Shown here in pieces: positions 1 through 52,808 of a stretch of 52,808 bases of DNA. Position numbers and translations under genes: made by a program. Below the pieces are notes generated by a model. That model did not search any database. It worked only from the letters and a program-made list of their open reading frames with translations, and was not told where the DNA came from. Every line of letters begins with the position of its first letter. Positions within the stretch are counted from its first letter, which is position 1. The stretch is taken from sequence record SRR20825006_1683; one strand, 5' to 3'.

Positions 1-61
1 GCTCCGCTTGATTTTGGGAAGGGCTTTTTTAGAACCGATTGTTTTAGCTCCGCTCAAAGTC

Positions 62-92
62 AAAAAAAAAGGATGCCATTACTGACATCCTT
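62..92 (-). terminator. Rho-independent terminator downstream of queA
   Basis: Minus strand reads AAGGATGTCA-GTAA-TGGCATCCTT followed by a long T run, about 25 nt after the queA stop. Confidence 0.8.
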
Positions 93-117
93 CGAATTAT
101 TTAGAATCCACTTGAGA

Positions 118-1167
118 TTAGATGATTAACATCGCGTCTCCATAAGAGTAGAACTTATATTTTTCTTTCACTGCTTCCTCGTATGCGCTCATGATTAACT
201 CATGTCCTCCAAATGCGGAGATCATCATTAACAATGTAGACAATGGAGTGTGGAAATTTGTAATCAACGCGTCTGCGATGCTAAAATCGTACGGAGGGAA
301 GATGAATTTGTTCGTCCAACCACTGTAAGGCTTTAACATTCCGTCTGTAGAAACCGAAGTTTCAATAGCACGCATTGCTGTAGTTCCTACCGCAAATACT
401 TTCTTTTTATTTCGCTTTGCCTCGTTTACTTTATCCGCGCATTCTTCATTAATGATCATTTGCTCAGAATCCATTTTATGCTTTGTAAGGTCTTCAACCT
501 CAACGGCACGAAACGTTCCCAAACCAATGTGTAATGTCGCTTCGGCAAACTCAACACCTTTCAATTCTAAACGCTTCATCAATTGACGAGAGAAGTGGAG
601 TCCAGCCGTTGGAGCAGCAACCGCACCTTCGTTTTTAGCGAAAATTGTTTGGTAACGATCTTCGTCTTCTGGTTCAACAGCGCGTTTGATATACTTTGGA
701 AGTGGCGTTTCACCTAATTCAGTGATTTTTTGTTTGAATTCCTCGTAAGGACCATCAAAAAGGAAGCGCAATGTTCTTCCACGTGATGTTGTGTTGTCAA
801 TCACCTCAGCAACTAATGAATCATCGTCACCGAAATACAATTTATTTCCGATACGAATCTTTCTTGCTGGATCAACTAAAACATCCCACAATAAACTTTC
901 ACGATTTAATTCTCTCAGCAAAAATACTTCGATCTTCGCTCCTGTTTTTTCTTTATTTCCATACATACGTGCAGGAAATACTTTGGTATTGTTCATTATC
1001 ATTACATCACCTTCGTCGATGTAGTTAATAATGTCTTTAAAAACGCGGTGCTCAATCTCGCCCGTATCTTTATGAATGACCATTAGTCTTGCTTCATCAC
1101 GGTTCGCGCTTGGGTATTCTGCAATCAACTCCTCCGGAAGGTCGAAATTGAATTGAGATAATTTCAT
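118..1167 (-). CDS. queA: S-adenosylmethionine:tRNA ribosyltransferase-isomerase
   Basis: N-terminal [31 protein letters not shown] and YSYGDAMLI motifs. Start moved to ATG 1167 (1176 also possible) because a promoter element overlaps the ORF-track start. Confidence 0.96.
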
Positions 1168-1227
1168 TTTAGTCATTACTCTGCTTGATTTTGATCCTGT
1201 TTCCTTAACCTTTTGATAAAAGGAGTG

Positions 1228-1235
1228 CAAAGTTA
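1228..1235 (-). promoter_or_regulatory. Bacteroidota sigma70 -7 element for queA
   Basis: TAACTTTG on the minus strand matches TAnnTTTG. Confidence 0.6.
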
Positions 1236-1256
1236 AGAAATATTACGCTTCTCCGC

Positions 1257-1952
1257 TTAGTTCGAAGCGTGAATAAATTCAATCCACTCGTCTACGCTTT
1301 TTGCTTGATCAATGGAGAACTCACCCGAAGCGGTTCTTCGAAGTTCAATTAGTGTTCCGCCAGATTGCATCTTTGCCCCGAAATCATTGGCGATAGAACG
1401 AATGTACGTTCCTTTGCTACAACTGATTTCGAAAGTAACTTCTGGAAATTTATCTGCGTTTATTTTGAAATCTGAAATGTGAACGGTATTCGCTTTTAGC
1501 ACAACTTCCTTTCCTGCGCGGGCTAAATCATAAGCTCGAACGCCATCAATCTGCTTTGCGGAAAAAATAGGTGGAACTTGTTGTTGCTCTCCTAAAAAGC
1601 TTTTTCTGGTTTCCTCCAACAATTCTGGAGTAATGTGATCAACAGGGAATTCTTGGTCGTATTCTGACTCTAAATCGTAGGATGGTGTTGTTTTCCCGAT
1701 GAGAATTGTTCCCGTATAGGTTTTCTCTCCACCCATGATTTGATCAATCTGCTTGGTATGTTTTCCGACGCATAGAATGAGGAGTCCAGAAGCAAGTGGA
1801 TCGAGGGTTCCTGCGTGTCCAACTTTAATTTTCTTAACGCCCAATTTCTGTTTTAAATTCCAACGAATTTTATTCACTACGTCGAAAGATGTCCATTTGA
1901 GCGGTTTATCCACCACAATTGTTTGTCCTTCAGAAAATTCTTGAATTGTCAT
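1257..1952 (-). CDS. truB: tRNA pseudouridine(55) synthase
   Basis: VDKPLKWTSFDVV, KVGHAGTLDPLASGLL and CSKGTYIRS motifs. Confidence 0.96.
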   Translation of the reverse strand: MTIQEFSEGQTIVVDKPLKWTSFDVVNKIRWNLKQKLGVKKIKVGHAGTLDPLASGLLILCVGKHTKQIDQIMGGEKTYTGTILIGKTTPSYDLESEYDQEFPVDHITPELLEETRKSFLGEQQQVPPIFSAKQIDGVRAYDLARAGKEVVLKANTVHISDFKINADKFPEVTFEISCSKGTYIRSIANDFGAKMQSGGTLIELRRTASGEFSIDQAKSVDEWIEFIHASN

Positions 1953-1955
1953 AAT

Positions 1956-2750
1956 CTATGCAAAAACGGTCCAACCGATAGCGATGAGTCCCACTGCAAA
2001 GCAATAATAGGAGAAATAAGATAACTTGCTTTTCTTCACGATGGCAATCATCCATGTACATGCGGCCATTCCTGTGAAAAACGCAGCGATAAACCCGACG
2101 CCAATTGCTGCATAGCTCACGCTTGCTGTGCTGAAATCGTCAGACAATAGGTCTTTTGCCATTTTACCGAAAATCAATGGAACGACCATTAAAAATGAGA
2201 ACCGTGCGGCTCTTTCGCGGTCGATTCCAAGAAGCACCGAAGTACCAATTGTTGCTCCCGAACGTGAGATCCCTGGCAGAATAGCAATTGCTTGAGAAAT
2301 TCCAATGATGATTGCGTCAGAAATTCCAACTTTTTTATCTGTACTCTTTGCTCGATCGGCAAGAAACAAAAGCAATCCTGTTACTAATAACATTGCTCCT
2401 ACAAAAAGTACATTTCCGTTAAAGAAGGTTTCAATAAGATCGTCGAAAAACACCCCAACTAGAGCTGCTGGAATCATTGATAACACAATCTTTACCGAAA
2501 ACCAAAAAGATTCATTTGCTTTAAACTGAAACAACCCTCGGAAAATCTCCGCTACTTCTTTGCGAAAGATCACTAAGGTACTTAGCGCGGTTGCGAAGTG
2601 AAGGACAACAGTCATCATCATGCTCGATTCACCTGAAAGATCGGAACCTTGAATGGCTTTCACTAACTCGAGGTGACCACTACTACTTACTGGCAAAAAC
2701 TCCGTTAGTCCTTGAATAATCCCAAGGATGATTGCTTCTAAAACGCTCAT
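1956..2750 (-). CDS. uppP: Undecaprenyl-diphosphate phosphatase
   Basis: QGLTEFLPVSSSGH and PGISRSGATI motifs; multi-pass hydrophobic protein. Confidence 0.96.
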   Translation of the reverse strand: MSVLEAIILGIIQGLTEFLPVSSSGHLELVKAIQGSDLSGESSMMMTVVLHFATALSTLVIFRKEVAEIFRGLFQFKANESFWFSVKIVLSMIPAALVGVFFDDLIETFFNGNVLFVGAMLLVTGLLLFLADRAKSTDKKVGISDAIIIGISQAIAILPGISRSGATIGTSVLLGIDRERAARFSFLMVVPLIFGKMAKDLLSDDFSTASVSYAAIGVGFIAAFFTGMAACTWMIAIVKKSKLSYFSYYCFAVGLIAIGWTVFA

Positions 2751-2765
2751 AAAAAGTAATTTCGC

Positions 2766-3134
2766 TTAAGCTTCTACGCTCTTTGGTCGACGCATGATTG
2801 CGTAAAAAATCACGATGTAACCTGCAACAATTAGCATTGGAGCAACAGTAATTCGTGTATGACTGAACAAGGCATCTCCGTCAAATTCATTCGGATCATC
2901 AGTAGCCCCACCGATCATCAATAGAAAACCAAGAACGTTGACTGCGAGTCCAATTAGCAACAAACGATAATTTTGCTTACTAAACGAGAAAGGAGAATTC
3001 TTTGCGAACTCCTTCATGTTTACTGCATTTCCATTCGGCTGAACCGCCACAGTTTTCTTAGGTGATGCGATTAATTCATCATCTAGCATTTCAGTAACGC
3101 CTTTTCCCTTTGATGTCGATTTTTTCTTGCTCAT
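2766..3134 (-). CDS. DUF3098-family membrane protein
   Basis: Two TM segments with FSKQNY, GFLLMIGG and RITVAP; usual Bacteroidota position between ftsX and uppP. Confidence 0.8.
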   Translation of the reverse strand: MSKKKSTSKGKGVTEMLDDELIASPKKTVAVQPNGNAVNMKEFAKNSPFSFSKQNYRLLLIGLAVNVLGFLLMIGGATDDPNEFDGDALFSHTRITVAPMLIVAGYIVIFYAIMRRPKSVEA

Positions 3135-3143
3135 GGATCAAAT

Positions 3144-4040
3144 TTAATACAAATCGTCCAATTTCATTCTCAAATATTTGTTAAGAGCGAACCAAGTTGA
3201 AATTAGACTGATGAAAACACCTATTACGAGCAGTGCTCCTAACAGCATCAAATAGAATTGAAAAGGAATACTTATTTCGATCCAATCGTAGAAATTATTA
3301 GCTGCGAAGATCAGTAATTGCAGCAAAGCCATCGCGATTGTTCCCGCCATTAAACCCATCCCAACTGATTGCCATAAAAATGGTTTACGAATGTATTTCC
3401 CTGTTGCACCCACAAGTTGCATGGTTTTTATCGAGAATCTACGCGAATAAAGTGCTAAACGAATCGTATTGTTGATCATTGCGAATGCCACGACAATTAA
3501 AAGCAATGCCACGGCTCCGATCAGAAAAACAAATTGCTTGAAGCCAAGATTTACAGAGTCGACGCTTGATTTATCGTAGCTTACTTCTTCCAAGATTTCT
3601 CCGTATGACTCATTCAATTTAGTCTTGATTGCTTCCAACTTTTCAATAGTTGCATACGCTTCCTTTGGCTTAAAGGAAATAGTTGGTGGAAGAGGATTTT
3701 CTCCTTCGAAAATAGCGAGGATGTTTTCTCTATTCTGTCCGTCGCCTTCTTCTTGAAATGCTTCGATTGCGCGATCTGGTGAAACAAACGCGACTTCCTT
3801 GAATTCATTCCACGTATTCAATTCTTGTGCAACTTGCTTAATGTCCGCTTCATTCATTTCTGGCTTGAAAAAAATGTCGCACACCAAACTTTCTTTCGCT
3901 TGACGCTGAATGGTATCCAGTCCAAAAACTCCGCCGAGCACAATCCCAATAACAAAAAGCACCAAGGAAATTCCTATGATCGTGGAAACATAACTTGTTT
4001 TAACTCCTCTTTTATTGTACTTGTCGACGCCTTCAGCCAT
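3144..4040 (-). CDS. ftsX: Cell division permease FtsX
   Basis: STIIGISLVLF, GENPLP and INNTIRLALYSRRFSIKTMQLVGAT; 4-TM layout. Confidence 0.92.
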   Translation of the reverse strand: MAEGVDKYNKRGVKTSYVSTIIGISLVLFVIGIVLGGVFGLDTIQRQAKESLVCDIFFKPEMNEADIKQVAQELNTWNEFKEVAFVSPDRAIEAFQEEGDGQNRENILAIFEGENPLPPTISFKPKEAYATIEKLEAIKTKLNESYGEILEEVSYDKSSVDSVNLGFKQFVFLIGAVALLLIVVAFAMINNTIRLALYSRRFSIKTMQLVGATGKYIRKPFLWQSVGMGLMAGTIAMALLQLLIFAANNFYDWIEISIPFQFYLMLLGALLVIGVFISLISTWFALNKYLRMKLDDLY

Positions 4041-4044
4041 GAAT

Positions 4045-4052
4045 CAAAAGTA
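4045..4052 (-). promoter_or_regulatory. -7 promoter element for the ftsX operon
   Basis: TACTTTTG, 4 nt before the ATG. Confidence 0.55.
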
Positions 4053-4132
4053 AGAACAATCTCTGCATTTCCTGTCAACGATTTACGTAGTTATTCAATA
4101 CGTATTGTTCATTCGAAGAAATTGCGCGGTTT

Positions 4133-5383
4133 TCAGGTGTACCTTTCTGGGTTAAATCCTTCCATTTCAAGCGAAATTGTCTTTTCGGAAACCAGCTCAT
4201 TGACGATGAATCCAGTCGCTGGACCCAAGCTTAGCCCCATCATTGCGTGACCTGTTGCAATAATTGCATTCGAGAGTCCAGTAAGTCGACCTATGTACGG
4301 CATGCCATCAGGCGAGCATGGACGAAAACCAAGCCACGTATCTTCCGGTTTTGGAGCTTCAATTTCGAGTGCGGGATAGAAAGATTGGATCGTATCTACA
4401 ATTCCCAACACTCGGTTTTTATTGATTGCTGTATCCTTCACATGAGTGATTTCCATTGTTCCTCCAAACCTCAAGTCCGTTCCCATAGGAGTAACGGCTA
4501 CTTTTCCTTCACACAATATGGATGGAATTTTTGGGCGTTCAAGTCGATCCGAAAGCGTAAAACTGTATCCTTTTCCCGGCAACAAAGGCAAACGAATATT
4601 AAGTTGTTTGGAAAGTTGTGGTGACCATGCGCCACCGGCAAACACAAATTCATCTCCAACCACTGTTCCGCTAGAAGTTCTGACTCCCGTAATTTTATTG
4701 TTTTGCTTGAGGAGCTCTATGACTTCGGTTTGCTTAAATACCTTGACTCCATTTCTCACCAATCGTTCAATTAAATAACTCATCAGTTTTGCAGGGTGAA
4801 GATGCGCATCAGACTTGTAATGAACTCCGCCAATTGCATTTACGTTTGTTCCAGTTTCCAATTTTGCGAGATCTTCTTTTGTTAAAAAATCTACCTCCAA
4901 ACCAAGCGATTTTGCCAATTCACCTGCTTTCGTTTCTTCCTCCGCTACCTTCTCCCCTTGAAAAAGCATTAACAATCCCTTTTCTTGATAATAAAAATCT
5001 TTGCACTCTTTCGCGAGTTCTGCGTAAAGTGATTTGCTCAACAAAGATAAATCTCGGAGACGTACTTTAGATTTGTCGACATGGCTTTGAGTCGCAGCCT
5101 TTCGAAAATGCCACCCCCAAGAAATGAGTTCTTTACTGAACCTAGGTTTTACATAAAATGGGCTTTTTGAATTCAGCATCCATTTCATTCCTTGAGAAAT
5201 CATTCCTGGCGCTGCAAGGGGAATCACATGACTTGGAACAATCATTCCTGCATTTCCAAAAGAGCAACCGTGGAGCAAATCGCCTCGATCTAGGAGTGTT
5301 ACTTTATGTCCGCTTTCGCTTAAATACAGTGCTGAACAGACTCCAATAATCCCTCCTCCAATAACTATCACCTCTTTTTCCAT
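4133..5383 (-). CDS. FAD-dependent D-amino acid dehydrogenase family protein, probable D-hydroxyproline dehydrogenase
   Basis: GGGIIG Rossmann motif, SFGNAG, GFRPCSPDGMPYIG, GHAMMG; lies directly downstream of the epimerase. Confidence 0.85.
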   Translation of the reverse strand: MEKEVIVIGGGIIGVCSALYLSESGHKVTLLDRGDLLHGCSFGNAGMIVPSHVIPLAAPGMISQGMKWMLNSKSPFYVKPRFSKELISWGWHFRKAATQSHVDKSKVRLRDLSLLSKSLYAELAKECKDFYYQEKGLLMLFQGEKVAEEETKAGELAKSLGLEVDFLTKEDLAKLETGTNVNAIGGVHYKSDAHLHPAKLMSYLIERLVRNGVKVFKQTEVIELLKQNNKITGVRTSSGTVVGDEFVFAGGAWSPQLSKQLNIRLPLLPGKGYSFTLSDRLERPKIPSILCEGKVAVTPMGTDLRFGGTMEITHVKDTAINKNRVLGIVDTIQSFYPALEIEAPKPEDTWLGFRPCSPDGMPYIGRLTGLSNAIIATGHAMMGLSLGPATGFIVNELVSEKTISLEMEGFNPERYT

Positions 5384-5389
5384 CTCCAA

Positions 5390-6388
5390 TTAGATTACCT
5401 GAAAGCCAAATGCATAAGGGTCATCATCATCTATCGAAATGGTGTTGTGTCCGTAGATTCGAGCCCAACCTTCGATACTTGGGATAATTGCTTTATGCCC
5501 ATTTAGTGTAACTTCTTCTTCAATTCTTCCGATAAACTTTGAGCCGATGATACTTTCATGAATAAAATCGTCTCCTTTTTTCAATTTTCCTAACGCATAC
5601 CATTGCGCCATTCGAGCTGAAGTTCCTGTTCCACATGGAGATCGATCAATTGCCTTATCCCCATAGAACACTGCATTTCTTGCCGTAGCATCTGGTGATA
5701 GGGTTTCACCTGTCCATAAAAGATGACTTAATCCAGCAATAGTAGTGTTTTCAGGATGTACGAACGTGTGTTCATTGTTTAACCGATCTCGTAAAATTCT
5801 ACTCCAACCGATTAATTGATCTGCCGTAAAATCTTGCAGTCCACCAAAGTTTTTTTGAGGGTCTACAATCGCGTAGAAATTTCCACCGTAGGCTACATCC
5901 ACGCTTAATTTACCTAAATCGGGGCACTCTACCAAAATTTCTCTTGCGGCGAGGTACGATTTTACGTTCGTTAACTTCACGGAAGTAACCTTATCTCCTT
6001 CTTTTTTATACTCAACGTAAACCAATCCTGCAGGAGTTTCTAAGCGGAGTTTCCCTTCTTCTTTGGGAATAATTAACCCTTCCTCTATCGCAATTGTAAC
6101 CGTACCAATTGTTCCATGTCCACACATTGGCAAGCAGCCACTTGTTTCAATAAAAAGTACTCCAACATCATTTGCTGGATCGCAAGGAGGATACAAAATA
6201 CTTCCAGACATCATGTCGTGTCCGCGCGGTTCGAACATGAGTCCCTTTCGAATCCAATCATACTCCGCAAGAAAGTGCTGTCGTTTTTCGCTCATTGAAT
6301 TCCCTGAAAGCATTGGCCCACCGCCAGCTACCAATCGAACTGGATTCCCGCATGTATGCGCATCCACACAAAAAAAGGTCTTTTTCAT
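5390..6388 (-). CDS. 4-hydroxyproline 2-epimerase (proline racemase family)
   Basis: Catalytic Cys pair in MCGH and DRSPCGTG; EPRGH motif; operon context. Confidence 0.9.
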   Translation of the reverse strand: MKKTFFCVDAHTCGNPVRLVAGGGPMLSGNSMSEKRQHFLAEYDWIRKGLMFEPRGHDMMSGSILYPPCDPANDVGVLFIETSGCLPMCGHGTIGTVTIAIEEGLIIPKEEGKLRLETPAGLVYVEYKKEGDKVTSVKLTNVKSYLAAREILVECPDLGKLSVDVAYGGNFYAIVDPQKNFGGLQDFTADQLIGWSRILRDRLNNEHTFVHPENTTIAGLSHLLWTGETLSPDATARNAVFYGDKAIDRSPCGTGTSARMAQWYALGKLKKGDDFIHESIIGSKFIGRIEEEVTLNGHKAIIPSIEGWARIYGHNTISIDDDDPYAFGFQVI

Positions 6389-7975
6389 TTAGCTAATCGA
6401 TTCTCGGGTATCTACATTGTTTACTTTTCGGAGGATTCCCAGTAAATTTTCGTTCTTAAGTTCAGACGGCAGTAAGTCATCTGGCCACGATTGAAAAGAA
6501 ACTGGTCGCACCCATCGTTTGATAGAATCTGTTCCAACCGCTGTGAAGCGCGAATCCGTGGACGCTGGATAAGGTCCGCCGTGCAACATAGAAGGACATA
6601 CTTCAACACCTGTAGGTACTCCATTAAAAATGATTCTTCCCACCCGATCTTTGAGTGCTTCCACCAAATCTCTGTTCTCTGCCAATTCTTCCTCAGTGGA
6701 TAAAATCGTTCCTGTAAGTTGACCTTCCAGTTGATGCAAAATCTCTCGTAACTCTGAATGATCTTTACAACGAACGATCAGCGAAAACGGTCCAAAAACC
6801 TCTTGATGCAAGTTTGGATTCTCTAAAAATGTCTTTCCGTCGACTGAAGCAACCGCTTGACGTGCGAAATTTGTTTCAACCTCACCTTCAAATGTTCCAA
6901 GAACACTGACACCGTTTTGTTGCGTTAACTTTTCCTTTCCAGCAGAATAATTCGCTTCGATATTCGGATGAAGCATACAGTTCGGTGAAATTTGTACAAT
7001 CTTCTCGGCCAACTGCGTTTGAAAAGTCGTTAAATGATCGCTTTCTATTCCGAGTATCAATCCAGGATTTGTACAAAACTGACCCGTTCCAAGCGTAATT
7101 GATCCCGCATAAGTCGAAGCCGCTTCGTCTAAATGATTTTCTAAATATGCTGGTAAAATCACCACAGGATTGATACTTCCCATTTCAGCAAAAACTGGAA
7201 TAGGTTCTTTCCGCTCCGCCGCCATATCGTAAAGCGCTCTTCCGCCTTTAATACTTCCCGTAAAACCAACCCCTTTAATCATCTGGTGTTTTACCAATTG
7301 CTTCCCAACTTCAATTCCGCTGCTGTTCAGGTGAGAAAATACTCCATTTGGCATTCCCGTTTTCTGCGCTGCTTCAATCACCGCTGAAGCTACCAACTCG
7401 GAAGTACCAGCGTGCATTGGATGCGATTTTACAATTACTGGACAACCCGCAGCGAGCGCACTTGCAGTATCACCACCCGCCGTTGAATACGCTAACGGAA
7501 AATTACTCGCTCCGAAAACGGCTATTGGACCAATTCCAACATTCATTTTTCTTAAATCAGGTTTTGGAGCTGGAGCTCGGTCTGGCAATGCTGTATCAAT
7601 TCTAGCTTCTACCCATGATCCTTCGCGCAATAATTCAGCGAACCCTCTAAGCTGACCGAGTGTTCTTCCTCGTTCACCTCTTGCCCTCCCGTCTGGTAAT
7701 CCCGATTCGGCACAATACAAGTCAATTAACTCATCTCCCAATTCCTCGATTTCCTCCGCAATCGTGTCCAAAAAAATTGCTTTTTGAGCATTAGAGACAC
7801 TTTTGTATTGCCAAAATGCTTGATGTGCGAGTTCAACCGCTTCATTCACTTCCGTTTCTGAGGCTTCTGTGAAAAGCGTTGGGTTCTCTTGATTTTTTAG
7901 TGGATTTATTGTTCGAAACGTGATCGTTCCTTCTGCTTTTAATTCGTTTCCGATATAATTTTTTCCTGTGAGCAT
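6389..7975 (-). CDS. Alpha-ketoglutarate semialdehyde dehydrogenase (aldehyde dehydrogenase family)
   Basis: FGASNFPLA, FTGS, EMGSINP, GQFCTNPG, EVFGP and HGGPYPAS motifs. Confidence 0.9.
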   Translation of the reverse strand: MLTGKNYIGNELKAEGTITFRTINPLKNQENPTLFTEASETEVNEAVELAHQAFWQYKSVSNAQKAIFLDTIAEEIEELGDELIDLYCAESGLPDGRARGERGRTLGQLRGFAELLREGSWVEARIDTALPDRAPAPKPDLRKMNVGIGPIAVFGASNFPLAYSTAGGDTASALAAGCPVIVKSHPMHAGTSELVASAVIEAAQKTGMPNGVFSHLNSSGIEVGKQLVKHQMIKGVGFTGSIKGGRALYDMAAERKEPIPVFAEMGSINPVVILPAYLENHLDEAASTYAGSITLGTGQFCTNPGLILGIESDHLTTFQTQLAEKIVQISPNCMLHPNIEANYSAGKEKLTQQNGVSVLGTFEGEVETNFARQAVASVDGKTFLENPNLHQEVFGPFSLIVRCKDHSELREILHQLEGQLTGTILSTEEELAENRDLVEALKDRVGRIIFNGVPTGVEVCPSMLHGGPYPASTDSRFTAVGTDSIKRWVRPVSFQSWPDDLLPSELKNENLLGILRKVNNVDTRESIS

Positions 7976-7978
7976 ACC

Positions 7979-8884
7979 TTAAAAATTTGGTAACGTTGGT
8001 CGATTTTGGATCCCGTGTTGAATAATATCAAGTACACGCGCTCGTTCCTCACCGATTAAATTAAGTCGTGGAGCACGCACTTGTTCAGTTCCCAAACCAG
8101 TTGCTACTTCGGCCAACTTTATGTTTTGTACTAATTTACTGTTAATGTCTAACTCTAGCAATGGCAAAAACCAACGATAGATTGCTCGCGCTTCTTCTAT
8201 TCTTCCCTGTTTCACCAGTTCGTAAATCGCCACGGTTTCTTTCGGAAATGCACACACCAATCCAGCAACCCAGCCGTCGGCGCCCATTACCAAACTCTCA
8301 AGCGCAAGGGTGTCCACTCCTGACAAAATCTTTATTCGATCGCCAAAACGATTTTTCATTCGTGTAGTATTCGAAACATCTCTTGTCGATTCCTTCACTG
8401 CTTGAATATTGTCGCACTTAATCAATTCCTCGAACATGTCTAGCGTAACTTCAATTCCGTAATCGATTGGATTATTGTACACCATAATTGGCAATTCCGT
8501 AGCGTTAGCAACCTCTTTAAAATACGTCATTGTTTCCCGCGCATCGGCTTTGTACCTCATTGGAGGAAGCATCATCAATCCATTTGCGCCATCCTCTTCC
8601 GTCATTCGCACAGCTTCTTTTGCTCCTTTCGTAGACTGCTCAGCAATATTGATAATTACAGGAAGCTTTCCTTGCACACATTCTACTGCACTTCGAACCA
8701 GCGTTCTTTTCTCTTCCATTTCCAAAGTGCTTGCTTCGCCAAGTGTTCCTCCCAAAATAATTCCATGAACCCCAGCGTCCATTTGCGCTTCAATATTTTT
8801 TTGAAACATATTCAAATCCAACTGATCATCTGTACTGAACTTTGTTGTAACCGCTGGCATTACGCCTTTCCATTCTATTTTCAT
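7979..8884 (-). CDS. Dihydrodipicolinate synthase family protein, probable 1-pyrroline-4-hydroxy-2-carboxylate deaminase
   Basis: GTLGE, YNNP and Schiff-base Lys in AVKES; first gene of the hydroxyproline operon. Confidence 0.85.
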   Translation of the reverse strand: MKIEWKGVMPAVTTKFSTDDQLDLNMFQKNIEAQMDAGVHGIILGGTLGEASTLEMEEKRTLVRSAVECVQGKLPVIINIAEQSTKGAKEAVRMTEEDGANGLMMLPPMRYKADARETMTYFKEVANATELPIMVYNNPIDYGIEVTLDMFEELIKCDNIQAVKESTRDVSNTTRMKNRFGDRIKILSGVDTLALESLVMGADGWVAGLVCAFPKETVAIYELVKQGRIEEARAIYRWFLPLLELDINSKLVQNIKLAEVATGLGTEQVRAPRLNLIGEERARVLDIIQHGIQNRPTLPNF

Positions 8885-8903
8885 CTGCTCATTCTGTTTG
8901 AAT

Positions 8904-8974
8904 CAAAATTAACGGAAACGACTTGCTCATAAAAGCGGCTTCTTATCCAATTTTAATACTTTATTATCCCAATT
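8904..8974. promoter_or_regulatory. Hydroxyproline operon promoter and candidate AraC direct repeats
   Basis: TAATTTTG on the minus strand at 8904-8911; TTATCCAATT at 8943 and TTATCCCAATT at 8964, 21 bp apart. Confidence 0.5.
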
Positions 8975-9016
8975 AGATGTATTTTTAAACGATATAAGCA
9001 AATAAACTATCTTTTA

Positions 9017-9853
9017 ATGAAGGCACTTTCGTTCAAAATTCCAAAGCCCGAGCACAAAGCGTTGTTATTTCAAAAGGATAATGACAGGATTTTTTACGAT
9101 CGCTTGCATCAACACGAGGAAATTCAACTATCGCTCATTCTATCAGGAGAAGGAGATTTAGTTGCGGGTGACCGTGTACTTCGTTATTCGGCTGGGTCGA
9201 TTTTTATTCTTGGGAGTTACCTGCCGCACTTTTTTAAGTCCGACACAACCGTTTCTGAACATTCTGAGATGCTAACACTTTTTTTCACCCGAGCTTCTTT
9301 TGGTTCGTTCAGCGCATTTGATGAAATTTCAGAACTTGCTCCGTTGTTGGAAGAAATTTCGGTTGGAATTGAGGTGCTTTCTAACAAATCTGCCATTCAC
9401 ACTATTTTCGCTCAGGTTGAACACTGCACAGATTTTGAACGATTGATTCATTTTTTGTCCATTCTGAAACTCATTCTTACTGCTGAAAGGCGGTCGCTAT
9501 CCTCTTCGGTTCAATCTAAAATGATGAGTGAAATAGAAGGAGAACGGATGCAGCGGGTAATGGATTATGCGATGAATCATTTTAAGGAATCGGTTTCTTT
9601 GGATGAAGTGGCGCAGCAAGCGAGCATGACTCGAAATTCCTTTTGTCGTTACTTTAAGCAGCGAACGAATAAGTCATTTTTTCAGTTTTTAAATGAGGTG
9701 CGTTTGGAGCATGCGAGTACCTTACTGCAAAAAGATGCAGAGCAACCAATTGATGAAATAGCAGAACTTTCGGGATTCAGGAATTTATCGAATTTCAATA
9801 GACAATTCCGTGCGTATCGTGGAATGACACCAAGGGAATGGCGGAAGGGGTGA
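9017..9853 (+). CDS. AraC-family transcriptional regulator
   Basis: N-terminal cupin (LHQHEEIQL); C-terminal double HTH (IAELSGFRNLSNFNRQF...GMTPREWRK). Confidence 0.93.
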   Translation: MKALSFKIPKPEHKALLFQKDNDRIFYDRLHQHEEIQLSLILSGEGDLVAGDRVLRYSAGSIFILGSYLPHFFKSDTTVSEHSEMLTLFFTRASFGSFSAFDEISELAPLLEEISVGIEVLSNKSAIHTIFAQVEHCTDFERLIHFLSILKLILTAERRSLSSSVQSKMMSEIEGERMQRVMDYAMNHFKESVSLDEVAQQASMTRNSFCRYFKQRTNKSFFQFLNEVRLEHASTLLQKDAEQPIDEIAELSGFRNLSNFNRQFRAYRGMTPREWRKG

Positions 9854-9867
9854 AAATACGAAACTTT

Positions 9868-10533
9868 TCACACTTCCTCCAAGTCAAGCACTCCGTTTTT
9901 CAGGCAAAAAATGATCAATCCTACTGTATTCTTAGTATTTGTCTTTTGGAATAAATTCTTTTTATGTCCTTCAATGGTGCGTTGACTCAAAAAGAGTTTT
10001 TCGGAGATCTCAGCGGCTGTATATTCTTTACAGATCAACTCCAACACTTCCAATTCTCGGGTTGTAAACACGGTATTGTTTCCGAGAGAGACTGAGGTTC
10101 GCTTTTTTACTACCAAACCGTTTCGCATAATTCGAATAACGAAGTCATCGTAATAATAACCGTGTTCAGTCACCGATTCTATCGCGAGCAATAATTGATC
10201 GATGGTTGAATTTTTCAATAAATAGCCGTGTGCTCCTTCTTCGATTAGGTGGAGAATAAGCGCTTCATCTTCGTGCATAGACAAAATGAGCACTTTCACA
10301 TCGGGAAATTCTATCCGCATGTGTTTCATTGCCTCAATACCATCCATTTTTGGCATGTCCAAATCGAGGAAAATAACATCGGGTATTGTTCCGCGTCTCA
10401 ATGTTTCAAGGAGTTCCTCTCCATTTGAAGCTGTAAACTGCACCTCCAGATTAGCAGACATTCCAAGTAAAGAACTCAATCCGTGCAAGAAGAGTGCATG
10501 ATCATCTACAATAGCAAGTTGAGTCACGTTCAT
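9868..10533 (-). CDS. NarL/LuxR-family response regulator
   Basis: Receiver domain (IVDDH, FLDLDMPKMDG, GYLLK) plus LuxR HTH (TTRELEVL...EISEKLFLSQRTIEGH). Confidence 0.95.
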   Translation of the reverse strand: MNVTQLAIVDDHALFLHGLSSLLGMSANLEVQFTASNGEELLETLRRGTIPDVIFLDLDMPKMDGIEAMKHMRIEFPDVKVLILSMHEDEALILHLIEEGAHGYLLKNSTIDQLLLAIESVTEHGYYYDDFVIRIMRNGLVVKKRTSVSLGNNTVFTTRELEVLELICKEYTAAEISEKLFLSQRTIEGHKKNLFQKTNTKNTVGLIIFCLKNGVLDLEEV

Positions 10534-10534
10534 G

Positions 10535-11311
10535 TTAGTTGGATTGAGGCGTTAAACAAATGGAAGTTCCTTTAATTGAGTTTTCAATATCCAATTTAAA
10601 GTTGATCATCTCTGCACGACTTTGCATGTTTAGTAATCCTAAGCCCGTTTGATTTTCATCAATAAATCCGGTTCCGTTGTCTTTAATGAAAAGTTCGAAA
10701 CCACCTTCTTTGGGAGTTAAGCGAATCATAATTTCAGAGCAATTGGCATGTTTAAAACAGTTAGCTATGGCTTCTTGAAAAATACGATAGGCGTGGATCT
10801 CTATTTTTGGAGAAAAGCGTGTTTTTCCAAGTGTATAAATTTCATTGCGGGAGATTGGATCTCTTGGCAGTTTCATTAAATAGTCTTGAATCGCGGCTTG
10901 TAACCCCATTTTTATTAAAACGGGTGGTTGAAGTTGATGACTTATTCTGCGAATTGAACCAACAATATCGTCAATCACTTGAATAGACATTTGTTGTGGA
11001 GAAGGTTCTCGACTCTCAGTAACCTGGGGTTTCTCACTACTTAAATACATTTTTGCCAACGCCAATTGCGCTCCAATTTCATCGTGAAGATCTGCAGCAA
11101 ACTTCTTTCTGTCTTCCTCTACCGCAGAAAGAGAAGCATGAATCAAAGATTGCTGATGCTCGATTTTAATCTCCTGAAGTTGCTCACGTTGTGCAGCCAA
11201 TCGTTTTTGATAAATCAGCACAAACAGAATAATTGCGACTGCTAACACAAAAGCGAGAAGCATTCCTGCGACAATTAACTGCGCGAAGTCGTTTTCGGAC
11301 GGATTTTCCAT
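10535..11311 (-). CDS. HisKA_3 (NarX-type) histidine kinase with one TM helix and no sensor domain
   Basis: H-box DLHDEIGAQL, N-box QEAIANCFKHA, DNGTGF and GLGLLNMQSRAE. Confidence 0.92.
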   Translation of the reverse strand: MENPSENDFAQLIVAGMLLAFVLAVAIILFVLIYQKRLAAQREQLQEIKIEHQQSLIHASLSAVEEDRKKFAADLHDEIGAQLALAKMYLSSEKPQVTESREPSPQQMSIQVIDDIVGSIRRISHQLQPPVLIKMGLQAAIQDYLMKLPRDPISRNEIYTLGKTRFSPKIEIHAYRIFQEAIANCFKHANCSEIMIRLTPKEGGFELFIKDNGTGFIDENQTGLGLLNMQSRAEMINFKLDIENSIKGTSICLTPQSN

Positions 11312-11937
11312 AAACCAATGCTAAAAAGTGAATAATAAACAGTCATAAAAAACAAGTGTACAGACCATACCCAAATGCCCAATTCGCTTGAGGCAGAAAG
11401 AATAGATCGACTGAAAACAAAGAGAAGTGTAATTGCAGAAAAGTAAACCAATACCGCAGCGTTGATCCAGAAAAGTGGAAGATCAATTAACCTAGATACG
11501 GTCATTGTTTTCATTATTCTTCCCCAAGTCAGCAAAGAGAGCGTAATAAGAATCACGCATTCCATCGTCCGTGTGATATCGTTCATTTCGAAAGGGGAAT
11601 GAATTAAGATACTATCCACGAGTGAGAAGACTACAAAACCAATCCCAAGGATTCCAATTATGATTTTTAGTACACCAGAAAACTGCTCTCGGAAATACAT
11701 TAGGATCAGGAACAATTCTACTGGAACGTATAGATGAGAGATAAACAGATTGTTCAACTGATTTCTCCAAAGGGCGCTTGAGATTACTTCGGCAAGCAGC
11801 GAAATCCCAACGAGCACGATGAGCAAACGTTCTTGTTTGTTTGCAAATCGAAATCGCATGAGACCAACACTGAAGGCTATCAGAATAGGCAAAAACGCGC
11901 AAGATGCGATTATGTGAATTACATTAGAAAGTGGCAT
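11275..11937 (-). CDS. Multi-pass (~7 TM) membrane protein, candidate receptor subunit
   Basis: About seven hydrophobic segments; NNLFISHLY and FWINAAVLVYF; overlaps the kinase start by 37 nt. Confidence 0.8.
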   Translation of the reverse strand: MPLSNVIHIIASCAFLPILIAFSVGLMRFRFANKQERLLIVLVGISLLAEVISSALWRNQLNNLFISHLYVPVELFLILMYFREQFSGVLKIIIGILGIGFVVFSLVDSILIHSPFEMNDITRTMECVILITLSLLTWGRIMKTMTVSRLIDLPLFWINAAVLVYFSAITLLFVFSRSILSASSELGIWVWSVHLFFMTVYYSLFSIGLWKIRPKTTSRS

Positions 11938-11956
11938 GGTTAGGTTATGCTCTTAA

Positions 11957-12343
11957 TTATGACTGTTTGTAAAGAGGGCTCGTTCCGCACGTATTTGGAC
12001 AAGGAAATGCAACGTCATAAATTCCACTTGCTTCTGAGTCTGGATCAATAATATCTGCATCGTCTCTATCTACACCAACCACCAAAATACTAATGTATTC
12101 TGTGCGCACTCCATTTTCTTCACTCACCTCAACTGCGGGATAAACTCGGACATTAATTACTTCCGGGTTTGAAAAAATTTGTTCGAAGTCAACCTTACTA
12201 AGTCTGAAAGATTTTGGGAAAGCTTCGTTCGTTGTTGGATTTATTCTGGATTGCCATGCAAATGTTCTGGCTTGTGCATCGTGCAGAGGAACAGCGTGTA
12301 TGGTTCCTTTGACTGGATTCTGTGGTTTACTCATTTTCTTCAT
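11957..12343 (-). CDS. Small hypothetical protein with a C-terminal YDxxxPCPxxC motif
   Basis: Ends GIYDVAFPCPNTCGTSPLYKQS; first gene of the four-gene cassette; start at 12343 or 12334. Confidence 0.8.
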   Translation of the reverse strand: MKKMSKPQNPVKGTIHAVPLHDAQARTFAWQSRINPTTNEAFPKSFRLSKVDFEQIFSNPEVINVRVYPAVEVSEENGVRTEYISILVVGVDRDDADIIDPDSEASGIYDVAFPCPNTCGTSPLYKQS

Positions 12344-12425
12344 ATTTTGGTTCAATGTAAATAAAATCCTTTATCAGAGCCCAACTACTGTTAAAATCAG
12401 GGGAAAACACGCCCTAGTTTCGGGA

Positions 12426-12490
12426 TTTACGCAAATCGTAAAAAGGATTAAAATTACGCTGTTTTTAGGCCTCAATCTGCCCTAGGTTTG
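12426..12490. promoter_or_regulatory. Inverted repeat and -7 element in the divergent intergenic region
   Basis: TTTACG-caaat-CGTAAA at 12426-12442; TAGGTTTG on the plus strand at 12483-12490. Confidence 0.4.
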
Positions 12491-12600
12491 TGGTGTCACT
12501 AGTTCACGGTATCACCGAGAAGCTTATTGCTCCCAATTTCTCGACAAACCCAAATTAGAGTCACAATGAAACAATTTAATCACATTTAAAAACAGTAATT

Positions 12601-12960
12601 ATGTCACAAACAATGTATTTACAATCGGTAATTTGCCTCAACACATCAGAATCAGGGCACGACGAAGTCTACGTAAAGTATAGTATTGACGGAGGATCAA
12701 CAACACGTTTCCCAAGTTCAAGTGCTGATCCTAACTATAATTCAATGAACAGAGATGATAACAATCCTTGGACAACGAATATTAAGTTACAATTCAATAG
12801 TAGTGTACTTATTGAACTTTGGGATAGCGATACAGGCGGAGATGATCCACTTGGAAGTTATACGTATTCTACAGGAGATGCTCCTTACACAGAATCACAA
12901 TTAGTTACCAATACAAATGGAGCGCGCTACGTGCTTGTTACTGGACCTTCTGTAAAGTAA
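12601..12960 (+). CDS. Stand-alone C2-domain-like protein
   Basis: GHDEVYVK and IELWDSDTGGDDPLGS resemble the two Asp-rich Ca2+-binding loops of C2 domains; A-rich translation initiation region; own terminator. Confidence 0.65.
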   Translation: MSQTMYLQSVICLNTSESGHDEVYVKYSIDGGSTTRFPSSSADPNYNSMNRDDNNPWTTNIKLQFNSSVLIELWDSDTGGDDPLGSYTYSTGDAPYTESQLVTNTNGARYVLVTGPSVK

Positions 12961-12977
12961 TCCAATTCATTTCCATA

Positions 12978-13014
12978 AAAAAAGCCGTTGTCTATTGGGA
13001 ACAACGGCTTTTTT
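12978..13014. terminator. Bidirectional Rho-independent terminator
   Basis: AAAAAAGCCGTTGT-ctattggga-ACAACGGCTTTTTT between convergent genes. Confidence 0.88.
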
Positions 13015-13028
13015 GCGTTTAAATATTC

Positions 13029-14369
13029 TTATCCTTTATACTCGAAAGTTTCGAGGAATTTTGTTGTGAAGTTTCCTGCTTTGAAGTCTTCATTTTCCAT
13101 GAGTTTCAAGTGGAATGGAATTGTTGTTTTAATTCCTTCAATGATATATTCTCCTAGCGCACGTTTCATTTTCGTGATTGCTTCTTCGCGGGTTTGTGCT
13201 ACCACAATCAGCTTTGCAATCATTGAATCGTAGTATGGTGAAATTTCGTACCCAGCATAAGCGTGTGTATCGATTCGAATCCCGTGTCCACCTGGTGCAT
13301 GATAACTCGTGATCTTCCCTGGAGAAGGTCTAAAATCAGCACTTGGATCTTCCGCATTGATTCTACATTGGATGGCATGTAATTTTGGGAAGTAGTTTTC
13401 ACCTGACATACGATCTCCAGCAGCCAATTTAATTTGCTCTTTAATCAAATCGTAATTGATTACTTCTTCCGTAATTGTGTGCTCTACTTGAATTCGTGTA
13501 TTCATCTCCATGAAATAGAAATCACGGTTCTTATCAACCAAGAATTCCACGGTTCCAACACCTTCATAATTCACCGCTTTGGTTGCTTTAATTGCAGCCT
13601 CACCCATTCGCAAACGAAGATCATCCGTCATGAATGGAGATGGTGTTTCCTCTACCAATTTTTGGTGACGACGTTGAATAGAACAATCTCTCTCAGAAAG
13701 GTGACAAGCGTTTCCGTATTGATCACCTGCAATTTGAATTTCAATATGACGTGGTTCTTCGATGAATTTCTCCATGTAGATTCCATCATTTCCAAATGCA
13801 GCACCTGCCTCAGCACGCGTTGCATCCCACGCAGCTTCAATATCTTCTTCTTTCCAAACCACTCGCATTCCTTTACCACCACCTCCGGCAGTTGCTTTTA
13901 GAATGACTGGGTACTTAACCACTTTTGCAGTCTTAATTGCATCAGCTAAATCTTTCAACAAACCTGCAGAACCTGGAATACATGGCACTCCTGCTTTCAA
14001 CATTGTTGCTTTCGCATTCGACTTATCTCCCATTCCAGCAATCTGCTCAGGAGTTGCGCCAATAAACTTTATGTTATGCTCTTGACACACTCTAGAAAAT
14101 TTCTCATTTTCAGATAAGAAACCATATCCAGGATGAATTGCATCTGCATTAGTTATTTCCGCTGCTGCGATGATATTTGGAATTGATAGGTACGATAACG
14201 AACTTTTTGGAGGACCAATACATACGGCTTCATCGGCAAATCGAACTGGCAAGCTATCCTTGTCTGCCGTTGAATATACGGCAACCGTTTTGATTCCCAT
14301 TTCCTTACACGTACGAATGATGCGCAAAGCGATCTCTCCTCTATTCGCAACTAGAATCTTTTTGAACAT
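13029..14369 (-). CDS. accC: Acetyl-CoA carboxylase, biotin carboxylase subunit
   Basis: [32 protein letters not shown] and [10 protein letters not shown]. Confidence 0.97.
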
Positions 14370-14447
14370 GTCTCTAAATTTTAAGTGGACACCACTATAC
14401 ACAAGAAAGTCCTAATAAAAGGACTCTCGGGTGTAAATTATTTTTAA

Positions 14448-14927
14448 CTAAGCTGGATCTACAAGGAACAATGGTTGATCGTATTCTACCGGAGAAGAAT
14501 CATCTACCAACACCTTTACTATTTTTCCAGAAATCTCAGATTCAATCTCGTTGAATAATTTCATTGCTTCAATGATACATACCGTATCTCCTTTTCCAAT
14601 GGAATCGCCAACAGATACAAAAGCATCTTTATCTGGACCAGCAGAACGATAGAACGTTCCGATCATTGGTGATTTTACCGTAATGTATTTTGCATCATCA
14701 CTTACCGCTGGAGCGGCAGCAACTGGTGCCACAGGTGCAGGGGCTGGAGCGGCAGCAGCAACTGGTGCTGGTGCAACTTGAACCGGAGCCTGCACGACAT
14801 ATTGTCTTTCATCTCTTAACGCTTCCGCCTTAATAGTGATTTTGAAATCTTTTTGCTCAATTTCAACTTCGTTCACGCCTGACTTGGCAACGAATTTGAT
14901 TAAATCTTGTATCTCTTTAATATTCAT
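14448..14927 (-). CDS. accB: Biotin carboxyl carrier protein
   Basis: EAMKL biotinylation motif; Ala/Pro-rich linker. Confidence 0.97.
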   Translation of the reverse strand: MNIKEIQDLIKFVAKSGVNEVEIEQKDFKITIKAEALRDERQYVVQAPVQVAPAPVAAAAPAPAPVAPVAAAPAVSDDAKYITVKSPMIGTFYRSAGPDKDAFVSVGDSIGKGDTVCIIEAMKLFNEIESEISGKIVKVLVDDSSPVEYDQPLFLVDPA

Positions 14928-14965
14928 CTCCTTACAGATTATTTACACAATAAAGTTAATATTTT

Positions 14966-15955
14966 TTAGGAATTGTAAGCCCATTTGAGGTACACTGCTC
15001 CCCATGTGAAGCCACCACCGAATGCTGAAAGAATGATATTATCTCCTTTCTTCAATTGCTTTTCATAATCCCACAAACAAAGCGGAAGTGTTCCAGCGGT
15101 AGTGTTTCCATATTTTTCGATATTGATCATTACCTTTTCCTTTGGCAATCCCATTCGGTTTGCTGTGGCATCGATAATTCTCAAATTCGCTTGATGAGGA
15201 ACCAACCAATCAACGTCTTCACTAGAAAGGTTATTCTTTTCCATTATTTCGGCTGAAACTTCCGCCATATTCGTTACTGCAAACTTGAATACTTGTTTTC
15301 CTTCTTGCTTTACGAAATGGGCTTTTGTTTCTACTGTTTCAATAGATGCTGGATGCGCAGATCCTCCTGCAGGTTGAATAAGGTAATGACGACCTGAACC
15401 GTCGGCACGCAAGATGAAATCCTGAATTCCTAATCCTTCCTCATTTGGTTCTAACATAACTGCTCCACAACCATCTCCAAAAATCACACATGTTGTGCGA
15501 TCTTCATAATCGATGATCGAAGACATTTTATCCACTCCAACAACTATTACCTTCTTGTATCGACCTGTTTCAATAAATTGAGCTCCTGTTGAAAGAGCAT
15601 AAATAAATCCTGAACACGCTGCAATAAGGTCGTATCCCCAAGCGTTCTTCATTCCCGTTTTATCGCATAAAATATTCGATGTACTAGGAAAAGGATGGTC
15701 AGGAGTAACCGTAGCAACGATTACAAGGTCAATATCTTCAGGTTTGGTATTTGTTTTCTTGAGCAATCCATTCACGGCATGCACTGACATATCAGAAGAC
15801 GCTCCGTCTTTCATGATCCGTCGTTCTTTGATTCCCGTCCTAGACATGATCCATTCATCAGAAGTATCTACAATTTTTGAAAGATCTTCATTAGAGAGAA
15901 CATGCTCAGGCAAGTAACCCTGAACTCCCGTGATCGCTGCTGTAATTTTGCTCAT
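14966..15955 (-). CDS. fabH: 3-oxoacyl-ACP synthase III
   Basis: [15 protein letters not shown] and YGNT catalytic triad motifs. Confidence 0.96.
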
Positions 15956-15958
15956 AAC

Positions 15959-16897
15959 TTAGTTAAATGCTTCATTTATCTTGGTAGCCAATCCTGAATT
16001 TGCTACTTCCCAAGAATGTAAAATCATATTCTTTACGGCTTTACCATTAGATATTCCGTGTCCGATTATGACATTTCCACGGACTCCTAATATTGGAGTT
16101 CCTCCGTAATTCTCGTAATTAAATCTGTCGAAGTACTCGTCCTTTATTCCACGTTTTTTCATCAACGTGTACATTCCTTCTGCTTGCTTGAGTACCACAT
16201 TCCCTGTGAAACCGTCGCATACAATAACATCGGCCAGTCCGGAGAACAAATCTCTCCCTTCAATATTACCTATAAAATTGATATTGTCGGAAGCTTCCAG
16301 CAATTTATGTGCAGTGGTCGTTAACAAGTTCCCTTTTGATGGTTCTTCGCCAATATTCAGCAAACCGACTCTCGGAGCTTTATTGCCGTAAACATTAGAA
16401 GAATAAAGCGAACCAAGCTCAGCGAATTGCACGAGAACGTCTGGTTTACAATCTGCATTTGAACCAACGTCCAATATAATAGATTGCGTTCCATCAATAC
16501 ATGGTAAAATCGAAGTAATACAAGGTCGGATAATCCCAGGGATCGTATGCACTTTATACATCGCACCAACGAGCATTGCTCCAGTGTTTCCTGTACTAGC
16601 GAATGCTTTGATTTCTCCACTAGCGAGTAAATCGAAGCCAACGGCAATGGAACTATTCGGTTTTTGAGGAATCGCACGTGTTGGGTGATCATTCATCGTG
16701 ATCATGTCAGGTGCATGTACAATTTCGTACTTGCTTGCATCTTCGCCCAACGCAGAAAGGCCACTCAAGATTTGTTCTTGGTCGCCAATCAATACGATCG
16801 TCGTGTCAGACGGTAATTCTTTTATAGCCAGAGACGCACCCAAAAGGTTCGCGTCTGGAGCAAAGTCACCTCCCAGTACGTCTATTCCAATCTTCAT
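15959..16897 (-). CDS. plsX: Phosphate acyltransferase PlsX
   Basis: IDVLGGDFAP, GNTGA, LDVGSN and CDGFTGNVVLK. Confidence 0.95.
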   Translation of the reverse strand: MKIGIDVLGGDFAPDANLLGASLAIKELPSDTTIVLIGDQEQILSGLSALGEDASKYEIVHAPDMITMNDHPTRAIPQKPNSSIAVGFDLLASGEIKAFASTGNTGAMLVGAMYKVHTIPGIIRPCITSILPCIDGTQSIILDVGSNADCKPDVLVQFAELGSLYSSNVYGNKAPRVGLLNIGEEPSKGNLLTTTAHKLLEASDNINFIGNIEGRDLFSGLADVIVCDGFTGNVVLKQAEGMYTLMKKRGIKDEYFDRFNYENYGGTPILGVRGNVIIGHGISNGKAVKNMILHSWEVANSGLATKINEAFN

Positions 16898-16917
16898 AAA
16901 GAAGAAAAATGAACAGA

Positions 16918-17109
16918 TTAAATTGCTACTTCTTTCTCAGCTACAACCTTTCCTTTGTAGTATAGTCTTCCCTCATGCCAGTATGCATGGTGAAACAAGT
17001 GAGGTTGTCCTGTTGTTGGACAAGTTGCGATATTCTTCGCCTCAGCTTTGATATGAGTTCTTCTTTTGTCGCGTCTCGTTCTCGAGATCTTTCGTTTTGG
17101 ATGTGCCAT
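16918..17109 (-). CDS. rpmF: 50S ribosomal protein L32
   Basis: [19 protein letters not shown]; conserved position between yceD and plsX. Confidence 0.96.
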
Positions 17110-17152
17110 TTTGGTCTATTTATACTTTTTCTGTGCTTTCGCACTTAATTTA

Positions 17153-17722
17153 CTATTCTTTATCTCCTTTTAACTTTCGAAGTGCTTCCCACCTTGGATC
17201 GACGATATCTTCTTCGTCTTCTTCGGTTTCAAACTCTTCTTCGTTCTCTTCGTAATCCCCTTCATAATTCTCCGAGTTTACTACGTATTCGTCAAGTAAC
17301 GACATCATTTCTTCATCACATTCATCATCTTCGTGCACCACACGTGGCGGAAGAGATACAGTGATAAATTCATGAATACTGTCTTTGATGTTGATTTCAA
17401 ATTCTTCAGGGTAAACTACCACCAAGGATTCATCTTCTTCAGGATCTGTAGCAAACTTATAAACCAGTTTGTATTCCCCTTCGATGGAAACTTCCAAAGG
17501 TCCAGTACATCGGTCACATGCCGTGTGAACTGTCCCGTCAATGGAATAACTTCCAATCATCATCGTTTCTTTTTTTTCCAATGTGAAGATGATTTTAACA
17601 TCTCCCTTTTGGATCAACGAATACTCAATACTCTCAAAGAACGCGTCATTGATTTCAAATGTGAATTCATGAACTCCTATTTTCAATCCAACAAACGGGA
17701 TATTAAATTCTTTACCCACCAT
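17153..17722 (-). CDS. YceD/DUF177 family protein
   Basis: CDRC motif and C-terminal DPRWEALRKL; upstream of rpmF. Confidence 0.9.
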   Translation of the reverse strand: MVGKEFNIPFVGLKIGVHEFTFEINDAFFESIEYSLIQKGDVKIIFTLEKKETMMIGSYSIDGTVHTACDRCTGPLEVSIEGEYKLVYKFATDPEEDESLVVVYPEEFEINIKDSIHEFITVSLPPRVVHEDDECDEEMMSLLDEYVVNSENYEGDYEENEEEFETEEDEEDIVDPRWEALRKLKGDKE

Positions 17723-17762
17723 TTTCAACGACTTATTTCCCACACCTCACGGATAGGGGCGG

Positions 17763-17770
17763 CAAAGTTA
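17763..17770 (-). promoter_or_regulatory. -7 element for the yceD-rpmF-plsX-fabH operon
   Basis: TAACTTTG on the minus strand. Confidence 0.6.
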
Positions 17771-17803
17771 ACCATTTTCACGGAAACATGTTAATATCTT
17801 TGC

Positions 17804-18943
17804 TTAATTTTTTTCAAACTTAGTTTTACTGCCATTTTCACGCGAATTTCGGCGCTTTTCTCTTTTTTCTTCTGGGCGTGATTGCAGTGGATCTTGCGAA
17901 ATTTCTCTCTCCATGACATGATTTCTATGCACATCGATGGCTAAATAGATTGCATTTCTCATTGAATCACCTGATGCGATATTCTGTCCCACTATATCAT
18001 AAGCCGTTCCATGATCGGGTGACGTTCTGATAATTGGCAATCCTGCCGTGAAATTTACTCCTTCATCGAATGCCAAAGCTTTAAATGCGGTCAATCCTTG
18101 ATCGTGGTACATCGCCAAAACGCCGTCGTATTCCGATTTCCCTGGAGATCCAAAGAATCCATCCGCTGGAAATGGTCCGAAAGCCAAAATTCCGTCGTTT
18201 CGCATACGTGCAATTGCTGGAATGATCACTTCTTGTTCTTCAGATCCCATTTTTCCATTCTCACCTGCATGTGGATTCAAACCAAATACCGCGATCTTAG
18301 GTCTTAGAATTCCGAAATCCTTTTTTAGGCTCGTTTCAAGTGCCTTAATTTTTGCTGAAATTCTATCGATGGTTAATGCTCCGCTAACTTCCTTTAGTGG
18401 AATATGAGTCGTTACAAGTCCCACTCGCATGGTCGATGACACCATAAGCATCAATGCGTCCTCTTCTCCAGCTAAATCAGCCAGATATTCTGTGTGACCT
18501 GGAAATGCGAATCCCATCTTGCCCATTGCCTCTTTCGAAATCGGGGCGGTCACCAACACGTCAATTTTTCCAGCTGCCAAATCCTTTGTTGCCATTTCCA
18601 ACGAGGCAAATGCGCATTTTCCGCTTGCTTCTGTTGGTTTTCCCATTTCGATGGTTACATCTTCAGTCCAAGCGTTGATCACATTAATTTTCCGTGGCTT
18701 CGCTTCTTCTGCTTCCTTAACCGTTTGATAATTGAATTCATTATCGCTCAGTACTTTCTTGTAATGCGAAAGAACGCGTGTTGATCCATAAATCACCGGG
18801 ATACAATCCACAAGCATTCTACTGTCTCCAAGCGCTTTCATGATTACTTCAGGACTAATCCCATTAATATCTCCCATCGAGATTCCGACCTTTACCAAGG
18901 GCAACGCCGAAACTTCTTTGATTTGTTCCTTTTTATTTTCCAT
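17804..18943 (-). CDS. pdxA: 4-hydroxythreonine-4-phosphate dehydrogenase
   Basis: GHTEYL, GLNPHAGE, AMYHDQG and RTSPDHGTA. Confidence 0.95.
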   Translation of the reverse strand: MENKKEQIKEVSALPLVKVGISMGDINGISPEVIMKALGDSRMLVDCIPVIYGSTRVLSHYKKVLSDNEFNYQTVKEAEEAKPRKINVINAWTEDVTIEMGKPTEASGKCAFASLEMATKDLAAGKIDVLVTAPISKEAMGKMGFAFPGHTEYLADLAGEEDALMLMVSSTMRVGLVTTHIPLKEVSGALTIDRISAKIKALETSLKKDFGILRPKIAVFGLNPHAGENGKMGSEEQEVIIPAIARMRNDGILAFGPFPADGFFGSPGKSEYDGVLAMYHDQGLTAFKALAFDEGVNFTAGLPIIRTSPDHGTAYDIVGQNIASGDSMRNAIYLAIDVHRNHVMEREISQDPLQSRPEEKREKRRNSRENGSKTKFEKN

Positions 18944-20319
18944 TAAGCATACTTTTTAAGAAAGTGATAGAGTAAACGCACTCCTGCACCGGTTCCACCT
19001 TTCGTTTTATAATCACTTGCACTGTCCGCCCATGCTGGTCCTGCGAGATCAATGTGAATATACGGTGCTTTCACAAAATGTTCTAAGAACTTTCCTGCGG
19101 TTATCATTCCCGCATTAGGGCCTCCAATATTTTTTAAATCTGCGATCGATGATTTCATTTCTTCACCGTATTCCTCCCAAAAAGGGAATCTTACTGTTCT
19201 TTCATAAGAAGATTCACCTGCTTCCTCGAGTGCTTTGAAGTGTTTTTCGTCGGCATTACCCATTATTGCAGAGCCATGAAGACCAACTGCGCGAACAGCA
19301 GCTCCTGTCAATGTTGCTGCATCGATCACCAATTCAGGATCGAACTTTTCAGAATAGGCAAGTGCGTCGGCTAGAATCATCCGTCCCTCTGCATCCGTAT
19401 TGAGTACTTCCACCGTTGTTCCATCAAACATCGTTACGACGTCACCAGGGGCATAAGCATTCAAACCAGGGCGATTATCCGTAGCAGGGATTAGCGCAAT
19501 AATATGGAGCGGAAGATTTTGCATTGCTGCTAAGTAAATTGTTCCTACCATCGTTGCAGCTCCACCCATATCACTTTTCATGATATCCATAGAGTTGGGA
19601 GTTGGTTTAAGGCTTAATCCACCTGTATCGTAAACGACACCTTTTCCAACCAAAACAATTGGTTTTTTATTTGTCGCGTTCTTTCCTTTATATTCAATAA
19701 TCGTGAACGTTGGCGGATCAATCGAGCCTTGATTTACGGCTAGTAACCCTCCCATTTTAAGCGATTCGATTTGTCCTTTTTCCAGCACTTTAACGTCTAG
19801 CGGACTCTCCTTCTGCAATTCAACTATTTCATTTGCTAATTGTTCAGCATTTAGAAAAGAAACTGGCTCGTTGACCATATCTCTTGCCCACCAAACTGCC
19901 TTACGTGTGTTATCTACTTCTTGAATTTGCTCTTTTGTAAATGAGCTTGAAACACAAATCTCTTCCAATAAAAAAGCACGCTTTTCTTTGTCTTTAAAGT
20001 ACTTTAAAAACTGATAGCTCGCGAGAACAAATCCCTCCAAAAAGAAGAAACAATCATTGTTTGAACCTATAATTGAAATCTGTTTTACTTCGCGATCCAG
20101 ACGCTTTCTAAATTCTGCACCGAGCTTGCGTAACTTCTCCGCATTGTCGGTTGATTTGACGATCATTTTAAATTCGTCCTTCCCCTCGATAAACGCTTTA
20201 TCCTTCTCTCCTAAATAATCAGACAATAATAGATCGTTCGAAACACTCTGCTCTTTATCGGATAGAATAATCGCGCTGTATGAGATGCTTCCCAATTCGT
20301 CTTTTGCGGTAATTTTCAT
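18943..20319 (-). CDS. pepA: M17 leucyl aminopeptidase
   Basis: GKGVVYDTGG, MKSDMGG and NTDAEGR; stop overlaps the pdxA start (TAATG). Confidence 0.92.
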   Translation of the reverse strand: MKITAKDELGSISYSAIILSDKEQSVSNDLLLSDYLGEKDKAFIEGKDEFKMIVKSTDNAEKLRKLGAEFRKRLDREVKQISIIGSNNDCFFFLEGFVLASYQFLKYFKDKEKRAFLLEEICVSSSFTKEQIQEVDNTRKAVWWARDMVNEPVSFLNAEQLANEIVELQKESPLDVKVLEKGQIESLKMGGLLAVNQGSIDPPTFTIIEYKGKNATNKKPIVLVGKGVVYDTGGLSLKPTPNSMDIMKSDMGGAATMVGTIYLAAMQNLPLHIIALIPATDNRPGLNAYAPGDVVTMFDGTTVEVLNTDAEGRMILADALAYSEKFDPELVIDAATLTGAAVRAVGLHGSAIMGNADEKHFKALEEAGESSYERTVRFPFWEEYGEEMKSSIADLKNIGGPNAGMITAGKFLEHFVKAPYIHIDLAGPAWADSASDYKTKGGTGAGVRLLYHFLKKYA

Positions 20320-20421
20320 GCTTTGTCTTTTGTTGTACAAAAATAATCAACTCAATGGACTGAGCACGCAGGATTACTACCTCAATTGAGGTGACACCTT
20401 AATCATTGACTTAATCGAGTC

Positions 20422-23400
20422 CTATTCTTCTTCCATGATCTCAGACTCTTCTATGTCTTCGTCATCAAACTCAGTATATCTGTTCATGTTGACATCATAG
20501 TACTGGCGATTAAGCACTTTCCCGAGTGAATAACTGATAATGGTAATGTCTAGTAGGTTCTCACGGTATTTAATTTCCTTTTCTAAATCTGGAAGATTCG
20601 GATTTAAGCAGATGTCTCCCAAATACTTTGTTTTGGATAAATCACCAGAAAGCCATCTTCCGTTTCGTTTCCCTAAAGAATACTGTCCATATTTGTTAAG
20701 CTTTCCGTATGGATCATAGTATTTCCAGAAACCATCTGGCAGACCATTTTTCATCTCTCCTTCACTTTGAAGTGTTCCGTTGTCGTAATAATTCCGAACG
20801 AAGCCATTCATTTTGTGTGTGCTGTCGTTATCTTCCCAAATGGTATAGAACTGGCGAATTTCGTAGTGATCACTGTGCGAACAATCGTACTTTTCAGATT
20901 TTTCAATGATATAACTTTCCGAAAGCACTTTTCCTTGAGCATCCATTTCTGAGTAAATTCCACGAGAAAAGAACGTAATTGAATCATTGAGTTTGATAAT
21001 CGAATCGAAATAATCTACTTCATACATCGGTCGACCTTCGTAACTGAAATATTTCCAACATCCCACTTTTCTACCTTTGTTCAAATCTCCATCTCGCGCA
21101 ATGGTGTCGTTTGGATAGTATTTCGTCATGTGGTATTTAATTCCGGCTTTATCCACTAAGCTAGGTCTTCCGTAATAAGGTTGTTCCAAGTAGCCGTATC
21201 CATAACCTAAGTCGTACATCACTGCCTCCAAAGATTGAGAAGTTGTAATATCCGAAGGCTCGAAATAGATAGAATCTTCCCAGTCGAACAAATACCTTAC
21301 ACTTAGTTCATTTTCTTCCCAAATTTTCTCTTCTACAGGGAAAGAATACTTGAACTTTACATAATGATACTTTACTCCAAGAGAATCGAACGCTTCATAA
21401 TCTTCGATTGGTTCACCATTTAAAAAGAAACCTCTTTTGGAGATTCGTCCATTTGTGTGATACGACTTAGATTCACCTTGAAGCATTCCGTCCTGAAAAT
21501 TTAAATCGAAAAGAAGAATAGAATCTCTTTTAGGTAACGTTAGGTACGTTTGAACATATCCATCAAGCATTCCATTTTGGAAATTTGATTTTGTAAATGC
21601 AATCTTGTTTCGCTCAATTCCCAACCCTTCTCTGCGCCCTTCCACGTAGTTGAATTCACTGACAACATCTCCGTACCAATTGTACTCGATCTCCTTTCCA
21701 TCGAGAAAACCATTTTTGAAGTCAGCCACTATATTCAAGTAGTACTGTTTTTTTGCAGGGAAAGAGTCTAAGTCAGCATTGCCTTCATACTCATAGTAAT
21801 AATCTTCCGATTCGTCTTTTGGATAGGCATACGCATAATATTTTACACGTCCCTCTGCTTCTCCATTTACGAATGGAACTTCAGACATTTTCTTTCCGAA
21901 CTGATCATATCCGATCCAAATACCTTCGGGCTTACCATCTAGCATTTGTCCTTCTAACCTTTCCAATTGAGCGAACGCATTTTTTTTCTTTCTCCCTGAA
22001 TACTCATAAGATTCGTATTCATAGCCACCTCCACCTGCCGGTGAATTGAAGAAATTCCCTAACGATCTAATGAAAAAGTCATTAAATATGATTCCTCCTT
22101 TGCCTCTGCTCAAATCGGCTTTATCAAAGTAATCTAATATCTCAGGGTACTTCGTTACTCCCGTTTTTCTATATTTCTCAAGATCCTTGTTAAGTTTCTT
22201 GGACTTAGATTCATCTGTAGGTAGCCCAAGGTTTACACCTTTTTTAGAGATGGACAGTTTTTTTGCCGAAAAATCTAGTTCAACACCTCCTGTATATGGA
22301 TAGCCGTCCTTCATTAAAACAAACTCTGATGCAACATCGAACAGGTGATGCATTTTTGCGACGTTTCTTTGAGGAATCGAATCCGATTCCATGCCTTCAT
22401 AAAATGTTCCCGAAGAAGTTGTTACAAGCTCCAATCCTTGGTACTTTGCCGAAGACTTCCCTGTCCAACTCTCAAAATTCTCAGCAAACGTACTTCCGTA
22501 TGTCTTGGCTACTTTTCCCGACAAGCTGTAATCACTATTCGTTAGTTTTCGCTCAGACGGATCATAAAAAGAACTATAAAGTCTAACAGAATCGGTTGTT
22601 GACCAAGACCTGAAAATAATAAGTGGTTCTGTCAATTCGCTCCCAAGTGTATCCAGTTTGTCGTACATATAGAACTTACCGTAAGAAACTTCCTCTGCTA
22701 GAAGATCGTCCAAAAGTGCCGTTTTTGGCTTTTCGTGCTCTTTTTCAATTCTTTTGAAATCACCCAATGAATCATAACTTAACTCCAAATACAATTTACC
22801 GTCATAGTCGTATACCGATCTTAGGTAATGATTTGAATCTGCTACAAAATCTATTTTATCATGAACGTTTCCATTATCCCAGTATATTATTCCTTGATCC
22901 ACCAACGCTCCATTGTCAAACTCAAAACGCATCATTAATTGACCGTTTGAGTAATATTTTTCGTACACTCCAAGGTATTTTGGAATCCCCCCAAGGCTAT
23001 CAAGTAATACTCCGCGCTTAATTGTTTTCCCTGATTTTTTATCAAACTTACCAGGTTGATGGTAGCCAAGACTTCTGTCGTTATAATCATATTCACCATA
23101 ACTTTCATCCATGTATTGGTACTCCATCATCATTTCATCCATTTCCGAAAAACTTAGTTCTTCCTCTTCGAAATCGACTTCCGGTTGTTTTTCAAACGCA
23201 ATATCATAAAGTGCTGGCAACTCAGACATGCTGAAATCATACATAAAATTGAACTGCTCATCATCTGCTCCGTAATAATTAATCTTATCCTTTCTCATCC
23301 AAGGGATATGAACAATGAGAGAATCGTTGTCGTTTAGCGTATAATGAAGGCTAATCTGCTCGTTATTTCTAATTCGTTTTCTGAACGGCCCAATCCCTTT

Positions 23401-24249
23401 GAAAACAATATTTCGGGTAGTCCACTCACCGCTCATTTCTCCGTTTGTGTAGTATCCTTCCTCTGTTGGAAAAGCGGAACTGTAATACCTCACAAACTTT
23501 CCATTTTTCGCTCCACGGCTGTATTCACTGTATTCTAAAAGCGTGTCTTTGTATATGTCGCCTTGTTCGATATACATTTTTGCGTCTTTGGGTCCGAGTG
23601 AATATTCTGGTTCGCGGCTCATGAGTGTCCATTTTCCTTCCTTCAGTCCATCGTTAAACCAACCGTGTTTAAGCGTGTCGCCTTGTAAATCTACCCAAGT
23701 TGCCTCTCCGTGTAGGGTATTGTTTTTGATCGTGAAATATCCTGCGACGAATGTCTTCTCTTGAATGCATTTACCTTTTTCGTCTGTAAAGCAGAAATCT
23801 TCATAAAGCTGAACATACTTTCCGTCTGGAATAGGATCCAACGAAGGAATAAGATCAATATTTTCGATCATTCTTTGTTCCAGCAATGGGTAAGGATTCT
23901 TTCTCGCCGCTTGAATAAACTTCCTATTCAAGTACTTTTTTCTTTCACTATCAAACCCATTCATTTCGTCCATGAAACGAGTGAATGCGCGGTACTCCTT
24001 TCTACTGTTACCGCCACCGAACTCTTCTCCCCACACATTTTTATACTCGGAATAAGATATTTTTTCTGTTCGCGTGTGTTTAAGAATACTCCAATAATCA
24101 TCGTGCTGTCGCACTTCCATTTTAAATGGATAGACATAATAATCTATCCCTTCTATGGTCATCGTCTCCACTTGTTGTGCAGATCCCCAGATTGAGAAAA
24201 ATGCTGTGAAAGAAACTAAGGTTAGCATTCTTCTAATCATAGTACTCAT
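20422..24249 (-). CDS. Large exported MORN-variant repeat protein (YwqK-like repeats)
   Basis: Signal peptide (MIRRMLTLVSFTAFFSIWGSA); many YYxNG...G..xnG..xG.W repeats. Confidence 0.8.
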   Translation of the reverse strand: MSTMIRRMLTLVSFTAFFSIWGSAQQVETMTIEGIDYYVYPFKMEVRQHDDYWSILKHTRTEKISYSEYKNVWGEEFGGGNSRKEYRAFTRFMDEMNGFDSERKKYLNRKFIQAARKNPYPLLEQRMIENIDLIPSLDPIPDGKYVQLYEDFCFTDEKGKCIQEKTFVAGYFTIKNNTLHGEATWVDLQGDTLKHGWFNDGLKEGKWTLMSREPEYSLGPKDAKMYIEQGDIYKDTLLEYSEYSRGAKNGKFVRYYSSAFPTEEGYYTNGEMSGEWTTRNIVFKGIGPFRKRIRNNEQISLHYTLNDNDSLIVHIPWMRKDKINYYGADDEQFNFMYDFSMSELPALYDIAFEKQPEVDFEEEELSFSEMDEMMMEYQYMDESYGEYDYNDRSLGYHQPGKFDKKSGKTIKRGVLLDSLGGIPKYLGVYEKYYSNGQLMMRFEFDNGALVDQGIIYWDNGNVHDKIDFVADSNHYLRSVYDYDGKLYLELSYDSLGDFKRIEKEHEKPKTALLDDLLAEEVSYGKFYMYDKLDTLGSELTEPLIIFRSWSTTDSVRLYSSFYDPSERKLTNSDYSLSGKVAKTYGSTFAENFESWTGKSSAKYQGLELVTTSSGTFYEGMESDSIPQRNVAKMHHLFDVASEFVLMKDGYPYTGGVELDFSAKKLSISKKGVNLGLPTDESKSKKLNKDLEKYRKTGVTKYPEILDYFDKADLSRGKGGIIFNDFFIRSLGNFFNSPAGGGGYEYESYEYSGRKKKNAFAQLERLEGQMLDGKPEGIWIGYDQFGKKMSEVPFVNGEAEGRVKYYAYAYPKDESEDYYYEYEGNADLDSFPAKKQYYLNIVADFKNGFLDGKEIEYNWYGDVVSEFNYVEGRREGLGIERNKIAFTKSNFQNGMLDGYVQTYLTLPKRDSILLFDLNFQDGMLQGESKSYHTNGRISKRGFFLNGEPIEDYEAFDSLGVKYHYVKFKYSFPVEEKIWEENELSVRYLFDWEDSIYFEPSDITTSQSLEAVMYDLGYGYGYLEQPYYGRPSLVDKAGIKYHMTKYYPNDTIARDGDLNKGRKVGCWKYFSYEGRPMYEVDYFDSIIKLNDSITFFSRGIYSEMDAQGKVLSESYIIEKSEKYDCSHSDHYEIRQFYTIWEDNDSTHKMNGFVRNYYDNGTLQSEGEMKNGLPDGFWKYYDPYGKLNKYGQYSLGKRNGRWLSGDLSKTKYLGDICLNPNLPDLEKEIKYRENLLDITIISYSLGKVLNRQYYDVNMNRYTEFDDEDIEESEIMEEE

Positions 24250-25183
24250 ATTCAAATGTTTCAATTTGTGTGTTTTGAAGTTCGTTTTTGGGTGCATTTG
24301 TTTTATGGATCATTTTTATCGGCTTTTTTGCCTCATCCAATTTCCAAGTTGATTTTCTTGCTGAAATAAATCGGTCAATGCTGAATGTAGAGTCGATAAA
24401 CCCTTGACAAATCCCTTTTTTGTCATATTCCGCTGTTCTACGATAGGAAAACGGGCTTTTTTCAAAGTGAATTTTACTCAAATTGTTGCTTTTTCTTTCT
24501 CTGAATAGCTCCGTTACGTTTCGCTCATTTACCAAATTTTCCACCTGATATTTCTTCTTAAATTCTTTTGGACTTCCCAATACAACGTAATCGAATGAAG
24601 TTGGTTTCAAAATAGAATCAACAGAAAGTGGTCCATACAAACTCTGATCGAGAATACACATCAAAAAAGTACCATCTAACTCGTTCTCATAGACCAAAAA
24701 ATTTGGCGAATATTCTTCTTTTGTAAAGACTTTAAATCTAGAGCGACTTCTCATTTCCTCAGACATTGTGGTTGTTACAGGAGCAAATCCATATTCATCC
24801 GCTTTCTTTGGATAATTAAATGTAAAACTCGAAACCTCCACGTTTTCATAGAACTGCGAAATCGAATATTTCGACACCGCGCCTGAAACATCAAAATCAT
24901 AAATTTGAATAGACTTTGGAAATTCTAATTGCGAGCTATCTTGATTGAGCGAATATGTTTTGCGAATCATTCGTTTAATCTTATTCTTTCGCACCAAGGA
25001 ATCATCGAACCAAACTGGGAAAGACACTTCATCTTCCAGCTCCGAAAAATAGTGTGAAATTCTGATTAGTGAGGAATGACTCTCTGGTTTACCCTCTTGC
25101 TTCAACCGCTTCTTTTCCGAATTACAAGAGAGCGAAAAAAGCACTCCCAAAATCAAAAAAAATAGCTGTAATTTCTGCTTCAT
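24233..25183 (-). CDS. Hypothetical lipoprotein
   Basis: MKQKLQLFFLILGVLFSLSC lipobox at the corrected start; overlaps the MORN gene start. Confidence 0.75.
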   Translation of the reverse strand: MKQKLQLFFLILGVLFSLSCNSEKKRLKQEGKPESHSSLIRISHYFSELEDEVSFPVWFDDSLVRKNKIKRMIRKTYSLNQDSSQLEFPKSIQIYDFDVSGAVSKYSISQFYENVEVSSFTFNYPKKADEYGFAPVTTTMSEEMRSRSRFKVFTKEEYSPNFLVYENELDGTFLMCILDQSLYGPLSVDSILKPTSFDYVVLGSPKEFKKKYQVENLVNERNVTELFRERKSNNLSKIHFEKSPFSYRRTAEYDKKGICQGFIDSTFSIDRFISARKSTWKLDEAKKPIKMIHKTNAPKNELQNTQIETFEYEYYD

Positions 25184-25272
25184 TCGATTAATATAGTAAC
25201 AATCTTTTGGATGATAATTCACCTTAATGAAAATCATTTCGAGAAGCCCTATTTTTAACGTAATTTTGCAGC

Positions 25273-27192
25273 ATGCAGGAGAATCGCCCAATAACAGATT
25301 GGCTACCAATTACGAAGGAAGAACTTACCAAACGAGGAATCGAACAAGTGGATGTAATCCTCGTTTCGGGCGATGCCTACGTTGATCATCCAGCCTTTGG
25401 CACAGCTGTTATTGGTAGAATTATCGAAGACGAAGGATTTTCTGTCGCCATTATCGCTCAACCCAACTGGCGCGACGATTTACGCGATTTTAAGAAATTC
25501 GGTAAACCAAAGTATTTTTTCGGAGTAACAGCTGGTTGTATGGATTCGATGGTGAATCATTACACGGCTAATAAACGTTTGCGTTCTACCGATGCATATA
25601 CTCCTGGGGGCGCCGCTGGATTCCGTCCCGATTACGCCACAACAGTTTACTCGAACATTTTAAAGGAATTGTTTCCTGATGTCCCTGTAATGATTGGCGG
25701 AATTGAAGCTTCGTTGAGAAGAGTAACGCATTACGATTATTGGTCGGACAAGCTAATGCCTTCCATTTTAGTAGACTCGAATGCGGACATTTTGGTATAT
25801 GGAATGGGCGATCAACCACTCCGAGAAATGCTCAAATTGTTAAAAAAGGGCGTTCCATTTAGCAATCTTCATACGATTAAGCAGGTTGCCTTTTTGCAAT
25901 CTAAGGAGGAAGAACTTCCCAAAAACAAGCAATGGAAAACAGTGGCTTTATCGAGTCACGAGCTTTGTTTAGAAGATAAATTAAAGTATGCCGCGAACTT
26001 CAAAACTGTTGAAGTTGAATCGAATAAATGGGATGCCGATAGAATTACGCAAGACGTTGGAAGTCATCGATTGGTGATCAATCCTCCTTATAAAACCATG
26101 ACCGAAAACGAAATTGACGGTTCATTTGATTTACCATATACTCGCTTACCTCATCCTAAATACAAAAAGCGCGGTGCAATTCCTGCCTACGACATGATTA
26201 AGTTTTCGATCAACATGCACCGTGGATGTTTTGGAGGTTGTAGCTTCTGCACTATTTCGGCGCATCAAGGGAAATTTATTGCTTCTCGGAGTGAAAAATC
26301 GATCCTCAGCGAATTAGAATCGGTGGTTGAACATCCAGAATTCAAAGGTTATATTTCGGATCTTGGTGGACCTTCCGCGAACATGTATGGTATGAAGGGG
26401 AAAGATGAGGCAATTTGCGCTCGTTGCTCTAGTCCAAGCTGTATTCATCCTGTTATTTGTAGTAATCTAGATACTTCGCACAAGTCCATGACGGAATTGT
26501 ATAAGAAGGTTGACAAGCACGAAAAGGTGAAAAAAGCCTTCGTTGGTTCTGGAATTCGCTACGATTTGTTGGTAGACGATTTCAATAAAAATAATTCAGA
26601 CGGGAACCACGACGAATACATTGAGCAAGTTATCACTCGACATGTAAGTGGGCGTTTGAAAGTCGCTCCTGAGCATACCTCAGATGCAACGTTGCGCGTA
26701 ATGCGAAAGCCGTCCTTTAAATATTTCCACAAATTCAAAGAGAAATACGACAGAATCTCCGAGAAACACGGACTGAAACAACAATTGATTCCTTATTTCA
26801 TTTCTTCTCACCCGGGCTGTGAAGACGAAGACATGGCAAATTTGGCGGCTGAAACAAAAGAAATGGGCTTCCAGTTGGAGCAAGTTCAGGATTTCACTCC
26901 TACTCCGATGACTGTTGCTACGGTAATTTACTACAGTGGCGTTCATCCATATACGTTAAAACCTTATACAACTGTTAAGGACAAAGAAGCTAAACTCAAT
27001 CAACGTAGGTTCTTCTTTTGGTATAAGAAGGAAAATCATTCGTTTATTAAGCAATCGCTCCAAAAGGCGAATCGAATGGATCTAGCAGAGCAACTGATTG
27101 GAACAAAACAAGACGATTCACCGAGAAGAGAAGCTCCGAAATGGTTAGAGGAACGAAGAAAGAAGGATTTTCAAGGTAAAAAGAAGCGCTAG
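25273..27192 (+). CDS. ygiQ: YgiQ/UPF0313 family radical SAM protein
   Basis: SGDAYVDHPAFG, CFGGCSFC (CxxxCxxC), DLGGPSANMY and QVQDFTPTP. Confidence 0.92.
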   Translation: MQENRPITDWLPITKEELTKRGIEQVDVILVSGDAYVDHPAFGTAVIGRIIEDEGFSVAIIAQPNWRDDLRDFKKFGKPKYFFGVTAGCMDSMVNHYTANKRLRSTDAYTPGGAAGFRPDYATTVYSNILKELFPDVPVMIGGIEASLRRVTHYDYWSDKLMPSILVDSNADILVYGMGDQPLREMLKLLKKGVPFSNLHTIKQVAFLQSKEEELPKNKQWKTVALSSHELCLEDKLKYAANFKTVEVESNKWDADRITQDVGSHRLVINPPYKTMTENEIDGSFDLPYTRLPHPKYKKRGAIPAYDMIKFSINMHRGCFGGCSFCTISAHQGKFIASRSEKSILSELESVVEHPEFKGYISDLGGPSANMYGMKGKDEAICARCSSPSCIHPVICSNLDTSHKSMTELYKKVDKHEKVKKAFVGSGIRYDLLVDDFNKNNSDGNHDEYIEQVITRHVSGRLKVAPEHTSDATLRVMRKPSFKYFHKFKEKYDRISEKHGLKQQLIPYFISSHPGCEDEDMANLAAETKEMGFQLEQVQDFTPTPMTVATVIYYSGVHPYTLKPYTTVKDKEAKLNQRRFFFWYKKENHSFIKQSLQKANRMDLAEQLIGTKQDDSPRREAPKWLEERRKKDFQGKKKR

Positions 27193-27251
27193 TTAATTTC
27201 CATTTATGGAATTCACGAACATTTGCATCTTACACTTATATATTTAATTGT

Positions 27252-28322
27252 ATGAAAGGAATCGTTTTCTTCTCAAAGTGGGTTGTTGGAATTTGTTTGT
27301 CGATTGGAATGAATAGTTGTGGTATTAAACAACTAGAAACCTCAGAGAAACAAAAAACACAGGAAGTAGAAGAAACCAAATCCTTCGAATTTGTAGAATC
27401 GTATAACTGTCCTTGTCCAGAAGGACTAAGAGAGCCGAGAATACAGTTGTACACAAACAATACTCAACACTTTAAAAGCGAATACGCTCTATCCGAAACA
27501 AGTGAAATTAGAGGGAGAGTACTTAGTGAAGATAGCATTCCTGTTCCTTTTGCAACTGTTCATCTATACAACTCAGGCATTGCAGATACTACGGATGAGA
27601 ACGGGTATTATTCACTCAAAAACATACCGAATGGGGATATTGTTTTAAACGTTAGTTCTTCTGGGTATTTCCAATGTAATCTGCCTTCTTTCACTATCAA
27701 AAGCCCTCAGATGTTCACCGCGTCAACAATTAGATTGCAGATTTTACGTGCGCAGTTGCTAAAACCTATCATTTACCTTTATCCTGAGAGTGACACAAAC
27801 GTTACCATTCAGCTTGATTACAAAGGTAAAATTTCCCATTCTTACCCAAAATATGTTGATAGTTGGAAAGTTCGAGCCGAGCCAAACGGAACACTTACCG
27901 ATGCTTCAGGAAGAAGCTACTATGCTCTTTTCTGGGAGGGAGTTCCAACAAAAGAATTAACCGTCGAAAACGGATTTGTTGTGAAGGGCAGTGAAACAAT
28001 TCCATTCTTAGAGTCGAAGTTAGATCAACTTGGATTGACAGAAAGAGAAGCGAATGAGTTCATTATGTTCTGGTATCCAAAACTAGAAGCGAATCCCTAC
28101 AACCTCATTCATTTTTCTACGGATGAATATTTGGAATCCGCGAAGCTAAATGTTGAACCAGTTCCAGAAACGGTAATTCGAATAATGATGGTCTATAAAC
28201 CAATTAGCGCAGCTTTTGAAGTTCCGCTTCAGATGCTTCCAGAAAAACCGATTAGAAAAGGATTTACGTTGGTTGAATGGGGAGGGACAGGGCTTCGAGA
28301 ACCTCAGCCCACTGTTCCATAA
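27252..28322 (+). CDS. Lipoprotein with a carboxypeptidase-regulatory-like domain and a KPIIYLYP...VEWGG domain of unknown function
   Basis: Lipobox MNSC; GRV...VPFATV...TTDENGYYSL; KPIIYLYPE...RKGFTLVEWGG. Confidence 0.8.
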   Translation: MKGIVFFSKWVVGICLSIGMNSCGIKQLETSEKQKTQEVEETKSFEFVESYNCPCPEGLREPRIQLYTNNTQHFKSEYALSETSEIRGRVLSEDSIPVPFATVHLYNSGIADTTDENGYYSLKNIPNGDIVLNVSSSGYFQCNLPSFTIKSPQMFTASTIRLQILRAQLLKPIIYLYPESDTNVTIQLDYKGKISHSYPKYVDSWKVRAEPNGTLTDASGRSYYALFWEGVPTKELTVENGFVVKGSETIPFLESKLDQLGLTEREANEFIMFWYPKLEANPYNLIHFSTDEYLESAKLNVEPVPETVIRIMMVYKPISAAFEVPLQMLPEKPIRKGFTLVEWGGTGLREPQPTVP

Positions 28323-28327
28323 TCTCA

Positions 28328-28497
28328 GAAAACTAAGAATACAAACCGCACTTAAAAAAATAGCACTAGGAATCGAATGAACTTCGTAGTCTAGTTATTG
28401 ATGCGAATAACAACATCATTCCATTTGTAACAGTCGCGATTAAAAACATGTCAATGGTCACAAGACGAAAAATGACTCATCTATATTCTCGAAAAAT
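28328..28497 (+). pseudogene. Decayed partial paralog of the upstream lipoprotein
   Basis: Reading from 28370 gives ESNELRSLVIDANNNIIPFVTVAIKN, which aligns with ETSEIRGRVLSEDSIPVPFATVHLYN; frameshifts and stops on both sides. Confidence 0.55.
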
Positions 28498-29048
28498 TAA
28501 TCCATTTGTTCCTTGAGCCCATTCACGGGACTCACCGCCACAATTTCCGTCACTTCCACTCGACCTGCTCGCCCATGCTCCATTCCTCTCTCTGGAGACA
28601 TTGGAAATCCAACACGAATCAACCCGAGGTAATCCGTTTGGCACGAATCGCAGCGATAATGCGTTACATCAACCGAAGATTTCCGCTGAAAGTCAAAATC
28701 GTAGTCAAAATCCCTTCGATTCAAATAAAATTCTTCATCGACCTCAACTAGTTCTACGGTCTCAAACAACTCCGCGAGTTCTTCTAAAAACTGTCGCGAA
28801 TAATTGGTAGAGTTGATGTTTTTCAAAATGGCCAGATTCGACTCGCCTTCATCAAAATTTTGATCAATTGCCACAATACCATCACAAGACAAGCAAGCGT
28901 GTTCCATCTTCCAACTGCTGTTGAATGAAAAATCGAGTGGGATTTCAGCACTCTCATGAGCGCTGAAATCACCAACTGCAAGGTGTTTTATGAGCTTCTT
29001 TCCGTAGCGAGAAATGTCAACATGAAGAACGCGTCCTTTTAAAATCAT
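28497..29048 (-). CDS. Hypothetical protein with two CxxC motifs, candidate immunity protein
   Basis: CLSC and CDSC; acidic; no signal peptide; directly downstream of the TNT-domain gene. Confidence 0.65.
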   Translation of the reverse strand: MILKGRVLHVDISRYGKKLIKHLAVGDFSAHESAEIPLDFSFNSSWKMEHACLSCDGIVAIDQNFDEGESNLAILKNINSTNYSRQFLEELAELFETVELVEVDEEFYLNRRDFDYDFDFQRKSSVDVTHYRCDSCQTDYLGLIRVGFPMSPERGMEHGRAGRVEVTEIVAVSPVNGLKEQMD

Positions 29049-29099
29049 AGACAATTGTCGCTATTAATTTTTGCTTTTTCGCTCAATCAGCACTATTAT

Positions 29100-29864
29100 T
29101 TACTTTTTTTCAATAACCGTTCCTACGAGTTGTGGATACTTTCCACTTGGTGAAGAAACGATTGTGATCCGAATTAGCCCCATTTCAGCCAATTGCGTGA
29201 AGGTATACGAATATCCTTTTGCAGAATTTGGATCTTTTGGGATATTCCATTTTTCTTGAATAGCCAACCCTGCTTCATTGAACCAAGGAATTACATCAGC
29301 TTCTTGACAAAAGAATTCCAAATCTTGAAGAATTTCAATCGTGTAATATAAATCATACGATTCCTTGGAGCCATTTAAAGCCCGCTGACCGTACGAATAC
29401 GGGTGATCATCGAGAATTGGACTAGTGAAGTTGCCACCCAAATTTGGTACTCCACTAGTGTATTCACCTATCGTGTTTCCATATCGATCAAAGAGTTCTC
29501 CTTTTTTGAAGTAAACGCTATCCTTTGTATTAAAACCACCATTTGCTGGCGGCCAAATAATGCCTCCGGATGCGATCTTGTTGGTGATGAAAAGCTGTTC
29601 TAATTTCGTCCAATTTTGATTTAAGTAGTATGCCCAAGCTTGATCAACAATTTCAGGTGTTACGTTTGTCGCTCCGCTGAAAGTGGCTGCAAAGGTTTCT
29701 TTGGTGTAGAAATCGGAATCAAATGATTTTTGATAATGATTCTTTAATGAATCATCGTCATGGTGACTCCAAGTATGTGCTATTGTTCCTTCAGATGCAC
29801 TTAGTGAAAACGCAGTGAAGATGCTGATAGCCGTCAGCAGGGCTAGAGTGGTTAGTTTTTTCAT
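29100..29864 (-). CDS. Exported TNT-domain (tuberculosis necrotizing toxin family) NAD+ glycohydrolase
   Basis: Sec signal peptide; WPPANGG, FDRYG, GNFTSP, SYGQRAL and IPWFNEAGLAIQ follow the TNT motif order. Confidence 0.8.
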   Translation of the reverse strand: MKKLTTLALLTAISIFTAFSLSASEGTIAHTWSHHDDDSLKNHYQKSFDSDFYTKETFAATFSGATNVTPEIVDQAWAYYLNQNWTKLEQLFITNKIASGGIIWPPANGGFNTKDSVYFKKGELFDRYGNTIGEYTSGVPNLGGNFTSPILDDHPYSYGQRALNGSKESYDLYYTIEILQDLEFFCQEADVIPWFNEAGLAIQEKWNIPKDPNSAKGYSYTFTQLAEMGLIRITIVSSPSGKYPQLVGTVIEKK

Positions 29865-30017
29865 GATTCAAAGTTAGGTAATCCAACTTCTATTTCCAAT
29901 CCTAGTCAGCTACTTTAAGATATTCTTCTTAGTAAATTGAACAAAATCTTGATATTGCTCCTCGACATGGTCAGTTTAGGGAATTCTTTCGGAAGAGATA
30001 TACTATTTAGATGGCAC

Positions 30018-30052
30018 AAAAAAAACCTGTCGCCTTACGACAACAGGTTTTT
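30018..30052 (-). terminator. Terminator downstream of rplY
   Basis: AAAAACCTGT...ACAGGTTTTT stem with a T run on the minus strand. Confidence 0.75.
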
Positions 30053-30075
30053 GAATATTTGGAAAAGAACTCGTC

Positions 30076-30690
30076 TTATTCTCCTGCTTCTTCAGCTGGA
30101 GCGTCAGAAGATTCTCCTTCTTCTTCTTCGTCTGCTTCATTAACTGCTCCACGTGCCATTTTAACACTAACAACAACCGCTTCAGCTGGTTCGTTGAAAG
30201 TAACACCAGGAATATCTAATGATGAAATACGGATAGATTGTCCAATTCTTACTTTAGAAATGTCGATAGTAATTGCCTCTGGAATATCTCCAGGCAAACC
30301 ACTTACACGAAGAGAACGGTTAGGAACTCTTAATTTACCTCCATTCATAACTCCGATTGCTGCACCAGTCGTTCTTAAAGGAAGACGTACTTTAATCGGC
30401 TTATCATCTGCCAATTCCAAGAAGTCAACGTGCATTGCAGTATCTTTTACTGGGTGCATTTGCTTCGCTTGGATGATTGCCATTTTTTTCGTTCCGTCAA
30501 GGTCAAGCTCTACTTGATATACATCTGGAGAGAAAATCAATTTCTCGATACTTACTGACCTTACAGAAAAGTGAGTTTGCTCACCTGATCCATAAAGCAC
30601 ACAAGGAACTTGTCCAGCATTTCTTACTGCTGTAGCATCCTTTTTCCCTACGTTCGCTCTAATCGAACCGCTCAATTGCGCTTTTTTCAT
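30076..30690 (-). CDS. rplY: 50S ribosomal protein L25 / Ctc
   Basis: GKK...R..GQVPCVLYG, QMHPV and HVDF; downstream of prs. Confidence 0.95.
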   Translation of the reverse strand: MKKAQLSGSIRANVGKKDATAVRNAGQVPCVLYGSGEQTHFSVRSVSIEKLIFSPDVYQVELDLDGTKKMAIIQAKQMHPVKDTAMHVDFLELADDKPIKVRLPLRTTGAAIGVMNGGKLRVPNRSLRVSGLPGDIPEAITIDISKVRIGQSIRISSLDIPGVTFNEPAEAVVVSVKMARGAVNEADEEEEGESSDAPAEEAGE

Positions 30691-30719
30691 TTGTTTTATT
30701 TATTGATTGTTTATCCTAA

Positions 30720-31655
30720 TTAAGAAATGATGAAATGTGAACTAATCGATTGGTTATTTACCATTCTTCTGATCACATCTGCGAAAAGATCTGAAACACT
30801 GATCACGCGAATTTTCTCATGTGGTTGTTTCAAAGGAATTGTATCCGTTACGATCAATTCTGTAATTTTTGAGTTAGTGATTCGCTCATAAGCTGGTCCG
30901 GAAAGCACCGCATGCGTACAAAACGCACGTACACTTTTCGCTCCTTTCTCCATGAATAAATCAGCTGCTTTTGTTAACGTTCCTGCCGTATCGCACATGT
31001 CGTCGATAAGTATAACGTCTTTACCTGAAACATCTCCGATAACGGTCATTTCGGTAACTTCGTTCGCTTTTCTTCTTTGTTTGTGACAAATCGCCAAACC
31101 AACGTCTAATCGTTTTGCATAAGAGTTTGCTCTTTTCGCACCGCCCGCATCTGGAGCAGCCATGATTAGATTTCCTGTGTTTAACTTATCGATTTCAGGG
31201 AAGAAAATTGTAGAGCCAAAAAGGTGATCTACGGGAACTTCGAAAAATCCTTGAATTTGATCCGCATGTAAATCCATTGTCATAATACGATCAATTCCAG
31301 CAGCCATAAACATGTTTGCTACCAATCGCGCGCCAATAGCTACACGTGGTTTGTCCTTTCTGTCTTGACGTGCAAAACCGAAATAAGGGACAACTACGAT
31401 GATTTTTCTTGCAGATGCACGTTTCGCAGCATCTACCATGAGTAATAATTCAAAAAGATTCGTTGTAGGAGGCATTGTTGATTGGATAAGAAAAACATCT
31501 TGTCCACGAACTGTTTCTTCAAAAGACGGCTGAAATTCACCATCGCTAAACTCAGTTACTTTTACATCTCCAAGGCTTACACCGTATGCACTCGCGATTT
31601 TCTCTGCTAAAGCAATAGATGCACGACCTGAAAATATTTTAACTCCTACTGACAT
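30720..31655 (-). CDS. prs: Ribose-phosphate pyrophosphokinase
   Basis: FSDGE, PYFGFARQDRK, DLHADQIQGFF and IDDMCDTAGT. Confidence 0.97.
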   Translation of the reverse strand: MSVGVKIFSGRASIALAEKIASAYGVSLGDVKVTEFSDGEFQPSFEETVRGQDVFLIQSTMPPTTNLFELLLMVDAAKRASARKIIVVVPYFGFARQDRKDKPRVAIGARLVANMFMAAGIDRIMTMDLHADQIQGFFEVPVDHLFGSTIFFPEIDKLNTGNLIMAAPDAGGAKRANSYAKRLDVGLAICHKQRRKANEVTEMTVIGDVSGKDVILIDDMCDTAGTLTKAADLFMEKGAKSVRAFCTHAVLSGPAYERITNSKITELIVTDTIPLKQPHEKIRVISVSDLFADVIRRMVNNQSISSHFIIS

Positions 31656-31672
31656 ATCTTGAATTGAGGCAG

Positions 31673-31680
31673 CAAATTTA
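31673..31680 (-). promoter_or_regulatory. -7 element for prs-rplY
   Basis: TAAATTTG on the minus strand. Confidence 0.55.
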
Positions 31681-31740
31681 CGAAAATCAGGAGATTAGCA
31701 TAGTAAAAACGCAGGAAATTTCATTGTTTCCCCCTTATTC

Positions 31741-32319
31741 TTACTTTTTCTTCTCTCGATCAGAGGGTTTGCTCTTTTTCTTTCTCCACTCAATGTCAAA
31801 GTCACGATCGTTGATAATACCCATTCTGAGTGAAATAAAAAGGGTGTTTGTTTCAAAATTTGCAGGTGCTTTCGGCATAATATGATATCCTGTTTGCAAG
31901 TGCAGAAGCCAAAATTTGAACCCAACTACGGGCGCAATTCCTACGAGGGATCGATCAAAATTGGTTCTGAACACGAGGTTTCCTCCGAATGTCAGTCCGA
32001 TATGGTTTGGCTTGTACCAATAACCTGCATCATATCCCAAAATGTTGTGTTTGAAATTGTAATTAAACCCAGTATGTGCAGCATGGATGTGCGGATCTTT
32101 CAAACTAATTTTCTTCCATTGTCGCTCGCCTCCGATTTCGAGAACGGTATACTTTCCTCGCTGAAGTCCAAAATACGGTCCTGTTTTCGTGACGGAAATT
32201 TTAAGCAACGGTTCTTTGCGATCTGAAAGACTTCCAACTGAACTTTTATATTCCATTTGAGCAGTTGCCATCCAGATGTTAGGCAAACACATTACGAGTA
32301 TCAGCAAATATTTATTCAT
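31741..32319 (-). CDS. Exported hypothetical protein, possibly a small beta-barrel
   Basis: Signal peptide; alternating aromatic/Gly beta-strand pattern; overlaps the cvpA stop. Confidence 0.65.
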   Translation of the reverse strand: MNKYLLILVMCLPNIWMATAQMEYKSSVGSLSDRKEPLLKISVTKTGPYFGLQRGKYTVLEIGGERQWKKISLKDPHIHAAHTGFNYNFKHNILGYDAGYWYKPNHIGLTFGGNLVFRTNFDRSLVGIAPVVGFKFWLLHLQTGYHIMPKAPANFETNTLFISLRMGIINDRDFDIEWRKKKSKPSDREKKK

Positions 32320-32845
32320 TTCCTTCAACGGTTTCTTTATTCTCTAACGTATTCTTTAGGAAAAGGGTACTCTCCTTAAACGCTGGAATCCCAAAAGTCG
32401 TAATTGATTCAACCGGATGAAATAGAAGCGAGTTATCTTTTGTTTCTTCGTCAATAAAATCCGATTTCTCGTCATACGATTGAAGTAGCAAAATTACTCC
32501 ACCAATCATGAACGTCATTCTGAGCACTGAAAACAAAATTCCGCCGAGTTTGTTTAGCAAACTAAGCTGAACCACTTTCACTACTTTTTCAATCGCTTTT
32601 CCAGCAAAGTAAACCATTGCCCCAATCAGTAAAAAAGTAACCGTAAAGGAAATTGCTGGCATGTATTCCGACTCAACTCCATTATCTCTCATTGTAGTTG
32701 CGGCATAATCTGAGAAGTTAATCCCTGCATACAGCCCAATAAAAAGAGCAAGAAAGGTAAATAATTCAATTATAAACCCTCGCTTAAATCCTTTCCAACC
32801 AGCGTAACCTAATAGGCCAACAATAAAAATGTCTAAATAGTTCAT
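32312..32845 (-). CDS. cvpA: CvpA family membrane protein
   Basis: MNYLDIFI...GFKRGFIIEL and LNKLGG; four TM segments. Confidence 0.88.
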   Translation of the reverse strand: MNYLDIFIVGLLGYAGWKGFKRGFIIELFTFLALFIGLYAGINFSDYAATTMRDNGVESEYMPAISFTVTFLLIGAMVYFAGKAIEKVVKVVQLSLLNKLGGILFSVLRMTFMIGGVILLLQSYDEKSDFIDEETKDNSLLFHPVESITTFGIPAFKESTLFLKNTLENKETVEGNE

Positions 32846-32850
32846 AAATA

Positions 32851-32877
32851 AAAAAAGTGCGTTTGTCACGCACTTTT
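32851..32877 (-). terminator. Terminator-like hairpin between yceI and cvpA
   Basis: Minus strand AAAAGTGCGT-gacaa-ACGCACTTTT continuing into a T run. Confidence 0.6.
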
Positions 32878-32896
32878 GGAGTTCTTTTTTAGTTGA

Positions 32897-33532
32897 TTAA
32901 TTGCAATCTGATGATAATTGAGTTGAGAATGTCAACGCTACTTCAGACCATGTTTTTAGAATTCCATCGTCTCCTGTATGCTTTTCTTTGCATGCCTCAC
33001 TGAGTGTTTGTAACGCTTTCAAGGCGTCCCATTTTCCTACATCAATTGTTGCATTAAAATCAAACGTTCCATCAACAAGTGTATAATCTCCAACGACGTT
33101 TGTTGAAACGCCATTCATTTTTATCTCAAGAGTAGCTTTTCCGTCCGCACCAAGCGACTTTACCTTTCCTGTGATTGTTGCTGGCTCTTTCATGTTTCCA
33201 AAAAAGAAAGAAGCAATTTTTGCATTTCTTGCTTCATCATTCGTTTCTACAGAAGCTGTGTTGATAGAAAAAGAAAGTGATTCAATCAATTTTTTCGGAT
33301 CATCAGAAGACTTCTCTCCAGAGATTGTAATCTCATTAAACGTTCCGCCTACATCAACTTTAGAAGTTGTTTTGTAAGCCGTCCATGTCATTGCTGACGT
33401 TTCATCGTCATACGTGTAATAGCAAATTTCCAATGCTGGAGTCTCCTTTACTTCCTTCGTTTCATCACTTCCGCAAGAAGCCAGAATCAGTACTGATGCG
33501 AATGCCGCTATTGTTAAAATTCCTTTTTTCAT
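32897..33532 (-). CDS. YceI-family lipoprotein
   Basis: Lipobox LASC; WTAYKT...GGTF, SINTASVET...RN..I...FF and MNGVS. Confidence 0.82.
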   Translation of the reverse strand: MKKGILTIAAFASVLILASCGSDETKEVKETPALEICYYTYDDETSAMTWTAYKTTSKVDVGGTFNEITISGEKSSDDPKKLIESLSFSINTASVETNDEARNAKIASFFFGNMKEPATITGKVKSLGADGKATLEIKMNGVSTNVVGDYTLVDGTFDFNATIDVGKWDALKALQTLSEACKEKHTGDDGILKTWSEVALTFSTQLSSDCN

Positions 33533-33631
33533 GTCGTCTAAATTTCGTTTGATTTTCGAAGATAAGAATCTTCTGAGTTCTATAGTATGAATATGATGCA
33601 TATCTTCCTTTGAATGTGTAATTTCGCGGAT

Positions 33632-33994
33632 ATGGATCACGATTTAGAACTAAAATTTCAACAATTAACGAAAACCCTCGAGCAAGACTTCGGTGGGGGA
33701 ATGGACGTTCAGGCGATACTATTTCTCGTAGGTGTGAATGAGTTAGGGATGGGCTACAAAGAATTTTCGAAACAAGAGAAAACGGATTTGATTCACGTAG
33801 CTGTATGTACTCTTCTCGAGCCGTATGGTTATTACGAATTCGAAGGAAATGACGCCGATAACTGGCCACATTATAAATTAGTAAAAGCACTTCCTGTTTT
33901 AAGTCACCGAGAACAACAACATCTAATGAAAGAAGCATTGATTGCATACTTCGATCAAAACGACTACGTTAAGATAGACCCGCCTACTGCTTAA
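33632..33994 (+). CDS. Conserved hypothetical protein
   Basis: ILFLVGVNELG, EKTDLIHVAVCTLLEPYGYY and WPHY; typical small Bacteroidota protein; start corrected to 33632. Confidence 0.75.
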   Translation: MDHDLELKFQQLTKTLEQDFGGGMDVQAILFLVGVNELGMGYKEFSKQEKTDLIHVAVCTLLEPYGYYEFEGNDADNWPHYKLVKALPVLSHREQQHLMKEALIAYFDQNDYVKIDPPTA

Positions 33995-34029
33995 ATCAAT
34001 ATATTTGCACCTGTTCAAACAAACAACCT

Positions 34030-35589
34030 ATGGATTTCTGGATTAAAGCCGCCCAACTTTTATTATCACTTTCAATACTCGTGTTTCTTCATGAGTTAGG
34101 ACACTTCATTCCCGCTCGATTATTTAAAACGCGCGTAGAAAAATTCTATCTCTTTTTCAATCCTTGGTTTTCCTTGTATAAGCGAAAAATCGGAGAAACG
34201 GAATGGGGAATTGGATGGTTACCACTCGGAGGATATGTGAAAATTTCTGGAATGGTTGATGAATCAATGGACAAAGAGCAACTCGCTCAGCCAGCTCAGC
34301 CGTGGGAATTTAGATCAAAGCCAGCTTGGCAAAGATTAATCATAATGATCGGGGGAGTTACCGTGAACATCATTGTTGGGTTCCTGATCTATGGAATGGT
34401 TCTAGGAATTTGGGGAGAACGACAAATTGAGACTAAGAATCTTGAGAATGGACTTTCTATTCATCCGTACATGCAAAAATTTGGTTTGCATTCCGGAGAC
34501 AATATTTTAGAAATTAATGATCAACCCGTCGTAAATCCAATAGATATTACGGCTGGTATTATGTTCCGAAATCAATATAAACTGAAGGTTCAAAAAGCCG
34601 ACGGAACAATAGAGATTATCACACTTGACGGTGATGTTGAATATGAACTTTATGAAAATGGAGCTTTACCTGTTGCTGATTTAAGACATAGGTCAACTCA
34701 AATTAAGTACATGGTTTCAACCAAGTCTATTACTGCAGACAGCCTTTGGCCGAGCGAAAAAGGACGTGGAAAAAATGACCTCGATGCAGGTCAAATACTC
34801 GTGTCTTTAAACGGAACGCCAATTGATTCAATCGCTTCGATTGCACGTTACATCTCCTCAACTAAAGCATTGTATGCGCAAACTACTGATGGAGAGGATA
34901 CTGTGAAAATAAATATTAGTCCAGAGAAAAAGAAGGCCTTCTTCGCTGCGTTTCCAGCGTTAAATGCGGGACTTAAATCTGGAGATAAGATCATCGGTAT
35001 TGGTGATAGAGATATTGTCTTTTTTGATGAGATCGTTGAAGAATTCTACAACAATAAAAAGAAAACTGTTGATATTATTACTCTCCGTGGTGCTGATACA
35101 CTAATCATACCTGCTAAAGTAAGTACAACAGGAACTATTGGGTTTGCTCCGTATGGAAAAGGGTATGCGGATTCGTCCAAATTTAACACTGTTTCTTATG
35201 GATTCTTTGGAAGCTTAAGTCATGGAATTTCGAAAGGAATGACTTCTCTGACAGATTACGCGGGACAATTAAAATTCTTATTCACGAAAAAAGGAGCCAG
35301 TTCAATTGGTGGTTTTGCTTCTATCGGAAATATGTTCTCTGCAACATGGGATTGGCAAGTATTCTGGGAAAGAACTGCATTAATCTCCATTATTTTGGCG
35401 TTTATGAACATCTTACCGATTCCTGCATTGGATGGTGGACACGTTGTTTTCTTGTTGTATGAGATCATTACACGCCGCGAGGCTCCGCAAAAAGTGTTGG
35501 AATACGCGCAAATGGTCGGTTTCTTTATTTTGATTGCCCTTCTGCTTTACGCCAATGGAAACGACATCTTCAAAGCAATCACTGGGTAG
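34030..35589 (+). CDS. rseP: RIP metalloprotease RseP (M50) with PDZ domains
   Basis: HELGH, GWLPLGGYVKI and NILPIPALDGG; TATATTTG promoter element at 34000-34007. Confidence 0.94.
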   Translation: MDFWIKAAQLLLSLSILVFLHELGHFIPARLFKTRVEKFYLFFNPWFSLYKRKIGETEWGIGWLPLGGYVKISGMVDESMDKEQLAQPAQPWEFRSKPAWQRLIIMIGGVTVNIIVGFLIYGMVLGIWGERQIETKNLENGLSIHPYMQKFGLHSGDNILEINDQPVVNPIDITAGIMFRNQYKLKVQKADGTIEIITLDGDVEYELYENGALPVADLRHRSTQIKYMVSTKSITADSLWPSEKGRGKNDLDAGQILVSLNGTPIDSIASIARYISSTKALYAQTTDGEDTVKINISPEKKKAFFAAFPALNAGLKSGDKIIGIGDRDIVFFDEIVEEFYNNKKKTVDIITLRGADTLIIPAKVSTTGTIGFAPYGKGYADSSKFNTVSYGFFGSLSHGISKGMTSLTDYAGQLKFLFTKKGASSIGGFASIGNMFSATWDWQVFWERTALISIILAFMNILPIPALDGGHVVFLLYEIITRREAPQKVLEYAQMVGFFILIALLLYANGNDIFKAITG

Positions 35590-35667
35590 CTAGCTAAATT
35601 TTCAATTGAGAGAATCTAGTTTGGTCTAGAAATTGTAACTTGGCTTTAAGACAAATTAACCTTGAAC

Positions 35668-36342
35668 ATGAAAAAATTTACTTTAATCTTACTTACTGTG
35701 CTTTTATCCGGAATTGGAGCTATGGCACAAATGACAACTGGACACGTCTCTTACAAGATCGATGTTATTTCAGACGATCCTGAATCTGCCATGGCGGTTG
35801 CCATGTTTGCAAACTCAACGATGGACCTATTTTTTGATGGAGACGCTTCACGTGTGAATCTCGACATGGGAGGATTAATGAGCATCGAGACCGTAACAAA
35901 CGCCTCTACCGATGAAGTATTAATTCTTATGGGAGGAATGATGGGAAATATGGGAGTGATCACCTCTCTTACTGAAATGAAGGTTGACGAAGACGAAAAT
36001 TCGGATGAAGATGTAACTGTTACTCTTTCTAAAGAAACAAAAACAATTGCTGGATATAAGTGTAAAAAAGCGCTTTTGTTGGATGGCGACGGAAACGAAA
36101 TTATATATTGGTACACCGAAAAAATAAAAGCGAATACAAAAGGACAAGATAACTTCAATAGTAAAATCCCAGGTTTTCCATTAGAATATTCAATCGATAA
36201 TGAAGGAATGGTTATGACGTTTACGGCAAACTTAGTTGAAAAAAATCTAACAAATCCTGACGAAATTTTTGCGATTAAAATTCCTGCAGGTTACGAAGAA
36301 ATGACTTATGAAGAATTCTCAAGTTTCGGCGTAGGAATGTAG
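35668..36342 (+). CDS. Exported DUF4412/GLPGLI-like protein, copy 1
   Basis: Signal peptide; ETKTIAGYKCKKA, WYT, IPGFPLEY and IPAGY. Confidence 0.78.
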   Translation: MKKFTLILLTVLLSGIGAMAQMTTGHVSYKIDVISDDPESAMAVAMFANSTMDLFFDGDASRVNLDMGGLMSIETVTNASTDEVLILMGGMMGNMGVITSLTEMKVDEDENSDEDVTVTLSKETKTIAGYKCKKALLLDGDGNEIIYWYTEKIKANTKGQDNFNSKIPGFPLEYSIDNEGMVMTFTANLVEKNLTNPDEIFAIKIPAGYEEMTYEEFSSFGVGM

Positions 36343-36360
36343 AAAGAAATTACAATTCAA

Positions 36361-36393
36361 AAAAACGACTTCATTCGGAGGTCGTTTTTTTTT
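36361..36393 (+). terminator. Rho-independent terminator
   Basis: AAAAACGACTTC-attcg-GAGGTCGTTTTT followed by further T residues. Confidence 0.85.
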
Positions 36394-36586
36394 GTGCTTT
36401 AACTGGGATGCTCTCCCATCGATCCTCGGAAAGGCCAATGTAATTTTTCATTCCTATAACATGAGCTAGCTAAGTAGATTCACTTGCGAAATGATGTCTG
36501 TTTCGCTAAAAAAAACAGCTTATGCGTGTCCGTGTTTCCAATCAAAGAGGTATTTTCACCGAAAACGATACGTCAAACCGTTGCAA

Positions 36587-37252
36587 ATGCGAAATACTAT
36601 ACTGTTCCTGCTCTTAATCTTTTTTTCTGACATCACTGTGATGGCACAGATGACTTCAGGTCATGTGACATCCTCTATTACCGTTGAACCCGAAGAAGAA
36701 GTGGAATCCAAGAAAAAAAAGAAGAAAAAAACGTCACCTATATCTACATCGGACACCTACTTCGACACCGAATATACCCGAGTAGAAACCAACAATGGCG
36801 ATATTAAGTATGTCATAATTACCCATTTAATATCAGGTGAAGTCCTCATTCTAACAATTAGCGAGCACTTTCCTAAAATGGCTACATTAACGTCTCTGGA
36901 AGAAATAATGGCTTCAAATTCTCCACAAGAAACAACCATCGCTTATCAGTATGATACCGAAACAATCGCAGGGTATGATTGTAAAAAAGCCACTGTAATT
37001 GATGAAGATGGAGAAGAAACCGTGTTTTGGTATACGAATGAAATAATCATGGAGAACAAACAAACTAAAAATCATAAAGGTATCGATGGTTATCCAATGA
37101 AATATACTGTGAAAAAATCAGGACTTGTGATCACATTTGAGGTAACTTCAGTGGAGGAACTGAATGAAGACAAAAGTAAAATTTTCAACATGGATATTCC
37201 TGAGGGATATTCCGAACTTACGTATGAAGAGTTCCTTGGTAAAACCCGTTAA
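36587..37252 (+). CDS. Exported DUF4412/GLPGLI-like protein, copy 2
   Basis: Signal peptide from MRNTIL; TIAGYDCKKA, WYT, GYPMKY and IPEGY; paralog of the preceding gene. Confidence 0.75.
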   Translation: MRNTILFLLLIFFSDITVMAQMTSGHVTSSITVEPEEEVESKKKKKKKTSPISTSDTYFDTEYTRVETNNGDIKYVIITHLISGEVLILTISEHFPKMATLTSLEEIMASNSPQETTIAYQYDTETIAGYDCKKATVIDEDGEETVFWYTNEIIMENKQTKNHKGIDGYPMKYTVKKSGLVITFEVTSVEELNEDKSKIFNMDIPEGYSELTYEEFLGKTR

Positions 37253-37259
37253 TACATTA

Positions 37260-37548
37260 CTACAACTTCCCCTCCAGTAATTCAATAAGCGCTTTACGGT
37301 AGGATTTCCCAACAGGAAGTTCTTGTCCATCAGTCATAAAAATCCTGTTACCTTCAACACTTTTTACCTGCTTAAAATTAACAATGTAAGAACGATGAAC
37401 TTGTATGAAACTAGCTGGAAGCCCGCTAATGTACCTGCCATCAGCACTGTTTTCCGTCAATATTTAACTTCACGTAATTGTCATAACTCTGTGCGAACAT
37501 TAAATCGGAAAACTGCACCCTTTGATACCGCTTATCCACTTTCACAAA
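37260..37548 (-). pseudogene. Frameshifted remnant of a LytTR DNA-binding domain
   Basis: Three frames read FVKVDKRYQRVQFSDLMFAQSYDNYVKLNIDGK / VLMAGTL / LPASFIQVHRSYIVN...LPVGKSYRK; no receiver domain. Confidence 0.8.
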
Positions 37549-37575
37549 TAGGCTTGAAGAAATAAACAAATACTG

Positions 37576-37612
37576 AAAAAAGGGGAGAAACGTTATCGGC
37601 TTCTCCCTTTTT
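37576..37612. terminator. Terminator downstream of the DUF1501 gene
   Basis: AAAAAGGGGAGAA...TTCTCCCTTTTT inverted repeat. Confidence 0.75.
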
Positions 37613-37613
37613 G

Positions 37614-39164
37614 TTATTTCACTTTCATTAGTTTTTTATGGACGACACCCGACGATTTTTGAATCTGAACAATGTATTGTCCTGCGGGAAGATCAGTCAA
37701 TTCCATTGGAATATCGTGTTTCCCTTGCGTCAGATTGCCATCATACACTCCAGCAACCTTTCTATGATTGATGTCGTAGATATCTATTTTAACCCATTCG
37801 TTCTCCGCAATAAAGCGAATCTTCGCATTCGTAGATGCAGGATTTGGATAAATTAACGCATCTTCTTTCGTTAATTCTTGCTCATCAATGCCCACGTTGC
37901 ACGCACCCATCAGTGAATGGAAAGTAACCGTATGTTCAAACATCGATTGGATTTGATTCGAGTCAACCTCAAACCAATCTTTCAATATAGAAGCGTAAAC
38001 GTCTCTGAAATCAACGACCATTGGAATTCCTTCTTGGTTCACGATTGTGTCAGTAACCGTTGGATTCTGACCCATAATCTGCGTCTGCAAGCAGGTTCCA
38101 AATAAAAACAAAGGCGCGGCGTCACCATGATCTGTTCCTCTACTCGCGTTTGAAGCAATTTGTCGTCCAAACTCAGAGAATGTCATTCCCGCAACTCTTT
38201 CTTCCAGTCCAAGTAACATCAAGTCATCTTGGAATGCAGCAATGGCATCGGACAATCGCTTCAATAAATCTGCGTGATTTCCAGTGACTGTGCTATTGGC
38301 ATCCACCTGAGAATCGTGCGTATCAAATCCGTTAATATTCAGAATGTAAATCTTCGACTTCAATCCTCCTGAAATCATCTGCGCCACATACCTCAACTGC
38401 ACAGCAAGTGAATTAGCTGGATCATAAAGGGTTGATAGTGTGTTTCCATTCGTAGCCGCTGAATTTATCTGAGCTCCGTAAGCATTCGCTTGGGTGATCA
38501 ATGTTGACAAATACTCCATGTGATCGCCATAGTACGTTCCATCGTTGATCGTACCACTTGTCGCCAAATTGTACACATCGAATGGGTTGTTTACTGCGTG
38601 ACAAAAATTCGCTTGAATTCCTTGACACGTCGCAGAAACTTCATATCCCAAACTGATGGCAAATGGATCAGGATCATTCGCATTTGGATATCCTGTTGGA
38701 TAACCAGGGTTTTCAAAATCTAACTCTCTTCCGAGCCAACCTGTATCTGCGGGAGAATTAATCAACCCAGAAGTCCAAATATCCATTGATCGGAAATGTG
38801 ATCTGTTCTGTTCAGGATATCCAACATTCTGAATAATTCCCATTTTCCCTGAATTGTACAACGATTGCATCCCTGTCATTACAGGATGAAGTCCAACATC
38901 TGTTGTTAATGGAAGTACCTGATTTTCTGGAATTAAAATATTACTTCGTTGAATCGTTAAATTGGCGTATTGATCCCTTGGAATCACTGTGCTCAATCCA
39001 TCATTTCCTCCGTTCAATCGAATCATGACCAATACACGATCTTCAGCACTTTTAGAAACATCAAACAATTTTTTCCCAATCGATTGTAGATTCATATCGT
39101 TGAGAATGATCGGTGTCCCAGCTGAGACAATCGCCATGTTTTTTACAAAATCTCTTCTTTTCAT
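37614..39164 (-). CDS. DUF1501 protein with a Tat-like signal and a T9SS C-terminal domain
   Basis: MKRRDFVK; LNGGNDGL, NRSHF, GFDTH, FSEFGR and GTDHG; C-terminal IYPNPAS...GQYIVQI...KLMKVK. Confidence 0.88.
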   Translation of the reverse strand: MKRRDFVKNMAIVSAGTPIILNDMNLQSIGKKLFDVSKSAEDRVLVMIRLNGGNDGLSTVIPRDQYANLTIQRSNILIPENQVLPLTTDVGLHPVMTGMQSLYNSGKMGIIQNVGYPEQNRSHFRSMDIWTSGLINSPADTGWLGRELDFENPGYPTGYPNANDPDPFAISLGYEVSATCQGIQANFCHAVNNPFDVYNLATSGTINDGTYYGDHMEYLSTLITQANAYGAQINSAATNGNTLSTLYDPANSLAVQLRYVAQMISGGLKSKIYILNINGFDTHDSQVDANSTVTGNHADLLKRLSDAIAAFQDDLMLLGLEERVAGMTFSEFGRQIASNASRGTDHGDAAPLFLFGTCLQTQIMGQNPTVTDTIVNQEGIPMVVDFRDVYASILKDWFEVDSNQIQSMFEHTVTFHSLMGACNVGIDEQELTKEDALIYPNPASTNAKIRFIAENEWVKIDIYDINHRKVAGVYDGNLTQGKHDIPMELTDLPAGQYIVQIQKSSGVVHKKLMKVK

Positions 39165-39181
39165 TTCTCTCCGTTTTTGGC

Positions 39182-40798
39182 CTATATTGTTTGGAATTCT
39201 GGCATTTGAAATAAACGCGAGAGGACTAGTTCAACGCGCTGCTTAACTGGATCTGAGTAGGTTGTGTTCCCTGGATTATTCAAGTACTCATTGTATTGGA
39301 GCGTCCATTCGAAATCTGGGAGTCCATTGGTTAAAATTGACTTCAGAATTAATTTTTGCGTGGCATTCAGTCCTTTTGGAGTAAATACATCTACCATATC
39401 ATTAATCACCTGCGGTGCATCTGGTGGCAGCGATAAATTATCTAAAAACGTGAGTGCATCGAGTTTCCAATTGACTCCATTCCCTGGAATCCCTGTATAA
39501 ATCGTAATGAAATCTGAAACTTGAAAACGGAGTCTCAGGGAAGTTGCATTTACCCATAACTGCGTGAAAGCAGGAGTTTGGTAATAAGCTGGCCAACCCG
39601 CAACGCTTGGTGGTTGCGCATACGATTGTCCCATAAAATCCGCAACAACATACAAGTAACCAAGCAATGCTGCGTCTGTATCTGGAGCAAAATTCGATTC
39701 TGTTTGAGTAGCATTGAACATAGAAAAGATCATTTCCAATGGACCCTTGATTTGCGCTCCTCGTACAGAAATGTCGTAAAAATGTTCGCTAGACAGCAAC
39801 TCGGTCATTACGGGTAAGATTTCGTAATTGTTCGCAATCAACGTTGCTGCCATATCTTGGATTACGGTAGTTTCAACCGTTGCCGTTAGATCATAATTCA
39901 CGAAATAACGGTACAGTTTTCTGCAAATATGCAGCGCCGTAGCATTTTGTTGAAAAATGATATCAATGTAATCCTCGTATTCCGTTGCCCCATTCGCTGG
40001 AATTACCGCTCCAGAAAAGTGATAAGACAATGTTTTTGTGGATGTATCATGAAGAATTGGTGTGAAATTAGACGTAACCTGTGTCTGCGTATCACTGAAC
40101 ACACCGTCTACAAGGTATCCGGTAAGAATTTTTGCACCAGCGGCAACATCATCTTCGGTATAATTTGAATAATCTCCAAGAGCGATTTGAGCACCTTTAC
40201 CGATAGAGAACAATTCTAACAACTCTCGTGCATAGTTTTCATTTGGACTGAATAACGTATTTGTGTCTCCGTTTAAAAACATCAACATTGCTGGATTAAT
40301 GGTCACGTCCTTTACTAATTGTCTAAAATTACCTAAGGCTTGCGAATGCAGAAGCATGAAATAATCATAAGTTGCACGCGCATCAGGAGCATAAGGCGTT
40401 GCAAAATGGTTTTGCCAAAAAAGACACATTTTTTCTGCTATTGAAAACTGTTCTTCATTGATTCGCCTCGCTAGCCAAACCGCCAAAGACTCATTTCGGG
40501 CATTCGCCGTTTGTGCAGCCTGTGCTTGATTCGATGGATAAACATCATTCACCCATACGCCACCATAAGGTGTAACGAGTTCATCAGGACTATGTGCAAT
40601 GGGGTCTTGAATGGTAGGAATTTGCAGTAACGACGTGAGCGTAGCATTCATTCCGTTGGTAACCGCGTCTAAAATTTGTTGATTGGTCGGTCCAAATAGT
40701 GTTCTTCTGAGAAGATGTCCAGCCTCTGCTTTTGTCCATGCTCCCGTGTAAGGAGCCAAACTGTAGGAGATTGGCGTCTGTATGTCTTGTTTTGGCAT
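39182..40798 (-). CDS. DUF1800 family protein
   Basis: HLLRRTLFG, FWQNHFAT, PNENYARELLELFSIG, PPSVAGWP and PEFQ. Confidence 0.88.
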   Translation of the reverse strand: MPKQDIQTPISYSLAPYTGAWTKAEAGHLLRRTLFGPTNQQILDAVTNGMNATLTSLLQIPTIQDPIAHSPDELVTPYGGVWVNDVYPSNQAQAAQTANARNESLAVWLARRINEEQFSIAEKMCLFWQNHFATPYAPDARATYDYFMLLHSQALGNFRQLVKDVTINPAMLMFLNGDTNTLFSPNENYARELLELFSIGKGAQIALGDYSNYTEDDVAAGAKILTGYLVDGVFSDTQTQVTSNFTPILHDTSTKTLSYHFSGAVIPANGATEYEDYIDIIFQQNATALHICRKLYRYFVNYDLTATVETTVIQDMAATLIANNYEILPVMTELLSSEHFYDISVRGAQIKGPLEMIFSMFNATQTESNFAPDTDAALLGYLYVVADFMGQSYAQPPSVAGWPAYYQTPAFTQLWVNATSLRLRFQVSDFITIYTGIPGNGVNWKLDALTFLDNLSLPPDAPQVINDMVDVFTPKGLNATQKLILKSILTNGLPDFEWTLQYNEYLNNPGNTTYSDPVKQRVELVLSRLFQMPEFQTI

Positions 40799-40909
40799 AA
40801 GCGTAAAAATGTAATAGTTCAACCAAGTTACTAAATAGAGTTGAATGATCAAACTCTGCTCAGTTTCGTACTCTGTACGACTGATTGGACATCCAAAAAG
40901 TTACAACGT

Positions 40910-41839
40910 TTAATCTAAAAAACGAATATTTCTTGATAAACCACTGAATTTGGTTCTTTTCAGCGCACTTTTCTTGAACACTTCGCGAAACACTTCTTCT
41001 GTGAGGTCAGTCCAATCGGCCTTAGACATTTTCAGCAAATTCTCATGTGGATTAAAGCGTGCTTCGCTGTGCGGTTTTGAGAAACGATTCCATGGACAAA
41101 CATCCTGACAGATATCGCAGCCAAACATCCAACTTTCCATTTTCCCTTGAAACTCTTTTGGCAGGATTTCATCTTTTAATTCAATGGTGAGATAGGAAAT
41201 ACATTTTGATCCATCCACAACGTACGGCTCAACAATCGCATCTGTTGGACATTCGTCTATACACGCGGTGCATGTTCCACAATAATCTTTCATGGGACCA
41301 TCCGCTTCCAGTTCTAGGTCGAGAATTAGTTCAGCAATAAAGAAGAAAGAGCCGTGTTTTGGGTGAATCAAATTAGAACTTTTTCCCATCCAACCCAAAC
41401 CACTACGTTTCGCCCATGCTTTGTCCATCACAGGAGCCGAGTCTACAAACATTCTCCCTCCTACTTCACCAATTTCCTCATGAATGAACGCGAAAAATTC
41501 TTTCAATTTGTCCTTTATCACAAAATGGTAATCCTCTCCATAAGCGTATTTTGCCAGTTTTGGAGCTCCCTCTTCTTCCTGAACTTCGTGAGGATAATAA
41601 TTGAGCAAAAGAGAAACAACACTTTTAGCATCATCGACGAGTAAACGTGGATCCAGTCGCTTATCGAGATAATTCTCCATGTAGCTCATTTTTCCGTGAT
41701 AGCCTCGTTTAAGCCATTCATCTAACTCCCGCGCTTCTTTTTCTAGGAAATCAGCTTTTGAGATTCCACAGAACATAAAGCCTAGATCATGCGCCTTTTG
41801 CTTTATTAACTGAGTATGTTTCTCCACTGAATGTATCAT
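40910..41839 (-). CDS. queG: Epoxyqueuosine reductase
   Basis: [34 protein letters not shown] and [12 protein letters not shown]. Confidence 0.95.
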
Positions 41840-41896
41840 TGAAACGAAGATACACGTTTTATCAATGTCACATTACTAGTCTAGGGGATTCAACTG

Positions 41897-42024
41897 TTTT
41901 CAATATGAAAATACCTTTCCCGATCTGAAATGATCCAAACCATTCTGACTGTACTTTAGTTTTCGGCTATTCCCCTGTCCATGCCAAACGTCGCTGTTTT
42001 CTTTACTCATGGCACGTCCATTGA
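41897..42024 (+). promoter_or_regulatory. Candidate enhancer palindrome and sigma54 promoter
   Basis: TTTTCA-ata-TGAAAA at 41897-41911; TGGCACG-tcca-TTGA at 42010-42024, one mismatch to the sigma54 consensus. Confidence 0.55.
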
Positions 42025-42087
42025 TTGTGTTGGATCAATCGAATTGAAAACGTATATTAACATGTCTGTATCTTTACAACAACTTAG

Positions 42088-44448
42088 ATGAAAATAAAAC
42101 TTGGAGTTAAACAACGAATAATTGGCATTATCGGCATTACCGTCGCGTTAGTGGGTACGGTTGGCATTTTCACTTATCTTCAGTTTTCTGAAGTTTTGGA
42201 TACTATTACGGACACTTCGAAAGTGGATCCGAGTATCTCAAAAACGAAAGAAGTCCTCTCAACAATTTCGCGCGCTGAAAACAGAATCCGGAGTTATACA
42301 CTCACTGAAGATTCCATCCATCTTACGAAATATGCTGAGATGAAAGATCAGATGGATGTGCTCTTGGATGATTTGAAATTGATGAAACCCGTAGTTGCAG
42401 GGATATCGATTGATACTTTTCAATCACTCGTTAAAGAGCGTTTCATGATTCTCGAAGAACTCGTTGGGATTCAAAAAGAATTTAGAGTTGGGGAAGCGTT
42501 CAAAAGTGTTACAGATCACGTGAACAAGGGGACAACGCAAAGTACGACAACCGACGAATCCGACGCCAAATGGTTCAATTTCCGTAAAAAATCGACGGTG
42601 AAACAAAATACAGAAGTAAATCTGTCGGAAATAACTGAAAACATTCAAAAAATTAGAGCCACCGAGACACGAAAGGAAGAAGTTCAATTGCAACGCGAAC
42701 TTGAGCTTTTAAATGCTGAACGAAAAAATGACATCCGAGTTCAAGCGATTCTTTACGCCATTGAGATAGACGAGAAAAAAACCAATCTTGCAAAATCACG
42801 CGAGGTGAAGGCACTTATCCGACGCACGAATTTTCAAATCATCTTGTTTTGCGCCGCAATTTTTGGACTCTTAATTTTCATGACTTCCACCATTGTAAAC
42901 TACATTCGTCGTAACAATGAATATCGAAGTATTCTTAAAAAAGCCAAGCGAGAGGCTGAATCCTTAGCAAAAGCGAAAGAATTGTTCGTAGCTACTTTGA
43001 GTCACGAAATTCGCACACCCGTGAATATTATCTCTGGATTTACCGAGCAACTAGCTCAAAGCGATCTCAGTGAAGAACAAAGCGAACACATTAATATCAT
43101 TTCAGAATCTTCTTCGCACTTATTGGATCTAATCAATGCCGTTTTAGATTTCACGAAACTCGAAAACAACAAATTAGTATTGGAATCCACAGGATTTTCT
43201 CCAGAAAAAACAATCTCATCTGTTCGTTCGCTGCTCTCGTCACAAGCAAAAGACAGTGAGGTAGAACTTACTTTTGAAATCAGCGAATCGGTTCCAGAAA
43301 CGGTGGTCGGAGACGCCTTTCGCCTTCGTCAAATTCTAATTAACCTAGTTGGAAACGCCATTAAGTTTGCACATCAAGGAAATGTGCATGTAGCGCTAGA
43401 TTCTAGAGAACAAGATGACGTGCATTGCATATTAGAGCTTGTGATTACGGATGATGGTATTGGAATGACGGAGGAACAACTTGCGATCGTTTTTAACGAA
43501 TTTGAGCAGGCAGAAAAAAGTACTACGCGTTTGTATGGCGGCACTGGATTGGGACTTTCTATCACAAAGAAGCTTGTTGAATTACAAGGAGGTTCCATTC
43601 GCATAGAAAGCAATGAGGGTAAAGGGACTATCGTTTTCGTGGACATTCCCGTTGAAATCGGAGACGACTCGCAATTGGAAGACCCGACAGATGACTTTGA
43701 ACAATTAGACCTCAGTCAATTTACCCTTTTAGTTGTAGATGATGAAGAATTTAACCGAAAACTGGTGAGCATTATTCTGAACAAATATAACGCGAAGGTA
43801 GTTGAAGCGGCAGACGGACAAGAAGCAATCTTGATGGCACAAGAGCATTCTCCAGATTTGATTTTAATGGATGAACAAATGCCTCATTTGAATGGGATTG
43901 AAGCTGCAAAACGGATCCGTGAACTGAACATCACTGCTCCCATAATTACGTTATCAGCTGCGGTTACACCCGATTACTTGGAAGCACTCAAAGAATCTGT
44001 AATCGACGATTATCTGCCCAAACCGTTTAGACAATCTGAATTGATGCAAAAAATCGTAAACTTTCTTTCCCCACAACTATCGGAGATTTTAAGTCAAGAT
44101 GAAAGCCTGAGCTTCGATGATTTGAAAAGTTTAAGTGACGGCGATCATGTCTTCTACCTTGAAATGCTGGAAACCTTTGAAAATAGCACTTCGAATGGAA
44201 TGAAGCATATTCAAGAAGCTGTTGAGGAAAAGAATTGGAACAGCGCCGCCGAATACGCCCATCGAATCAGCGCGCCATGTAAACACTTATCGGCAGATAC
44301 TTTGTACGGTTATTTAAAGGAAATTGAGACCAACTGTCGCGAAGAAATTCACCTTGATGCTATTCACAATTTAGTTGATCTTGCATCCAAAGAGGCGAAA
44401 GAGATCCTTTCAAAAATTCGTGAAGAGCGTTTGTCGTTCAACGAATGA
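42088..44448 (+). CDS. Hybrid sensor histidine kinase (2 TM, CHASE3-like sensor, HisKA, HATPase, REC, Hpt)
   Basis: SHEIRTP, NLVGNAIKF, DDGIG, GGTGLGL, LMDEQMP and C-terminal AHRI Hpt helix. Confidence 0.92.
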   Translation: MKIKLGVKQRIIGIIGITVALVGTVGIFTYLQFSEVLDTITDTSKVDPSISKTKEVLSTISRAENRIRSYTLTEDSIHLTKYAEMKDQMDVLLDDLKLMKPVVAGISIDTFQSLVKERFMILEELVGIQKEFRVGEAFKSVTDHVNKGTTQSTTTDESDAKWFNFRKKSTVKQNTEVNLSEITENIQKIRATETRKEEVQLQRELELLNAERKNDIRVQAILYAIEIDEKKTNLAKSREVKALIRRTNFQIILFCAAIFGLLIFMTSTIVNYIRRNNEYRSILKKAKREAESLAKAKELFVATLSHEIRTPVNIISGFTEQLAQSDLSEEQSEHINIISESSSHLLDLINAVLDFTKLENNKLVLESTGFSPEKTISSVRSLLSSQAKDSEVELTFEISESVPETVVGDAFRLRQILINLVGNAIKFAHQGNVHVALDSREQDDVHCILELVITDDGIGMTEEQLAIVFNEFEQAEKSTTRLYGGTGLGLSITKKLVELQGGSIRIESNEGKGTIVFVDIPVEIGDDSQLEDPTDDFEQLDLSQFTLLVVDDEEFNRKLVSIILNKYNAKVVEAADGQEAILMAQEHSPDLILMDEQMPHLNGIEAAKRIRELNITAPIITLSAAVTPDYLEALKESVIDDYLPKPFRQSELMQKIVNFLSPQLSEILSQDESLSFDDLKSLSDGDHVFYLEMLETFENSTSNGMKHIQEAVEEKNWNSAAEYAHRISAPCKHLSADTLYGYLKEIETNCREEIHLDAIHNLVDLASKEAKEILSKIREERLSFNE

Positions 44449-44485
44449 GAATATTTCTCTAAATTCGCAACAAGACGTTGAATGT

Positions 44486-45853
44486 ATGAATGATACTCCT
44501 TTTTTAGTATTTGTGGTAGAAGATGACGAATGGTACAGTAAACTGCTCGTTCATAGCATTTCATTGAATCCAGAGTTTGAAGTAGAACGCTTCTTTACAG
44601 GAAAGGAGTTACTTTCAGCTTTGCACAGGAGACCGTCAGTTATTACACTTGATTACCGTTTACCTGATTTTCAAGGCGATGAATTACTTAAAAAGATTAA
44701 ATCTTTCGATCCATCCATTGAGGTGATCATTATCTCTGAGCAAGAAAATATTGAAACGGCAATTGACCTCTTAAAACATGGTGCTTACGATTACATCGTT
44801 AAGTCTAAAGACATTAAAGATCGTATTCTCAATAAGGTGAATCACATTCACAAGAATGTTGGGCTTCAAAAGCGAATCAATTTCCTTCAGAAAGAAGTAG
44901 AGAATAAATTTGCTTTCGAAAAAACGATTATTGGTAAAAGTAGCGGGATTCAGCGTGTTTTTCAAATGCTGGAAAAGGCAGTAGCCACAAATATTACTGT
45001 TTCCATATATGGAGAAACTGGTACAGGAAAAGAGGTCGTTGCAAAAGCAATTCACTTCAATTCACCGCGGCGTGAGGAAGCTTTTGTGGCAATTAATGTT
45101 GCTGCCATTCCTTCAGAATTAATTGAGAGTGAACTTTTTGGTTTCGAAAAAGGTGCTTTTACTGGAGCTATTGCTCAGCGAAAGGGAAAATTTGAAGAAG
45201 CACAAGGCGGCACGCTTTTCCTTGATGAAATTGGCGAAATGGACATCAATGCGCAGGTAAAACTACTCCGCGTTTTGCAAGAAAAAGAAATCGTTCGGAT
45301 CGGAGGAAACAAGACGATCAAAGTAGATTGTAGGATAATTGTGGCAACAAATAAAAACTTGCTGGATGAAGTAAAAGCCGGACGTTTTAGAGAAGATCTT
45401 TATTATCGTTTATTTGGACTGCCGATTCACTTGCCTTCTTTAAGTGAGCGTGAAGATGATTCTTTAATTCTAGCCAATTATTTTATTACAGAGTTTTGCG
45501 CACAAAACGGCATGGAGCCAAAATATTTGGACGAAAGTGCCCGCAGAAAATTAAAAGGCTACCAATGGCCTGGGAATGTGCGTGAATTAAAATCAGTCGC
45601 TGAATTGGCGGTAGTGATGTCTAACTCAAATGAAATCAGCGCTGGAGATATAACGCTGGCTTCGGGTAATGATTTGCTCCCAGATCTTCTCACAACCGAG
45701 GAAACCATGCGTGCCTATTCTATTCGCATTGTTCAGTTTTATATGAATCGATACGACAATGACACTAAGAAGGTAGCGGATGTACTCGCCATTGGTCAAA
45801 CTACTGTTTACCGCTTATTAAAAGAGGCAAAAGATTTCGAAGGTGAAAACTAA
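44486..45853 (+). CDS. Sigma54-dependent response regulator (NtrC family)
   Basis: Receiver domain, GETGTGKE, intact GAFTGA, FLDEIG, WPGNVREL and Fis-type HTH. Confidence 0.94.
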   Translation: MNDTPFLVFVVEDDEWYSKLLVHSISLNPEFEVERFFTGKELLSALHRRPSVITLDYRLPDFQGDELLKKIKSFDPSIEVIIISEQENIETAIDLLKHGAYDYIVKSKDIKDRILNKVNHIHKNVGLQKRINFLQKEVENKFAFEKTIIGKSSGIQRVFQMLEKAVATNITVSIYGETGTGKEVVAKAIHFNSPRREEAFVAINVAAIPSELIESELFGFEKGAFTGAIAQRKGKFEEAQGGTLFLDEIGEMDINAQVKLLRVLQEKEIVRIGGNKTIKVDCRIIVATNKNLLDEVKAGRFREDLYYRLFGLPIHLPSLSEREDDSLILANYFITEFCAQNGMEPKYLDESARRKLKGYQWPGNVRELKSVAELAVVMSNSNEISAGDITLASGNDLLPDLLTTEETMRAYSIRIVQFYMNRYDNDTKKVADVLAIGQTTVYRLLKEAKDFEGEN

Positions 45854-45912
45854 TTTTTCCTTGGTGTTATAGTACTTCTTGTTCCTGTTTTATCATTGTT
45901 CTTAATCCATCT

Positions 45913-46019
45913 CATTTTCATTTTGAAAATGATTCTTTCAATTAGGCGAAAAATCAGCATTTTAAATATTGTTATATAACTGTATATCAATTAGTTATGT
46001 TTTTAGGCTTGCTTTTGGC
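45913..46019 (+). promoter_or_regulatory. Candidate enhancer, IHF-like site and sigma54 promoter
   Basis: CATTTTCA-ttt-TGAAAATG at 45913-45931; TATCAAttagTTA at 45985-45997; GG-N10-GC at 46006-46019. Confidence 0.5.
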
Positions 46020-46042
46020 ATTAATGAATAAAAACGAACAAT

Positions 46043-46483
46043 ATGAAAGCACGAAAGCAAATAATCAAAGTGGCTCTCGTCGAGGACGATCCCTACTATA
46101 ACAGACTTCTGACCAAATATGTGAAAACCATTTGTGCGGAAAGTTTCTACCCTGAGTTTCAATTTAACATTCAGTCCTATTTTTCTGCACACGAATGTAT
46201 AGAACAACTTGATGATGAATTAGACATTCTTGTTTTGGACTATTTTTTATTCAACAGAAACGAACAAGACATTCTTAGCGGCGCGGATGTTCTCGATGAA
46301 GTAACCAAGCATTGCGACCATTGTAAAGTGATTGTGGTGAGTGCGCTGAAAAGTCCGTCTACCATTCTTAAACTCAAACAAAAAGGAATTTATGCTTACA
46401 TCGACAAAAATGTAAACTCTAGAAATCGTATCGGGGCCCTGCTTCAAACAATTCTCGACGATCTCAAGCAAAAAAGAGCATAA
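46043..46483 (+). CDS. Stand-alone receiver-domain protein
   Basis: VEDD, VLDYFL, VVS and YIDK; no output domain. Confidence 0.85.
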   Translation: MKARKQIIKVALVEDDPYYNRLLTKYVKTICAESFYPEFQFNIQSYFSAHECIEQLDDELDILVLDYFLFNRNEQDILSGADVLDEVTKHCDHCKVIVVSALKSPSTILKLKQKGIYAYIDKNVNSRNRIGALLQTILDDLKQKRA

Positions 46484-46521
46484 ACTAAAAACAAATCATT
46501 CACTTATTAAACGAAAACAAC

Positions 46522-47040
46522 ATGAAAACTTTAAAATTAATTGCAGCATTAGGAATTACACTCTTATTTACACAGCAAACCAACGCTCAATTGGCGACAA
46601 ACTCATCCAACTACACAACTGCTGTAGGATTTAGAGGAGGAGAAACATCTGGACTTACGATCAAACATTTTATGGGAGATCAAAATGCACTGGAGGGAAT
46701 TATTGGATTGTGGTATCATGGATTTAGCGCAACGCTTTTGTATGAAAGACACTCACAAGCTTTTAACGCGAGTGGACTGAACTGGTATTATGGTTTGGGT
46801 GGACACGGAACAATTTACAGCTCATATAGATATTACGATTACCATGGTCGTCACCGTCATGATAGATACAAATCTGGAAGTGTTGGTGTAGGTGTAGATG
46901 GAATCTTTGGTTTGGAATATAAAATTCCTAAAGCGCCAATCGCATTCAGTTTGGACGTGAAGCCGTACATAGAAGTAATTTCTTCAGGAGGAATCTGGAC
47001 TTCATTAGACCCTGGACTAGGAATCAAAGTAACTTTTTAA
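46522..47040 (+). CDS. Small outer-membrane beta-barrel protein
   Basis: Signal peptide; amphipathic strands (LNWYYGLGGH, GIFGLEYK); terminal Phe. Confidence 0.78.
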   Translation: MKTLKLIAALGITLLFTQQTNAQLATNSSNYTTAVGFRGGETSGLTIKHFMGDQNALEGIIGLWYHGFSATLLYERHSQAFNASGLNWYYGLGGHGTIYSSYRYYDYHGRHRHDRYKSGSVGVGVDGIFGLEYKIPKAPIAFSLDVKPYIEVISSGGIWTSLDPGLGIKVTF

Positions 47041-47071
47041 TTAAGTAACGAATAACCAAAAAAGAATAAGC

Positions 47072-47605
47072 ATGAAAACATTATTGAGAACAACTGGAAT
47101 TCTAGCGATTGTAGCCCTTTTGGCAACAGGATGTGAAAAAGAACCCTCAGGGACAGGAACAATGACTGTAAAAATGAAAGACGCACCAACAGACTATGAT
47201 TCTGTGAACGTACAAGTGGAAAGCGTAGAGATTCATTACAGTGGTTCCAATGGAGGATGGATAAGTCTACCAACGAATGCAGGAATGTATAATTTACTCG
47301 ATCTGCAAAATGATGTGACTGCTGTTCTTTCTTCTGGAGGTCAACTCCCCGCGGGCGATATCACTCAAATGAGACTGATTCTTGGAAATACAAATTATGT
47401 CGTGATTGACAGCATACCATTCCCGCTTGATTTAACGAGTCAGGATAAAACAGGTTTGAAATTTAATTTGAATAGTTCTGTTTCATCTGGAGATTCGATA
47501 GAAGTACTTATCGATTTCGATGCTAACAAATCCATACTTGAAACGTCTTCAACTTCATTTAAATTGAAACCTGTAATCAAAGTTGAAAGCATTACATACT
47601 ATTAA
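47072..47605 (+). CDS. DUF4382 family lipoprotein
   Basis: Lipobox ATGC; MKDAP, NLLDLQN, QMRLILG, IDFDANKSI and LKPVI. Confidence 0.85.
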   Translation: MKTLLRTTGILAIVALLATGCEKEPSGTGTMTVKMKDAPTDYDSVNVQVESVEIHYSGSNGGWISLPTNAGMYNLLDLQNDVTAVLSSGGQLPAGDITQMRLILGNTNYVVIDSIPFPLDLTSQDKTGLKFNLNSSVSSGDSIEVLIDFDANKSILETSSTSFKLKPVIKVESITYY

Positions 47606-47655
47606 AGAGCCGTTTAGTAGGTGAGAACGTTGTTGCAGGCAGTTCTCTGGTTTAG

Positions 47656-47685
47656 AAAGTTCTCTTGGAAACGAGGGAACTTTTC
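47656..47685. terminator. Terminator between convergent genes
   Basis: AAAGTTCTCTTG-GAAA-CGAGGGAACTTT. Confidence 0.7.
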
Positions 47686-48252
47686 TTATTCCCTATTTTT
47701 CTCCAATTCGGCAATGCAAGACTCTCTTAACGTCCATAGTTCTTCAAAAGAAAGTGGGATTTTCTTATCGCTCATCCACTTCTTCATAAATTCCTGATGG
47801 ATTTCAATTTTTCGCTCTATAACATCATTCGGTTGAATACTAATCCGAACCAAAATGTCACTTTTCAACTTTTGAACTGATGAATTGGCGAAAGTAATAT
47901 CTCTCTCTTCTCCATTAATTTTAAGAAAACAGTGTGCTTCAGGAAGATAATCTAATCCATTTTCTTGCAGAAGAGTTCCAATTCCACGCGTGTTCTCTTC
48001 CTTCATCCGATAAATACACAAGATCAATTCCACATTTGGGATTTCGTTCAAATCGGCTATCATTTTTAAAAACGCGTGCTTCGAACTACAACTTCCCTTG
48101 CGCTCATACCACACTAGGGAAAAATCCGATCGATTCGCGTTTCTACCATAGTGAAAACGTTGCACGCAGCGCACTAAATCTTCAAACGTTACTACGCCTG
48201 ACTCAACAATTTCTGTTGTTAAATCGTCTTGTGAAGTTAATTGATCATGCAT
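47686..48252 (-). CDS. Hypothetical protein, transglutaminase-like
   Basis: GSCSSKH, PEAHCFL and RDIT give a Cys-His-Asp order. Confidence 0.65.
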   Translation of the reverse strand: MHDQLTSQDDLTTEIVESGVVTFEDLVRCVQRFHYGRNANRSDFSLVWYERKGSCSSKHAFLKMIADLNEIPNVELILCIYRMKEENTRGIGTLLQENGLDYLPEAHCFLKINGEERDITFANSSVQKLKSDILVRISIQPNDVIERKIEIHQEFMKKWMSDKKIPLSFEELWTLRESCIAELEKNRE

Positions 48253-48266
48253 TGTGATCACTTTTT

Positions 48267-49292
48267 TTAGAACAAACCGCCCTGAACAAAACCACTCGAC
48301 TTACCTAGATGTTTGTAAGCGTGTTCGGTTACCTTTCGTCCTCTTGGCGTGCGCATTAAAAATCCTTCTTGGATGAGATAAGGCTCATAAACTTCTTCTA
48401 ACGTTCCTGCATTTTCGCCGATTGCTGTTGCAATTGTTGTTAACCCAACGGGGCCGCCACTGAATTTTTCTATGATCGTCAATAGGATCTTATTGTCCAT
48501 TTCATCCAATCCACTTTTATCCACGTTTAATGCTTCCAAGGCGTGATTTGTAATGTCTAATGTGATGGTTCCGTCTCCTTTGATTTGTGCAAAATCGCGT
48601 ACACGGCGTAATAATGAGTTGGCAATTCTCGGTGTTCCTCGGCTTCGACTTGCAATTTGATATGCAGCTTCTTCTTTAATCGGAATATCGAGTAAACTAG
48701 AAGAACGTTCAACGATGAGCGTTAACGTTTTCGAGTCGTAATATTGTAAGCGTGAATTGATTCCAAAACGTGCACGTAAAGGAGAAGTTAATAATCCTGA
48801 ACGCGTTGTCGCACCAATAAGTGTAAATGGATTCAAGGCAATTTGTACTGTTCGCGCATTTGGTCCACTATCGATGAGAATATCGATACAATAATCTTCC
48901 ATCGCGGAATACAAGTATTCTTCAATAACAGGACTCAAACGATGAATTTCGTCAATGAACAACACATCTCCTCGTTCCAGGTTTGTGAGCAATCCAGCCA
49001 AATCTCCCGGCTTGTCGAGCACTGGTCCACTTGTAACCTTACATCCAACACCTAATTCGTTCGCGATAATGTTCGCCAAGGTTGTTTTACCAAGTCCCGG
49101 AGGTCCATGCAACAAAACATGATCGAGTGGCTCATTCCGCAGTATCGCAGCTTCTACGAACACTCGAAGATTGTCTACCACTTTCGGTTGACCTGCGAAA
49201 TCTTCCAATCGTTTTGGTCGCAGGACTTTATCGTAATCCTTTTCACCGTTTTTTTCGGCCTCTTCTCTATAATCGAATGATTCTTCTTCCAC
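48267..49292 (-). CDS. ruvB: Holliday junction branch migration helicase RuvB
   Basis: [29 protein letters not shown] and RTPRGR; GTG start. Confidence 0.97.
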
Positions 49293-49464
49293 CTTGCTGC
49301 TCAGCTTAAATGAGTATTGGATTGTTCCAAATGTACATTTGCCTATTGCGAGTAAAAGTACAAATTGATTTCTACAACTCGACTTTGATTGATTTGGAAA
49401 AGTTTCTTCTCACAGGGTTACTTTTTTTTAACTTGGACATATAAGGGTATCTAACTCTTCAATT

Positions 49465-50007
49465 ATGGACGACAAAAAGATGATAGCTGCCCTTCAAACG
49501 GGAAATCGAGAGAAACCAATTAAACTCCTCTACAAGGAATACCCGAAAATTGAGCGATTAATTGTCAATAATGGACTTTCGAAGGAACATGCAAAGGAAA
49601 TTTTTAATGACAGTCTCATTTTACTCATCGAAAAAGTTCAATCCCCAGATTTCATACTTTCGGCAAAAATGACCACTTATTTGTACGGAATCAATCGCTT
49701 TTTGGCACAAAATGAACTAAAGAAACAACGCAGAAAAAAAGAAATTGAATGGAATGACGCTATTATTCTAGCGTCAGACGACTTCGACTACAATTCAGAA
49801 CAAGAAGACAAACTAAAGCGCATGGAGCATTTACTCACACAAATTTCTGAGAAGTGCCTGCAGATCTTTCGGTTGTTTTATTTCGAGAAAAAAGCGATGT
49901 CTCAAATAGCAGAAGAATTAGGATATACAAGCACAAATTCGGCAAAAACGCAAAAGTACAAATGCATCGAGCGCGCTTATCAATTATCAAATAACCAACC
50001 TAATTAA
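49465..50007 (+). CDS. ECF-type RNA polymerase sigma factor
   Basis: Region 2 (AKEIFNDSL...TYLYGI) and region 4 (IAEELGY...AKTQKYKC). Confidence 0.88.
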   Translation: MDDKKMIAALQTGNREKPIKLLYKEYPKIERLIVNNGLSKEHAKEIFNDSLILLIEKVQSPDFILSAKMTTYLYGINRFLAQNELKKQRRKKEIEWNDAIILASDDFDYNSEQEDKLKRMEHLLTQISEKCLQIFRLFYFEKKAMSQIAEELGYTSTNSAKTQKYKCIERAYQLSNNQPN

Positions 50008-50018
50008 ACTGAATCATT

Positions 50019-52643
50019 ATGAGATCTTCACTAGAAAACATTGAATTCGTTGAAACCTATTTAACCCTTCAACCAAATGCCCCTCAGTTCGAAGAAATGC
50101 AACAAACAATTGCCAATTCAAAAGAATTAACTGAGTTACTCGAGTTCCAACAGTTGCTGATGATATCAAGTCAACGAATAGCACTGAAAAAAGAAATCGA
50201 ACACTACGTCGGAAACAACAGCGGTTCATTCTTTGGTCGATTCAAAACAATTCTCCTCGGAGGATTATTGCTAATTGGAGCCGTGGCAACCATAATCACA
50301 CTTTTTTCGCAAAAATCGATCGAAAAACACGATTCAGCTGTAGAAAAAGGAAATAGTCTGGAAACCGATAATACGAGAACGTTCAACCCGATCGATCAAA
50401 ATCAGCCGTTGGATAAAAATCTCCCCATTTATCAAACCAGCGAACGAACCTCCTTTTCAAGCGACGCAGGATTATCCCCTTGGATTCCATTTAGAAAACA
50501 AATTTTTTCCCTCAATGCTGAGCGCGGAGGGACTTTAGAAGGTGAAGATGGAACTCTTGTTGTAATTCCCCAAAATGCCCTTATCGGTAAAAACGGAAAT
50601 CATGTAAAAGGAATGGTTGAAGCCGAACTCATTGAAGCAATAGATTGGGAAGACATGATCGTCTATAACTTAACTACCACGAACGGAGAAAAAGCACTTT
50701 CTTCAGGCGGAATGATACGGATTGAATTTGAGCAGAATGGGGAAAAATTATCTATTGATCACGAGCGCCCGCTGCACATAGAAATACCAACGGATAATTA
50801 CAATTCGGAGATGATGGCTTGGGAAGGAGTTCCAACAAAAGGTAAACTTGATTGGCAAAATCCAGTACCATTAAAAAAATACCTTACTGAAGTACCTCTT
50901 GAACTGCTCGATTTTCTGCCTGCTGGATTTGAAGACGAAGTTGCAACACTTCTTCCGTATAAAAATCACTCGTCACTTACCTCAAATTTGGTAGATAGTT
51001 TGTACTACGCCATTCTCGTTGATGGCGGGGAAAAAGATCAGGTTTCTTGGACACAAAATGATTTTCAGAGCTCATGTTACTTCAAAGTTCCCAAAAGGAA
51101 TGATCTCAACGGTCAACCCAAAGGACAACCAGCTGCATACTTAAAAGGAAAAGGATCTGTAACAGCAAAAATCGTCGATGAACAAGGACTTCCCATTTCT
51201 GGGATGAAGGTTAAACTCTATATGGATGGTTACCTCGAAAATCAAGAAATCGTAACTACGGATAAAAACGGTGATTTTACGTATGATCGTCTTTACGCTG
51301 GAAAAGTAACTATAAACGCTTCATTAAGCTCCTCGGGATTTAAAAACACACAATGGAAATACTGCGCAGTTAGTGATTTTGAATATCCGACACGCACTAA
51401 AAACTTCGTTCTTGATAAACCGATTGTAGCAAATTACAGCAGTCAATTCAACGCTATCTCCTCTGATATATCTCCAAGAAAAACGGGTGGATGCTTCATT
51501 GATCCATTGGCAATAAAAACACTAAAAACGTCTGAATTCCAGCATACATTTATCGCAACAAAGGAGTTTGAAGAGCGATTAAAAATCATGCACGCCTCCA
51601 AAAATGGTTCTGTTTTATTAGATGTTTATCTCAAAAACCTCACAAAAAATCTCTGGCAATGCGATCAACTCGCGAGTGAACTATTAACCGGATCAGAAAA
51701 AAAGCAATTCCAAGAATTCGCGAAACAGCGTTGGACAACAATTGAGAATCAAGCTATTTATCAAGACAAAATTTCCAACTACTACGCAGAAAAGCGCAAA
51801 GAATTCAGGGAGGACCAGCGAAAATTGAGTAATGAATATCAATCTAAAACAACCACAGAAATAACCCTGCTAAGAGATCAAATCACTTCACTTCAACAAA
51901 ACGAGGCCGCGCTAGCTGCTAACTTTGCAGAACAAAAAGGGCGTTCGAACCGAACTTCGAGGTTACCTATCAGTAAAAGTTCCATTCCACAAAATCTATC
52001 CACAAGAAATAGGAATGTAACGACAACGAACTCATACAAAGTAAGCTGGTATTCGTCAGCTTGGATGAACATAGATTGTTACCTTCAGAGACTGGGAAAT
52101 TCTCCGTGGATCGCCTCCATTACCGCCGATCGAAGCTCCAATCAGCTTACCGTTTATCAATGTATTCGCGAATTGAAAACACTTGTTGGATTGAATCAAG
52201 TAGATCATGTCTATAACGCTCAGTTCCCTCAAAAAAGCGATCCTTTAGAAACCTATTGCTTGGCGATTGACAAAAATGACGATCAACTGTTTTTTGATGC
52301 CCAACATTATACACCGACAGCTAATTCGAAGGTGAATCTGCAACTGAAACCTATTTCCTCTGATGATTTATACTCGGCCATTTCTAATCTTTCTCCTGCC
52401 GCGTCATGCCTAGCGCAACAACTTTTGGAAACAGAAGCCAGACTGACCATTGAACTTCGCATTAAGGAAAAACAAGGAGTTCTCGAAGAACAATTAAAAG
52501 CCAAAACGGATGAAATCTCACAGGAAAATGCGCGCTATAATCAATTGTATGATGTAATTAACAAATGTCCGACAGATGCGAAGACAGCCGCGGAATCGAA
52601 AGGTTATCTCATTCCTATACAGGTCAATCCCAAACAATTTTAA
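50019..52643 (+). CDS. Large single-TM protein, probable anti-sigma factor or sensor
   Basis: Starts 11 nt after the ECF stop; short cytoplasmic N-terminus (IEFVETYL); TM near aa 78-96; long exported part with a carboxypeptidase-regulatory-like segment and coiled coils. Confidence 0.7.
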   Translation: MRSSLENIEFVETYLTLQPNAPQFEEMQQTIANSKELTELLEFQQLLMISSQRIALKKEIEHYVGNNSGSFFGRFKTILLGGLLLIGAVATIITLFSQKSIEKHDSAVEKGNSLETDNTRTFNPIDQNQPLDKNLPIYQTSERTSFSSDAGLSPWIPFRKQIFSLNAERGGTLEGEDGTLVVIPQNALIGKNGNHVKGMVEAELIEAIDWEDMIVYNLTTTNGEKALSSGGMIRIEFEQNGEKLSIDHERPLHIEIPTDNYNSEMMAWEGVPTKGKLDWQNPVPLKKYLTEVPLELLDFLPAGFEDEVATLLPYKNHSSLTSNLVDSLYYAILVDGGEKDQVSWTQNDFQSSCYFKVPKRNDLNGQPKGQPAAYLKGKGSVTAKIVDEQGLPISGMKVKLYMDGYLENQEIVTTDKNGDFTYDRLYAGKVTINASLSSSGFKNTQWKYCAVSDFEYPTRTKNFVLDKPIVANYSSQFNAISSDISPRKTGGCFIDPLAIKTLKTSEFQHTFIATKEFEERLKIMHASKNGSVLLDVYLKNLTKNLWQCDQLASELLTGSEKKQFQEFAKQRWTTIENQAIYQDKISNYYAEKRKEFREDQRKLSNEYQSKTTTEITLLRDQITSLQQNEAALAANFAEQKGRSNRTSRLPISKSSIPQNLSTRNRNVTTTNSYKVSWYSSAWMNIDCYLQRLGNSPWIASITADRSSNQLTVYQCIRELKTLVGLNQVDHVYNAQFPQKSDPLETYCLAIDKNDDQLFFDAQHYTPTANSKVNLQLKPISSDDLYSAISNLSPAASCLAQQLLETEARLTIELRIKEKQGVLEEQLKAKTDEISQENARYNQLYDVINKCPTDAKTAAESKGYLIPIQVNPKQF

Positions 52644-52663
52644 CAACCGACCAATTCACGACT

Positions 52664-52699
52664 AAGAGTCCTGCGAAATTCGTAGGGCTTTTGGTTTTT
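52664..52699 (+). terminator. Rho-independent terminator
   Basis: AAGAGTCCTGCGAA-a-TTCGTAGGGCTTTT followed by GGTTTTT. Confidence 0.7.
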
Positions 52700-52808
52700 G
52701 AAGGTAGTCACCGCTTCGCAGTAGCTATGCTGCTGCATTCTTAGAAAACCCAGTACAGCGTCTAACATAGTAATTACGTCTAATTTTGTTAACGCAGGAT
52801 TACAAATC

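Follow-up and report, generated by a model that had tools for sequence, protein, structure and literature searches.

A PCPxxC-Tail Protein and a Stand-Alone Seven-Helix Protein as a Possible Input Module for Sensor-Less Histidine Kinases in Bacteroidota

Introduction

Two-component kinases without a sensor are a recurring puzzle. The solved cases are few (Sae, Lia, and Bce), and in these it is accessory membrane proteins that provide the input. The question of where such a kinase obtains its input is raised again by a cassette of four genes in sequence record SRR20825006_1683, whose whole stretch of 52,808 nucleotides is called the window below. Upstream of the kinase gene lie genes for a small protein with a PCPxxC tail and for a protein with seven membrane helices (7TM protein), and an earlier reading of the sequence alone had taken the cassette for a candidate peptide quorum system in the manner of agr or ComQXPA, the Cys tail perhaps being released or cyclised as the signal. 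The comparative analysis described here favors another answer. The cassette is read as a vertically conserved four-gene two-component operon in which the first two products serve a kinase without its own sensor as a portable input module; as a joint claim this is given an even chance of being right.

Gene Layout of the Cassette

The open reading frames of the window place four co-oriented, tightly spaced genes on the minus strand, in the order small protein, 7TM protein, kinase, and regulator. Gene 1 (11957..12343, ATG at 12343) codes for a 128-aa leaderless domain protein of an unannotated family with the PCPxxC tail. An alternative TTG start at 12355 gives a frame of 11957-12355, and a longer N-terminus is excluded because stop codons lie immediately 5′ of this TTG. 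After a spacer of 19 nt (11938-11956) follows gene 2 (11275..11937), assigned by hydrophobicity and predicted fold to a 220-aa stand-alone seven-helix membrane protein. The ATG of gene 3 (10535..11311), which codes for a 258-aa HisKA_3 histidine kinase, lies 37 nt within gene 2 (overlap 11275-11311), and a single nucleotide (10534) separates gene 3 from gene 4 (9868..10533), which codes for a 221-aa NarL/LuxR-type response regulator. This anatomy agrees with the four genes, two gaps, and one overlap described in the sequence-only reading. An overlap of 37 nt likewise joins the 7TM and kinase genes in locus L001. The layout is far beyond chance, because unrelated genomes repeat the order of the genes.

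In the kinase, the only hydrophobic segment spans residues 13-31; the single membrane helix described earlier is thus upheld, with 12 residues before it instead of about 10. It matches HisKA_3 (PF07730) at residues 68-132 with 27.2 bits (cut-off 24) and HATPase_c (PF02518) at residues 171-255 with 37.4 bits (cut-off 26.4). The regulator matches Response_reg (PF00072, 92.7 bits) and GerE (PF00196, 53.7 bits), and by these domain matches the two are assigned to the HisKA_3/NarL type of two-component pairs. Neither the frames of the cassette nor the Pfam and NCBIfam matches of its four genes include an exporter, a protease, or a modifying enzyme, which speaks against a secreted pheromone.

A conserved block at 12400..12432 (minus strand), 57-89 nt upstream of gene 1, is a candidate operator with two CGT(A/G)-containing half-sites, GCGTAAATCCC ... 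GCGTGTTTTCCCC, about 20 nt apart. It occurs once in the window and is kept in all four aligned upstream regions (window, L001, L002, and L003), the proteins of which are only about 45-55% identical; the regulator may bind there. Scans of the cassette for sigma-70 promoters and terminators remained at chance level. TAnnTTTG, the Bacteroidota-type −7 promoter motif, gave 43 matches against 52 expected, none of them upstream of gene 1. On the other side of the block, a divergent gene for a 119-aa protein (12601..12960, plus strand) is a possible regulated target in a conserved position: homologues of 116-117 aa stand at the same place in L001, L002, and L003, and none is present in the more distant loci examined. 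The only match of this protein is a weak, sub-threshold one to C2 (E 0.009).

The Small PCPxxC-Tail Protein

The only two Cys of the 128-aa protein are residues 115 and 119, and both fall in the tail IYDVAFPCPNTC. They lie within the segment IYDVAFPCPNTCGTSPLY (residues 108-125, 11969..12022, minus strand), where the codon of Cys115 occupies 11999-12001 and that of Cys119 occupies 11987-11989. The protein is predicted as a confidently folded domain (pLDDT 89.2), not as the leader with a variable core expected of a pheromone precursor, and its hydrophobicity profile contains neither a hydrophobic segment nor a signal peptide.

At E ≤ 1e-3, the family comprises 575 representative clusters. Of the 156 representatives examined, 151 have a C-x(2-4)-C pair, nearly always as PCPxxC, so that the PCPxxC genes beside kinases of other Bacteroidota, mentioned in the sequence-only reading, do exist. 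The motif is also the most conserved part of the family. In an alignment of 89 sequences (A2), the tail is the segment of lowest entropy (mean column entropy 1.51 bits versus 2.4-3.2 elsewhere), C115 and P116 are invariant, and P114, C119, D110, and L124 reach 90% conservation or more; this is the opposite of the variation that distinguishes pherotypes. A few relatives have lost one or both Cys (P0021, P0082, and P0148; L071 and L072), and the pair is therefore not strictly required. Tandem relatives with two domains exist as well, and the first tail is internal in them, which also fits a released tail peptide poorly. A single 156-aa fragment, P0125, in which the small domain runs into the N-terminus of a 7TM protein, was not counted as a fusion.

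An N-terminal signal, lipobox, or anchor is found in 13 of the 156 representatives, the other 143 being, as in the window, without an export signal, and in 19 of the 68 small proteins verified by gene context. Some homologues are lipoproteins. About a quarter of the members carry export signals; the domain therefore works outside the cytoplasm in some modules, and no single model with a fixed side of action fits both the leaderless and the exported forms. Concerning the chemistry of the Cys pair, oxidised CPXXC motifs in synthetic peptides pair motif-to-motif according to PMC11379947, which is a lead on the chemistry only.

The Stand-Alone Seven-Helix Protein

The 220-aa product of gene 2 shows seven hydrophobic peaks and is predicted as seven long helices (pLDDT 92.5, pTM 0.88). 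Its topology is probably N-terminus out and C-terminus in, as supported by the counts of Lys and Arg in 44 of 44 aligned members (alignment A3), and it looks alike whether the partner small protein is leaderless or exported. The 44-member alignment reveals the conserved polar residues N63, H68, Y70, E74, N119, W191, and N/H194, which by this topology would sit in the outer half of the membrane. Such a cluster would suit a receptor; it could equally be a catalytic site. Two of the aligned frames (L031 and L032) had been missed by the first 7TM profile and were added by position alone, and their later profile matches are therefore circular.

Foldseek places the model closest to rhodopsins, GPCRs, and generic bundles of seven helices; TMq does not exceed 0.65, the rhodopsin-type bundles lying at 0.58-0.65, and E is above 0.02 throughout. 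No Pfam family is common to the 44 aligned members. The 150 listed of the 206 7TM matches all lie in open frames of 205-304 aa. A fusion with a kinase occurs in none of these 150 and was not seen among longer proteins, a search that constitutes weak evidence; a split receptor thus lacks the Rosetta-stone support that is usual in such cases. An open frame of 850 aa in genome G370 proved to be a read-through across neighboring frames and not a fusion.

For the small protein and the 7TM protein alike, no match was found in Pfam, NCBIfam, or PADLOC, and the PDB yielded neither a sequence nor a fold match; in its sequence-profile search, A2 gave one match at chance level and A3 none. Every named homologue of both families is a "hypothetical protein," and full-text literature searches brought up no description of either family. 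Phage copies were not found by tblastn against 50,697 phage records, and pattern scans of viral contigs with alignments A1 and A5 returned no confirmed relative. A complex prediction of the two proteins, run without controls, scored 0.00 and has no weight either way on the question of binding.

Linkage across the Bacteroidota

Within a sample of 401 Bacteroidota genomes, the small family is present in 58 and the 7TM family in 94, with up to seven matches per genome. For 82 of the 93 small-protein matches, a same-strand 7TM match lies directly downstream among the 150 listed of 206. The other 11 consist of seven upstream of weaker 7TM matches, two at contig ends, one inside a module, and one beside a module, and at least 89 of the 93 therefore stand directly upstream of a 7TM homologue. 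Other samples agree. A scan of genome contigs found the 7TM homologue directly after the small gene in nine of nine loci, with the kinase next in eight and the ninth contig stopping within the 7TM gene; the small-then-7TM order is kept in 28 of 30 loci of a phylum-wide sample, and 63 of the 68 distinct small frames of the retrieved loci have a 7TM match downstream. Homologues of the small protein that are not linked to 7TM, kinase, and regulator genes would have spoken against the cassette; since they are linked, the linkage stands.

The gene after the 7TM gene always begins with one membrane helix, and its class varies. A HisKA_3 kinase follows in 22 of the 30 loci. In L100 its place is taken by a PAS-HisKA kinase, in L098 and L077 by a hybrid kinase of the PAS-HisKA type that also has a receiver domain, and in L074 by a HisKA_2 kinase with a LytTR regulator. 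In some modules (L099, L100, and L101), a single small gene precedes tandem 7TM genes, two or three of them per kinase, an arrangement that does not suit a signal with its cognate receptor.

Within the lineage of the window, identity to the window is 45-51% for the small protein, 38-51% for the 7TM protein, 37-51% for the kinase, and 52-57% for the regulator. By these values the four genes diverge at similar rates, and in the eight pairs compared the input genes carry no excess divergence of the kind that a pheromone and its receptor might display.

A Two-Protein Input Module

The 7TM gene pairs with single-helix kinases of three classes, and the first two products are read as the portable input module of a kinase that lacks its own sensor, a reading held at even probability. 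The sequence-only reading had taken the 7TM protein for the receptor of the kinase, and comparative genomics favors that part of it, namely, a separate 7TM input to a sensor-less kinase. The stand-alone 7TM protein would be the membrane sensor subunit and presumably the one that binds the stimulus, with its conserved polar cluster facing the periplasm, and its state would be passed on to the single membrane helix of the kinase through intramembrane contact. Translation of the two genes may be coupled through the 37-nt overlap. The kinase would then phosphorylate the NarL/LuxR regulator, whose probable targets are the conserved repeat 5′ of the operon and the divergent gene for the 119-aa protein.

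The small protein would be a stoichiometric accessory or co-sensor subunit of the receptor, without release of a peptide. That it is a subunit and not a signal is the best reading of its confident fold, its highly conserved tail, the internal tails, and the similar divergence. The Cys-Pro-x-x-Cys pair is the most likely switch, through either thiol oxidation, possibly with a disulfide from motif to motif, or metal binding. The sequence-only reading had offered, as an alternative to the peptide signal, a redox or metal switch that a split receptor-kinase would read, and this proposal comes close to the best reading given here. A more far-reaching proposal is an undescribed class of multi-subunit receptors, in which a GPCR-shaped 7TM ligand sensor and a CPxxC thiol or metal cofactor protein form a plug-in module that can drive single-pass kinases of three or more classes and that has multiplied into several paralogous modules in a genome; this is tentative and somewhat less probable than the input module as such.

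The input module has to be weighed against a feedback brake, in which neither the small protein nor the 7TM protein has a sensing role; both would be induced by the system itself and bind the kinase, switching it to phosphatase or stabilising it, while the membrane helix of the kinase senses the state of the membrane. According to PMC5083920 and PMC3748130, SaeP and SaeQ form a ternary complex with their kinase and induce the phosphatase activity of SaeS. The four-gene logic of saePQRS (small lipoprotein, polytopic membrane protein, sensor-less kinase, and regulator) is matched by the cassette, some small-protein homologues are lipoproteins, and the conserved repeat 5′ of gene 1 would suit autoinduction. 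However, a conserved polar cluster inside the 7TM bundle, 7TM genes multiplied two- or three-fold in some modules, and pairing with three kinase classes all suit an input device better, and the two proteins have neither a sequence nor a fold relation to SaeP and SaeQ and no Pfam family in common with them. A brake is accordingly considered unlikely, though it is the strongest of the rivals.

The 7TM protein might instead be an enzyme, an intramembrane protease or transferase comparable to AgrB or CAAX-processing enzymes, with the Cys tail as its substrate and a product that controls the kinase. Conserved His, Tyr, Glu, and Asn in the membrane core, the invariant Cys-Pro of the partner, the strict adjacency of the two genes, and one atlas neighbor cluster auto-labelled "lysoplasmalogenase" could be explained in this way. 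Yet no membrane-enzyme Pfam family matches the window protein, none does so consistently across the 44 members, the structural neighbors are receptors and rhodopsins with no enzymes among them, and multiplied 7TM genes and internal tails fit poorly, so that processing of the tail is improbable, clearly more so than the brake. The pheromone proposed at the outset (the Cys tail or the entire small protein, which the 7TM receptor would sense from outside) could draw on the conserved layout of signal, receptor, kinase, and regulator, on an outward-facing pocket, and on the exported part of the family, but it is the least probable of all and is given up as the headline in view of the folded domain, the conserved and sometimes internal tail, the multiple 7TM genes, and the missing exporter, protease, and modifying enzyme.

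The input module thus brings together two unannotated families as an accessory pair that is common and strictly conserved in Bacteroidota. Should the 7TM protein prove to be a ligand receptor, the phylum, which is important in oceans, soils, and guts, would hold a large unexplored repertoire of sensors, bacterial seven-helix receptors that signal via a separate kinase. Both families merit database models, because every named member seen is a "hypothetical protein," and the Cys pair offers a simple experimental handle.

Comparison with Known Systems

Among the peptide quorum systems, agr and ComQXPA resemble the cassette in that a single operon encodes a small product, one or more membrane proteins, a kinase, and a regulator, and ComP/ComA are of the HisKA_3/NarL type as here. 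Both have a kinase that carries the receptor helices itself, a short, variable precursor, and an enzyme dedicated to processing. The agr type combines an AgrB-family membrane peptidase, a short AgrD-like precursor, a kinase with a fused multi-helix sensor, and a LytTR regulator, whereas the cassette has no AgrB-like match, a folded precursor candidate of 128 aa, a kinase with one helix, and a GerE regulator. ComQXPA comprises the isoprenyl transferase ComQ, the short precursor ComX, and ComP with 8-10 fused helices; in contrast, no prenyl-transferase match is found in the four genes, and the 7TM protein is unfused in the 150 listed matches.

Sensory rhodopsin/Htr and 7TMR-DISM are cases in which a seven-helix sensor feeds a kinase pathway by signalling inside the membrane. 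The partner in the former is a methyl-accepting transducer, whereas here it is the kinase itself. Helix 7 of microbial rhodopsins has the Schiff-base lysine at its midpoint; the 7TM protein of the window has no Lys at 186-209, and the Lys fraction at 190-209 is 0-0.02 in the 44 sequences. A 7TMR-DISM match was found neither for the window (E ≤ 1) nor for the 44 members (E ≤ 0.1), and the open frames are of only 205-304 aa.

Sensor-less kinases fed by a separately encoded membrane protein are known from LiaFSR, VraTSR, and BceRS-BceAB of Firmicutes. Lia and Vra share with the cassette the HisKA_3 kinase and the NarL-type regulator. The Lia, Vra, and Bce kinases have two membrane helices, compared with one here, and no CPxxC-tail partner, and no LiaF or ABC-transporter match was obtained with Pfam or NCBIfam for the cassette proteins or the aligned 7TM members.

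The four-gene operon saePQRS of Staphylococcus aureus is likewise composed of a small auxiliary protein, a polytopic protein, a sensor-less kinase, and a regulator, with a kinase and regulator of the HisKA/OmpR type in place of HisKA_3/NarL. According to PMC5083920, SaeQ is a four-helix protein and SaeP a lipoprotein in every case, as opposed to seven helices and a leaderless protein here, and the regulator gene precedes the kinase gene, whereas the kinase gene comes first in the cassette. The window proteins have no Pfam family in common with SaeP or SaeQ, and none is shared consistently across the aligned members of the two families (89 and 44). Set beside these systems, the module defined here consists of a small protein with a CPxxC tail, a stand-alone 7TM protein of about 215 aa, and a kinase with one N-terminal helix, encoded in this order, and the cassette of the window fits it.

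Organization of the Cassette

The cassette lies on the minus strand, and its four genes are closely packed: 19 nt separate genes 1 and 2, genes 2 and 3 overlap by 37 nt, and 1 nt separates genes 3 and 4, as given by the coordinates and by inspection of the junction sequence. According to the ORF listing, gene 1 (11957-12355, minus strand, with a TTG start; 128 aa from the ATG at 12343) encodes a small protein without any hydrophobic segment, whose sole two Cys residues, 115 and 119, are located inside IYDVAFPCPNTCGTSPLY. There is no room for a signal peptide on this protein because stop codons occur immediately upstream of the TTG. Gene 2 (11275-11937, minus strand) encodes a 220-aa seven-transmembrane (7TM) protein with seven hydrophobic peaks; its model, obtained with a 44-sequence alignment as input, consists of seven long helices (pLDDT 92.5, pTM 0.88). 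Gene 3 (10535-11311, minus strand) encodes a 258-aa kinase composed of HisKA_3 and HATPase_c, with a single TM helix preceded by 12 residues, and gene 4 (9868-10533, minus strand) a 221-aa regulator composed of Response_reg and GerE. The kinase ATG falls within the final codons of the 7TM gene, and the overlap has the same 37-nt length in L001, one of the nearest relatives of the window, which suggests coupled translation of the two genes. The sequence-only reading had described this anatomy correctly in every particular.

Conservation and Linkage in Bacteroidota

Among the 7 close relatives of the small protein, the tail SGIYDxAxPCPNTCGxSPL is invariant. A profile of these relatives, searched against 1.84 billion representatives, retrieved 575 proteins with E ≤ 1e-3, of which 94 reached E ≤ 1e-10. 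Near the domain end, 151 of the 156 examined have a C-x(2-4)-C pair, which nearly always takes the form PCPxxC with (D/G)xxSPL after it. In the 89-sequence alignment of the family, C115 and P116 are invariant, and mean column entropy is 1.51 bits in the tail (residues 108-125) versus 2.4-3.2 bits in every other segment. One or both cysteines are missing in a minority of family members, and tandem two-domain relatives are common.

A close-alignment scan with one genome per species gave 9 loci, from Crocinitomicaceae, other Flavobacteriales, Kordia, and unclassified Bacteroidota. The gene after the small gene encodes a 7TM homologue in 9/9, and a HisKA_3 kinase then follows in 8/9, the ninth contig stopping inside the 7TM gene; the regulator is on the same strand in 6 and on the opposite strand in 1, and the other 2 contigs stop before it. 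Within a sample of 401 Bacteroidota genomes, 58 of which have the small family and 94 the 7TM family, 30 loci were retrieved at small-protein matches, and 28 of them show a 7TM profile match directly downstream; the remaining 2 have a polytopic ORF of ~222 aa there, missed by the profile. By coordinates, at least 82 of the 93 matches to the small protein are followed on their own strand by a 7TM match within 1.5 kb, counted with 150 of the 206 7TM matches listed. The 11 exceptions, once fetched, comprised 7 upstream of weaker 7TM matches, 2 at contig ends, 1 inside a module, where it separates the 7TM gene from the kinase gene, and 1 at ~1 kb from a complete module. The linkage was also seen from the 7TM side. 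This reverse sample consisted of 17 loci around 7TM matches without a small-protein match; an upstream ORF with a CPxxC-like tail, weakly scored or missed by the small-protein profile, was found in 10 (L069, L070, L071, L072, L073, L075, L080, L082, L083, and L084). When all fetched loci are pooled, a 7TM match lies downstream of 63 of the 68 distinct small ORFs. Linkage of the small and 7TM genes and conservation of the PCPxxC motif, on which the sequence-only reading had staked its case, are both found, and the observation therefore stands. In locus L092 (3439-4096), the 7TM gene of the module is broken into two ORFs of 58 and 137 aa, possibly by a frameshift or as a decaying copy.

Pfam and NCBIfam at E ≤ 1 returned nothing for the small or the 7TM protein, and no recurrent Pfam family was seen among the 89 small-family or 44 7TM aligned members. 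PADLOC gave no match for either protein, and PDB sequence-profile searches of both families gave nothing meaningful. Searches of phage sequences, which reached close relatives and fixed patterns only, turned up no phage-borne copy. In the language-model atlas, both proteins fall among 30 unnamed clusters, mostly from Bacteroidota, and every named member looked up is a "hypothetical protein." Full-text searches of one open-access library by architecture, motif, and accession yielded no description of the module. The four-gene module is confirmed as real, unannotated, and widespread in sampled Bacteroidota.

Topology of the Two Upstream Proteins

The 7TM protein, with 11 relatives of 214-223 aa, is a separate polypeptide, since open frames measure 205-304 aa in all 150 among the matches listed (of 206); a dedicated search, itself a weak test, found no 7TM homologue within longer proteins. 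K+R counts give an N-out/C-in orientation in 44/44 members. The conserved polar residues N63, H68, Y70, E74, N119, W191, and N/H194 all sit in the outward half of the helix bundle, an arrangement resembling a pocket open to the outside.

At the N-terminus, 19 of 68 context-verified small proteins and 13 of 156 representatives have a signal peptide, a lipobox, or an anchor. These exported-type copies are also found directly upstream of 7TM genes with the same inferred topology, and in locus L087 one 7TM gene is flanked by a leaderless and an anchored copy. With exported and leaderless copies beside 7TM proteins of one topology, the small domain seems to work on different sides of the membrane in different modules, extracytoplasmic in some and cytoplasmic in others, unless one of the underlying inferences is wrong. 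In L087 (1875-3364) and L088 (2994-4790), the 7TM gene stands between two small genes, of which one is leaderless and the other has a signal or lipobox.

Flanking Sequences and Genes

A conserved repeat at 12400-12432, 57-89 nt upstream of gene 1, is kept in 4/4 aligned upstream regions, occurs once in the window, and is a candidate target of the regulator. Beyond it, a divergent 119-aa gene (12601-12960, plus strand) has a weak C2-like match only; with its homologues in the nearest relatives (L001 5395-5745, L002 2440-2793, and L003 5381-5734; 116-119 aa including the window), it may represent a regulated output of the cassette.

Other occupants of the flanks were also recorded. In the Kordia-type loci L007-L009, an unrelated 93-94-aa gene occupies the divergent position. 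In L011, L012, L013, L019, L028, L088, and L090, one or two divergent genes adjoin the module upstream of the small gene and open with a phage-tail-collar-type N-terminus (Collar, PF07484, Pfam-confirmed in the L011 copy only, the others by eye); L090 also has, by eye, a phage-tail-sheath-like gene a few kb off. In two flavobacterial metagenome-assembled genomes, the gene directly upstream of the small gene, on the same strand, is a very large SpvB and FG-GAP protein gene, Tc/Rhs-like (L004, 3-5882), or a long incomplete ORF (L005, 2-2983). In the window, a convergent AraC-type regulator (9017-9853) lies downstream of the cassette, within a segment (6389-9853) that also holds dihydrodipicolinate-synthase-like and aldehyde-dehydrogenase-like genes (translations, by eye), and genes resembling accC, accB, and fabH lie upstream. 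These neighbours are ordinary housekeeping genes without a conserved link to the cassette.

Kinase Partners and Proposed Mechanism

The gene after the 7TM gene always opens with one TM helix, and its class varies. In 22/30 loci it is a HisKA_3 kinase paired with a NarL-type regulator. L100 has a PAS-HisKA kinase, and the PAS-HisKA kinases of L098 and L077 are hybrids that also carry a receiver domain. L074, where the small gene is missing, combines a HisKA_2 kinase with a regulator of LytTR type. As the kinase class changes while the upstream pair stays, the pair is portable and the transmitter interchangeable; an input module behaves in this way. The most fitting classification of the cassette is a two-component system whose two-protein input module is of a new kind. 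The 7TM protein would sense a periplasmic or membrane-borne cue, with the small protein as co-sensor or coupling subunit and its Cys pair as a thiol or metal switch. Together they would act in trans on the single-helix kinase, and the regulator in turn would target the upstream repeat and possibly also the divergent gene. For the Cys pair, a chemistry lead, and only a lead, may be taken from PMC11379947, in which oxidation of synthetic peptides paired CPXXC motifs with one another.

The main rival reading, by analogy with the Sae system of Staphylococcus aureus, is a brake, in which the small and 7TM proteins would restrain the kinase. The proposal that the tail of the small protein is a peptide signal, so that the cassette would be a pheromone system, is unlikely. 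Quorum peptides are short, variable molecules that undergo export and processing, whereas the small protein of the cassette adopts a conserved fold of 128 aa, of which the tail is the most conserved part; in tandem relatives, the tail of the first domain is internal. An export signal is missing from the copy in the window and from 143 of 156 representatives, and ORF and domain searches of the cassette showed no exporter, protease, or modifying enzyme. Furthermore, several 7TM genes can share a single small gene, as in L099, L100, and L101, where two or three tandem 7TM genes accompany one small gene and one kinase. All four genes diverge at similar rates in 8 pairs, of distant relatives and not strains, and the input genes are not extra variable.

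Comparison with Known Systems

The 7TM model resembles generic seven-helix bundles, with TMq of 0.58-0.65 for microbial rhodopsins and 0.4-0.55 for GPCRs, all at E > 0.02. Although similar in shape to microbial rhodopsins, it has no lysine in helix 7; the 7TM protein is therefore not a rhodopsin. The closest functional analogue of the cassette is saePQRS, for which section 2.5 of PMC5083920 describes a lipoprotein and a membrane protein in complex with a sensor-less kinase.
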